A stretch of 64,000 bases of DNA, taken from assembly GCA_951406725.2 (NCBI GenBank), contig OX597816.1, forward strand, positions 34,038,001-34,102,000. The letters are read 5' to 3'. The first letter of the stretch is position 1. The number at the start of each line of letters is the position of its first letter. Of this stretch, positions 1 to 64,000 are shown piece after piece. Both the position numbers and the translations under genes were made by a program. This DNA comes from Octopus vulgaris. Taxonomy: Eukaryota. The notes under the pieces are model-generated. The model made no database searches. It saw nothing but the letters and a program-made list of their open reading frames with translations, and was not told the origin of the DNA.

Positions 1-136
1 GTAATTTGTTTCATGTGCAACGTAAGCTATAAGTAACGCGAGTATACAGTTTGAAAATAAGGAAGAAGCAATGTAATATGTGAAGAAAATTAAAAATGTG
101 TATTAGGAATATTAGGATGAGGAAAAGTCAAATACG

Positions 137-288
137 AAAACGAAGAAGAAGTAGTAGTAGTAGTAATAGTATTAGTAGAAGAAGAAAGAAGAAGAAGAAG
201 AAGAAGAAGAAGAAAAAGAAGAAGAAGAAGAAGAAGAAGAAGAAGAAGACGAAGTAGAAGAAGACGAAGAAGAAAAAACGAAGTAGTG

Positions 289-337
<49 letters not shown>

Positions 338-345
338 TAGACGAA
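137..345. repeat. Compound (GAA)n/(GTA)n trinucleotide microsatellite
   Basis: Visible alternating GAA and GTA runs; explains the poly-F/poly-L ORF 128..481. Confidence 0.95.
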
Positions 346-1680
346 AAAAAAGAAGAGTAAGAGAGATACGTAATGCGATGGAAAATATTGGAAAAGGGTG
401 GGAAGGAAGATGGAGATATTGAAGAGAAATATTAAAGAAATACGGTGAGAAATAGAAAGAATACAAGAGCAAAAAATGCAACGTGATATGAAGACTTAGA
501 ATCGAGGAAATGATTTTAAACTAGTTTAAAACAGTGCTCTTTGTTGTTAAGCAAGTCAAGAAAACTATTTCACTTCGTCAAATAATTCTCAATTTCACTA
601 ATGTCTGCTTTTGGGTGGTCTACGATATTTTAAAACGTTCATTAAATTAAATTAATATCTGTCTGATTGTGTAAATGATACTTGGCTCGTTTATGGAGAT
701 TAGCGCTAAGTGTTCGATATTATGCTTAGGTAATTCTAGCAAACACAACTTTCTCGTCCATTACTGCAGCTATTCTACTCTTTGGAGCAACCTCAGTTCG
801 TGAAACATCACTTCAGCCACCCCACTTTTTTTTTTGGATCTCTCCTCATCTCATCACACTTATTCAATCCAACACCGATTTCAAAGATCACACTAATCTA
901 TAAGCTCAATCTTTCTCTTCCAGAGAGTTAATCTCCAGTAGTCTTCCACCGGTTATGTGTTCCCGCAATGGTTGAATGACGATATTTGGAGAGGGTCACC
1001 AATGGCATGACACTCATCGGCTTCATGAGACGACAAATATCATAACCACTGCTCCTCCATATTGACCAAGCAAGCACACAATTACAAATTTCTGTGGCGT
1101 TAGTGAAGCTACAAGGATTACACCGATGCTAACCTACGTGTAATAAAGATCAGCTAGAAGTATTTTGAAAAAAAAATAAATGTATTGAAACGCAAAGAAT
1201 AGAGTCTGACTTAAAATGAATCCAAAAAGAATCATGACTTGGACTGTCTTAATGACCTCAAAAAATCTGAGGGCCACGACAAAATGTCGGAGGAGCTGGT
1301 GGGCTCGGGAAAGTGCTTGGTGTCATTTGTTTGGACCCTTTGTGACCAGACTTCAAATCACACCCATATCAACTTTCCCATTGCTCTTTTCGAGATCGCC
1401 AAATTACGTTATAAAAAATGAACTGAACACGATTATGCGTCTACAACCAAACTTACTTGCAGTGAGCTAAATTTGAAAACATTAATATTATCATTGTAGC
1501 CGAGTTATATATGGCGGTAAGAAGGAGTCTTGCTTTTGTCATAATAGTATGTGAGCGTGATATAAAAAATATTGTGGTAAAATATGGCCTTACACTATAG
1601 ATTAATATCAATTAATACATACATATACAATTATACACATTGCATATTAATCTACAATATATATATATATATATATATAT

Positions 1681-1826
1681 GATAGAGCGTTAGCTCCTAC
1701 AGACATTTCTTTCTCTCCTTGTATCTCTCCTCGTTTTTTTCTATGTATCTTTCTGTCGAAGAGCGTAGGCTCGAAACGTAAAAGACTTTATTTTATTTCT
1801 ATTCCTGAGCGCTATAATAATACATT
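1681..1826 (+). mobile_element. Penelope-like pseudo-LTR fragment next to (TA)n
   Basis: Contains an HHR-like motif; downstream ttcctgagc...aataatac matches the reverse complement of 44032-44053. Confidence 0.6.
1748..1785 (+). ncRNA. Minimal type-I hammerhead ribozyme-like motif (variant core)
   Basis: TCTTT-CTGTCGA-A-GAGC-gtag-GCTC-GAAA-CG-TA-AAAGA: stems I and II pair; core differs from CUGANGA at position 6. Confidence 0.6.
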
Positions 1827-2113
1827 GGGATGAGTGTGTGAGCCGCACTTATGTGTACGAGTGGTTCAGACTTTTCCAAGATTGCCAAAATGTCGATATT
1901 GACGAATATACTGGGAGACCCGCAACCAGCAGAACTGGGAAAACATCGCAGATATGCATGCAGCTGAAAGGAAATCGCCGAATTATAATCTGTGAGTTAT
2001 CAAAGAATGTGCAGATTACTTACTGTTCAGTTCACTCCATTATTACTGATGATTTGGGTATGAAATCCCAAATGCGTGTCTGCAACGTTTGTAACGAAAT
2101 AGATTCCCGATGA
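1827..2113 (+). pseudogene. Decayed mariner transposase N-terminal (HTH) fragment
   Basis: SRTYVYEWFRLFQD...GRPATSRT...NRRIIICELS...SVHSIITDDLGMK follows the mariner pattern (VYEWFKRF..GRPSTS..RRITIREL..SILTEDLGM). Confidence 0.85.
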
Positions 2114-2444
2114 CCAACGAAAATTGGGGTTTTAGTTGCACAAGATCTCATTAATTGTCTCGAGATCGATAAAAACCTTTCGAAAACTTTGAGGCCTCTG
2201 AGCAGGTGTTGCCAAGGCGTTTGTTAAAATTTGATGCAGCTTCTCTTCTGAAATATCTCTGTCATTGTCAATGCTACGATCACACGTTACACATATTCCT
2301 TCCAAGTACAGCAGTAAACAGCGGAACTGAGCTAGCACGTTAAACCTTAGATGGCGGTTAATCTGTGCCAAGCAGCTTCATTCTACGTGCTTAAACCTTG
2401 TAACTTTAGCCATAGTCTGTATACTTATTTATCAGACTACGTAT

Positions 2445-2970
<526 letters not shown>

Positions 2971-3737
2971 ATATATATGTATGTATGTATCCATGTATGT
3001 ATGTATATATGTATATATAACTTACACTTAATACAATTCAGGGTGCGTTGTGTACCATTCTTAATAAATTTAAAAAATGCATTGTAAATAACCGACAACA
3101 AATAAAAATGTATACAACCGTCGACTCGGTGTAAGTATACGTTTTTTTTTTATATGTCGTTAAGTAATGGTTCGCAGTGAACCCCGACCTTAATTAACAA
3201 TAAGATTTATATATCTGTCTGACTATATATCTTGCCTTCACTCTTCCACTTTTTCTTTCTGTCTCGCCTCTTTCTTCTATATCTAGCCTTTCCACTTTCC
3301 GCATTTCTTGTCTCTCTCTCGCTCTGTGACTTGTATTTGTAGCCTCTCTGCTTTTCACCACTTCGTTCTCTCACTTTTTCACACCAGTCGTGTAAATGTC
3401 TGGTTGTATAATTTCTCTCTGCTCTGCTATCCGCCGTTTTCTATATCCTTTTGGATTTCTTCTAAGCATTACTCTCCATTCTTATATCCCTCGGGGGTGG
3501 GGTCTCAAGACTGTATTTTGGTCGTTTCTTATTTATTTCGTCTTTCTTCATTGTTTGCTCGATACCCTAAATTCTCCGCCTATTTTGTGGGGTAATCTTA
3601 TCAGTGATGATGCGAAACTGAGTGTTACCATTTGGTTGATAGGTGAGGAAGAACCAGAAATCTTCTGTGTCTGCCTCCCGCCCTGCTGTAAGCTCAGTAT
3701 ACGTATATATTCTTTTATCTGTCGTTTATTTACAATG

Positions 3738-3790
<53 letters not shown>

Positions 3791-3830
3791 GAGAGAGAGA
3801 GAGAGAGAGAAAGAGGGAGATGAGAGAGAG

Positions 3831-3887
<57 letters not shown>

Positions 3888-5448
3888 TGTTTGATATTTC
3901 ATGTAAAATTATATAGCATTGACAACTTTTATATTGAAAATAGTTCAAAATACTTCAGTAAAGAATAACTCGTTATTTTCACTAGAGTACACACACACTG
4001 TGTTTTAGTGGCGTAGATGTAATAGGCAAATATTTGTTTAATAACTAAATAATTGACATCACTCCACTTCAGCTGAAAACCATTACGGGCACATAAATGT
4101 AGAACGATTCCGAAAATACGTCATATCCGGGTCGCATCGAACAATAAATTTTGCCCGCGCTTGTTTTGTAGATAATTCGGAAATATATTCTTATTGTTCT
4201 CGAAATGATGTTCTATGTTCATTTTATATTTTTAAAAAGAAAATATGAAATTCAGTTTCGCTTTTATGTGAAATGAATTTTTGCATGTGTAGAAATTACG
4301 GTGGGATTTTAAGGTGACTTTATCGCGTTTTCTAGCAGGAAGGATGATTACGCATAAACAATCTTACTAGTTCTGATTGCTTTAATCATTATCTGTTAAA
4401 CTAGCGCTTTCATTTCACAACTTATTCCCAATATGATGTTATGTGATGCGCACTGCATTCGCTTCTGGACTCCCAAATCAAATTCATCGCAGATCTAGTC
4501 TCATTTATATAATATAATACTCTATACATTTAACTCAAAGATTTGTAAAACCCGCAATAATCAATTTTCCCTTATTATAAAACTAAGAGCTCTCAGTCGC
4601 CTGACAATTATTTTTGTGTACATAAGTTCTTCTGAAGCCTCCAACCAGTAGATAGAGAAAGAATATTTGATCTGTTGCGCTTAGTCTACTAAAAACAGCA
4701 GCCAACGTTTGATATAGAAGGAGAAATTGCATGTGAAATACTGTAATGCTAGGAATAATATTTGCGGACAAATGTTTGTACAAATAACAGAAAGTTCATG
4801 TCTGGAACAGCATTGTCTGCAAGTCAATTCGATTTGGTCTCAGCTGAAGCTAAGTAACAGTAGCAAGAAAAATAAAGCAACACCTATTACAACAACAAGT
4901 GCAACAACAACATAAACTAGCAGTTAAACTATCAATGGCAATAATAGCGGCGCAGAAAGCAACGTTATAATTACGCTGATAATTAATATAGCAGTATAAT
5001 AGCTTCAACTCGTTAAACCGTTTCAGTTATTACAACATCTTAGGATTTCATAACTGAAATTCGTATGCCATGTGACTGTGAGTTGCCAGGTCAGTGCAAT
5101 AAATACAGTATTTATCTACTAACCGTTGCCGCGTCGCAAATAACCGAGATATCATTAGGATATCTAAATTACACAACCAGGGTTCTTACTATGCACAGAG
5201 GAATTTTTTTATAATGGCAAGAAAATGAATATGAAATGAATTGGTACGCATTTGTTAGATAAGAAATATAAAGAGAAAAACAGGAAAGTCAGTCTGTTAA
5301 ATATTGTTTATTGGCTTCAAGTATCACATTCACTAATCTTACTAATTCATTCACAGGCAGCCGGGGTCCTTAAGCTGATTGCTACATAGCTTATTCATTC
5401 TTTCTTTCATTCTTTCTTTCTCTATCTCTCTCTCCCCCCCTCTCTCTC

Positions 5449-5480
<32 letters not shown>

Positions 5481-5829
5481 CAAAAAGGGAAATAATATAG
5501 ATTACTACCAGTGTCTCAGCACAAAAGACGAATTAGTCATTAGACAAAATATTATTCATATAGAAAATATATCATTCATGTAGAAATATAATTAAGGGCT
5601 CCTTATTTAGGAGCCCTTAATTATATTTCTCTCTCTCTATATATATATATATATTGTAGATAGTATAAATATAAGTTAGTATACATATATATTCGTTAGT
5701 AAATAAATATATATGTGCTAGTATAAATATATATTTATGTATATGTGCCTATAAATATTCACACATATACACGCATACACGCATGCACACGTAAATATAT
5801 ACGTACAGACACAGACGCACGCACACACG

Positions 5830-5914
<85 letters not shown>

Positions 5915-6090
5915 AATAAATATTAGGAATAAATCCAAATTTACAGGGAAAAAAAACAGATTTAGGATTAAATCCAATTTTATAGTAAAATATTATATAA
6001 TATTATTAGAGACAAAACCACTATTTTGCAAAACAAACAAGGAAAGACTTAATTAATACATAAAATTTTAATAAAAAGTCAAAAAAACCG

Positions 6091-6133
6091 CCACTACAAT
6101 TGTTTCTTGTCCTGATCGACAATCTTCAGGTGG
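6091..6133 (-). ncRNA. Minimal type-I hammerhead ribozyme (left arm)
   Basis: Reverse complement: CCAC-CTGAAGA-TTGTC-gatcag-GACAA-GAAA-CAATTG-TA-GTGG; all core nucleotides present. Confidence 0.85.
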
Positions 6134-6143
6134 ACTTCCAATA

Positions 6144-6347
6144 TATGAGATATTGGTGTGAGAGTAGTTGTATTTTTGTAATATGGGCCCTGGATTCTAA
6201 CAGAAGCACAATGTCTTGCGGGTACATGTAGAACCTTATTGATTGCCATCCTTTGTTCAGTGGACCATGGTAGTTTAACACCGTAGCACTGTAATTCTTG
6301 TCCTGACTGGACACATGAGCCACGTGGAATGGTATCTTATGCGGCAT
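6144..6347 (-). pseudogene. CEP104: CEP104 N-terminal fragment (~68 codons), left arm
   Basis: MPHKIPFHVAHVSSQDKNYSA...HGPLNKGWQSIRFYMYPQDIVLLLESRAHITKIQLLSHQYLI aligns by eye to the recalled CEP104 N-terminus (MPHKIGF...HAPTVSGWRSPRFCQFPQEIVLQM...KLQLLAHQYMI); truncated by the HHR segment. Confidence 0.88.
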
Positions 6348-6406
6348 TGTCGCTGCTCTTATGAGCATAATGATTCAAAGTCTCTCAATGATTTACAGTC
6401 TTTCTT

Positions 6407-6779
6407 TGGTTTCACTTGAAGGGAGAGAGAAGGCTAGTTGCTGCGTGACGTCTTAGAGATAAAGATTCTCTTCCGCTGTCGCCATTGGTTTCACTTGAAG
6501 GGAGAGAGAAGGCTAGTTGCTGCGTGACGTCTTAGAGATAAAGATTCTCTTCCGCTGTCGCCATCTTAGAATGGCGACAGCGGAAGAGAATCTTTATCTC
6601 TAAGACGTCACGCACGTCTCTCCCTTCAAGTGAAACCAATGGCGACAGAAGATCTTATCTCTAAGACGCTGTCGCCATTCTCTCCCTTCAAGTGAAACCA
6701 ATGGCGACAGCGGAAGAGAATCTTTATCTCTAAGACGTCACGCAGCAACTAGCCTTCTCTCTCCCTTCAAGTGAAACCA
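6407..6779. repeat. 79-nt unit (putative CEP104 5' UTR start) repeated tandemly and inverted at the palindrome centre
   Basis: ATGGCGACAGCGG...GTGAAACCA at 6407-6485 (-), 6486-6564 (-), 6571-6638 (+, internal deletion), 6639-6700 (scrambled) and 6701-6779 (+). Confidence 0.9.
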
Positions 6780-6838
6780 AAGAAAGACTGTAAATCATTG
6801 AGAGACTTTGAATCATTATGCTCATAAGAGCAGCGACA

Positions 6839-7042
6839 ATGCCGCAGAAGATACCATTCCACGTGGCTCATGTGTCCAGTCAGGACAAGAATTACAGTGC
6901 TACGGAGTTACACTACCATGGTCCACTGAACAAAGGATGGCAATCAATAAGGTTCTGCATGTACCCGAAAGACATTGTGTTTCAGTTAGAATCCAGGGCC
7001 CATATTACAAAAATACAACTACTCTCACACCAATATCTCATA
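6839..7042 (+). pseudogene. CEP104: CEP104 N-terminal fragment (~68 codons), right arm
   Basis: MPQKIPFHVAHVSSQDKNYSATELHYHGPLNKGWQSIRFCMYPKDIVFQLESRAHITKIQLLSHQYLI; the frame then reads YWKST and stops at the TGA inside the HHR core (7058-7060). Confidence 0.88.
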
Positions 7043-7052
7043 TATTGGAAGT

Positions 7053-7095
7053 CCACCTGAAGATTGTCCATCAGGACAAGAAACAATTGTAGTGG
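7053..7095 (+). ncRNA. Minimal type-I hammerhead ribozyme (right arm)
   Basis: CCAC-CTGAAGA-TTGTCC-atca-GGACAA-GAAA-CAATTG-TA-GTGG; GUA triplet, predicted cleavage after 7091; palindromic short stem III. Confidence 0.88.
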
Positions 7096-7184
7096 CGGTT
7101 TTTTTGACTTTTTATTAAAATTTTATGTATTGATTAAGTCTGTCCTTGCTTGTTTTGCAAAATAGTGGTTTTGTCTCTAATAAT

Positions 7185-7244
<60 letters not shown>

Positions 7245-7369
7245 TATATAGCAAGCAAGATAACTAATCTTAAAATCTTTGACTAGATATAAGTAGTAAC
7301 AATACCACAGGTAACTATATCATTGCTCTATTGAGAACTATGTTTCTACATTTTAACCCATCAGAAAAT

Positions 7370-7780
7370 GTTTTCCCCAGCTGCTTAGCAACACATGAGC
7401 TCTATCCGATATACTGTGGCGAAAGGAGGGAATCACGCATCTCCACCTGGGCAAGACGAGTAGACCATAGTTTCTGGGTCTTTACTCTTCATCGGTACTT
7501 GACGTTCGTTACTTTCCATTATTGTTACCCTTTATAACTGGTGTAGAGATTTTCGAAGTCGCTATTTTGGTCGTCATGAGATCAGCGATTGTCTGCCACT
7601 TCTTTGTTTATATATCGTGCGTAGGGGCGCTTGATTCTGTCTCTAAGTGTCGAGTACCCTTGACGGGTAAAGACCCAGAAACTGTGGCCTGCTGGTCTTG
7701 TCCAGCTGAAGGGGAGTAATTCGCTCCCTTCGTCATAATATATCCGACACAGAACGTGTTATTTACCAAGGGTTGAAAAA
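7370..7780. mobile_element. Diverged inverted-repeat pLTR-like cassette with degenerate HHR pair
   Basis: About 7370-7503 is a diverged reverse complement of 7649-7780; HHR-like motifs at 7457-7502 (-) and 7651-7696 (+); lies between (TA)n tracts. Confidence 0.65.
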
Positions 7781-7788
7781 GTAGTAGC

Positions 7789-7912
<124 letters not shown>

Positions 7913-8137
7913 TATAAATATATACCTGGTACCCCCTAGCTTTTGTTAAATCATGCCCTATACAATGAATAGTGAGGTGAGAATATCATGCCCGGTTGAA
8001 TAGGAGGACGTCGTAGAAAGCATGGGAGCTACACACGAGAACCACAGCGAAGCCGACTACTGACTGCTGCTGGAATAACCTCATGCACAAGAATTGCTAG
8101 CATTTTGCATGACCAACGCATTATATATATATATATA

Positions 8138-8520
8138 TGTGGCATCTTGGGCAAATGTCTTCTGCTTTAGCCCCGGGCCGACCAATGCCTTGTGAGTGGA
8201 TTTGGTAGACGGAAACTGAAAGAAGCCTGTCGTATATATGTATATATATATGTGTATGTGTGTGTGTTTCTGTGTGTGTGTTTCTGTGTGTGTGTTTCTG
8301 TGTGTGTGTTTCTGTGTGTGTTTTTGTCCCCCTAGCATTGATGGACAACTGATGCTGGTGTGTTTACGTCCCCGTCACTTAGCAGTTCGACAAAAGAGAA
8401 CGATAAAATAAGTACTGGGCTTACAAAGACTAAGTCCCGGGGTCGAGTTGCTCGACTAGAGGCGGTGATCCAACATGGCCGCAGTCAAATGACTGAAACA
8501 AATAAAAGAGAGTAAAAGAG
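8138..8520 (+). mobile_element. SINE family A, 5'-truncated
   Basis: Matches the body and AGTAAAAG tail of the full copy at 38307; central (TA)/(TG) tract. Confidence 0.9.
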
Positions 8521-8542
8521 TGTATATATATATACACACACA

Positions 8543-8577
<35 letters not shown>

Positions 8578-8578
8578 C

Positions 8579-8930
8579 AAATGAGAAACTGGAGAGGATA
8601 TAAAATCGACTTACATCAGCAGATGAACACTCCATTATATATATTTATTCAGATGTATTCGATGAATAGACACACATGTAAGAGTGGTTCATATTGGGGA
8701 GTGGATAAAAAAACTGGTAACTGTATAAACAATGGTATGAATACACATAAGCATATGGATACAAATGAGCAATTGAGCAAATGAGCAAACTAGCAAAAAT
8801 CTAAATGTCCCTAGCACCTGACCTGCACGACCATGTGTGTATTCATCCAATACATTTGAATAAAGACTTATAATGGAATGTTCACCGACTGATGTCTCTC
8901 GATTTTATATCGTCTCCGTTTTCTTATTTG
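8579..8930. repeat. Diverged inverted repeat (~100-bp arms, ~150-bp spacer) next to (TA)n
   Basis: 8579-8678 pairs with 8832-8930 (e.g. GATATAAAATCGA / TCGATTTTATATC). Confidence 0.75.
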
Positions 8931-9127
8931 GTCTATAAGTCAAGGGTAAACCACTTTTTTTTTTAACCCCAGCCCATATATAATACCTATTTACGAGATT
9001 TTCATGCAATAACTAGTACTTGCATATGAAAATATACTATCGGGAGTATATTGGATAGTTACTATTTCTTGGTTGGTTTCTCAACCTCTAACTCGCACCC
9101 ATATACATATGTGTCTATGTAAATATG

Positions 9128-9206
<79 letters not shown>

Positions 9207-9209
9207 ACG

Positions 9210-9287
<78 letters not shown>

Positions 9288-9297
9288 ATTTACACAC

Positions 9298-9351
<54 letters not shown>

Positions 9352-10170
9352 GCACACATACACACACATATGTGTACAGTTATACACCAAAAGTAGTCTA
9401 AAACTTTGGTGCATTGAAGAGGAAAAGACTTCAGATTTCGTCAGAGTTTCACATATCTAACCTTCAGATATTCGTGTGTATTTTGAAGAATATTCATGGT
9501 AGGTAAATGTTTACAATCGGTGTGATCATAATTATTTATAACTACCAAATACCCGATTTTATAATACAGGTCGTTAATATTTTTCAATTTATCAGGAATC
9601 AGCCGAAAATGATTGAGCGTTGACTGAAAATCATATATAATTAAATCGAAATTAAACATTGAATACTATGTATTGCTTATGTACATTGAAACGGTGTAAT
9701 ATTTACAAAGTATGTTAAGCAAATCGCCCTCACAGAAACGAAATCTTTGAGAAAACTATTCGGGTGAATAGATAATTTGAAATTAAAATTCAAGAGAAGG
9801 GCCAATGCTCATTACTAAACCAAATAAATAATAAATATCATAAGAAATAAATGCATAAACCTGCTATGGAATAGGTGACGCACTGGGAATAGAGAGAAAA
9901 CGAAACAGGGGATAAAGAGGAAAAGAGAAAAAAATATGGAATAGCGAAGATAAATAGAGAATAAAAAATGCTAAAGGAAAGGGAAATGTGAGAAAAGTTA
10001 AAAGACACTATTACTTGCAATTCAGAATATGCATCAAATATAGACAGAGAGTGCGGTAAGTACTTAGGCGATGTGTTAGCGATTATAAAACATCCAATAG
10101 ATAGAGAAATACTATTTACAAGGACTATTAGTTAGTGGAGAGTGTGAAAACTGAAAAAGAAAAAAATCCC

Positions 10171-10456
10171 CACAAAATGAATAAATGAGGAACGGAATTA
10201 CAGATATAGAAATGAAAAAAAAAAATGCCAATCAGAATAGAACGGAACGAAATTCAATTTCGAAATATATAATCCTTTCTACTATAGGCAGAAGGCCTGA
10301 ATTTTTTGGTTAGTTTAACGAAAAAATTCAGGCCTTCTGCCTATAGTAGAAAGGATTATATATTTCGAAATCGAATTTCGTTCCGTTATATTCTGATTGG
10401 CTTTTTTTTTTTCTTTTCTATATCTGTAAGTCCGTTTCTCATTTATTCATTTTGTG
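10171..10456. repeat. Fold-back inverted duplication (~137-bp arms, 13-nt loop)
   Basis: 10171-10307 is a near-perfect reverse complement of 10321-10456. Confidence 0.92.
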
Positions 10457-10457
10457 T

Positions 10458-10978
10458 CAGTCGATTAGATCGACCACACTACGGAATTGGTACTTAATTT
10501 ATCGACCCCAAAAGAATGAAAGGCAAAGTCGACCTCAGTGGAATTGGAACATAGCGGCAGATGAAGTACCTATTTATTTACTACCCACAAGGGGCTAAAC
10601 AAAGAGAGGACAAACAAGGACAGACAAACGGATTAAGTGGATTATATCGACACCAGTGCGTAGCTGGTACTTATTTATTCGACCCCGGAAGTCAAAGTTG
10701 ACCTCGTGGGAATTTGAACTCAGAACGTAAAGACAGACGAAATACCTATTTATTTACTACCCACAAGGGGCTAACACAGAGGAGACAAACAAGGACAGAC
10801 AGACGGATTAAGTCGATTATATCGACTCCTGTGCGTAACTGGTACTTAATTCATCGACCCCGAAGGTATGAAAGGCAAATTCGACTTCGGCGGAATTTGA
10901 ACTCAGAACGTAACGGCAGACGAATTACGACAACGCATTTCGCCCGGCGTACTAACGTTTCTGCCAGCACGCGGCCTT
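10458..10978 (-). mobile_element. Head-to-tail trimer of SINE family B
   Basis: Three successive copies of the ...CGACCCC..AAAG(G)ATGAAAGGCAAAGTCGACCTC... body (one internally deleted); tRNA-like head only at ~10900-10978. Confidence 0.85.
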
Positions 10979-13900
10979 AAATTCGAAATATGTAATGACA
11001 TGGGAAAATATAAATTTGAATATGTAATAATCAATAGTGCAAGAGTGATGCATGCAATTTCGATGTAATTCTATAAAAATTCATGAAATAATGTAGAATA
11101 ATATAAAATAATATAATGAACATTCATATAAATCATTTGGTGCTCGATAAAATCCCTCATGAAATAGAGGGAAAGAAATTCTTGAAATTATACAAAACGT
11201 CCAAATTACCGGTTGGAAGGAAACAATTCATGTTCAGAATTACGAAAATTGTGAAAATACATCCAATATATTCGGCTACATATTCAATAATTCTTTTAAC
11301 TATCTCAGTCATATGAGAGTGGCCACGCTGGAGTACTAGCCTGAAGTACTTTGGTTCCAGGACTTAGCGCTAAAGCAAAGTATTTATTTTATCTAAACAT
11401 TTGATGAACCGCTAGATTACAGGCACGTAAAAACACCAACGATAATTATCAACCGGTAACAGGTTGATACAATGACACACACATAAATACACGCACACAT
11501 ATACATGACACACACATAAATACACGCACACATATACATATACACATACACACACGCATATATAAATACACACATATATATAGATATATTCTACACATAT
11601 GCTTAACTCTAGTCTTCACCATGACCACCACAATTATCGCCAAATCACTTTTACCTGTATTATCATTGTCATTATCATGGGATGTGAGTTAACATCATAT
11701 GAGTACGACTACTTTAACGTTGCCACCTTCAATTCAGCGTCTTTACTAGTCGTTATCATCAAGGGCACTTATGTTTATAAATGAAAAAAAATATTAATTA
11801 CTATTGCTTATTAAATACTAGTCACAACTGATGATTAAGTACTAGACACCACTGGGTGGACTTGCAATCAATTAATACTTAACACTGACAATTAAGGTGT
11901 AATACTTCAGGTATTAAGTAATAATTACCACTGTTATTTTATTTATAATTACCAATGTCATTTTATTTATAATTACCACTTTTAATTTATTACCTCTGGT
12001 AATTTGGTAATAATTAGCACTTTCAATTAAATAATTTATATTTTTCAATGATGAAAAATCCATCACTAGTAATATTTCAAGTGGTACTGCCACGAAATGA
12101 GTTTTGTTGACTGTTTATTTTCGCCATCTTTCGAAAATATTGACATTCAAAATGAGAAGCAGTAGTATATTTTTTTTTATTTCTAGAGGGAGAACCGAGA
12201 GAATCGATAGCTCTTTGGATGAAATACTGCCAAGCATTTCATTTGTCATTACATTCTGAGTTCCAATTCCACCGAAGTCGAATGAACATTTTATCAATTT
12301 CGTGTATCGACAAATTAAGTAACAATTAATCTCTGGAGTCTATAAAATCTCACTCACTCAAATTTCAGGCCTTGTTCCTATTGCAGAAAGGATTCATTTT
12401 GTTATGTCAACGAGCAAAAAATGGTGTCACTGAAAAGTAAGCGACTATCAAAAGTCTTGAATTGCGTGGATTTGTAACGTGAAACATATTCGAGGTCTGC
12501 AATATCAGTTGTTACAATTTCAGATGGTATTATTTGACTTATTCTACATCGATTGCTATATTAAGAGTTAGTATAAGAGACCGGGTTGTTGATAAAAAAT
12601 ACAATGCAATTACGTAAGTGACCAGTTGACCGAATCATTAGGTGACTTCATACATTGAATATTTACTGTAATTTGCCGCAATGTGTGAGTACAATAACAC
12701 CATTTTCATTATTTCATGGTTTACAGACAATTTGTTTGATTTGTACAGGGAGTGATAAGTCTCGCTGTAGTTTTCTGAATGGAAAAGCTGTATTAAAATT
12801 TGGAGAGAAGTCCTACTATATTTAACTTCCCAGGACATTTAATATGTCATGGCAACATACGAATTACTCCATCTCAAATTACGACCAGTTCAATTGCATT
12901 GATAGCATTACTTTGGAAATCTAACCTGATAATGACAAAGTCCAGAACTAATAGGGCAAAAACCACTTATTATATCAAAGGGTTTATAATTTATAGAGTT
13001 GTTTTATCCTTCACCCTGTAAATTAATATATAAATGTTTTTCAGCTATGAGCATGCAATTAGACCTTAGGTAATAATTCATTGCACATAATTTATCACCA
13101 ACCTGTGATGGAGTTACACCTCATGTAACTATATCAGCAGAAATATTAAGGAAGTTGTTCGATGGTTAACTACGTTCTGTAGACGTGGATGCATAACCCT
13201 GTCGAAAAAGAAGCTTCAGTACTGATCAAGCCATTCAGCTTCAACACAGCTCTGTACAAGCGTACACCTTTCAGCAAGTACTCCATACATTCATATGCTA
13301 TTTCGGTTCAGGCAAGTTTGAATAAATAAAGCAGTCATCATTGTTTATCCAGGCATAACAATATTCTGAGCGACGAATGAGCACGCTTTTCGTAAAAAAT
13401 GACATTTCAGCCATGACAACCACCTCTTTCTCTTAATAGCTTCGTATATCTACAACTGCAAGATCCAATGTGCACTTATTTTTAAAGCAGTAGTTTCTAA
13501 TCTGGAGAAGTTTTATTTCAGTTTATTCCAGAGTTGTGGCTAGGACAAATACCAGATCAAAAAATAAGAAATCTGTCTAATGCACAGAACTATATTTTCT
13601 GTGAAATTTATACAGAATATAAAAAAAATTACCACTGGTAACCTTCTATTTTTCTATCCAATTGGGTTTTAACCCACTATGTACATCCTGATATTTAGTG
13701 CTTCATCTACTTCGAGTTCCATAGTTAAAAACGAATTATATGAAATAAAGTATTTTGTCACTGACAAATATAATTTTCCAAGCGTGTATTTAATTTTGTT
13801 TTATTATTCTAATGCCAATTTAATGCTAACATAAAAATTGTCCAATATGTGGTTTAGGATATTTAGTCAGATGCACGCGTCTATGTGAAAGTTCAAACAC

Positions 13901-14119
13901 TAACACATTAATATTATTAATTCATTTGCGTCTCGACGGAAATCCTCTTTATTCTAATGGCGCAAAAGTTCATGACTGACTCAAGGAAAATAGCAGAATA
14001 AAAGAAAAATTGATTTCACAGGGAATTTAAGCGGCGGAATTAACAATATAAAATTTATTACACAGGGAAACCCTCTACATACCAGCACAGAAACACTTTC
14101 CGACAGATAACAACGGTTG

Positions 14120-14203
14120 TGGTAGTAGTAGTAGTAGAAGTAGTAGTAGTAGTAGTAGTAGTGGCAGCAGAAGTAGCATCAGTAGTAGTAGTAGTGATAA
14201 TAA

Positions 14204-14248
<45 letters not shown>

Positions 14249-14375
14249 CGACAGCAGCAGCAGTAGCATCAGGAGTAGTAGTAGTAGCGACAGCAGCAGC
14301 AGTAGCATCAGGAGTAGTAGTAGTAGTAGTAGTAATACTAGTAGTTCTAGTAGTGGCAGCAGCAGCAGTAACATC

Positions 14376-14439
<64 letters not shown>

Positions 14440-14697
14440 ATGGTGGTAGCAGCAGCAGCAGAAGAAGAAGAAGAAGAAGGAGAAGAAGAAGAAGAAAAAG
14501 AAGAAGGAAAAAAGAAGAAGAAGAAGAAGGAGAAGAAGAAGAAAAAGAAGAAGAAGAAGAAGAAGAAGAAGAAGAAGAAGAAGAAGAAGAAGAAGAAGAA
14601 GAAGAAGAAGAGAAGAAGAAGAAGGGTTACGAGCATTTGCTGTAGTAGGAACAACAACAAAAGCAGCGGCAGCAGCAGCAGCAACAACAGCAGCAAC
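14120..14697. repeat. Compound (GTA)/(GCA)/(GAA)/(CAA) trinucleotide array
   Basis: Seen directly; source of the homopolymeric ORFs 14058..14798, 14075..14374 and 14119..14706. Confidence 0.95.
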
Positions 14698-14862
14698 GTA
14701 TCATAATGATATTTTTGATTTGCTGAAATGAATAACTTGTAACACATTACAAATGTCCAAGCAAACACTGCGACATGCGCGCGCATGCATTTTATCATTT
14801 CTTTGTTTCTGTCATTAGACTAATATCATTCTGGCACGCCACCTTGTAGAAATTTAGTCGAA

Positions 14863-15100
14863 TAAGGTCGGCGAGCTGGCAGAATCGTTAGCACGCCGAG
14901 CGAAATACGTAGCCGTATTTCGTCTGCCGTTACATTCTGAGTTCAAATTCCGCCGAGGTTGACTTTCCCTTTCATCCTTTCGGGGTCGATAAATTAAGTA
15001 CCAGTTACGCAATGGGGGTCGATGTAATCGACTTAATCCGTTTGTCTGTCCTTGTTTGTCCGCTCTATGTTTAGCCCCTTGTGGGTAGTAAAGAAATAAG
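14863..15100 (+). mobile_element. tRNA-derived SINE family B
   Basis: GGCGAGCTGGCAGAATCGTTAGCAC...GAGTTCAAATTCC...CCTTTCATCCTTTCGGGGTCGATAAATTAAGTACC; several copies in the window. Confidence 0.9.
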
Positions 15101-15263
15101 AAATTTAGCCGAACGAATTGATCCCAGTACCTATATTTTGTGAGCCTGGTGTTTATTTTTCGCCGAACCGATAAGTTATGAGGAAGCAAAGACACCAACA
15201 TCAATTGTTGAGCAGTGGTGGAGGGAAATTCAGGGAGTGGGGAACGCAGTAATACAAACGCAC

Positions 15264-15309
<46 letters not shown>

Positions 15310-16313
15310 CACAGACCCATTTTAGTTTCCGTCTAACAAATCAACTCAACATGCCTTAGTCGGCCCGCATCTATAGTAGAAGAGATTACGCAAGTTTCCT
15401 CGCATAAAAATGTAACATTATGTATATGGGTATATAATTTGTGTATAAACACACACACACAAACATATATCTTCATAAATATATATAAATATATACATGC
15501 AGTCACAAGATACAACTATATATATATATATATATATAGATAAGAAAGTTGGTTTGTGAAAGCACGTGGTTGAATATATAGAAAATAGTAAAAAGTGAAA
15601 AAACTACAGAAGGCTTGTTTTAAAAGGTTAAATAATATATATTTAAGTCAATATGTCTGAAGAATATTATAAATTTTTTTCCTACAATGACATAGTTTAG
15701 AAGAAAGATCGGTTTCACGTTTAGCTTTTCAATGATTATCAATGATTAAGGGTATATATATATATATATATATATAATAAACGGGAAACAAAAAAACAAC
15801 GCCAGCGTGTGTTGAGTAGTAGTGTATATATATATATATATATATATATCTGGTTGTATCCTGTGTCTGTATATATATATAGTCTTAAATCATAAATTAA
15901 TATAGGATAGCAGAAATTTAGAAATTCCGCTACCAGTGGAAAACAGTCAATAGACAACATAATTTCTATTTAAAATCAATTTACATTTAACACAAAAGAG
16001 GCGACACAGGTAGCCTTAAGTGCTAGAAGTAACAGTCAAACCATCCAAAACCACATTTAAGAGCAATTTCCAAGGGAATAAAAAACAAACACTTTTACCT
16101 TATTTTTTACAGCCATACCCAGATTTCGAACACTAATTAGCAAGTAAAATAATTTGCTAGGCGATATTCTAATCAGTGGCTACACCAAAACACTAACATA
16201 TAATTTAGAGACAGAATAACACGTGCCTCATCATTAAATATTGTTTAAATATTTCAAATTCCTCGCGCGTGGATATGAGCATAACGAGAAAAGGAGCATA
16301 TTTCAACAATATA

Positions 16314-16488
16314 GGCGTAGGTGGGGCTGTGTGGTAAATAGCTTGCTTACCAACCACATGGTTCCGGGTTCAGTCCAACTGCATGGCCCCTTGGGCAAGT
16401 GTTTTCTACTATAGCCTCGAGCCGACTAAATCTAGGTGAGTGGATTTGGTAGACGGAAACTGAAAGAAGCCCGACTTATATATGTATA

Positions 16489-16565
<77 letters not shown>

Positions 16566-16773
16566 ATATATATATATATTTGTATGTGTGTGTATATGTT
16601 TGTGTGTCTGTGTTTGACACCCCAATTTCGCTTGATAACCGATGCTGGTGTGTTAACGTGCCCGTACTAGGCTTACAGAGAATAAGTCCTCGGGTCGATT
16701 TGCTCAACTAAAGGCAGTGCCTCAGCATGGCCACGGGCAAATAAGTGAAGCAAGTAAAAGAGTAAAGAGTAAA
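16314..16773 (+). mobile_element. tRNA-derived SINE family A
   Basis: GGCGTAGGTGGGGCTGTGTGGTAA...GGTTCCGGGTTCAGTCC head, expanded internal (TA)n, AGTAAAAG tail. Confidence 0.9.
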
Positions 16774-17022
16774 ATATAGATCTTAACATGGGTTTTGTAG
16801 TATTATTCTACTGCAATCAACGCATATGTACTCCTACTTCTATGCATGCATAGATGCACACAATTATGCGTACATTATGCGAACAATTATACGTACATAA
16901 ATGCTTGTATACATATATATATAAATGTATAATATTAAGGAGAGAAACAAATTTAAATGTGAACGTATATGTTCATTCAATCCATAGTAACGAAATTCTC
17001 CATAGTACAGAATGTTCATACA

Positions 17023-17550
17023 TACAGCCTTAGCCAAAAGTATTAGGTCACCCACAATGTTTTGGTGTTCTGCTATCTCAGTGTTAATGAAACTCGTGCA
17101 CATGGTAGATTATAGTATATTTCAAAATATACAAGAGTTTTAATATCTTGTTGGCCCTTTTTAGCATTAATTACCGCTTTTATACGGTTAGGCTTTGAGC
17201 TAGCTAGATTCTTGCTAGTGCTAGGAGCAATTTTACTCCATTCTTCTTTCAACATTAGGTACAAATGCTATTTACTTTTAATTGTTGTATTCCTGATGGC
17301 TTCACCAACAGTTCCCTATATATTTCCGATCGGATTTAGATCGGGATTTTGAGCTGGCCAGTCCATGGGAACAATACCCTGTGTCTCAAATCAGTGACGA
17401 GTATGACATGTATGACATATAGCGTTCGTCTGTTGAGAGATAACACTGTTTTTCGAAACTCCTGGATGAAATTTAGCACTTGATGACTCTAAAACTTCCG
17501 ATAACATAGTAACATAGGTAGCTGAATTCATCCTTGTACTGAGAAGCTGG
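17023..17550 (-). mobile_element. Tc1-like transposon 3' remnant
   Basis: Minus strand encodes MDWPAQNPDLNPI and LKEEWSKI...KNLASSKPNRIKAVINAK (Tc1 C-terminus); TACAG TIR-like end near 17023. Confidence 0.85.
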
Positions 17551-17630
17551 GTAAAAACATAAAGAATAATATTAGCTTTATGCTGGATACATTTGTATGT
17601 TTTTTGGGCAATAAACCAATTACATTAAGT

Positions 17631-17809
17631 TTATACAGTCCTATATTTAAGAGATGAGGAATTACGTACATTATTTACATTTGGCGGATATTTGTCCTCA
17701 TCTTGTTTGTTGTTAACACAACGTTTCGGCTGATATACCCCCCAGCTTTCATCAGGTGTCTTGGGGAAATTTCGAAACTGGGTTCCCATTCCTAAGGTAT
17801 TTATCGATG

Positions 17810-17810
<1 letters not shown>
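17631..17810 (-). mobile_element. Penelope-like pLTR containing a hammerhead
   Basis: Lies just downstream of a GIY-YIG remnant on the same strand and contains an HHR motif. Confidence 0.75.
17715..17760 (-). ncRNA. Minimal type-I hammerhead ribozyme
   Basis: Reverse complement: GACAC-CTGATGA-aaGCTG-gggggtatat-CAGCc-GAAA-CG-TT-GTGTT. Confidence 0.75.
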
Positions 17811-17844
<34 letters not shown>

Positions 17845-18140
17845 GAACATTGGAATCTTGTGGTTGGTAGCCCGCGCCATATGCTCGTAGGCAATTATGG
17901 AGTGAATGTTGATCAATATCTCCTCTTGTCACAGATTTGCGATATTCCTCTACCCCTATTTTGACGGAGCGGCGTGTTTCGCCTTTGTATAACCTACCGC
18001 AGCTGCATCGGAGGGTGTACACGCAATGTTTGGCCATATTCTCTCCTAAAGGTGGTTTTATGCGAACTGAGATATTTTCGAAGTGTTGTATTACTTTTGA
18101 GTGCCTACCTTAAAGGAAATAAGATCGATAGTAACATTTT
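17845..18140 (-). pseudogene. Penelope-like GIY-YIG endonuclease remnant
   Basis: [10 protein letters not shown]...[48 protein letters not shown] fits the PLE VY-x-I-x-CxCG-xx-YIGET-xR-x-L-xx-R-xx-EH pattern; frameshifted. Confidence 0.85.
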
Positions 18141-18171
18141 CCTTTTATGGCAAACTATGCACCTAATTCAA

Positions 18172-18243
<72 letters not shown>

Positions 18244-19062
18244 TGTATACATAGATACAAGCATACACACACACGGAGGTATATGATTATTTGCGTGCTT
18301 ATATATATATATACATATATACATATATAACTGACTGTGTGAATATCTTTTTCAGAGATTATACATTAATAGTCTTATTTGCAGAATTACATTAAGCGCT
18401 ACCTCAGTGTATTTTTAGTGCAATTCTTTGAAATCGTCCTATTATTTGTTCCTCTGATGTCTTTATTCACCTTCATCTGTCAATTCTTGGCTAATTTCCA
18501 TTTGCTAGCTACAGCCCTCTCTATTTCTCTCCTTCAACCGCTATTTTTAAAATTCTTTATTCATTATCGTAACTTAAATTCGTCTTAATATTTCATTCCT
18601 AATCCTGTTCTTTGTATTTTTGTGACTGTTTGTTAATCCTTACTTCACTGCTAAGAAGATTTAAGTGATATTCTGTTGCCAAATCCTAAAGAGAATCCGA
18701 TGATGAGAGACAGAAACAAAGATAGAAAAATACGAACAGGAAGACGTTGCTATGCAATCTTCTTACTGGGATACAAGCCATATGTACTAATCCAGGGTGT
18801 CAAACTTTCCTATGTAAATCAACCAGTTACTTATTTTAAAGAAACTACTACTCTCACTGGATTAAACATACAGAGACGAAAGTATATTTGAAAATTAATA
18901 TCGAGTGTTTGGAATTCATGTTTTTAATTTTTGCCAAAATTTAATAACAAAATTTTAGATATTAGTTTGAGCGAGTCGTATTGCAATAATAGTATAGAAG
19001 TATAATAGTATAGTAGATCATAGTTCGCATGGAATAATGATGTCATCAAAATATATATATAT

Positions 19063-19456
19063 TGGCTGTGTGGTAAGTAGCTTGCGAACCAACCACATGG
19101 TTCTGCGTTCAGTCCCACTGCGTGGCATCTTGGGCAAGTGTCTTCTGCTATAGCCCCGGACCGACCAATGCCTTGTGAGTGGATTTGGTAGACGGAAACT
19201 GAAAGAAGCCTGTCGTGTATATCTATGTATATATAAGTGTGTGTGTGCCTGTGTGTCTGTGTTTGTCCCCCTAGCATTGCTTGACAACCGATGCTGGTGT
19301 GTTTACGTCCCCGTCACCTAGCGGTTCGGCAAAATATTCCGATAGAATAAGTACTGGGCTTACAAAGAATAAGTCCCGGGGTCGATTTGCTCGACTAAAG
19401 GCGGTGCTCCAGCATGGCCGCAGTCAAATGACTGAAACAAGTAAAAGAGTAAAAGA
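19063..19456 (+). mobile_element. SINE family A
   Basis: Near-complete match to 38307-38719. Confidence 0.92.
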
Positions 19457-19967
19457 AATATATATGCAAACAAAGAATACATACACATAAGCACACACAT
19501 GCACACACAATTCTTATATGGTCCATATTGAAGATATTTACGCATGTTCAAAAGAAGACTAAGTACCCTACTCTCTCTCTTTCAATCACTTTTCAATCTC
19601 TGAGTCGTGTTCAGGTTGTTACAAATGCGATTATGGATGGTGGTAGTAAAGTAAAACCCTATTGAATACATTCACACATATGAAAACAAAAGAATGACGA
19701 ACCTTTTTTTTTATATAACCATACATAAATCTATGTAGGAATGCATATGCATGTACGTATGTGTGTATACAAAGATTTCAGGACAATGAGGATGAGCTAG
19801 ATTAAGAAAAGTGTAAATCGAGTGAAGAACAAATATAGAGTGCGTGTGATTATTTGGCAAAAAGAAAAGTAGTAATAATATTAATGATAACGACCATTCC
19901 GAAATACAACAATATCTGTTTCAACACACGATTTCACATCAGGAATCTAGCAACACAAATACACATA

Positions 19968-20010
<43 letters not shown>

Positions 20011-20053
20011 ATATATATTGTGTGTGTGTGTTGTTTATGTATATATATACGTA

Positions 20054-20196
<143 letters not shown>

Positions 20197-20206
20197 GTAT
20201 GTATAA

Positions 20207-20480
20207 TACAAAAAGGGACAAAAAGGCAAAACATCTAGACAGCTAGGTGATACAAAAATGACTAGAAAATACCCAGACAGACGATACACGGAAAACAAGA
20301 ACGTGTCTTTCGGAGTGTCCTATCCTCAGTCGAGTTCCAGATTATCATTGCAATTTCGGTTGGTTGTACTCGAGATTGCTCCAATGTGACCAGCCTCAAG
20401 GAAAATAAGCTAAGAGCATTAGAATCCTTGGAAGAAAGCAGTGAATATATACGAAAGCAAGGACAAAAACCCAGAAATGT
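20207..20480 (-). mobile_element. (TA)n-adjacent pLTR-like repeat with degenerate HHR-like motif
   Basis: Reverse complement of 20296-20333: CGA-CTGAGGA-taggacactcc-GAAA-GACACGT-TC-TTG; stem II is weak. Confidence 0.4.
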
Positions 20481-20613
20481 TGCACACACAGACACAGACA
20501 CACAAACACACGCACACAAACACACACATACATACACACATATATATGTATGTATGCATACATATATATACATGTTTATACATTTAGCATATATAAGTTT
20601 CTGCATATACATG

Positions 20614-20680
<67 letters not shown>

Positions 20681-21184
20681 GTATGTATAATATACCTTAT
20701 ACGAATATACACTTATATCACCATATATTTATTAGACTGGACATAATGGCAGCTTTCAAAGAGCGCTCTTTTCTATACGTTCTTGATTCAATAATGGATG
20801 CAATGAACCAATGATACTTATCATATTTGCATTGCTGAGCACTTGTATGTGAATAAACGAATTCTTGAACGACACATTTTTATCTGGATAGAGAAACATT
20901 GTAGTAACTTGGCAAACTATGGAACTGCTGCTTCGGTAACCTATCGTGAGATGTTCACGAGTGAATCATCAGTTGCTAGGGGATAAATGACGGAAGCATA
21001 AGCTGTATGAAACGTATAACAAATAGGAATTTTATAATACATTATTGAAGAATAATTTAGGATGAGATTTTCTGCCATTGCGTTGTTTAGCAGTCATGCC
21101 ACTTCCTTGACTCTCAATGACAGGATTTCTACACCTTCAAATGCAATATGGAATGTGAGATGATTCAGTTGAATATGTCAGATA

Positions 21185-21597
21185 GGCGCAGGTGTGGCTG
21201 TGTGGTACGTAGCTTGCTTACCAACCACATGGTTCCGGGTTCAGTCTCACTGCGTGGCATCTTGGGCAAGTGTCTTCTACTATAGCCTCGGGCCGACGAA
21301 AGTTTTGTGAGTGGATTTGGTAGACGGAAACTGAAAGATACCCGTCGTATATATTTATATATATATGTCTGTGTCTGTGTGTGTCTGTGTGTGTGTTTGT
21401 ATGTCTGTGTTTGTCCCCCAACATCGCTTGACAACCGATGCTGGTGTGTTTTCGTCCCCATAACTAAGCGGTTCGGTAAAAGAGACCAAAAGAATAAGTA
21501 CTAGGCTTTCAAAGAATAAGTCCTGATGTCGATTTCTTCGACTAAAGGCGGTGCTCCAGCATGGCCGCAGTCAAATGACTGAAACAAGTAAAAGAGT
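21185..21597 (+). mobile_element. SINE family A
   Basis: Full head-to-tail match to the other copies. Confidence 0.92.
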
Positions 21598-22432
21598 TCG
21601 AAATATTTATCATACAATCCATCTTTATTGATATAACCTTGTGTATTTTAGGAAAGAATGTCACAAACAAACATATTCTTATTTAATAGTTATTAAAAGT
21701 AAAGTACACCGAGAAGAATCAGGAAAAAAGCCGACGTTTGCCAAAAATTTAGCAAATTCACAAACCCGATATTATTTTCCTTGGACAAGCTTTGAAACTT
21801 AGAAATATTCAGAAATGATTATCAAAACAAATTCTTCATCTTAGATGTAGAATCTCCGGTTCCAGCAAACAGTAACCAAATCATTCTCTTATAAAAGTCT
21901 ATCCTGTACAATACAAACAAGTCTGTGCATGTTAGACAAAATTGATATGGATATAAAGTCGAACAGAACGTACACACCAAGTAAATATTTGTGCTAAACG
22001 TCTCTTTGAGTACAAATAAGTGCCGAGCAAGGTCAGAACAAAAAAAAACAAAACAGGGACATGTGATTGAGATGATATTGCACAATGACACAAGAGTAGA
22101 CATGGTAGCGACCGCAGTAAAGTTTGTTCGAATATAACATGTACATTTAAGTGGGGTTAAATATTACCCGTCGGAGTCTTTACTGCCATTGTCGCTAATG
22201 TATGTATTTAAAAGCAACAACTGTCACAACAGCACTACCTCTACCACTAACATAAACAGCACCAAAAGCTGTACATTAAAACACATGAACAATGATTAGT
22301 ATCTATAATTTAGATACAATGTGAACGATGTGGCTGCACTTATATACATACATACATACATACAACCACGCCTGCAACTGCATATACATAACGTGTGTGT
22401 GCGTGTAAGTGCAGGCGTAGCTCTGTGAATAG

Positions 22433-22602
22433 GCGCAGACCTGGCTGTGTCGTAAGAAGCTTCCATTCCAAGTACGTGTCTAGGCTAATTCTGGTTACGG
22501 GGCAACTTGCGCAGGTATCTTCTACTATAGTTCCAGGACAACAAAAAGCCTTGTGAGTGGATTTATTAGGCGGGAACTGAAAAAAAACTCTCGATATATA
22601 TA

Positions 22603-22659
<57 letters not shown>

Positions 22660-22975
22660 ATCTAAGTATCTAAGTGTATGTGTATTTGTGTCTCTGCTTA
22701 TCTCTCCTCAATACTTGACAACAGGTGTTGATTTTTTAAATTCCCCGTACGCTCGCAATTTATAGATAAATAAGAATATGTTTGTTTCTGACAATCTCTC
22801 CTAAAATACACAAGGTTTTATCAATAAAGATGGATTGTATGATAAATATATGGAGCGAAAACAGATAAACCAAAAGTGTTATATAAAAAAAAAGACAGAA
22901 AAAGAACTGGGATTAATTTGTGCGATTAAATACTTGCAGCTGATGTGTTAGTTGAGAGACTTAAACAAGTAAAAT
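22433..22975 (+). mobile_element. Old SINE family A copy interrupted by an inverted templated segment
   Basis: Degenerate head and body; 22767-22848 is the reverse complement of 21604-21685. Confidence 0.7.
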
Positions 22976-24419
22976 TAAAGTGTAAACAAATATTTAGTAT
23001 AAACTGCTGTATTTCATCACTGAAGGGAAAGCTAAATTGACCTTGGTTCGATTTGAATGTATTAATTCCACCGATTAGAACTTACAAGCCGACGGATATA
23101 CCGCAATGTATTTTGTGGAAAGCTCTTTGCTTCCAATATATGTGCTACTGTCATAAGGTTTTGAGGATGTTATCAAAAATTTCTGTGCGAAATTTTCATA
23201 GTCTCAAACAAAACATGTCATTTTCACATTAGCCTGCACGTGGACGAAACTTTTTGACCGCTATCTTCAAAATTGCCTCGCCCTAGAACCGGACCGATTT
23301 TAATAAAGACAACTTTAACAGCTGTTCAAATAATTCTGAAATCTGCACTCTGGCACTTAAGAAATACGTGACTCACGGATTTGTCACTCTTTGTGAAACT
23401 TCTTAAGTCTCACTTGTGTGTATGAGCTTGTATCAGGGGTTGCGTGTGTTCGAGTGTATGTCTGTATGTGGGTGTGGGCGAAATTAAACACTGATGATTT
23501 GGTTCGTATGTAATAGAAAACTAATACTTGTTCCGAGCGCCAAAGAAAAGAAAAAAATTAAAAGGGAAAAGAAGCAATACACTTGGGATCGTTGTTCATG
23601 AAATAATCATTAATAATGCTTTACTGAACGCGCTTTGCATAAGAGTGTCTCCGTTGCAACAAGCAAGCACACAGACACAGAGATAAGCACACACTCACAC
23701 ACACAAATACACACACACACACACACTCACAAACACAAACACACACACATGAACACACACACACATATGTCCGTATACATACACATGACTGTACATATAC
23801 ATAGACAGCCCTAAATATGAATATAACTGTGTATGCATATATTAATAAATGCACACATATACATACAAAAACACATACGCACACAGTCACGCACATACAC
23901 ACCACACATGCACTCACATACGCACACACACGCAAACATAAACACACATATGCATGAGTATGATGTATATGCATATATTTATTTGAATTTTATGCCTGTT
24001 AATATCGTTGTTGAGTAGCAACGTATATATTTTTTTAATTGTGATAAGAAAGGTAAAGATTATAGGCGAGTGTGGTTCTATTTATCAAACAAAAATTTAG
24101 AGTTGACACACCTGCATAAATATCGCAATTTGTCATACATAATGTCTATAGTCCTTGCAAACACTGATTTGATAATTTGAATGAAATAATTTGTAGCAGA
24201 AAAAATGTTTCCGAAATAAGTACTTCAATGACATTTCATGAAAAGGATTGTATGAAAATGCTTTCGTTAGTTTTCCCTGGCGTTCGGACTTCTTAGCCTT
24301 TCGTAAATGTCTCAGGATGTTGTCATAGTAATCTACATTTGTGGTGTGAAAGTTTTGAAGTTATTCAACGCAATGTTTTTGCATCTAAAATAGTAAGGCC
24401 ATCATCTTCCATGCTGAGG

Positions 24420-24770
24420 AAATGACGTTATACCTTTTGTAGGAGTGAGGATGGATGGATCTTTTACTGGGTTTTCCAACACTCGTCCTGCATTAGAAAG
24501 CGTTTAAGGAAACCAGCTGGATCTGCCTCTAACAATGTTATACGTTACCGTGATGTGATCAATCTGGAGCGTGTTTGATCAAGTGTCAGAATACGTGAGG
24601 CCACCGAGCAGAAAACTTCATGTTATGTTCATTCTGTGGAATATTCTCATCTCGCTCACGTGATGTGCTTATAGCCATGGCTGTTTGATATATAGTCAAT
24701 CGCCTGTCATCTGTGACCACGTGGTTAACACGATCAATGCTTTCCTCGTTGGTGGCAGTAGGAGGAAACT
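24420..24770 (-). pseudogene. Decayed mariner transposase fragment
   Basis: Minus strand: PTATNEESIDRVNHVVTDDRRLTIYQTAMAISTSRERDENI...MKFSARW, the typical mariner DDRRLT...SARWVP region. Confidence 0.85.
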
Positions 24771-26731
24771 TTCCAACAATGCAGAAAGTTTTTGAAACCT
24801 TTTACATTTTGGGTGCAAAGGCCTATCTTCAGAAGAATGCATTCAAAGAAATGTGCGTTTCCATTGTTCCTACCATTTAGGATAGCTGGACTGCCGTTTA
24901 GCCGTTTTAGCCTTGTGTTGTGGTAGCAGTTACAGTTCATGCTGGTGTTGTTGGTGCCGTAGTGGCCACGTTTATGACGGTGGTGCTTGAAACAGTGATG
25001 GAAGGTAGTTTGTCATTTGGCATCAGTGGGGTGGTGAAGGCAGTAGTAGTAGTAGTAGTAGTAGCAGCAGCAGCAGTAGCAGTAACAGCAGTAGTAGTAG
25101 TACTAGTATTACTTGTTTATATCGGTGTTGCAGTATATGTTATTCTAGTTTGGCAACATCTTCATTTCGGATACTATCTGACTGCGCGCAGCATTCGACT
25201 GTCTTCTCCATCAGTTTTGTGTCGACCGGAAACGTATGAGAAAGGACGTTTCTGGTCTTGGGTGGTAGATCTATATGTAACTGGTTGAAAACAATCTGTT
25301 AATAAGCGGTTGCTTGTAAATGAAACCGCTTGCTGCTAATTTTCGGGACGATTCTTTGATCTAAGAAGAGCTTCCCCCTTTCCCTTTTATTCGTTATAGA
25401 AGCTTAGACAAACGTCACGTGCATTAAGCTTCCATTTCTGACGGAACTATCAAAGTAGTTAACTTATAGTCGCAATTATTAAAATGTTGCTGCTACGTTT
25501 CTACTTTCGTCATAGACATACACTTTGTATATACCTTAAATCAGTAAACATGAATGGCATTACTATATTTAACTCTGATATATGACTCACTACCATGTGT
25601 CTCAGTGACATATGACTAACTGTCTCTGTAATCCTTCTCTTATTGACTAGGCAGTAACTATAGTATTAAGCACACACATAGATACTCACAGATACCTCTA
25701 AACATTGGCGTGCATATACTTATACACACATCACCTGTACACTTTCTGTCCCGTTTTCTCATTCCTCATTCCACCCTCTATATACTCAGTAAATATTTAA
25801 TTTATTTGTTACTACATTTCTTTTGTTACTTATGAACCTGGAAAAGTTCGATTCATAAAATACCTACTCTTAAAAATCAGCTTTAACAAATAGACAGAGA
25901 ATAAGAAGAGTGAACAAATATATAATACAAAGCTGGCCATAGCTATATAGTATGTGGAATACTAATAAAAATAATACGAAACAAAAACACATTTGTATAA
26001 GCATGGGATTATCTTTTTGTATTAACAATTAGTGAGCGTCAAGATTTTATATCTTTTAATCAGTACAAGTGCTATGTATTATTAACATACGCTAAATCGC
26101 CGTAGCACACACTTAAATATATTGAAACACAAACACGCTCGCGCGCACATAAATACTTATATGAATAAATATAAGTACATGGAGTATGATACCTCGCATA
26201 TATATAAAGGTAATGAAAAGTTATAGAAGTGAACTCTTTTCAAGAAACAACCGCGTAGGGCTCATTTTATAGAGCCCTTATATTAAAGTTTTAATTTGAA
26301 AGAGACAAGTTCCAAGATCAATAATACTCCTCATCGACGCCGACACATATCTAAACAGAGAGGGTATATATAAACTATTATAAGCATGCGAACACATAAC
26401 ATACAAAAACATATTATAGCATAATTATACTATTATATATACATATAATAGTATAATTCCGTACCCAAATCGAAGTTGGATAAGTGATTGCATAAATACA
26501 TACAGATAAATTAAGAAGTCCAAGCTAATGAGATAAGAGTTCCCAATAATCCAAAAAACGAAGTTCTCAAGTGAATCAAATAAGTGGAAAGAATTTTACG
26601 GCAGTTTCCGGGAATGTGCGAAGAAGTGTGTTGGTAAGATCTTTTAAACTTCAGTAATCCACGTTTCCTTCACCAGAGAATATGTACGGATTTAGAATTT
26701 TTATACAAAATCATAAAATTACTACTTTAAC

Positions 26732-26985
<254 letters not shown>

Positions 26986-27080
26986 GTATGTATATATATA
27001 TATATTTATATATATATGCATATATGTATATATATATATGTATATACATATATATATATATGAGTGTGTGTGTGTACATA

Positions 27081-27260
27081 GGCGTAGGCGTGTCTGTATT
27101 GTAAGAAACTTGCTTTCCCCACACCTGATTCGGTGTTCAGTCGCACTGTGTGGCACTTTGGGCAAGTGTTTTCTGCTGTAGCCACCGGCCGACGAAATCC
27201 TTCTGAGTGGTTTCGGTAAACAGAAACTGAAAGAAGCCTGTCGTATGTACATGTGTATAT

Positions 27261-27297
<37 letters not shown>

Positions 27298-27342
27298 TGC
27301 ATGAGTGTGTGTGCATTTGTGTGTCTGTGTTTATTCCTTCAC
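27081..27342 (+). mobile_element. SINE family A, 5' half
   Basis: GGCGTAGGCGTG...GGCAAGTG...GAAACTGAAAGAAGCCTGTCGTAT. Confidence 0.8.
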
Positions 27343-28403
27343 CGTAATTAGACTGCTCCTTACTGTTGGCTTTCTTTGATATCCGATCTGCTATTTCCTC
27401 CGTACTAGGTGTAGTTCATTATATAACATCATCCTTTTTAAGCACCTTATTGATAGGTAGTACTCTACTTTTATTAAAGTTAGAGCTTAGTATTAAATTG
27501 CTATCGTACCCTCCCCCAAATTTCAAAAGATATGCACTGAATAACCCTAAGTTCTGTGTATCTCTCTCCTCATCCCCTTGCCATTTAGCATTAGCTACAG
27601 ATTCCTATACCCCGACCCTATGCCTAATTCGCTTGTATGATTTTATTTTTCTTCAGCCTTACTTTTGATTCATTTGTTCTTCCTTTCTTTAGCCTTAATT
27701 TATATCGTGACTTCTCCTTGCTTCCAACTGATCTAAGCCTACTATAATAAATTATCACCTACACCCCATTCCACTCTACCTATGAACTAATCTAGCCGAC
27801 TCCTATCTAACCCGGGTCGCTGGTCTTAGATATAATTCTACAGACTTTCAAGAACTACATTCTTAACCTCAAAAGCCCAACTTAATTGGTCATTCTTCCA
27901 TCTCATATTTGGCCTCGAAAGACTTCAACAACTTCCCTGCTGTATTATTGTAATATTCTTTGTTAACTTACTTCTCATCTGATAATTACGGTCTCTTTTT
28001 ATGGAGTTATGATCTATTAAACATTTACTCAATAACAGTTATATTGAGCTGGCAGTGATCCATCGTATATTATTACTCATTTGTCTATATTACACCAAGT
28101 GAATTTACAACTTGTCGGACACCCTACAGTATACCAACAACGTACTATTCAAAGTAACGCGTGATTTGGGCCAACCCTTAGGCGCTAAACACTCATAGGG
28201 CTGGTTTTCTCTGTGTAAACAACTGAAATATCGTATTTGATACTCACAAACCATAGGCCGGATTCACAGAGATTATTCAACCCTAATTGGCGCATATCTT
28301 TTCAAGTACTTGATTCTATTTGAATCCATATATATATTTTTTTTTTTCAAGTACCCCATTCGATCCGAATCCATATTTTACTATATATATATATATATAC
28401 AAA

Positions 28404-29113
28404 TTATAAACAAGGGCAAAAGAAAAAAAATTCTAATGCCAAATATGCCGAAAATAGACAAATCGTCAATAACCAAATAATTTATCACTATAAGCACGCG
28501 TCTCGAAGTAAGCCGACATAATTTTTTTTAAATTCCGTTGTTATCGTATCGTTCCCAATTTCAGAGTTAATTCATATGAATTGTCTCTTTCTCAGCGATA
28601 AATACTGTAAAAACCAAATACAATACTTACTTATACCCATGGAGAAAGCAAACACTAAGTCATGAGCACACTTAAGGACCCCAAATATATACAAAATAGA
28701 AATTCTCCAGCATACCTCGAGGCACGTACCGATTGGCCTGAAAACTCTCATAGAGTGAGAGAGTCTGGAAGTGAACACTATTAAATTTACATCTAATAGA
28801 GGCGTGCCGGAGAATTTCTATTTTGGATATATTTGGAGTACTTAAGTGTTTTCATGACTTAGTGTTTGCTTCTTCAATGGGTATAAATACGTATTCATTT
28901 GACTTTTACCGTATTTATCGCTGACGAGAGAAAATTCTTATGAATTAACTCTGAAATTGGGACCGATACGATAATAACGGAATTTTTTAGAAACTTCCAT
29001 CGGCTTATTTCGAGACGCGTGCTTATAGTGATAAATTATATGGTTAATGATGATTTGTCTATTTTCGGCATATTTGGCATTAGAATTTCTTTTTCTTTTG
29101 CCCATTTTTATAA
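28404..29113. mobile_element. Inverted-repeat pLTR-like cassette (~315-bp arms, ~80-bp spacer) next to (TA)n
   Basis: 28404-28718 is a diverged reverse complement of 28799-29113; right arm has ATTTATCG-CTGACGA...GAGACGCGT...TA-GTGATAAAT. Confidence 0.8.
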
Positions 29114-32100
29114 GTTGTTTATAAATTTAACTTTTAAAGATATTTTTAATATGCTGACCATTGATAGAATTTTTTTCGAAAACTTTTATCCTATATTAGA
29201 TGTATATACATATATATGTATGTATGTATGTATATGTATGTTTTTGCTTAAGTATTTGTGTGTATGTATGTGCGTAAGTATTATGATGAGGAACATATTC
29301 TGAGTATAATTAATATAGCAGTTTCTTATCTGTTGTAATATTCCATTTTAGAGGTACTTAGGCACTGATTAGCTTCCATTCGCACACCATTCAGGAGATG
29401 GGTATTTTTGTCATAGAATTCTTCGGTCCCACATTTTCTGGGTTTTTGTTAAAATGTGCACTAAATTGATATTAGCGAAATGCGTGCATGGTTTTATACA
29501 AACCGTCACCACAATAACCATATCACAGTTTGGCTTCCTCAATTAGTTAACTTGTTCTCATTGTAGTTATTCTAATATTTCTTAATTCATTGAGAAGCCA
29601 AACTACTGACAGTGGAAATGAGTAGAGAATATGAAATTATTAGATGAAATTATGCACAGTGGTCATCCTTGAGTTATGTCCGCTATATTGATACAATTTG
29701 TGAACATTTGTCGAATCAATATCTTTCACGTGTGACAAAATGCAATTTACTATATAGAACTGATTCTTCCTCCTATCAGGAGATGGCGACGTAATAAGCT
29801 CAATGCCATTTGAAACATATAGCATGCTTACCGGTTGCCTTTCATTGGTTATCCTTTTTTTTTTGCTGTGGATATTCTACATATATTTTAAGAAATACAT
29901 GAAAAAGAAACCATATGTTTGAATTGAAATACAGTTTTGAGTCTGCAACAAAAAAAAAACATCCTATCTTCTTGAAAGTTGAAGTGGGATTATGACAATA
30001 AATGCAGATATGTTAGATATATCATCAGCATATTTAATAAGCTGCTGCACTTTGACAATTTCATGTAATGGACATGACAAAACCAGCTTTTATGATAGCT
30101 TATGTTTTGTCATCTTGAATTTACATCATAACACAAATAGGCTTCTACTTGACTTTATTGCTAAGGCACGTTCCGGTTGTGATGCTTGGTTTCGTGCAAT
30201 TGACAAGTACAGCGTAACATAATGAATAGCTATAAATCATTAGCTGTTCTTTTATAATGATCATGGCGTCTCTGACACAATCACACAGTCTCAGCAACAA
30301 TATGGAAAAATAAGATAAAATAACGTAAATGGCTACCTAGTCTAAGGACCGGCATTCCAGTTATTATAAAGGATCTGGAAATAGAAAAAGATATTCACTC
30401 GTTCGTTTCATACAAATGAATGACTGTCGGAACATTCTTTATTTCACATGTATCTTTCAGAACTTCAAATACGCAACCTCATAAACTGAAATGTTTTAGA
30501 TATATAGACAACAAACCACTCAGGGTTGCATATGATAAACTTGACTTCCAAAACACATTACAAAAGCATTTCAATACATTTGGACGTGCAGCAAAAAGGA
30601 ATATTTCACCATATCTAACTTAAGCAACAAAATTGGTTTGACGGAGAGAAATAGGAAGTTTAGTTTCAATCATACAATACATAAGAAATAGATATCTGAT
30701 GAATACTGCAAATACAGAGTCGTTATATTTGAGTTACCATGTCAGTACTAAAGCCTTTATGAGGTATAGCAAAAATTTACGGACCGCACACTTGCAGTTC
30801 TACTCTCTTGACGACACAGGCATTCCCTTGGACTCATGACAGTTGACAAAGTGAAACATCCAGCAGACGACGGTTGATGGGAAAGAGTACTGGAGCAGCA
30901 CTCACCTATCCATTACTGCTGAGTAATCTGGAACAACGAGAAATATAATCTTACTGGACGATACGGTTCGCTTGTCATTCTAAGCAGTAAAGACTCTATG
31001 CAATGATCATATTCTAAGCATTTTCCTATGCAACATCACACACTTCGTACACACAGACATATAATTTTTCTCTAAAGCGCAAAGCCGGAGCTGTGTGCGA
31101 TGTGTTATTGAAACTGATGTTCGCAGCAATGTAGAAAAGGTAAATTAATTTTTGTGGAAATTGTAACATAAAAGAAACGTGCTTAGTTTTAGCTGTGTTA
31201 CTTATTTCCTTGGAGAAGACAAAATATGTACTATATTTTATGGCAGATGTTTGGAATTATTTCACAGGGCTTCTTTTACTGCTACAATTTGTACTGTAAT
31301 TACCGGTGTAATTGATGGGGAAATTGGAATTGATATAATAAATGGAGCTGATACAATGTTATTCAACATTATATTTACTTTATTATTTAACTTACCTTAA
31401 AGCTGTCAGTTGTAACATATATAATGTCTAAAGTAATTTATGATTGTGGTCACTATGTATAAAACAACTTGTCCTATGCACAGTGTAGCTCATTTAAACT
31501 GATCGAGTTCCCTAATACTCAGTAATACCGATATATTTGTGTTAAGCATCCATAAAATTTTCATAAGATTCTTAACTTTCTTAATCTTTATAGCCTTATA
31601 ATTTCATCATTTATAAATAATCATAGAATGACTCTCTTTGTTCTTTTCAATATTTCGAGTATTCTAGTGGCACCCAATACGAATTCGGATATATGTTATA
31701 TAAACTGGAATTTTTTTTTATTACTGAAAGTAGGTTTCGGCTTTGAGTTTCTCGTGTTTTCCGGTTCAATTCTGCGTAATTCAAAATTCATGCATTCAGA
31801 TTTAAGATATTTGCTAGGAATATGATAACTGATATTGTCTCACTTCAGTTTCATCAACTCTTGAAAAATAAATGGTGATCGGAGGGAAATGCACTCAAAT
31901 CATACAACGCCGATGCAAAACACATGAAGCGTGTTGTTCTAAGAATTATAGTAATATCTCTTACAATACATCACTAAATTTTACAGTTTCTTTCTTCAAG
32001 CATTTCAAATATAAGATTATAACAGAACTGGGGAATATCATAAATAAATTATTTATTACCGATAACTACATTTTTGTTTATTGGCCAATGCTTAGTTAGT

Positions 32101-35100
32101 TCCAGCAATATCTAAGTCATTCCATACCAAGAAATGTTATTACCTACTTCAGTACTTCCTAGAAAAACGTGGTGATGAATTTACCACCAACTTTGTTACT
32201 GTGAAATGAAACCAACTGAGAGGGAGGAAGAGACGAAAAAATTGTCGAATTGAGTAGATTATCGGTAAATTATGTTGTCTATTCTAGTAAGACGAAAGAC
32301 AGAGCGTTAGAACGAATAAAATAAGGCCTTCTAGGCGATACTCCAATGACTGTTATTAGATCTTGTATATGTTGTTTAAATACCAGTTATATATCATACA
32401 ACTCTGGTGCTTAATGAATTATATTGAAAGATGGAAAATATTGATTGAAGGATTATATTAGCGAATGCATCGAGTTCAAATATTTATAAATGAAATGGGT
32501 ATTATCATGGTCTTTACTTTTATTCGCATCTTATTTGGAATAATCAATTGCTTATTCCTTCCCGAACAATATCGTTTGTTTAAATGATAGAAGTCACTAT
32601 AATTTCGACTGTTCATGTCATACTTAAATGAGAAAAAGCTTTTCTTGATATTTTTCAGTTTGAGGGAAATAGTGATTCTTAGGACAAAGACCTGACCTGA
32701 ATGGTTGAAATAAAAAGAATACACTTAGTGCCCTCATGGGTCACGTGGTATATTTTAACAAGTAGGTGATGCATTAAGTCTTTGTCACGCTGGTGGTATT
32801 TAAATGTTGGATGCTGTTGCAAAAAAAATTATATCTACCGTCTATGAAAAAGAGCGGTCTACTTCATTGGTGTCCACACATTTTCCATTTGCTTATACAA
32901 GTTTCGCTGCGTTTTGTTTTCATGGAAATCCGAGGCTGTGATGGAGGGCGCTCGCCTTATACCACACTTACAGAAGCTGCGATACAGTGATATTGGACTC
33001 GAAAGTACACTAGTCGAAATGAACGTCTTAAGAGCAACACCACCTGTGTATATAGATATAGCAGCCAAGCCCTGCTATTATCCCACATTTTTGTTTTATA
33101 TACACGTAGATCTCCTACATGTCTGGAGAGCCTTTGACTTTCAACTCTGGGGTTAAACACTAAGAGCAACAACAAAAAAGCGATAACAACAGCAATGAAA
33201 TTCTAGAATTGTATCAAAACATATTTTACAATTTTTCTTAGATGCTTAATTGCCATGAGTAAGTAATTTGAATGATTTGTATATGATTCTTGTGATATTT
33301 TCAACAAGTCGTCTGTAAAAAATAATTATTGTTATAGCATCCATTATTTTATGCACTTATAATGAAATGTCTGTTAAATGTGGAAATGGATAATGATTAA
33401 TTCTTTGATTTTTCTCGTATATTGCCTAAAATCCTCTCCTTTGCAACGACGCACTTCACATAACAACTAAAGGCATTAAGAATCCTGCAAAGTAATCCAT
33501 ATTGATCTGCTACAAATACGAAATCTAAATGCTTTTCTATTAACAATAACTGCGTTTTTTATTTTCCCCGTTGGAAAACATTTTGAATTCTTAATAGGAA
33601 GAAAACAAATCAAAAAATGATAAGTCATCCTACTCAACAGTAAAACATAAAAAAGCATTAGCTAAATCACATTTATTCGTAAAGAAATAAACATTAGATT
33701 GTAAAGGAACAACAACTGAAAAAATATACTTAAATGTGTCGTTCCATTGCCTGCGATAGTAAACATATAAGATTAAGAGTGCACTAAGCAAGGAAACAAA
33801 ATAATCCAGTAATAACATTTCACAAACTAAAGCATTCTTGTCATGTTGCCTTTAAAACGTTGTCTCGTGAGAGTCAACAAGGCGTCCATTTTTTTCTCTT
33901 AAATATATCGATAAATACATATATGGGATTTCAGTTAGGGTGATCTTGCAAAATTTATTGCAAAAAATACTATTCGACGTGTGACATGATTTTATATAGC
34001 AGGCATATTTTTATGTGAAAATTGACTCTTTGTAAGGAAAATGCATAAATAAATAAATAAACAAATAAATATATATATATATAAATAAATAAATGCATTT
34101 GCAAAAGTTCAGCTGCTACCTCTCTTTCCCGGTTTGGTATAATGGTTGTAAGTTTATCATTTTAACCATTGTCGTATATTGACAGATTCTATGAAGTCAA
34201 TATTTGTTACTACTACATCGAAGTTGCCAAAACTTATTGGTAGAGAGAAAATAGGTGGATGTTGTTCAGTATATCATTCTTTGCATCAGTGATGTTCTAA
34301 AGCATATGACTCGCAGAATAACAAAAGTCACTTTAATATCGATAAAAATGTTTACAAGTACCATGATATTCTCTTTATTTATTTATTTATTTACTTTCTT
34401 CCTTTATTTATTTATTAATTTATTCACTTATTTCTGTTTCAATATACATACATGCATGCACGGTAACATGCACACACTCACACACAGACTCACAGACACA
34501 CACACATATTTATATATAATCATTTAAAAGGCTTACAGGGTATTATAAACGCAAAGTGATTGATATTTTCTATTTGTTGAAATAACTGCTAGACAGCAAA
34601 TGGTAAGCACCTACTAAGCAACACTAAGAGGAGAACGGAATTCTCCACCTTTGTCTTTTATCCACACATACACAGTAGCTCTTTGTTCAAGAAAGGAATA
34701 GACATCACTCTATCTAAAACCCAAATTTAAAAGCTGTAAAATTTGTGTGAAAACAAAGTGAAAGAATATATGTTGGTCAAATAGGAAGCAATAGTAAATA
34801 AATACAAATTCACAACCGCTACTAAGCGCGAATTTAATATTAACATATAGTAGGTTTCTCATATTTAATTTAATATTTAATTTAATAACAGCATATAGTA
34901 GGTTTCCCATATAGTTAAAGTCAGACAATTGTATTCCAGGTAAGAAGCCATTTATTAAACAATATTCGATTAAACTTTCAGAGTAATTCCTTAGCATAAA
35001 TAGTACCTTTAAATCCACCGTCAAGAAAAATCCGTGTCGTCGATTATTTCGATTCCTCTAAATCGTTTATACCAAAAGATCGAGAATGTATTCATTTATG

Positions 35101-35131
35101 AATTCATGCAACCCTTCTTTACTAATTATAA

Positions 35132-35392
35132 TATAAAAAATAAATGCGCCCTTTTAAAGCCTAGCCAGGCTCATGGGCCCGGTTTCCAGATTTATATGGC
35201 GTATATGTTCCCCAGCTGGATGGGACGCCAATCCATCGCAGCGTTACTCATTTTTGCCAGCTGAGAGAACTGGAGCAGCGTGAAATGACGTGTTTTGCTG
35301 CAGAACAAAACGCGTCGCCCGGTCCAGGAATGGAAACCACAATCTTACTATCAAGATGCTGACACCTTAACCACTAAGCCACGTGCCTCCAC
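35132..35392 (-). mobile_element. tRNA-derived SINE (family D)
   Basis: Reverse-complement head GGAGGCACGTGGCTTAGTGGTTAAGGTG...GTGGTTTCCATTCC, followed by a SINE body. Confidence 0.8.
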
Positions 35393-36924
35393 TTTACTAA
35401 ATATACGGTTGTACGTATCCCGATTAAGTCTTACTATCACAGAAATAAATTATTATTTACAAATAATGCATTTCTTCCCTTAAATTCACCTCTTCATCTC
35501 TTTCCATTTCGTTTAAAATAAAAATGCCCATAGAAAGAAACATATATCTTTGTACCATTAAAATTTTTATATCTTTCGGGTTTGGGAAAATTCTACTTCC
35601 GAGGATGCTTACAATCTTTTGTGTAGCATTTTATCACAAATATACCCTGTCAAATCATATAAATATGGAAGCTTAACATGATTCGTAGTAAACAGATACT
35701 TGTTAGTTTCATCATGTTATAGTATCTCATCCTCATCGGAATCAAAACAGAAGCAAAGAGACTTTAATTATATTTCTGCTTAGAAAATCTAAATTCCCAA
35801 TACCCTTATATAGATGAAATGTTGTATAATGTGAGAATAATCATAAAAGAAAATGTTGTTAGAAGGAAAGTGATTTCCTGAACAAAGGAATATAATTTAA
35901 ATTCTCACTTGAATTCATATTACCTTATGCAATCATAATGGAAAAGCATTGGTACACCACTTATGAAAAAAAAATTTCGTAGATGTTATGTACCATAGTA
36001 AAACTAAGGGGAATTTAAAGTATCATTTTACTTAATGTGACGAGCACATACATGTTAACGTAACGAGACTATACCTGCATCTAAAAGAGGTGAAATTGTC
36101 AAAAAATTATCGACTCACAATCTGGAGAAAGAGCTAAAAATCATGCAGCTACATATGTAGCCAGGTATTATTAATAAGAATAATTAGTGCTATTTGTCTT
36201 TCGAAGGCCCATTATTTATGTAACTTCATTTTCGATCACATAACATATATAAGCTTATTTTCCGTGTCATGATGAAAACAAATGTAAAACATGTTTTATT
36301 TCTAAAGGTTCGAATCGCGCTTCAAAGGGATAGCAGTACTATCACCTTCTAGACGACTCATCGAGAAACCAGTTCCTACGTATGGATGACGCTCCCAGAA
36401 ACAAGCCGCTGCTTTCGTTAAACTAAGAAGCTACTGCAAATTGTACGGAAAAACAACTATGTTTAGTTCCAGAAATTGCTCTCTTAAACATCGTTGCTGC
36501 GAGTTTGTGAGATTTGTATTGCAGTGCATAACACATTGCTCATTTCAATTTGATAGACTACAACACCAGGATATCATTGAGAATTTTCATTTCTACTTAG
36601 GAATAGCTCTCAGCGAAATCTGCATCTACTCACATCTTGCCGTTACCCAAATATTATATAAAATCGGAGCCTATGAAACAAATATCCTGTCAGAGCTATA
36701 GCGTCTTCCATCAAATGAGATTCTGAATCATAGCTGACCATGTGACGTGAAGAAATACACTAAACAAAAATAAACTAAAGTAATGAAATAACTGGATATG
36801 GATATGTGTATACATACATACATACAAAAATTCCCTGTTGTTGATGTTAAAATTCCAGTGAAGATCCCTTGGATCTAAAGTTAGAAACCGATTCTTTCCC
36901 TATTAGCAAGAAATATATATATAT

Positions 36925-37236
36925 TACGGAGATGTACTTGCATAGCAAGTGACTTGCTCTGAGATCGTGTGCTGGAACGAAAACAATTGCAGCGTGGACG
37001 GTGTTTATAAGCCATTTAAGAAACACACAAAACCGTTAGATTCACTTCAACATTTAAATTTAATTTGTCAAAATATTTTCGTCGCTTTGAGATGCAGCAC
37101 GAAGCTTTGTCAGTGAACAGGTCGCGGTGTCAAAGCGACGAAAATATTTTGACAAATTAAATTTAAATGTTGAAGTGAATCTAACGGTTATGTGTGTTTC
37201 TTAAATGGCTTATAAACACCTTCCACGCTGCAATTG
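36925..37236. mobile_element. (TA)n-flanked fold-back pLTR-like cassette
   Basis: 36984-37091 is a near-perfect reverse complement of 37129-37236; a second family member lies at 45916-46058. Confidence 0.88.
37107..37155 (+). ncRNA. Hammerhead-like motif with G3-C8 core (GUGAACA)
   Basis: TTGTCA-GTGAACA-G-GTCGC-ggtgtcaaa-GCGAC-GAAA-ATAT-TT-TGACAA. Confidence 0.7.
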
Positions 37237-37237
37237 C

Positions 37238-37318
<81 letters not shown>

Positions 37319-37548
37319 GTATGTATGTATATATTAGAGTATGTGCCTATATAAATAGGGTTAAAGTTTTAACAAGCTTCCTTCACAATCACGTTTTTTG
37401 TTTCAGTCCTCAGAGCTGGATGTTGAAGTAGTGTCACATAACAACGTTTGTTTGCAATAAGTTAATGGGTTTGTGCACAAAAACTTAATGTAAACAAACA
37501 TGTCAGAAGTGTTTTACTTGTATTTCATGAGGAGTGAACGGCCAAATA

Positions 37549-38061
37549 TTATTTTCTACTTTAGGCACAAGGCCCGAAAATGTTGGGAAGGGGGCCAGTC
37601 GATTAGATCGACTCCAGTACGTAACTGGTATTCAATTTATCGACACTGAAATGATGAAAAGCAAAGTCGACTCCGGCGGAATTTGAACTCAGAACGTAAA
37701 CCCAGATGAAATATCGCTAAGTATTTAGAGCGTGCCAATTTAAGAGATCGATGTTTTTCTTCCATTATCAGATTGAAATCTCTGATTATAAATAATTAGT
37801 CACTTTCATACTAATGCTTCTGCCAGCTGGCCGCATTAAAATAATCTTTTCTACTGTAGGCACAAGGCCTGACATTTTGAGGGAGGGGGTAAGTCGATTT
37901 CATCGACCGCAGTACTTCACTAGTACTTAATTTATCGGCTTTGAAATGATGAAAGATAAAGTTGATCACGGGGGATTTTGAACTCAGTTACGTAGCAGCA
38001 CTCGTAATACCACTAAGTATTTCGCCCGGTGTACTAACAATCCAGGCAGCTCGTCGCCTTT
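37549..38061 (-). mobile_element. Two tandem SINE family B copies
   Basis: 37549-37836 (containing an 87-bp foreign insert) and 37843-38061. Confidence 0.85.
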
Positions 38062-38306
38062 GAACGGTCTAATATTGAGATACATTGATTCTTCTGAAAT
38101 TAGCTTTAAGGATACGCGTCCTTCAGTAATATTCTGCAATTTAGATGCTAATGTAACGAATGGGTGAGTTAATAATTCAGATACTCGTCATGAAGGAAAC
38201 ACAAACACATACATATGTCTGTGCCTTACATATGCATTTGTACATATATCGAAATAATGAAAAAAATAAGACAACTATGGTAAACTATATAAAATATACT
38301 TAGACA

Positions 38307-38719
38307 GGCGCAGGAGTGGCTGTGTGGTAAGTAGCTTGCTTACCAACCACATGGTTCCGGGTTCAGTCCCACTGCGTGGCACCTTGGGCAAGTGTCTTCT
38401 ACTATAGCCTCGGGCCGACCAAAGCCTTGTGAGTGAATTTGGTTGACGGAAACTGAACTGAAAGAAGCCCGTCGTATATATGTGTGTTTGTGTGTGTGTG
38501 TTTGTGTGTGTGTGTTTGTCCCCCTAGCATTGCTTGACAACCGATGCTGGTGTGTTTATGTCCCCGTTACTTAGCGGTTCGGCAAAAGAGATCGATAGAA
38601 TAAGTACTGGGCTTACAAAAGAATAAGTCTCGGGGTCGAGTTGCTCGATTAAAGGCGGTGCTCCAGCATGGCCGCAGTCAAATGACTGAAACAAGTAAAA
38701 GAGTAAAAGAATAAAGAGA
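38307..38719 (+). mobile_element. SINE family A, full length
   Basis: GGCGCAGGAGTGGCTGTGTGGTAAG (A box), GGTTCCGGGTTCAGTCCC (B box), central (TG)n, AGTAAAAG tail. Confidence 0.95.
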
Positions 38720-40716
38720 TATTTATTTGTAAATAGAGAAAGACAAAGACAGAAAATATTCAGACTATGAACATTCATGTATAAATATATCGATATTTTT
38801 ATATTAACAGCAGATTTACAGAGATTACAACGAAACAGAAAACTACACGGGGAAGGCATGTATTTCAGGTCCAGCAGTAGTTTCTGGGGACGCGTAATAA
38901 TGTTGGCAGGTGCAGCTCGCAAAAAATAAAGCGTATACAACCAATGGTGGATGTATAAAACCATTAGCAAAACCGGACCCTCATCTTCACACCAACTTAA
39001 AGGTGGAGACCGGATTAACCTAATATCTGCATTCTTTAGATTCATACTATTGCAAGTCTTTCCTCCCGTTACCTATAGCGTAGCATGTATTACGATATGT
39101 AATATATTGTATATATCATGCATAATTTTCTATTATATTCTACGATATAATAATGAAATAGCATGATGTATGGTATATTATAGCATGATGTATGGTATAT
39201 TCTGGAAGTTAATGAAGGAGGTTTTAAATAATTGAGAAATAACAATTTTGCAATGATATTGGTGGGATTTGAACCAAGGATGTATTAGGAAAACAATAAA
39301 TATTTTACGTTTTTTAGTTGAACGTTATTTTGCATCTGAATATTCAGGACTTGACTCTTTGTTCAATCACCATTGAATGACTTTTGGCAGCAGACATTAC
39401 ATGATTCATTTAACTTTACATCAAATACAATAATACTTTGAACATTAAACTTTTTATGAAAGTGACTAATTATTTCTAATCAGAGATTTCAATCTGATAA
39501 TGGAAGTAAAAACATCGATCTCTTAAATTGGCACACTCTAAAACATTAAAATATAAAAGAAAACCTCATGAACTTCACTGAATCAAGAGACCCTATAGAG
39601 AAGCAACTATAGATCATTATACGTTTATTTAGTTGCAAGTAAGCATTCTAGTCGCGACCAACCTTTTTTTCCCCTAAATGAGTGAATCTCTAAGTGGTGT
39701 ATGTTTATCTATATAGATCGACGAAATTGATGTGAGTCATGCACATATAGAGGCTAACTGTATATGAATTAATCCTTGTGTAAAGTAACACTCTTCAAGG
39801 GAATAACAATTACTTCATTATGTTTTGGCTGGAGCTAATGTGGGTAGCTTAAATTTCTCCTTCAATTATTATCATCTTCATCACACAATAGAGCGCATTG
39901 AACAATGAACTTTCCGGGAAAAATAAAGGAAGGCACCAGCTGTGAATAAATGAAACGCCATTGACATGTCTAATCATCGAAAGCTAACATATGGATGAAA
40001 AACAATAACATTATTACAAAGTATTCACTTCCGTCATATACGTAACGCCACCATCAACATCACCACTACCACCAACAATTTCACCGAATTACACTTAACT
40101 GTCGTGATAAAAAGTATGTCTTCATTATTTCGGTTTAAATCTCACAACATGGCATCTTGGAGAGTGTATTTTGTCATAACCTCGGAGCTACAAATGAATT
40201 AGATGCTAAGTATATTTCATGGAAACTTTCGAAGAGTATAATTTATTGCAAGTGCCAGATGTCCTGGTATGAAAACATTGGCTCCTATAGTTGACGCTCT
40301 GGAAATTTATCATAACAGCTTCCCATTCTCTGCAAGATAAGTAATTAAAACAATACGCGTATAAATATTTAGTCTATAATAAACCATGAAATAAAATTCG
40401 TTCATTGGAAAGCATGGACGGTGACAGATTCTAATTTCCAAGAAGCTCACATACAATTATGAACTATTAACGCCACTGTCGTGCAATAAAGAAGCAAAAG
40501 GAGAAGATAACGCAACGAAAGATATTCTCAAGATAGTAAAATCAATATTTTTCTATTTCAATCGATAATGTTATATCTCGGAGCAAATGACTGGATATCA
40601 AAAGATTAAAACCTATGCTGATTAATTCGAAGAAATTATTTGATATATTTTCAGACCATAATTATTGAACTATTTAAACGGGAGTTCGTAATCGTACTTC
40701 AGTAATGCTCTGTATA

Positions 40717-40902
40717 GGAGTGGCTGCTTACCAACCACATAATTCCGGGTTCAGTACCACTGCGTGGCACCTTGGGCAGCTGTCTTCTACTATTGCCACG
40801 GGACGACCAATTCTGAGTGGAATTGGGAGACGGAAACTAAAAGAAGCCCGTCGTATATATATATTTGTGTATATATATATATATGTGCGTGTGTGTGTGT
40901 GT
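40717..40902 (+). mobile_element. SINE family A, 5' half
   Basis: Degenerate head through GAAGCCCGTCGTATAT. Confidence 0.8.
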
Positions 40903-41847
40903 ATAAATTGTGCTTGGGATGGATATTTTCTAGGCGCAATCCCTTGGTTATTCCTGACCGAGGGAGCTTTTCACCAAGTTTACCCTTTATATGCGCTCAG
41001 GTTAATGACACTGCTCAATATGTAGGAAAGTAAGCTCCACGCTTCCCTCCTACACCCCAATCCTGTCCTCTTGGCCCTGTGCCATTGTATCATTGCCCTC
41101 CACTAGCCCCCGACCTTTGTGTCCTACCCACACGTAACACGAAAACTTTTCATTCCCCCTATTCCAAGAAACCAATCTAAATCTCCATATCCCTTCTCTT
41201 CTTCACATATCCTCCATATACTATTGCTAGCTGTCACTCCTCAGTTTTGTCTTCACGGCCCTATTCCTCTGTATCATTGCGATCAGGTACCCCCCCCCGA
41301 TGCTTTACATACCTCTGTTTCATTGCGATCCGGTACCCCACCCACGACGCTTTACATACCTAGGTTTTCGCCACTCACTGCCGTCTCCTTCGCAATATGC
41401 TGCTACTTATATTATGGCGTTCGATCCTCAAGGGTATGCCCTGGCACTATCCACTATCTATATAGGTCTCTTACTTCACTTAACCATTCGCTTTATATTT
41501 TGTGAGCATGCCCGGCATTTTGCCATCATCTTTATTCTGCTGCCTCTCATTCTCTCTCTCTCCTTCTCCTGCACTTCTCTCAGGTTGGGTAACCATGCAT
41601 TTTCTTTGCAGTAGCGTACCTGTTTCTGTCTTCATCCCCCATCTCTCTCTGTACCTCAGTCTCTCTCTCCAGCCGGGTAACCTTGTACTTCCTCCACAGA
41701 AAGACACCAGTTTCTGTGTTTGTCTCCCTATAAATTTTCCTCATCTGCCACAGGATGACCTTCTCCAAGGCCCCTTTCCCTCTAGAAAGTTTTTTTTCTC
41801 TAGCAGGTACTTGTTGAATTTATCAGTGCAGGTACCACTCAAAAGCA

Positions 41848-42046
41848 CAAAGTCCTCACTGCAAAGTGGTTGGTGTTCGAAAGGGCTCCAGCTGTAAATG
41901 TCTTTCCAAAACAGTCACAGAAGTCTGGTGCAGGCTTCTTCTGGTCGGGTCTTGTGAAACCGTCTCAACCACGCTAGCATGGAAGGCAGACGTTAAACGA
42001 TGTTAATTATGATGATGATTATGATGATCAAGATGATGATGATGAT
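41848..42046 (+). mobile_element. 3' end of a SINE/LINE with (GAT)n tail
   Basis: ...GCTAGCATGGAAGGCAGACGTTAAACGATG followed by ATG repeats, resembling an RTE-type 3' tail. Confidence 0.55.
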
Positions 42047-42048
42047 GG

Positions 42049-42280
42049 TAAGGTGGCGAGCTGGCAGAAACGTTAGCACGCCGGGCGAAATGCGTAGCCG
42101 TATTTTGTATGCCGTTACCGTCTGAGTTCAAACTTCGCCGAGGTTGACTTTGCCTTTCAACCTTTCGGGGTCGATAAGTTAAGTACCAGTTACGCACTGG
42201 GGTCGATGTAATCGACTTAATCCGTTTGTCTGTCCTTGTTTGTCCTCTCTGTGTTTAGTAGTAAAGAAAAAGAAATAGGT
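42049..42280 (+). mobile_element. SINE family B
   Basis: Matches 14863-15100. Confidence 0.92.
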
Positions 42281-43004
42281 ACATATATGTATGTATTGTT
42301 GTGACTTAGGAATGTCATTACACCAAAAATGAGGAAACAAGCACAAGTACAATATCACTTATTTAATGTTAGTCAATTGATTAAATATCCAGCTTGCTAA
42401 ATAATCGATCGCCCGTGTAATGTGCAGGTTATATAATCTATTGTCTGTTTTTTAGTCAGTCATTTTGTCGTTATTCGTGACCTCATCAATGATATCCACA
42501 CCACTCTCCAATGACTGCCTTGAGTCTGACCGCGAATTTGTCTTATACCCATGAGCATATATGCCTGTACGTGTGCAAGGAAATATATGTGTGCGTACAA
42601 GAAAAGGCAAGTGTGAGAATAAACAAAGGCTTTGTGTGTATGTGTGCATGTATTCAATTGCGTGCGCATTTGTCTGGTGTGTCTGTATTTGTATAGCCGG
42701 GTGACTTCCTCTATGTATGTCTGTGTGTATGCATTAACCATCCGTGAAGTATTTTAGCGTTCGGCTTTTTGTTCGAGATCATTTCGGTCTTAGATCTATT
42801 GGCATTAGTCTTCATTCCAGCAAGATTTATAAGTTTTGTTCCTTATGTGACGATAGGTGGAGGAACGGGTCAGTACCGTAGGTGTGTGCGTGCATGTGTG
42901 CATATACGCGTGCACATGCACGCGTGTGTGAGCGGGATGTCACATAGCCTCATTACAACTGCATTGTATACACCTTTAAACACAGTATTAAATATGAGAA
43001 GTGG

Positions 43005-43521
43005 AAGGTGGTTTGCAGCATAAAGTGTATGGAATGTTATAGTAAGAATAGAAATACAACATACTTTGGGAAAACTTCTAGGAGTTTAGGGGAAAGACTA
43101 AATGGACACTGTCTGTTGTATAATTACAAGGCCGAGCTGACAGAATCGTTAGCACGCCGGGTGAAATGCTTAGCGGTATTTCGTCTGCCGTTACGTTCTG
43201 AGTTCAAATTCCGCCGGGGTCGACTTTGCCTTTCATCCTTTCGGGGTCGATAAATAAAGTACCAGTTTCGCACTGGAGTCTGCTTAAACCGTTTGTCTGT
43301 CCTTGTTTGTTCCCTCTATATTTAGAACCTTGTGGGCATTAAAGAAACATACAAGGCCGTCTGTACCTTCTCATTATTCCAAAGATCATCATGTCGGAAT
43401 GGTGAAAAGAATTGTCATCAACAGCTTGCCTATACGCCAGAGGAATCCGCCGCTTCGAAAGGTACGTGACTCTAATCTAATAAATGAGACATTACGAGTA
43501 TTAGATAGAAAATATACATAG
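43005..43521 (+). pseudogene. Second PLE-type GIY-YIG endonuclease remnant, split by a SINE
   Basis: VVCSIKCMECYSKNRNTTYFGKTSRSLGERLNGH (43005-~43110), then after the SINE SVPSHYSKDHH...NPPLRKVRDSNLINE...LDRK. Confidence 0.75.
43128..43349 (+). mobile_element. SINE family B with target-site duplication
   Basis: TACAAGGCCG at 43125-43134 and 43350-43359. Confidence 0.9.
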
Positions 43522-43819
43522 CAGGTCGTAGAAGTTCGATGTGACCCATGAAATATACATGTGGAAACGTGTGAAGAAGTGAGCATTATCATGGTGTAAT
43601 AGACGATTATGTATAAGATAGGGTCAGAACGACAGCTTGATTCAAAGAAATGCATATAAATACATACTTGTAAATATGTACAACTCCAATACACTATCAT
43701 AAGCTCCTATGCACGTACGCACGTCCATGCAAGTAGGTATGGGTACGTACAGGTAAGATAGGAATAGAATGAAGCCAAGTTACAAGAAACTCTATTTAAA
43801 TATATACTTGTAGTTATTT

Positions 43820-44198
43820 TTTTATCTTTTACTTGTTTTAGACATTTGATTGCGGTCATGTTGGTGCATCGCGTTGAACGGTTTTAGTAGTCAGATCGCG
43901 GGAACGTAAACATACGAACACCGGTTTTCAATCGGTGGTGTCTGACAGACACCAATACAAATGTACGCGCACATTAATATATATATATAAGCACAAAAAA
44001 ACACAACAACGCGAGGACGTGGAGCAAATATAGTATTATTGGATGCTCAGGAAATAAGGAAAGAAGGAGGGTTGAACGTTTCGAGCGGAGTTCTTCGTCG
44101 GAAACATAAGAGAAGGAAAGATCCAGAGAAGGGAAGACAGAGGAAAAAGATCGCCAACGGTACACACACACATATATATATATATACATACACATACA

Positions 44199-44293
<95 letters not shown>

Positions 44294-44436
44294 GACGGGC
44301 TCCCTTCAGTTTCCATCTACCAAATCTACTCGAAGATCTATCAGTTAGTCAGTTCGAGGAGCAGCGTAGGGGAACTGAATCCCGAAACATGGGTAAGCGA
44401 GCTTCTTACAATGCAGCCAATTACACAGCTACGCCT
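43820..44436 (-). mobile_element. Old SINE family A copy with a pLTR inserted in its central microsatellite
   Basis: SINE tail at ~43820-43970, head at ~44293-44436, unrelated insert between. Confidence 0.7.
44071..44106 (-). ncRNA. Degenerate minimal hammerhead in pLTR fragment (~43990-44161)
   Basis: Reverse complement: GTTT-CCGACGA-A-GAAC-tcc-GCTC-GAAA-CG-TT-CAAC; same layout as 1748-1785. Confidence 0.55.
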
Positions 44437-45562
44437 GTGTAGTTATGAACAATTCCATTACACCACTGCACACATCTACACACGTACACGTACATCAGGT
44501 ATACACAAGTACACACACACACATGCACACACACATATTCACAAACACACACGCTCACGTACGCAGAAACACATACAGACACATAACATCGGGCACACGC
44601 AAACGTTCACACAGTCACACCAACATTATTCGCAGGTCCACACTCATACATACCTGAATGCACTGATGCAAGCAAACACTCGCACCATTAGACACACTCA
44701 TGCAAACATATGCACTTATTAAAAGAGCCGACTCAACCGCCCGTATACTCACAGGAGAGCACACAGTCACGCGCGCACTCTCACACATTCGCAGATGCGC
44801 ACACACATACACACATACATCCCCCACACACGCATCCCCCCCCACCACCTGCCCCCCCCCCACATACACACCCTTCTCACATTTCTATTCTTCCTACATA
44901 AGGAACTACACCCATAAATCTTAAGGGGATTATATGCGAATCATAGCGGATCTGGGACCAAAGTGACCTCGAACTAAAGGGTGAATACTTAATAAGGTCA
45001 AGAATGCTTAATGTACGCGCGCGCGCGCACACACACACATACACACACACAGTCTCGCTGGTTTGTGCACACAACTGTACACAGAAACACATACTGTTCA
45101 TTTATTATCTCTCCCATTTTCTCTTGTTTGCAAACACATAAATACACACATACAGGCATTCATACACGTAGCCATAAGACTAATTCTCAGACTTAAGGCA
45201 GATCTTGAAGAAAGAGGGTTTGTGATTGAAGAGGACGTAATTAGCGAAGAAAGTTCTTTGGCTAACAAAGAGACGATTGATTATTTAACCAGCTCATTAA
45301 ACAAACTGCAGATTAGCTGGCTTGTTAAAAGATATTGAAAGAAGTAATTAACATTAAATAAGTGATATTGAATCAGTACATGTGTTAATATTATTAATCG
45401 CGTATTGACCGTCACCAAACAGAGGATTTGTTTCAAAATACGACTTCACATCATGAATCTTGCAAACCAAATACACAAAACACAAGCGAATTCGCAACAC
45501 ACACACACGCACACACACACGCGCGCACACACACACGCGCGCACACACACACATACAAACGC

Positions 45563-45593
<31 letters not shown>

Positions 45594-45915
45594 ACCTGAT
45601 GAACCTGGGTTAATCAGTAAGGTTTAACAGTTGAAATGGCTACAATTAATTATATTGTGTGAGCAAATTTCTATGTGCCAATAGTTTATGGGTTTTGACT
45701 TTTTAACGGCATCGCTTAATATCTTACCGTACGTGCATTCATTTATCGAATATTCGTATTTTATGCGCATACATAAATACATAAATACATACACACATAC
45801 ATACATACATACATACATACATACATACGTACATACATACATACATACATACATACATACATGCACACATACATACGTACGTACATATATATCATGAACT
45901 AACTGTTACTTTCTC

Positions 45916-46058
45916 AGATGCAGCACGGAGTTTTGTCAGTGAACAGGTCGTGGTCTCAAAGCGACGAAAATATTTTGAGAAATTAAATTTAAATGTGGAA
46001 TTGAATCTAACGGTTTTTGTGTGTTTCTTAAATGGCTTATAAACACCTTCAACGATGC
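45916..46058 (+). mobile_element. Solo pLTR-like copy with G3-C8 hammerhead-like motif (45933-45981)
   Basis: Close match to 37092-37230; the GTGAACA core is conserved. Confidence 0.8.
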
Positions 46059-48151
46059 TATTATATTACTTTAAACTTTGTATAAAAATGTCAATTCAGC
46101 TGGAATAACGTCTCATAGGATTGCACAAATAACTATATGACGATTGACTGGAATTATAGCATAAATATAAATATACAATCGCACGAGGGGGAACTACTGA
46201 ATTCTGATCATTAATTGATTCACTATGTGAATATTTTAGATATGCAATCTAAATATTTGCCTGTATAAACATACTCGTATGCTAACAGATACGCGCACGC
46301 TCACAGACACAGACACGCGAAAACACACACACGCACACACATATGTATACATAAATATATTCTTATGTGTGCTTGCTCGCGTGAAAGTGAGTACGTTTAT
46401 GTGAGAGAGAGAGAGACAATGGCATAGAATCTGAATGTATATAATATGTTGCTGTATTAGCGTGTGCACGGGAAGATTATTATGCTTTTATGCATGGAGT
46501 TGTTTGATAGTAACAAACGATTCTGAAATCAAAAGATATTTCATCTTTTACTTTTCATACTAATCATTAATAGATCATTTTCAACTTAGCTTTCGATAAT
46601 AAGTCTCATCCGATAGTGATAAATCTATATAGATAATAAATTATCGCATCATGCTGTTTAATGCCTAGGAAATAAGTATGGAGTTATTTGAGAAAATATA
46701 TTGAAAATAGAACAACATTATGGAAACTAACTCCAAAAATATGAGTAAATGTAAACAGAAATATTAACAATGCGTCTAATATCGACAGGAAAAATATCAT
46801 CAGAAAACTGTTGATATACTACAATTGTTCTGTTATACTTGCAAAGACTTACTGCTGAGTGGCTCGTCAAGGCAGTTATAGACATATTAACAAAATGGCT
46901 TTCTTTGTAAGTAAATAAATATTGGTGGGCGTTTTAATTTGTTGGATTATTATTTTGTAGTAGTTGTTTAGCTTCGTGTCTACTCTGATAAAGCGGGTCT
47001 ATTATGAAACGTGTTCATTTTGTCCAAAAATACATTGATTATACTAAATAGAGGAATATTTTATGCAGATGAGTAGCTTAGTAGTTTATGCGTTCAAGTT
47101 AGAAACCTAATTTGTTCAATTCCTGCTTGAATGCGACGTTTTAGTCTCAAAAATAAAGCATGTCATTTCATGTTTCAACACCATGCAATATAAAATGAAT
47201 ACCTGTCAGTCACTGACGCAGCTCTTAATCATTCCAGAACTCAAATCCTGGATATTTCACTGGAGCAACTGTAAAGGGAATGAGAAAGTACGCTCACAAG
47301 TACACTGACACATGAAAGAATTAGCCATAGCATAATACATTTCATTATGAGATGCTCACACCATATAAGAGATGATGGTTTATTCTAGGAGAACTGTATA
47401 TATGTCGTTTCAAAGTAGGTCTTATACAGGGATTTGTTAGTTCTTCCTAGCAGGTTCACTGGTCAAGCTTATTCACTGGATGAGATAATTACGAATTATT
47501 TTCAAGTGCGCATGTGGATATTTCATCATAATTTAGTATACCAAACATGCATATTTATAATAGACTTATATTTTTCTACTGTCCACAGCTTCTTGTTTAA
47601 GCTGAAATAAAACTGAGAACACTTAACAGATATGATTCCTATCAAATAGCAAAAAACATGTAATGTAATTTTAAAATATAAGTATTAAATTAATATTGCA
47701 GAAGTGCTAATTATGACTCACCAAAGTATGTATAAACATGTAAAGGGCAAAGATATATTATCAAGCAACAGAGAATCAGTTAATTAGAATAAATTTCAAG
47801 GCGAGTTGAAGGTAATAGGAACTAAATACGATGGCAACTTTAAATTTTCAGATAATTAGACAAGGCAACTCTGGAGATGTTTCCATATTATGACACTCCT
47901 CGTTGAGGTCATTCGTTATCACGTGTACAACGCTGTATATGAGTAAGCGTGGAAAATTATGTGAGCTTACGACAGAAGAATTTTGGCTATGTGGGGACCT
48001 GACAATTTTAGTTCCGTTACTGTAATTTCGCTCTTGACGACTAAATTATCACTTCGGTTACATTCCAGCTCCACTGAATATCACGTTATGTCCTAAATCT
48101 TGATACCTATATAATTTCGTGTTTCAAAATTTGCATATGCCTTCAAAACAC

Positions 48152-48192
<41 letters not shown>

Positions 48193-49901
48193 AAAAAGGA
48201 GATGTGGAACACGAGATGTGATATATATATATATGCGTGTGTGTGTGTGTGTCTGAGTGCCTTTGTATCTGTGTGCACGCGAGCGTGCATTTTTCTGCGT
48301 ATGCATTTGTAAGTCCATAACTATATATGTAAATTCGTTCATTTGTCCAATTTCAGTTTTTTGGGGTACGATTATTATTTCTGCCACTTCCATTAATTAA
48401 TTCCCAGTATGTGTTTGAGTATACATTGTCTGGGAGACTCTTCTTATAGTAGAAGAAATAGCTAAAAATTTTGGCTGCTATTTCTAAAAGTTTGGTATGT
48501 GGTAAAGCAAATATTTTTGCTGGACCCTAATTATAAAAAGTAATGTTTAAATTTACCGTAAATGGTCCTTTTACATACTGAACACTGCTTGGTAAAAGTA
48601 TTAATTACTAATTAATTAGTTAATTATACCTTTATTATTATTGACTATATATATATATTCGTATGCTTGATAGTTTCTATATCTAAGACTGTGTTTGTGC
48701 CTATATATATATGTATATATATATATATATGCATATTTGCTTACATATAGTTGTATTTATACACCGATATTCTTCGTAAATTATATACTAGTAACCTGCC
48801 AGACGCACTTCAATTTTTCTTCTCTTTATTTCTCATTTGTCCGTCTTTCCACTCCTCTCTTTTTTATGCATACTAACTTTTATTACTCATATTTATATAT
48901 CTTAAGGAATTCCTATCACAGCAATTGCTGCGTCAGCTGCAGACTTCTTGACACCACATAAACATTGATAATATCATAGTATAAAGCAGCGGCTACAATA
49001 ATTTGAGTACGTTGATAACAAAATGAAAGTCATCTCTCTCTCGCTGACGTAATTGTCTAGTTGACCACTGCATTTGTTTTTTTTAACGATTCCATCTCTA
49101 CTTCAACTATATCTTATCCTCTTTGCGATCCCGGCTTCCGTTAGCTTCCTCCATTAGGGTGACAATTTTCTATTTAACAGCCGTATATACTTGATGAAAA
49201 AGTACAGCGGACGGCTACAGGACTTTCGGCATATTACGTAAGACGCATTCGATTCCATTTGACCCAGTTACTCAATTACTTCTTCCAGTCGATAGCTCAT
49301 ATATGTGTATGTCTGTATGTGCGTGCGTGTGTGTGTGTACACATACGCGCTTATTTATATTCATAATCAGCTGATCTAACAGGCGGGGCCTCATATCAGT
49401 GAGGGGGGCCGGTGCGCATTGATGCCGTCGAGAGGTAGGCCCCGAAACGGCGCGCATTATCTCCTGATGACCCCATATTGGCTTCCAGTATACGGAGCTT
49501 TTGACTGGTGCAAGTTGTTTGCAAGACATGCGTGCTGTGTGCAGTCCTTAATCATGGTTTCAAAATCCGAGTACATGGATGTTGCTTGTCATATTTTACC
49601 ATGTCATCTTCATCAGGTATTAACCTATTCTTTACTTTCAAGGAATACAGAAATATTCGATGAAACTGCTGCATGCAATAATTAACCCATCTTATTTCTT
49701 TTTAAATAGTATATCCCTTAATATAACATTATCTCGCTGCTATTTTCTAACATTATGATTCAAAATATTGAAGCCCCCTCTTGTACTTTCTGAATATAAG
49801 AACATTAATTCAACCATATATATGCAGCCTTTCATCACAGCCGGGTATCAAAATTTGTAAATGCTTTTACTGGTATGATTTAAGCAAAATAGTGCAAAAT
49901 T

Positions 49902-50312
49902 GGGATCTTTTCGGTTTGAACGGCAGGTTTTCTAGCGGTGTCATATGAAATTGTCACCCATGATTATGACCCTTGCATCGATCTATTGCATTTCAATCTG
50001 TTTTAGGGTTAGGGGTGGGGGAAGGGTATCTTGTTTTCTTCACAAATGTAAATAAACTCAATCTGTTTCTTAAACGAGGGATATACGGCACAGAATGTTT
50101 TTTTTTTTTTTACCTCAATAGATGTATTTGATTGGTTGAAATTGCAGAAATTGGAGAAAAAACAACAAATATCTTACAAACTATAGAATTTTCTCAATAA
50201 AGCCAAGAGAAAAAGATGTTTAATAAACACATTCTACCAGTATACGAAGTTTGAAATTTTATAGTTACCTAGAAATTTTGTTAAAAACTGTCTTTCAAAC
50301 CGAAAAGACCCC
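49902..50312. mobile_element. MITE with ~30-bp terminal inverted repeats
   Basis: GGGATCTTTTCGGTTTGAACGGCAGGTTTT ... AAAAACTGTCTTTCAAACCGAAAAGACCCC; no ORF. Confidence 0.8.
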
Positions 50313-52045
50313 GAAATTGTATCTGTTATTGCAATTGTATAAAAAGGTCTTGTTTTCCATGTTGATGGCGTTTTAGCGATATAACAGTGGGACTTAATTC
50401 GTTGGGAGTAGAATTCATATACGGTGGTAGACATAATCTGTTAACCAGTATAATGTCATCTAGTATAAGACCCTTGTGAGCCCGCTTTAGTACAATTAAA
50501 GTATTCGAGCCACATCACTGTTTTAAGAACACGTTCTAGTTTGAGAGGATATATAAAGGGCTATGATTACTGCTTTTCTATATTATCGTAAGAGTAATCG
50601 ATTTGAATATTGGAGTAGTCGATTATATTGACCTCAGTACTCAACTAGTACTATCATATCAAACTTAAATGGATGAAGGCCAAATTCGACCTATGCTCAA
50701 TTTGAACTCAGAAGTCAAAGTGTCAGTGTCCTTGCCATAAGAATACCAAAAGACAGTCGAACGTGTGATTTGAAACATTAAAACCATCCAATTATAATGT
50801 TTACCGCTGTGAGTCAAAACGTTGCAGGCGTCCACTTTACATGTTAATGTTCGATGATGGATAGAATACTTATCATTCCCGCAGTCTGAGTGATAGTTGG
50901 CAACAGATCGTTACAGTGATATTAACCCTCTTCTGAACATACGAGATACAGAACCAATATGAAGATATGATTACTATTAGCCGACATTAACATTTTCATT
51001 CCCATTATGGTCCGTAGTAGTCACAGAAGTAAGTGTCCTGATGTTTGAACGGTGGTGGCGGTGGTATTGCTAGTAAATTGTGCTCCTTTTGTTTGTTTAA
51101 TTGGTCAGGTTGTCAAAGCTGACCAAACCGGTCAGATGACATCTGGAAAATTATAAACCGCTTTATAGCGTCATATAAAGAACTTAGTTGTATAGTAAGA
51201 AAAAAACTGTATCGCTTACATACACTTACTACGTGCGTACGTGTTTTAGTGTCTATGTAAGTATAGCTATGTATGTATTTTCATGCATGAGTGTGTGCAT
51301 GATTTTGTGTGTGGTTGTGTGTATGTGTGTGTGTGTGTGTGCATGTGTGTGTGAGAGAGAGAGAGAGAGAGCGAGAGTGAGAGAAATGTGAGTGTGTATT
51401 CATTTTCTTTAAGATTGACATTAAGTCTTCTATAATTGACAAGTTGATCATTTTGTTTTCTTGTAATTACGTATTGTTTTGATTTTGTTTGGCCTTCACT
51501 ACTAAAGAAAAAGCGAATCATTTAATAACGAATTATAACGAACACGTACAAATAGATATTTTCACACACAATGGACACGCATACACAAACAGACATGCTA
51601 GTACATACGTATATATACACAATTAAACGATCTTAGGTCATAAACAAAATAAAATATACTACACATTTAATGAAATATGCACTAGTTTGATCTTCTTTCA
51701 CTTCTTAATCAATGTTCATTATAATAATACTAAATCCTACCTCAATTCGTGAGATATGTTGAACCTCTAAAATTGAATTCATCAGGCTTAGTTTGTAGAC
51801 CGTTTGAACTCGGTATGAAACAAACGTTTAATAATATGCTGACAAATCTACGTCGGATTTTCATGGTAATCTTTACTCAGTTTTGAGTGTTCGTATATAT
51901 TCAGCCATACATATACTCAATACATATACATATACTCAATTTGTTACTCTCAAGAACCAGCGAAGAAATCTCTATGAGATCATTCGACCGGCTCTCACTC
52001 CCATTGTGTATGTATATATGTATATATTTATTTATGTATACACAC

Positions 52046-52147
<102 letters not shown>

Positions 52148-52196
52148 ATAAACATATGCCCACATACACGCGCACACACGCAAAATCTATACATTC

Positions 52197-52257
<61 letters not shown>

Positions 52258-52307
52258 CATAAACTTATGCCCACATACACGCGCACACACGCAAAATCTA
52301 TACATTC

Positions 52308-52358
<51 letters not shown>

Positions 52359-54014
52359 ATATCAGATAGACAGATATGTACCTGTGTGTGTGTGTTTGTG
52401 TGTGTGTGTGAGTGTGTGTGTGTGTGGCTGTCTCTGTTTTTGATTCAAATCTACATCAAATGACATTGGCATTGGAAGACGAGGTGATATTAAATAATAA
52501 TGAAATACCTATATTTCAAACGATTGGTTTGCTACGGCTATATAATCATTTTTGATCATACATTTCCGACTTTAGAACTGCCTCAGGATAATACAACAAC
52601 ATTATTCCCACTTTTTTTCGTAACTTGAATTTTATACTGAATAATTTGTTTTAGCTATTATATATAAGAAGAGGATGTAGCAAAGTGTTCATGTTTTTCA
52701 TGCATATATACAAGTTATATTAAATTGCTGAGTAATATCTAACGCGTTTTGGATATGTGGAATGCATATTGTGTCTTGAACAATTACTAATATCTTCAGA
52801 CTAGGTTTCTGGTTTGCGGATCTTTTCTCGGTCCTGTTATCATTGTTTAATTTCTTTTCATATTTTAATCAATGCTCACTGTAATAAAACTGAACTCCAC
52901 TACAATAAGCGTAATATCCTGAACTATTTTCTAGAAGTTTTGATTGCGGTATGAAACAAATGTTTATTCACATACCGAAAAATATACATAGATCGCTTGA
53001 AAATATTATTGAAATTACCCTCACCACTTAAATATAAACTCGACAGCGCCACTTCCATACATCCGTTTTACATCATTCGAACGGCTCACAGATAGAGAGG
53101 ACTTTCCAGTTGTCTCTTTTTTCCATATAAAAAAAATCTGCTAATATCAATAAGAGGAATTTAAAGAACAAAAAAACGTTTCCTTAGTTCATACTGCTGA
53201 AAATGAGTAACGGCAGCAGCGTTGCCGTAATTTTGCAATTGACTGATATCACGTTCAGAGGGAAGTTTTGTAGTTTCACGCGCCTAAAAACCTCCAAAAC
53301 TTGACGAAGTGAATGAAATTGTAGGCTCCACAAAAATAAATGAATAGAAAGAAATCTGGAAAGAACGTTGTATTTTGAATTACACATTTCTTTTATCATT
53401 AGCAATTTTTTTTTAATGCTTAAAACCTGTTTTAATGGGTTTTACAGATATTTTGCAAGATACTGAGAACAATATAAATTAGAAAATTGCAGTATTTCCA
53501 TGCACTCACCATTATAAATATGCAGATATATTACGGGTATTCATGCGCTCAACAGTGACACAGGAAAAGCACGCTCATACAGACACACACATACACACGC
53601 CTATACAAACATACACAAACTCACATGCATGCACAAATATATAGACAACATTTTAAAGTACTTGAGAAAAATTCATTTTTCATCATATACAGAACTCAAA
53701 CGGGCCGGACCAATAAAATCATGGCATAAGAATCTATACATAGTAATTTCAAAATATTCCCTTTGTTTTAGTGTAAAAAAATACGTTTTGAAAATGTTTA
53801 TGTTTAAAGAACACTTTTTTCTTGCTTTTTTGGCAAAACTTTGAACAAGTGAAAGTGAGAACTTTTAAAGAAGACTGAGTTCTCAAATTGCCTTGTAAAG
53901 GGATACACTCTATACATTAAAAAGAAAAAATTAAAAAACATTTAAAAACACCTTTATTAGTTTTGTATCATTTATTTTCAGTATTTTCCTGACTAATATC
54001 TCGGCTTTGGATTG

Positions 54015-54200
54015 AAGTAGACTATTGTTTCTTCAGATCTGCTAAGAATTTATTTAGCTTCTCTCTTTTCATTTGTCTTTGCAAGCAACTATTTGTTGGC
54101 ATCATGAGTCTCATAGTAGCACCGAATTTTATATTCTTCGAGAAACCTGCTGCGACCATACCAAGCACACAGGTTTCCCATTCACCTCCACGAATAAGTA
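54015..54200 (-). pseudogene. hAT (SPIN/GTF2IRD2-like) transposase N-terminal remnant
   Basis: Across frameshifts: VNGKPVCLVWSQQVS...YETHDANK...LQRQMKREKLNKFLADLKKQ; hAT-like end CAGGGTTGTCAACCATACGGCC on the minus strand at ~54817. Confidence 0.7.
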
Positions 54201-54476
54201 GGAAAAGGAACACGTTTCTTGAAATAATCTACAATGTAGCGATTTGTCTCCTTTTTTAAAAAGACAATTGGGTAAGGTAAAACAGAGCGAAATGCTGTTC
54301 TAGAAAAGGAAACACGTTAGTCTTTGAATTAAATAGAAATATATATATATACATACATTCCAAATTAACATTGAAACATTAAATAATTTAAGGTATTTTT
54401 TTATTAGCAATTGACTCATTGACACTAGCATAAGTCATACTAAATCAAACAACATTCAAAATATTAAGTAAATATT

Positions 54477-54728
54477 CTTTTATAATCTAGGCACAAGGCC
54501 CGAAAGTTTTGGGAAGGGGGCCTGTAGGTTAGATCAATTCCAGTACGCAGCTGGTACCTAATTTACGGACCCCGAAAGGATGAAAGGCAAAGTCGATTTC
54601 CGCCGAGGTCGACTTTACCTTTCATCCTTTCGGGGTATATATATTAAGTATCATTTGCGTACCGGGGTCATTCTAATCGACTGGTCCCCTCCCCCAAAAT
54701 TTCGTGCCTTGTGCCTAGAATAGAAAAG
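54477..54728. mobile_element. Palindromic head-to-head pair of SINE B 3' halves
   Basis: Minus copy ~54477-54600 joined to plus copy ~54601-54728; AATATTAAGTAAATATT at 54460-54476 and 54729-54745. Confidence 0.85.
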
Positions 54729-57700
54729 AATATTAAGTAAATATTTAATATAATTTTTATACATTTCAAAGTCATGTCGCGAACCGGGGCACGCAGGCCG
54801 TATGGTTGACAACCCTGATATTTCGCTGGTGTATTCGGATGTTAGAATTGCCATTACTTTTGCTGTGAATTTTCTATAATGCAAAGTGCACTTCAATTCA
54901 AGATGGACACAGATGTCATCCTTTATTTGTTATGAAAAACACCTGCATTAAATGTAAAGGGATGTATTAGATTATTAAAAAAAACACATTTTCTAAGGGA
55001 GATCAATGCACATGAATTGAGAATGTGTGATGAATACCTTAATTTGCCTCTACCGTAAATAGCATACGTGATAATATGATTGATTTCATCAATGACTAAT
55101 CTGGTAATGATTAAATATCGAAAATGTTTTGGTAAAACTTTTGTAATTTATCAAGATTTAATGCTTAAACATCGGTTACTTTTTAAACTCATAACTATTA
55201 TATACATAGCATATATTATATAGCAAAACGTACCAGTGCAATGCATCTAACTAAACTTAACTGCTCTATATTAGATTCTTCACAACTCACTTATATATTA
55301 CTATTGCACATCTTCTTTTTTATGCTTTTTCTATATTTTCTATTTCATAAGTCCTTCGTATACCTGATGCTCAGGTAGTCATGTTACTTTGCAATTGTAC
55401 AATAATAGAGAAATCAGTTATTTCATCAGCGACACTCACGAATCTCAGTATGTTAAATGAACTATTTCATAGTACTGTAAGTATATACATATTACTTCTG
55501 TATTCAAACAAACAAGCACATTCACGCACACACAATATATATATATATATATATATTATGTTATATTATATTATATTATATTGTGTTGCACACTAATGTG
55601 CACACATATGTAACATACTCATATACATACTCTCACTCTCACACACACACACACACACAAATCTGTATAATAGAGACACATGTGTAAGACCTTACACGAA
55701 TATATCGTCATACAATATCTTGTATTGTAAGAGATAAGGCTCTGTGATTCATCACGTCATTTAGTCATTTACATCAACGGTCTGACTCAAAAGTTACCAT
55801 TGTATAAACGCTTTCTTTTTTTTCTGCTAACAACCAATCAAACTTGTTTTCAAATATGTCCACTCAGTATTTCTCATGGTGAGGCCTTGGCAGATGGAAG
55901 TGACGGTTCTAATTATGACTAACCAAGTGAATACAAAGAAAGGCTTTTTAGTAGGGAATTTACACTCCCAAAATGTATTTCATTACAAACGTTACAATAT
56001 ACACAGTGTTTATTTGCCACATATCTAACTGGGCTTGGGTGTAAATTGTATATTTTGAAACCAAGGGAAATGCAAGTGATGAAATATAGAGAAATGAATA
56101 AAATAAATGAAATCCAAAAGCAATTACATGAACACATGAATTATATATTATAAGTTAAGTTAAAACAAAACTTTTTATGCATACTAATGCATAAAATAAA
56201 CATATACGATTTAGAAGGTATTTGAATACAACACAAATTAATTGTGTGTGATTATGTAAGGTGGCAGAAATTAACAAATAGAATACCTTTTCCGTAATAG
56301 TTGTTTCTTAATTTGCTCTGAGTTCAACCACATCGATTTCAGCTTTGCTTTACATCCTTATATAATCGATAAATGAATTATAGCTTACAAACTAATGTCG
56401 AGCCGTCCATTTTTGTTCATCTGAATTCCTTTCAGAATCATCTAGGTCAGACACTGAGAAGAAAGGTGATAGATAACTATCACAATTCCATTTCTCTAGT
56501 AGTATGCATGGGTTGAGAAAGTTGAGAGCAAATAGTCATATAAAAGCTGATGTTGTACTGGAACCGCCCAAGGTAGGACAGATGTAAAATAAATGTTTCT
56601 GAACAAATCTCGAAACATCGAGCCTAGTGTGAATGTGAAAGTGATTAATTAACAATAAAAATATTCGGTTTAAATTTGAATTCACTAGTGAATACATGTC
56701 CTTTGAGTTCTATTGTTCATCATATCAGGATTGTAGCATTTACTCTCTATAATGGTCTATAATTAAGGCACAAGGCCAACAACTTTGAGAGTACGTCCTT
56801 AGACAGTCCGATTGGGTCTAGTATTTTTCTAGGATCTAATTTTTCGATCCTTGGATATGGGGTATCAAAAGCAAGGAAAAGTAAATGACCTGCTCTGAAA
56901 CATAACAACGAGTAATTTGATTTCTTTTATTAGCATGGAATTAGAGGTTTCTTGTTTATGGTTTTCAAGTGTTAATAAAATCATTTAATTGTAGAGTAAT
57001 TTGTGCCACCAAGAAATGAAATCGTTTGAAAATATCTAAATTGCAGGTCATTTGTTTAAGCATAGTAATTGGATAATTATCACCTATTATTATCATGTGA
57101 TTATTTGTTGCTAAATTTATGAACTATGATATCCCCATGGTAATTACATATGTACTGTTTATTATGTTTGATCTTCTAAAATGCTCTTATAAACTATTTT
57201 ACAAAAAGTAACGCACCCAGTAATATGTTTAAAATATATGAATTAGGATGATTAGGTCGAGTTCTCGTATGATATATCCATGCAAGTTTTTGTTTCAGGC
57301 AAAGTAATTAAAGTCTCTGCCTACGTCACGGCTACAAAAAATTTTTTCTACTATTGACTATTTTCTAATTAATATTGACAAAACACATCAACGATCAAAT
57401 ACAACATTCTGATGTATATCCTCTTTAATATCAGATCTCCTTTAGTTTAGCTGTATTATGTTGCAGCAGTATTTCCTAAATTCTGGAGCTGCAAATATAG
57501 AAAATTGTATTTTAGATTATTTTCTAATTATATAATTTATAAGTATTATTGATTTAATTTCTAATTTTCTTGAAATTGAAGGAAGTTAGGTTCCAGAGGC
57601 AATAGAGCGTGATATTAAATGCAGAAGGGCAGTTACATTCGTCACCTTACGTTTACAGTTCAAATCTTACTGAAGTCGATAGATATCAGGTATTTCTCTA

Positions 57701-59619
57701 AAAATCATGATTAATCTAATTTCATGCTATGTAACATTTTAATTAAGAAACTGATGACTGAATATCTCAAAATTAAATTATTGATTTTTTTCAAATGATT
57801 TTGTTATTTAGAATAGGCGAAAGAAAGTTGACATGGCATAAAAATATTCAAGTTCGAGTCAATGCATCATTGAATGTTAAATAACAGAGTACTCGTGATT
57901 CTCGCAGTCGATATTGAACGTTCATGAGTAGTATACACTACAATATGATAAGCTAAGCTGAAATATACATCAAAGAAACATGAATAATATTCCTATGGTT
58001 TACCAGAGGTGACGAGGCCTTTCATGTGGAATGCTTATAATTCAAAATGTTTGAGTAGCAAATTCCAGTCCTAGCAACAGAAGCTGATATTATGTCTCTG
58101 TGATATGCTTATACATGCAATAGCAAACCAATTACATGCATGTCAGTCGAGACAGGCTTCAGGCTTTTGGGTGACAGGCGGTGGATTATGGAAAGAATAT
58201 ATATTTGCGTTATCGCTAATTTTGAAAAGAAACATTTAAAAGAAATAGTTTAAAATGTCACTGTATTATTCTTAGCACAATGCATTCTCTAGTTGAGTCA
58301 AATATCTATCCTTTAAATTAAAGTTAGCAAACAAATGAAAGTATCTATCAGCACAGCATCGTTTATTTACACAGGATACACGATATGAGAAGTACATAAC
58401 TTGACTTTTCTCATATTTTTCCTATATTTTCTTTCGAATTCTTTATTTTTTGATTTTTAAGACAGACTGCAATAACATAGACTGCTAAAATACGGAAAGT
58501 TCACAAGAAGAAAATGAACAAACCATCCTGCACTGGAATCATCGATATATATGCTTTGTATATATTAGGAGAATCGACGTGTCAATTACACTAAATTCTC
58601 CAAGGCAAACACACTGTTGAATGTTGAAAAGCATTTACATGCTATCAACTAGAGTGGAATGATTCCCGGTCAGAGAAATTATTAAACCTTTTAGTACGAT
58701 TTAATATATTACATAATATAACTTATAATGGAATATAATTTAAATAAAGTACTCCTTATTGAAAGAAGCATTTGTTTAATGTGTTTAACAAGGACGCTAT
58801 TAGAAATCATACGAGTAAGTTAGTCATGAGTAGAAAAACATTCCGAAAAATACTTATAAAAATAAAGGTTATTCTATACTACTCAATTAAGCTATTGTTC
58901 ACTAGTGCGTACGATTTCTTATCACGTATCAGGCTTTGTTTAACTGTCGTAGATGACTATGTCGTCTTGGGTGACATAAATACGCCAGCGGTCCTCCTAC
59001 ATGTGATTTCGTGGAACATCCAAGATATTATAGATGAGGCAGAGCGAGACTCCACAAGTATTCGGCAACTACAAACTATAGATGGCTAGGCTGAAACAAC
59101 CTGAAATGAAGTACCTTACTGCGACACATAGCATGATGAAAGGAATCGGAACACCTGGTGAAAGAAATCGGAACTCAGCTTATGATCCTAAACACAAACC
59201 CCTTATTGACTAAGCAATGCAACTTCGTATAACTTGAACAAGAAAATCTACACCATGAACACTTAAACAGCCGTGACACTTATTACATTGGTCTTGACAT
59301 CTCAATTATCAATTATTTTGAGGATAGTTGTTATTCACGAAGTGTTCATTAAGTCAGATAATTTGCCTTAAAAAGTCAGCAACAACATACGTGGTTATGT
59401 CATTATGTTGTGAGGAAAGCATATGTTATGAAATAAACTGATAATTGTATTTTGTAAAGAATTTATATTAGTTATTGGCCCATATTTCTTTCCAATATAT
59501 TGTACATCAAGAAGAACCACGAATAACATTATATGTTCAATATGTTGCTACTATGATGAGAATAGTCAGAAATTTACAGAAACGAGAATTCATTTCAAAG
59601 TTAATGTAAATTAAAATAG

Positions 59620-59925
59620 TTTATACTATGTTCTTACTATTTTCTCAGCTACCTACTGAGATTGAGATGCGGTCAAGTACTTAGAGGGTTTGCTAAATAA
59701 GTAAGTGAAATATTTTTTTTTTTATTTAGATGACGGTAGCACGGAGCCTGAATGTATAATGTGAAATAACTTTACAAGCTCAATGAACTTAATAATTCAC
59801 AGATGTTTCACTGCATCTCATTGAACTTAACATGAAACTGCAAGCTTGTGGAGAACTTATTGAAATATTGCATAGCTTCATTAAGAGCGAACTCGACCTA
59901 TTCGAAAATATTTTAGAAAATACGT
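59620..59925 (+). pseudogene. hAT (Charlie/SPIN-like) transposase remnant
   Basis: FTDVSLHLIELNMKLQACGELIEILHSFIKSELDLFENIL resembles the hAT 'FLxDI..HLNxLNxKLQG' motif. Confidence 0.6.
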
Positions 59926-60861
59926 CTCAAGTAATTTCCAAAAGCCATAGAATAATTTGAATAAATCTAAGATTTACATTTAAAAAAGCATTTAGATGTT
60001 AAGATGGCCACCGACTGCGCAGTCTTCTACTAGAATTTGTGCCAGTCAGAGTAACGGAAAAATCAATATATTTCGCAAAATATCCTGATGGGGCGGATTT
60101 AAAGATTGTTAAACTATATGCGTTTGTAGATTTGGATTAAATATATATTGAAATAAAGTTAGTGGACCTCTAATCCAGTTTGATTTAGAAAGTAGATATT
60201 CCTTACATTTAAAGATGATTTAAGTGAAATTTAACGCATATTTGTTCACTTGATCAAGAAAAAACAAAACAGCACGGAAATTGAACTTCTATGAGTGTAT
60301 TAGGTTTGGTAGAAATGTCAATATGTTTGAATGTCTTGTAAACCGTGTCTCCATTTTCTCAGTACTGTGTTTATCAGGAATAAAAAACTCTCCATTGAAC
60401 TATAAGAAAAATAAGAACAAAACATATACTATGAGTAAAGGCATGTACGCCACCAGGTTCAAAATAAAAAGACAATAGACTTAGTATTCTCTCTATTTAT
60501 CCTACCCTGTGATAAAACGACGCCAGGAACAACATTCATGAAGGTTAACTGTTAAAATTACATCTTATACCTTAATGTTATCAGTATTTCATAAAATTGC
60601 AAATAATGAAATATTAAAATGCATTTTTATAAACATTATAAAATGTGGCTAATCTAAAATCACTCATCTTGAACTAAGATATTCTAATAACAAAAATATC
60701 TAAAATCTTGAAATATTAAAATTTTTATACAGTTCAATAAAAATGTTCTCCATTATTGGCTCAGCGCAAGCTTCCGCAAGACAAAGGGTTATCTACCTCA
60801 ATATTAGCGTTTTTTTTTACCTAATCTAGTGTCCAACGTTCGTATTCTGTCTATCTATCAA

Positions 60862-60932
<71 letters not shown>

Positions 60933-61118
60933 CCAGTAATGTATATATATATATATATACATATCTCCATCAATCCATTTCTTTATCTATGCCTGTCTAA
61001 CCATCTACCTATCTCCCCAACTTTCTTTCTATTTACGTATCTATCTTTTAAAGTTTTCTTGCTTTCTTTCTAAACCGTGCCCTCCCCCTCTCTCTCTCTC
61101 TCTCACTCCCGCTTATAT

Positions 61119-61209
<91 letters not shown>

Positions 61210-64000
61210 AGTCTGTAAGTGTGAAAGAGACAGAGAGAAAGACAGAGAGTGAGTGTACATGTTTCTGTGAGTATATATACACACACATATATGATTGTAT
61301 CTGCGTCCGCTACACGATATTCGGTAAATAAATACACTATTATTAAGTAATGTATAATATACTAATTGTTGAAAAGAAGCTCTAAATATACTAGAAATTT
61401 GAGTGACTGACACACCAAAATTTTAGAAGAATTATCAGCCGCTTAGATGCGCTCTAAGATGGATCCTTCATATTCCATTCTGTCACTTATTACTATATTT
61501 ATGAAGAAACAGAAATTTTACGTCGCATATAAGTTCTTAATATCAACAATCGCAGGTGTATAGAAACTACATCTTCCATTTACTAGGAAACATCAGTATG
61601 TCATTTATCATATTCCCTTCATTATTAATTCATACCACATCGATTTATCATCGAAAAACACCTTTTTTCACCTGCACTGGAATTTATATATTTAAATCTA
61701 TGATATTTTGTTTTTTTCATTTTTCGTGTTATTAAATGCCAGTATATTTTTGGTTTATTCCTACTTTTAAATATATTAAAATTGAATGCAAACTGAAAAA
61801 AGCAAAGCGATTTCTTTTCCGAAACTTCTTAAAATTGCTACGTTTAATCAGTCGTTTGAAATGTTTTACAATATTTATTCACATTCTACATGTTATCTAT
61901 TGGCATTTATTAACTGAAACGAAAAAAGTAAGATGTATAATTCAGAATAGTTCCTATTCTTTATGTTACATTGTATATTTCACCAAGCCAAATATTTATA
62001 CGAATAGTATATCACGCTATCTATTTGGTCACTACTATTTTTTACGAATTATAACCAGGAATATAGTAGCTAAACTCTGGTAGTGATCACGCTTTTACTG
62101 AGTTACAAAAGACGTAATTAAGGAGCATTGTATCATGATGTACGACTAGGTGTACTAAACTGGAGAAATGGCTTCACAGTGATGTATTTTCGTTTCACAT
62201 CTTCTAGTCATCGAAGTGGTTGTTTTCACTGTAACTTTTAAAGTTGAGAACTAGTATCAGGAATGTACATGAACATTCTAATATTTCTGTCTTTTATTTA
62301 CACCTATGCAACATATATTCACACAGACGTGCGGGCATGCACAACACATGTATCCCGCGAACACATCACACACATACACACACGCACACACACAAATTAG
62401 AACTGTCTTACGTAAATGAAAATAATCAATAAGATTGATACTTGTTTTATACGGAAGTTTCACTCCATCTATGAACATCTTTCATTAATAGAAACGCTCT
62501 TAGATTCTTCTGCAATAAAATTCGATATCCTAGTCTGCACGAACAGCAAACGAAATATTCTGTGCATGTCTAAGAAAGATCATAAGGATATACGATGAAA
62601 AGTATCTACAGTCACAGCTGGCATATCTTTGATCATATTATATTGCTCGATCAGGACTGGCCTATGGTTTAAACCACCTCCACCACAATCTCAACAATAA
62701 CGTCAATGTATATTACGTCATATAGTAAGAATAACGTGCAAGCCACATTTCCAGTCACAGCTTTAAAAGGAAATGGATAATTTTACAGAAGCTGTATATT
62801 TGGTAACTTTAAAGGAAGGAGCTATCTAAGAGACTGTGTTGCAACCAGTTACATCATATAATATAACCTATCTGTGACAATTGATGCCATTCGTATTTTG
62901 TGTTGATTCCTTTTGACAATTTATAGTATTTGTTATGCCCAATCTTCCTCTCTCCTTGACGAGTACTCTTCTATTTTTCATTGATTATATTTAAATAGAT
63001 AAGCAGATTGGCCATGAAAATAGTTGATACTATTGTGAAATAAATCAATGTTCATGTAAGTCACAGGAAATTTCCCAAATTTCCAAATAATTTTCATAAG
63101 AAGTTTTTATCTGATCCAAACCTGAATGTAAATGACTTTCTGTTACTAACCTCAAACTGTATCGCAGATATTCTATCAAACAAATGAAGTAATGTGTGTA
63201 TATATTTTCCAGCATATACTGAAGGTAGTTGTCTATTTAAAAAATAAAATAATAGGTGAATTAATCTCGCCTATTCATTGGTGTAATTTACGGTTCAACA
63301 TTTACGTTAAATGAACAAATGTAAAATTTACAACAATGAAAGAACCTATTTATTATTATTATTATATATAAGAAATAAATTTACGGTTGTTCGTACCTGT
63401 GTGCTTGTGTGTTTGTATAATTGTCTTAACGCACAAGCTTCATACTGTCCTTCATATATTGAACGGCCACACTGAATATACTATCTGAATTGTTTTCTAT
63501 TAACGAAAGAATTATCATCCCATCTGTTCTGATGCTAATACAACAATTGCATAGTGGGAAAACTATGCAATTTAAATGAATAATTAATTTATATATTCTG
63601 TACGTTCGCAGATGTTAATCAATAATTTATAAAGAACATCTTGTCAACAACATCGTGTTCTTAGTTTGATTCCACGTAAGAGTCTCCAAACTGCATTACG
63701 TCTGGGAATGACTGCATTTGTAATAATCTAGACTTTCATAATCTTTACAGTGGCGATAAACGCCAGTCAATGGCTATTTATCTGAAACGGTAAGCGGGGC
63801 CTGGAAATATTTGTTACATTTTTTTCTTGGAAAAATATGTGGAAATAAGATGTTTTTGAACTATACGTGGTCTGAACAATGAGTATCAGTATCGTTGCCA
63901 TTGTTACAGAGTAAAGCCGCTTGGCGACGATTGATCCTGAACTCTGCTGTGCTTGCACACTAAGTTTCGACGTTCTAGTTCACTTCTGATGTTAACAGTA

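Follow-up and report, generated by a model that had tools for sequence, protein, structure and literature searches.

Exons 1-3 of the host gene CEP104 were found joined to the 5'-untranslated region (5'-UTR) of a Penelope-like element (PLE) in the window (the whole stretch of 64,000 nucleotides that was analysed), where the product lies as an inverted pair of arms. The join connects a real splice donor to a real splice acceptor with zero bases gained or lost, and the host exons were very probably loaded by splicing onto the PLE acceptor, followed by ordinary PLE retrotransposition.

The CEP104 palindrome and its parent gene

The palindrome put forward in the original prediction is real, with inverted arms at 5994-6507 and 6679-7192 (514 nt, 98% complementary, 12 differences between the two), and it is flanked by (TA)n runs at 5833-5911 and 7189-7250. 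The left arm extends outward to 5912, and its extra outer bases (5912-5993), which had also been pointed out, correspond to the optional tail of the family. Each arm carries a 138-nt leader, composed of exon 1 and the untranslated part of exon 2 of CEP104, and then 68 CEP104 codons to HQYLI and YWKST-stop, in agreement with the leader of about 140 nt and the roughly 68 codons described beforehand. The junction after HQYLI, described as abrupt, is likewise present, and its nature is that of an exact splice junction. As had been remarked, poly(A) is absent from the insertion and no target-site duplication (TSD) is visible, which would be unreadable within (TA)n. Instead of a clean hairpin turn, the centre (6486-6700) shows a mosaic assembled from the exon 1 end, all of its pieces being taken, in both orientations, from the 80 nt at the 5' end of the captured RNA. 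The features are as follows, in window coordinates.

5833..5911, no strand: (TA)n target microsatellite, left flank; other family copies also lie in (TA)n
5912..6142, minus: long arm, a stretch of the PLE 5'-UTR exon that starts at acceptor base 6142, includes the hammerhead, and extends to the far end of the tail (about +226)
6091..6133, minus: minimal type-I hammerhead motif, in exactly the form that is most common in the family (read from sequence)
6143..6234, minus: CEP104 exon 3 copy, 92 nt, ending at the splice donor
6235..6413, minus: CEP104 exon 2 copy, 179 nt, with the ATG
6414..6485, minus: copy of non-coding CEP104 exon 1, to the apparent transcript 5' end
6486..6700, no strand: centre, a second 79-nt exon 1 unit, then the mosaic of short direct and inverted pieces
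6701..6772, plus: CEP104 exon 1 copy (parent C16:50424780-50424710, donor gtgagt)
6773..6951, plus: CEP104 exon 2 copy (parent C16:50371986-50371808)
6952..7043, plus: CEP104 exon 3 copy, its end exactly at donor gtaagt (parent C16:50338238-50338147)
6839..7060, plus: chimeric ORF of 73 codons, 68 from CEP104 plus YWKST, with the stop inside the hammerhead core
7044..7190, plus: short arm, a stretch of the PLE 5'-UTR exon that starts at acceptor base 7044 and stops at the near end (about +151)
7053..7095, plus: minimal type-I hammerhead motif with one private loop II change (read from sequence)
7189..7250, no strand: (TA)n target microsatellite, right flank

The identification as CEP104 was borne out by Pfam, in which CEP104_N matches both arms above the cut-off (E 9.2e-14 and 1e-11); a PDB sequence search with the CEP104 piece returned 0 matches. 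In the assembly searched (2.8 Gb, 227 contigs), the parent gene lies on a different contig, C16, on the minus strand, and the captured exons 1, 2, and 3 are joined without the intervening introns of 52.7 and 33.6 kb. Since introns 1 and 2 are missing, the capture passed through spliced RNA, as had been anticipated, and the condition of contiguous parental DNA with the element already adjacent does not hold, the parent being elsewhere and retaining its introns. A genome-wide search for the CEP104_N family gave 4 matches, solely the parent and the two arms, so that the CEP104 junction, for which a copy count had been proposed, was found at one locus, that of this window. Exon 3 of the parent ends in CTCATAT followed by gtaagt, and the window continues with ATTGGAAG instead. 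A contig from a run guessed as RNA carries the parent alleles up to 7043 and then enters exon 4, the acceptor of which, at C16:50313041, gives intron 3 a length of 25.1 kb; position 7043, at which the normal transcript passes into exon 4, therefore corresponds to the true donor. Exon 1 was copied to the apparent transcript 5' end, in line with the expectation that the cDNA had reached the 5' end of the mRNA. The copy of CEP104 is most likely a dead hairpin pseudogene and inert, and the action in trans on CEP104 suggested in the original prediction is conjectural.

The exon 1 copy at 6701-6772 differs from C16:50424780-50424709 at 5 of 72 positions, a rate above that of exons 2-3, where 2 of 271 positions carry a shared change (Fisher p 0.005), and the window-type exon 1 also occurs in a run with another organism label; an old allele, faster change of the parent UTR, and errors near the RNA 5' end are candidates for this excess. 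Elsewhere in the window, a perfect small hairpin (5583-5629; arms of about 21 nt, 5-nt loop) sits 280 nt to the left of the insertion, where the sequence is AT-rich. Inspection of the open frames of the window by eye revealed no recognisable host gene. At 17729-17796 (plus), the repeat from which the donor of locus L087 derives was seen by eye in a further copy, and short frames with GIY-YIG-like words at 17843-18109 (minus) and 42948-43250 (plus) are, judged in the same way, probably remnants of other PLEs.

The mobilising element and its two-arm insertions

In other copies of the element, the intron starts as GACTTGAAA followed by gtatgt and ends as ttttag followed by ATTGGAAG, the same sequence that follows the CEP104 donor in the window. 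This 5'-UTR intron measures 1104-1126 nt in seven of seven loci measured, and exactly spliced element copies were present at 13 sites among those extracted. Besides the exact spliced form, first exons of the element ending in GACTT, GATAT, or GACTTGTA before the acceptor were observed (L004-L009, L090-L119). The PLE origin of the tip, as originally proposed, was confirmed at locus L029, where the long tip continues into a PLE reverse transcriptase (RT) ORF 286 nt after the acceptor (ATG at +286). This ORF, in the nearly full-length copy L029/L196 (C7:17644744-17647263), is about 2.5 kb long with two frameshifts and encodes an RT and a C-terminal endonuclease. Comparison by eye located the motifs SDKTRN (DKT), CTCRDKSNC (CxCX5C), CYLC (CxxC), and CRH (CxH), a RIKWKAF sequence at the position of the RWK motif, with K for R, and no CCHH motif in the endonuclease. 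The protein-atlas neighbours of the ORF at 0.92-0.96 are RT-like eukaryotic clusters, including RVT_1, and a Pfam search of the ORF gave no RT or GIY-YIG match. Judged by eye on these motifs and on the targeting of (TA)n by its insertions, the element fits a Hydra-clade PLE; it is distinct from the published Hydra-1_Obim family, the motifs of which differ, and its exact strings are absent from the accessible supplement of PMC8557442. The linker between RT and endonuclease in L029/L196 is asparagine-rich with an AAT repeat and resembles the N-rich inserts found in Penelopes of A. vaga. Introns of Ig-receptor paralogs contain a diverged sister subfamily (81-86%), which has a variant hammerhead and an acceptor of its own, at C28:10713590-10715563 and C28:8022481-8024017.

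The hammerhead in the window (7053-7095, plus; 6091-6133, minus) possesses the CUGANGA and GAAA core, an NUH site, a 4-bp stem I, a palindromic stem III, and a U-A pair as the first pair of stem II. An Rfam scan of the whole window yielded 0 matches at the gathering score, and folding did not return the monomer hammerhead as the structure of lowest energy (z 0.13 and 0.53). Of the intact ribozyme originally described, "intact" holds for the motif alone, which is that of a candidate ribozyme. The captured exons lie on one side of the cut site and both arm ends on the other, so that the RNA template would have been uncut there, as for the anole PLE.

The palindrome is not special to the CEP104 capture and is the normal insertion form of the family. 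One long and one short arm were found in 26 of 26 distinct inverted pairs (27 rows with one locus entered twice; three are segmental copies), one arm ending at about +151 and the other at about +226, so that a tail of about 75-80 nt is present on one arm only. Inverted truncated PLE copies with a one-sided tail are known (PMC8557442, accessible part). Where both junctions of a capture are present, the junction is identical on both arms in four of four cases (CEP104, L085/86, L123/124, L133/134), which suggests that both arms go back to one RNA or one cDNA. Fold-back, as originally proposed, and priming on two strands are both candidates for the origin of the arms.

The two-arm form bears on the possibility that the structure arose by DNA-level duplication at the parent or by an assembly artefact that doubled one arm, which is highly improbable. 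Palindromes are difficult for assemblers, no contig among those examined spans both arms, and in one DNA-type run the private letters of the right arm at 6911, 6968, and 6980 are absent. Against these points, the copy lacks the introns and the parent is located on a different contig; moreover, 12 differences separate the arms, which terminate at both family-typical points, and the same two-arm form recurs at 25 further loci. The exact letter set of neither arm appears in one of the runs, and the divergence between the arms is therefore a poor clock. The chimeric junction at 7043/7044 is crossed by contigs from three runs with three organism labels (6950-7068, 6983-7072, and 6925-7068), one of which also crosses both exon joints; one of the runs is possibly the source of the assembly. 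These contigs enter the element by 25-29 letters, fewer than the 31-letter bridging rule, and this short reach is expected because a multi-copy repeat begins there. No RNA data set was listed as carrying the sequence, and in one run guessed as RNA no contig over the chimeric junction is listed, from which nothing follows as to expression.

Probable splicing of host exons onto the PLE acceptor

The 23-nt start of the element's downstream exon occurs 868 times genome-wide, 308 of them directly behind the intron acceptor. Three patterns for non-native upstream letters returned 6, 38, and 16 sites, all 60 of which were read, the remaining 500 of the 868 lying outside the inspected set. The element's own first-exon variants or truncations account for 44 of the 60, and foreign sequence was found at 16 sites in 12 loci, i.e., at least 16 of the 868 family sites. 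Because the patterns were defined by acceptor-side sequence and fix that side, the donor side is the sole free test. The end of the source sequence was located for 9 of the 12 foreign loci, and a GT donor follows it in nine of nine, as listed below with the donor of each source.

CEP104: gtaagt
PNPT1, which we take to be the name of the captured gene with an RNase_PH domain (E 4.3e-15): gtaagt, 6 exons
Ig-domain membrane protein (Ig receptor): gtttgt
Multigene family on C17: gtaagg
L084: gtaagg
L120: gtaagt
L095: gtaagc
L135: gtaagt
L087: gtattt, a repeat-derived donor

Host introns are missing in the captures of CEP104, PNPT1, the Ig receptor, L120, and L095. Among the three loci for which the source end was not located, the last donor of the capture at L085, presumably from a VPS54-like gene, was found neither in 80 kb downstream nor genome-wide; the L085 peptide has no PDB match and was named by neither Pfam nor the protein atlas. 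In a mariner-containing capture the last 44 nt have no match, and the third locus is L204. Several side observations concern individual captures. At L085:1524-1950, 427 nt of coding sequence have no other match in the assembly, and the parent may be partly missing or consist of short exons there. The PNPT1-type capture (L132; C4:47696305-47658457) contains stops in frame upstream of the second captured exon, and one exon may be skipped. Three identical loci (L125-L130; C14:73.58, 73.81, and 74.54 Mb) carry foreign filler of about 200 nt, flanked by first-exon ends of the element itself and resembling the product of a second, template-switch-like capture route.

In the original prediction, the PLE RT copied the tip of the element and then jumped onto mature CEP104 mRNA. 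Such slips do occur, since the centre of the palindrome is a mosaic of template jumps and the three C14 loci carry foreign filler. A jump onto mature mRNA, however, has no cause to end at an exon boundary, and the join consists of the exon 3 donor and the element acceptor; with a chance of about 1 in 16 per site, GT donors at nine of nine located ends would arise at about 1e-11. A 4-nt ATAT overlap with one element variant is inapplicable, 21 of 22 such sites being of the other subfamily and none of the window's type. With nine such donors, it is effectively excluded that the host exons were loaded by a jump of the polymerase to mature mRNA.

A mechanism built on splice capture would begin with a Hydra-clade PLE possessing a 1.1-kb 5'-UTR intron, the downstream exon of which would supply the hammerhead and both insertion end points, as is seen in the copies themselves. 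The CEP104 exon 3 donor would have been joined to the acceptor of the element, with host exons 1-3 replacing the element's first exon, as is visible at the DNA level. The PLE protein could then bind downstream, nick (TA)n, and prime cDNA at two preferred points in uncleaved RNA (PMC11167929); this priming and the formation of the arms are modelled on a PLE of another clade (PMC11167929). Since the cDNA would start internally, poly(A) would be unneeded and any upstream spliced sequence could be copied. One RNA, or one cDNA folding back, may have given both arms, and repeated slips at the RNA 5' end could have produced the mosaic centre.

Splice capture could have proceeded in cis or in trans. 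In the trans form, for which the probability is close to even, the element RNA would be a general acceptor for trans-splicing, its fixed site taking, in the germline, the 5' exons of unrelated pre-mRNAs with long introns. In the cis form, a possible reading at somewhat under even, a sense copy with no donor in CEP104 intron 3 would have trapped exon 3, the RNA would have been retrotransposed, and the source would have been lost; the source allele would be harmful or rare and lost, or would have arisen in a single germline. Selection is expected to remove gene-trapping alleles. Acceptors with no donor are routine in the family, many arms being cut off inside the intron and pointing both ways, the supply of acceptors amounts to 308 exact sites genome-wide, and the 25.1 kb of CEP104 intron 3 present a target for insertion. 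A source-bearing L1 precedent for cis trapping is RAP1GDS1 (PMC11838501, accessible part). Against the cis form, the young acceptor is absent from 230 kb covering CEP104 (no N runs) and from 38 kb after the PNPT1 donor, and an exact same-subfamily acceptor in sense orientation within 3.5 Mb downstream was found for none of seven testable parents (CEP104, PNPT1, L095, L120, L084, the VPS54-like gene, and the C17 family). This source-copy test covered one haploid assembly, with exact-match patterns for five of the seven parents, and exact patterns miss mutated copies, giving an estimated power of about 60-80% (308 sites fall to 288 over 11 more letters); the Ig family was partly testable, and L135, L087, L123, and L204 were outside the test. 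Furthermore, the 12 foreign loci derive from 12 different sources, none with repeat output. By a diffusion argument, at least about half of neutral sources should persist, which gives about 0.02-0.05 for seeing none. The lack of an intronic source in the seven parents thus disfavours persistent cis sources and not harmful, purged ones. An equal cis/trans ambiguity is discussed for L1 (PMC11838501) and for LAVA (PMC5174737) in the accessible parts of these sources.

Two candidate sources were rejected. The element copies in introns of the C28 Ig genes belong to the diverged sister subfamily (81-86%) and have a different exon start, and the copy at C7:17.64-17.65 Mb, considered as a cis source for L120, has its acceptors upstream of the donor. 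This copy, near full-length and of the same subfamily, lies 1.4 Mb upstream of the start of the L120 parent gene (C7:19.06-19.36 Mb; introns between 60 and 120 kb).

If the trans form is true, natural trans-splicing events at a defined acceptor would be recorded in the genome, at no fewer than 16 of 868 sites, and trans-spliced exons would have been written back as promoter-proximal gene fragments and ready-made hairpins; since the RT starts internally and tends to two arms, captured exons would be returned in both of these forms.

Relation to known systems

PLEs are noted for intron retention and for moving unspliced host genes. The loading of spliced host exons at an element acceptor, from many genes in one genome, would be the opposite route, and capture at the splice site of an element points to a splicing route for partial gene copies. 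The products are retrocopies that keep the 5' end and have neither poly(A) nor TSD, and standard screens would likely miss them. In the two-armed products, host exons form inverted repeats that, if transcribed, could feed small-RNA or editing pathways. The formation of mRNA-retroelement chimeras by trans-splicing is debated for L1 and SVA, and the combination of one fixed acceptor with many host donors makes this question directly testable by sequencing. Splice capture is already known for SVA (PMC6139936) and L1 (PMC11838501), and PLE movement of host genes with introns kept is also known (PMC3846280), as given in the accessible parts of these sources. A literature search with little coverage of subscription journals found no report of splice capture by a PLE. 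The new elements are the PLE setting, the pairing of one natively used acceptor with many host donors at 16 or more of 868 sites, and the hairpin products. A retrozyme preprint describes, in its accessible part, tandem non-autonomous units and has no bearing on capture.

According to Craig et al. 2021 (PMC8557442, accessible part), Hydra-clade PLEs share with the window family an ORF for RT and C-terminal endonuclease with DKT, CxCX5C, CxxC, and CxH motifs, the hammerhead, the (TA)n targets, and an inverted 5'-truncated copy with an optional tail; a 5'-UTR intron is reported there for Penelope and Chlamys-3. In contrast to the published Hydra PLEs, the tail is about 75-80 nt here as compared with 30-40, spliced copies are common here, and host-exon capture at the acceptor is unmentioned in that part of the source. 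The anole Poseidon PLE, studied in vitro (Frangieh et al. 2024, PMC11167929, accessible part), is alike in that two internal RT start sites define a tail, AT-rich DNA is nicked on both strands, and uncleaved RNA serves as the template. It belongs to another clade with start sites inside the ORF, whereas both ends lie upstream of the ATG here (+151 and +226 versus ATG at +286), and inverted arms and capture are unaddressed in the accessible part of PMC11167929.

Among splice-capture systems, SVA_F1 (MAST2) and chimpanzee pt_SVA_D6 (STK40) are alike in that one or more host 5' exons were spliced to a retroelement acceptor and retrotransposed (PMC6139936, accessible part). Those elements are L1-driven, with poly(A) and TSD, and single founders were amplified to 84-94 copies (PMC6139936), whereas the window family shows 12 separate loci, none found amplified and some of them hairpins. 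Likewise, 5' chimeras of mRNA and LINE-1 carry host first exons that end at donors with long downstream introns, and trans-splicing was proposed for them, an intronic source being absent in 15 of 17 (Law and Burns 2025, PMC11838501, accessible part). The L1 acceptors in that set are varied or absent, with 6 junctions exactly at donors and near full-length L1, whereas the window family has one fixed, natively used acceptor, nine of nine donors, and a non-coding tip of 150-230 nt. With a donor joined to an acceptor and, of the L1 hallmarks, no poly(A) and no visible TSD, the family works like the SVA and L1 splice-capture chimeras and is not a member of them. On the other hand, Penelope of Adineta vaga shares the use of PLE machinery, which moves host sequence in trans via terminal sequences alone (Arkhipova et al. 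2013, PMC3846280, accessible part). There, the gene retains its introns and lies between direct pLTRs with a TSD, whereas in the window family the host introns are removed and host and element are linked by a splice junction.

Follow-up and report, generated by a model that had tools for sequence, protein, structure and literature searches.

The locus presented here lies in a 64,000-nucleotide window of the Octopus vulgaris genome (contig OX597816.1, positions 34,038,001 to 34,102,000), to which all coordinates given without a contig name refer. It is a palindrome of two inverted arms, 5994-6507 and 6679-7192, which are 514 nt each, 98% complementary, and differ from each other at 12 of 491 aligned nt. 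The whole element extends from about 5912 to 7192, a wider span than the 6091..7095 singled out in an earlier note on this DNA, and is set in a (TA)n target microsatellite, visible in the sequence of the left flank at 5833..5911 and of the right flank at 7189..7250. Read on the plus strand, the right arm contains a copy of the non-coding first exon of CEP104 (6702..6772; parent at C16:50424709-780, followed there by GT), a copy of exon 2 with the start codon at 6839 (6773..6951; parent at C16:50371805-986) and a copy of exon 3 (6952..7043), which ends exactly at the parent's GTAAGT donor at C16:50338147. These are followed by exon 2 of a Penelope-like element (PLE) at 7044..7192, which begins at the intron acceptor of its family and has the short (~145-nt) family terminus. 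The left arm has the same organization on the minus strand, with the first exon at 6414..6484 (93% identical to the parent), exon 2 at 6235..6413 and exon 3 at 6143..6234, both assigned by mapping to the parent, and the PLE exon at 5912..6142. The latter has its acceptor at 6142, includes a hammerhead motif and has the long (~230-nt) terminus; it is 97.8% identical over 229 nt to an element copy elsewhere in the genome (L187).

Mapping of the palindrome centre (6485..6701) revealed a second full copy of the first exon on the minus strand (6492-6563), a fold-back turn at about 6564-6571, and partial or rearranged pieces of the same exon on the plus strand, so that extra CEP104 exon 1 sequence is present in the centre both in tandem and inverted; it probably arose from template jumps at the 5' end of the RNA. 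Both the inverted repeat and the CEP104 match far exceed chance. A survey of 44 long frames around the locus gave no evident host gene, though small exons would escape it. About 300 bp to the left, at 5480-5630, a short AT-rich element lies between (TA)n tracts; its end is formed by a perfect palindrome of 40 bp with its centre near 5605.

Each arm is an intronless copy of CEP104 exons 1-3, processed from a parent gene that lies on a different contig. The segment 6760-7050 (291 bases) has no matches other than the two arms and a pair of C16 exons separated by 33.6 kb; the unit repeated in the centre corresponds to a third C16 exon, a further 52.7 kb upstream. The exons are thus spread over up to 86 kb in the parent, and introns of ~53 and ~34 kb are missing from the locus. 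In the parent, exons 1-3 are each followed by GT, and exons 2 and 3 are preceded by AG; the exact removal of the introns is that of a processed retrocopy. At its 3' end the parent exon 3 reads CTCATAT/gtaagt, where the window instead runs straight into ATTGGAAGTCC. A motif scan for exon 4 gave no match; the exon was placed from run contigs, 25 kb downstream of exon 3. As it starts with CCTCC and the PLE exon with ATTGG, there is no microhomology at the junction. The copy differs from an L1-type pseudogene in having neither a 3' poly(A) tail nor the 3' end of the mRNA: it represents the 5' part of the message and terminates in PLE sequence and (TA)n.

The right arm encodes a 73-residue chimeric frame (6839..7060) consisting of the CEP104 N-terminus and four residues from the PLE exon. 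It matches the Pfam family CEP104_N (E 9e-14) and, as the earlier note had observed, stops at the UGA of the hammerhead core. A search for longer homologues of the frame, which is a weak test, gave none. Identity to CEP104 exons 2-3 is 97-99% in the arms, which have changes in common with respect to the parent (at 6835, at 6982 and at five sites of exon 1); they therefore derive from one allele. Between the two arms, 7 of the 73 residues of the frame are different. The differences between the arms fit neutral decay, and the CEP104 copy is probably inert.

Contigs from other animals were available from sequencing runs whose RNA nature is only guessed. In four putative RNA runs the CEP104 contigs have the parent alleles and extend into exon 4; none bridges exon 3 and the PLE exon, a result that is silent on expression. 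No RNA run is listed as containing the locus. DNA contigs from two runs, X1 and X5, span the junction of exon 3 with the PLE but reach no more than 26 and 29 nt into the PLE; these fall below the 31-nt junction rule and are hints only. In a further run, X4, of uncertain kind (DNA or RNA), exons 2 and 3 are bridged with a left-arm allele. Together the contigs suggest that the CEP104 copy is shared with other animals. In three of the four putative RNA runs the first exon before exon 2 differs from the captured one (L008, C16:50424709-780), which may be an alternative, perhaps germline, start.

The tail of each arm is assigned, by its sequence and that of its relatives, to the hammerhead exon of a PLE family. 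A search with 151 bases from 7040 gave 915 candidate places in the 2.8-Gb assembly, and scans for exact copies of the hammerhead exon gave 868 matches. The bases preceding the exon are TAG in 310, TT in 377, A or C in 132, VT in 36, BG in 7 and VAG in 6 (the VAG pattern being three bases longer than the others); upstream sequence was read for 22, 30, 40, 30, 7 and 6 of these, respectively. In all 22 TAG copies read, an intron of 1104 nt that ends in TTTTAG/ATTGG is retained wholly or in part, the element's own donor being kept in 8 and missing in 14. Among the other classes, the hammerhead exon is preceded by the donor exon of the element itself in all 30 TT copies read and in most of those read with A/C or VT. 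The family thus has a GT...AG intron with its acceptor just before the hammerhead, and both spliced and unspliced genomic forms exist: 558 of the 868 exact matches do not have the intron's TAG, and nearly all such copies that were read are spliced, some of them to host exons.

In the copy L187 the hammerhead exon is followed by a reverse transcriptase (RT)-like frame, a GIY-YIG-like frame and the donor exon. The frames adjoin the hammerhead exon, are frameshifted, and carry YRDD and VYIGST motifs, with a Cys-rich linker visible. Pfam and PDB searches of the element frames gave no match; Atlas neighbours score 0.95-0.97, and some Atlas clusters have RVT_1 on 10-48% and GIY-YIG on 22% of their members, which serve as leads only. 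The layout is that of a pLTR, with the hammerhead exon before the frame and the donor exons after it in L187, and inverted acceptors in L188-L190. In L187 the donor exon is present twice (at 7922 and 9156), with 1.23 kb between the two, and more than one variant of the donor is seen among spliced copies (L187, L188, L190).

The family's 3' ends are bimodal, falling 140-159 nt past the acceptor in 51 of 117 copies and 220-259 nt past it in 54; the gap of ~85 nt compares with 30-40 nt in published elements. The left arm of the locus stops at the long end and the right arm at the short end, both in (TA)n, and 87 of the 117 family copies likewise end beside (TA)n. With the hammerhead site at +48, both arms and 105 of the 117 copies end far beyond it (140-260 nt past the acceptor), and the RNA that was copied was therefore uncut. 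An outward-facing hammerhead partner is found within 1.5 kb at 46 of 90 spliced-class loci read, a tally that counts both members of a pair. The pLTR layout, the intron, the two preferred ends, the (TA)n targets and the RT/GIY-YIG leads are the grounds on which the family is filed as a PLE; it may belong to the Neptune clade, which has a Cys-rich linker before the GIY-YIG domain. Three near-identical inverted pairs on C14 (L307-L312, at 73.58, 73.81 and 74.54 Mb) surround one 200-bp foreign spacer, joined without a splice site; they are likely a segmental duplication of one insertion.

Similar features have been described for hammerhead-bearing PLEs (PMC4209133, PMC8557442, PMC11167929): an RT with a C-terminal GIY-YIG domain (to which the motifs in the L187 frames would correspond), pLTRs with a minimal hammerhead beside the 3' end of an intron that terminates at helix I, opposite-strand hammerhead pairs 100-700 bp apart (PMC4209133), a partner that is inverted and 5'-truncated, a preference for two ends, (TA)n targets and an uncut RNA template. 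The outward-facing pair is an insertion form also seen in PMC4209133 and PMC8557442. The difference is that these papers stress intron retention, while most octopus copies do not have the intron's TAG and, where read, nearly all of these are spliced.

Foreign sequence joined at the same acceptor was found in at least 14 insertions, from at least 13 donors (the CEP104 locus, L064, L065/66, L067, L068, L070, L071/72, L073, L074/75, L076, L106, L108, L123 and L315/316); since only part of the matches had their upstream sequence read, these counts are lower bounds. L091, L125 and L134, which are junctions of inverted element pieces, were omitted, and L101 was kept out as ambiguous. One of the 13 donors (L065) is unmapped; in the other 12 the foreign sequence breaks off exactly before a GT in its source. 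The mapping is to a single place or a pair of places for seven donors, and relies on paralogs or repeat copies for L067 (where one of three copies was read), L068, L074, L076 and L106. With a GT frequency of 6.2% among the dinucleotides of the C16 stretch as background, simple arithmetic puts the chance of 12 out of 12 at about 3e-15. A host donor spliced to the element's acceptor, the mark of exon trapping, is thus seen at every mapped junction.

The cargoes are varied. One, from a gene with an RNase PH domain (PNPT1-like), comprises six exons in 377 nt; that of L070 derives from a transcript spanning 300 kb, and those of L071, L123 and L068 are further multi-exon spliced cargoes. Others include an Ig/transmembrane receptor (a weak Pfam match) and a member of a multigene family on C17. 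A donor on C29 was captured twice, with different upstream exons, and in L106 the donor of another repeat family is joined to the PLE acceptor. That second repeat family (L322-L327) is built on a unit of 493 bp repeated in tandem, includes fold-back copies, and has a GTAAGT donor of its own, the one used in L106. The L065 cargo is presumably VPS54-like; it gave no match in Pfam, and its last exons were not found within 200 kb of C11. At L065/L066 (C6:133.36 Mb) the cargo is open for 240 codons, and there is a 100-N gap near the first mapped exon on C11. It is likely, from these cases, that the PLE family moves host exons around the genome.

At the CEP104 locus, the right hammerhead (7053..7095, plus strand) has the core elements CUGAAGA at 7057-7063, GAAA at 7080-7083 and GUA at 7089-7091, with the predicted cut after 7091. 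The left one (6091..6133, minus strand) is its mirror copy, with GUA at 6097-6095. Both have the cores of a minimal type I hammerhead (CUGANGA, GAAA, NUH) arranged around stems I and II and a palindromic stem III, ACAAUUGU, for which a self-dimer of -6.4 kcal/mol is predicted. Stem II is closed by U-A, and the G10.1-C11.1 pair, described as highly conserved (PMC4209133), is absent. Rfam detected no hammerhead in the locus, either at the gathering score or at E<=10, and the call therefore rests on the motif and its family context. Rfam matches to miRNAs were rejected, as they correspond to the perfect central hairpin.

Had the junctions arisen by exon trapping of the SVA type, a source element would be expected in cis downstream of each donor. 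No young PLE copy was found in CEP104 intron 3 (25 kb) or in 198 kb downstream, nor in 95-100 kb downstream of the L070, L071, L073 and L123 donors, where two of the stretches hold a 100-N gap. In this one assembly, then, none of five single-copy parents has a source downstream. For three of these donors, on C3 and C4, the nearest same-strand exact acceptors listed are 3.6, 3.8 and 16 Mb away. Old family fragments, of 81-93% identity, that follow the C28 receptor paralogs were not accepted as sources, and the ~13 kb examined between the two parent copies on C29 holds no family copy. Taken at face value, the missing sources favour trans-splicing. They would be expected under trapping in cis as well, because traps in essential genes would be purged.

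A chimera of this kind does appear in one putative RNA run, X12, in which a 1303-nt contig at a depth of 56 joins a foreign exon to the PLE acceptor; the CEP104 contig of the same run has a depth of 5. The foreign exon maps once, at a GT donor at C28:19035972. No chimera of this type is listed in three other putative RNA runs, and the same-strand copy nearest to the C28 donor, 194 kb downstream, has alleles that do not match it. The chimera fits an insertion private to one animal; it would also fit an expressed polymorphic retrocopy or DNA. The C28 site (L284, L285) and X12 together form a candidate for ongoing exon trapping.

The core of the explanation, a splice junction followed by PLE retrotransposition, is in our view very nearly secure. 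Two of its elements are directly visible: the family's 1.1-kb intron, whose acceptor stands just before the hammerhead and upstream of a frame with RT- and GIY-YIG-like parts, and the base-exact join of host donor to element acceptor at this locus and at 11 other mapped donors. As to how the join was made, we favour, with a probability of roughly 0.6, a route in cis, in which host exons were trapped by PLE copies in introns, which have since been lost or are polymorphic, and the resulting chimeric RNA was retrotransposed by the enzyme of the PLE. For CEP104 the trap would have been a copy formerly in intron 3. Inverted-pair insertions put an acceptor on both strands and would therefore trap genes in either orientation. 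The published PLE protein cuts and extends both target strands, from two internal starts downstream of the hammerhead, on uncut RNA (PMC11167929). By analogy, the octopus enzyme would bind the exon downstream of the hammerhead and start reverse transcription internally on the uncut RNA, copying whatever upstream part had been spliced on. Both strands of the (TA)n tract would be primed, one from each family start site, and the two cDNAs, after jumps between templates at the 5' end of the RNA, would be linked head to head. The use of a different one of the two family ends by each arm fits this twin priming. The deep X12 chimera in one run and the double capture of the C29 donor support the route in cis. 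The hairpin and the outward-facing hammerheads would be by-products.

It is possible, though clearly less probable, that the join is made in trans, with PLE transcripts that have an acceptor but no donor (an outron), from starts within the intron or from truncated donor-less copies, taking donors from unrelated pre-mRNAs. Besides the five single-copy parents with no young source downstream, this would account for the 14 of 22 unspliced copies read that have no donor of their own, and an internal promoter over a 5'-UTR intron is described for Penelope and Chlamys (PMC8557442). The C29 donor is joined to two tail haplotypes; the two captures differ at one tail site, which is a CpG and also marks subfamilies. 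The use in L106 of a donor from another repeat family points the same way. Against it, purging would remove the sources in cis as well, the sole RNA chimera is deep and confined to one run of four, unlike rare trans events, and trapping in cis has a precedent in SVA (PMC9148063). Neither splice capture of host exons by PLEs nor trans-splicing by PLEs was found reported in open-literature listings and the opening parts of abstracts; supplements or Repbase entries may mention such chimeras. We regard as equally tentative the wider proposal that the family is a natural trans-splicing acceptor, whose hammerhead-bearing, donor-less transcripts gain 5' exons genome-wide. If this were true, the join would tag the captured exons for the PLE enzyme and give intronless, often palindromic retrocopies of parents with no source, and a mobile element would be recruiting host exons by trans-splicing.

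Under the preferred route in cis, a close parallel is 5' transduction by SVA (PMC9148063), in which an upstream host exon is likewise spliced to a retroelement acceptor and the chimera retrotransposed. As described in that source, SVA is primate, depends on L1 and uses cryptic acceptors, whereas the octopus PLE has its own intron acceptor, an internal RT start and insertion as an inverted pair, with no source copy found. The family would offer a means of making retrocopies and shuffling exons that does not depend on L1 and that picks up the 5' ends of genes, and its inverted copies would serve as two-way gene traps.

The mobilisation of genes with introns by PLEs is known from earlier work (PMC3846280, PMC8557442, PMC6431247). 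In the mobilisation by Penelope elements in Adineta vaga (PMC3846280), as here, the PLE enzyme acts in trans on host sequence with pLTR signals. The cargo described there retains its introns and sits between pLTRs; that in octopus is intronless, joined at a splice junction, and spliced in both arms of the palindrome. For head-to-head palindromes and intron retention an antisense template was proposed (PMC3846280). Since both arms are spliced at the octopus locus, the template must have been sense RNA. In elements described as intron-keeping, a palindrome with both arms spliced across three junctions means that the template had been processed by the spliceosome, and the question of the template of PLE palindromes becomes testable on hundreds of copies.

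The earlier note had read the locus as the source of a self-terminating hairpin RNA and a candidate endo-siRNA or editing locus, and had overlooked that the CEP104 sequence in it is a retrocopy of spliced RNA, with a splice site at the join. The geometry it described is real: the hammerheads face outward on arms of 514 nt, the left on the minus and the right on the plus strand, and a read-through RNA is predicted to fold into a long hairpin of -918 kcal/mol. Self-termination is not borne out, as both arms run uncut past the hammerhead site. We consider it improbable that the locus functions through a read-through RNA, cut by the hammerhead into a defined hairpin for Dicer or ADAR and possibly regulating CEP104. 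The strong predicted fold, the identity of the arms to CEP104 exons 2-3, through which small RNAs could match the parent, and the suggested presence of the copy in other animals would agree with such a role. However, the layout is generic for the PLE family, the RNAs that were copied are uncut, and the arms decay like neutral DNA. In line with the note's suggestion that pairing of the arms might mask the ribozyme, every sampled base of the right hammerhead is predicted to pair with the left arm, and the monomer by itself has a predicted probability of only 0.002 of adopting the hammerhead fold. A monomer of the same class showed no cleavage in the experiments given in PMC4209133, and in PMC11167929 no RNA ends were seen at the cleavage site. 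The run contigs continue through 7091, but contigs cannot reveal RNA ends. As 46 of 90 loci have an outward-facing partner, the locus is not singled out and a dedicated siRNA or editing function is unsupported; incidental double-stranded RNA may arise from it.

A switch of the RT from PLE RNA to CEP104 mRNA, giving an L1-type chimera with no splicing between the two, is scarcely credible: template jumps are likely at the palindrome centre, but base-exact acceptor/donor joins in 12 of 12 cases would not be expected, and the start of exon 4 shares no microhomology with the PLE exon.

Animal non-LTR retrozymes (bioRxiv 10.64898/2026.07.22.740005) are likewise non-autonomous hammerhead-bearing derivatives of PLE pLTRs; they differ in being tandem monomers, and the passages of that report that were examined name neither host-exon cargo nor splice capture. 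One octopus locus is retrozyme-like: at C5:64451624-863 (L135-L136), three units of ~108 bp, each with a hammerhead, are arranged head to tail, a tandem layout that would permit dimer cleavage.
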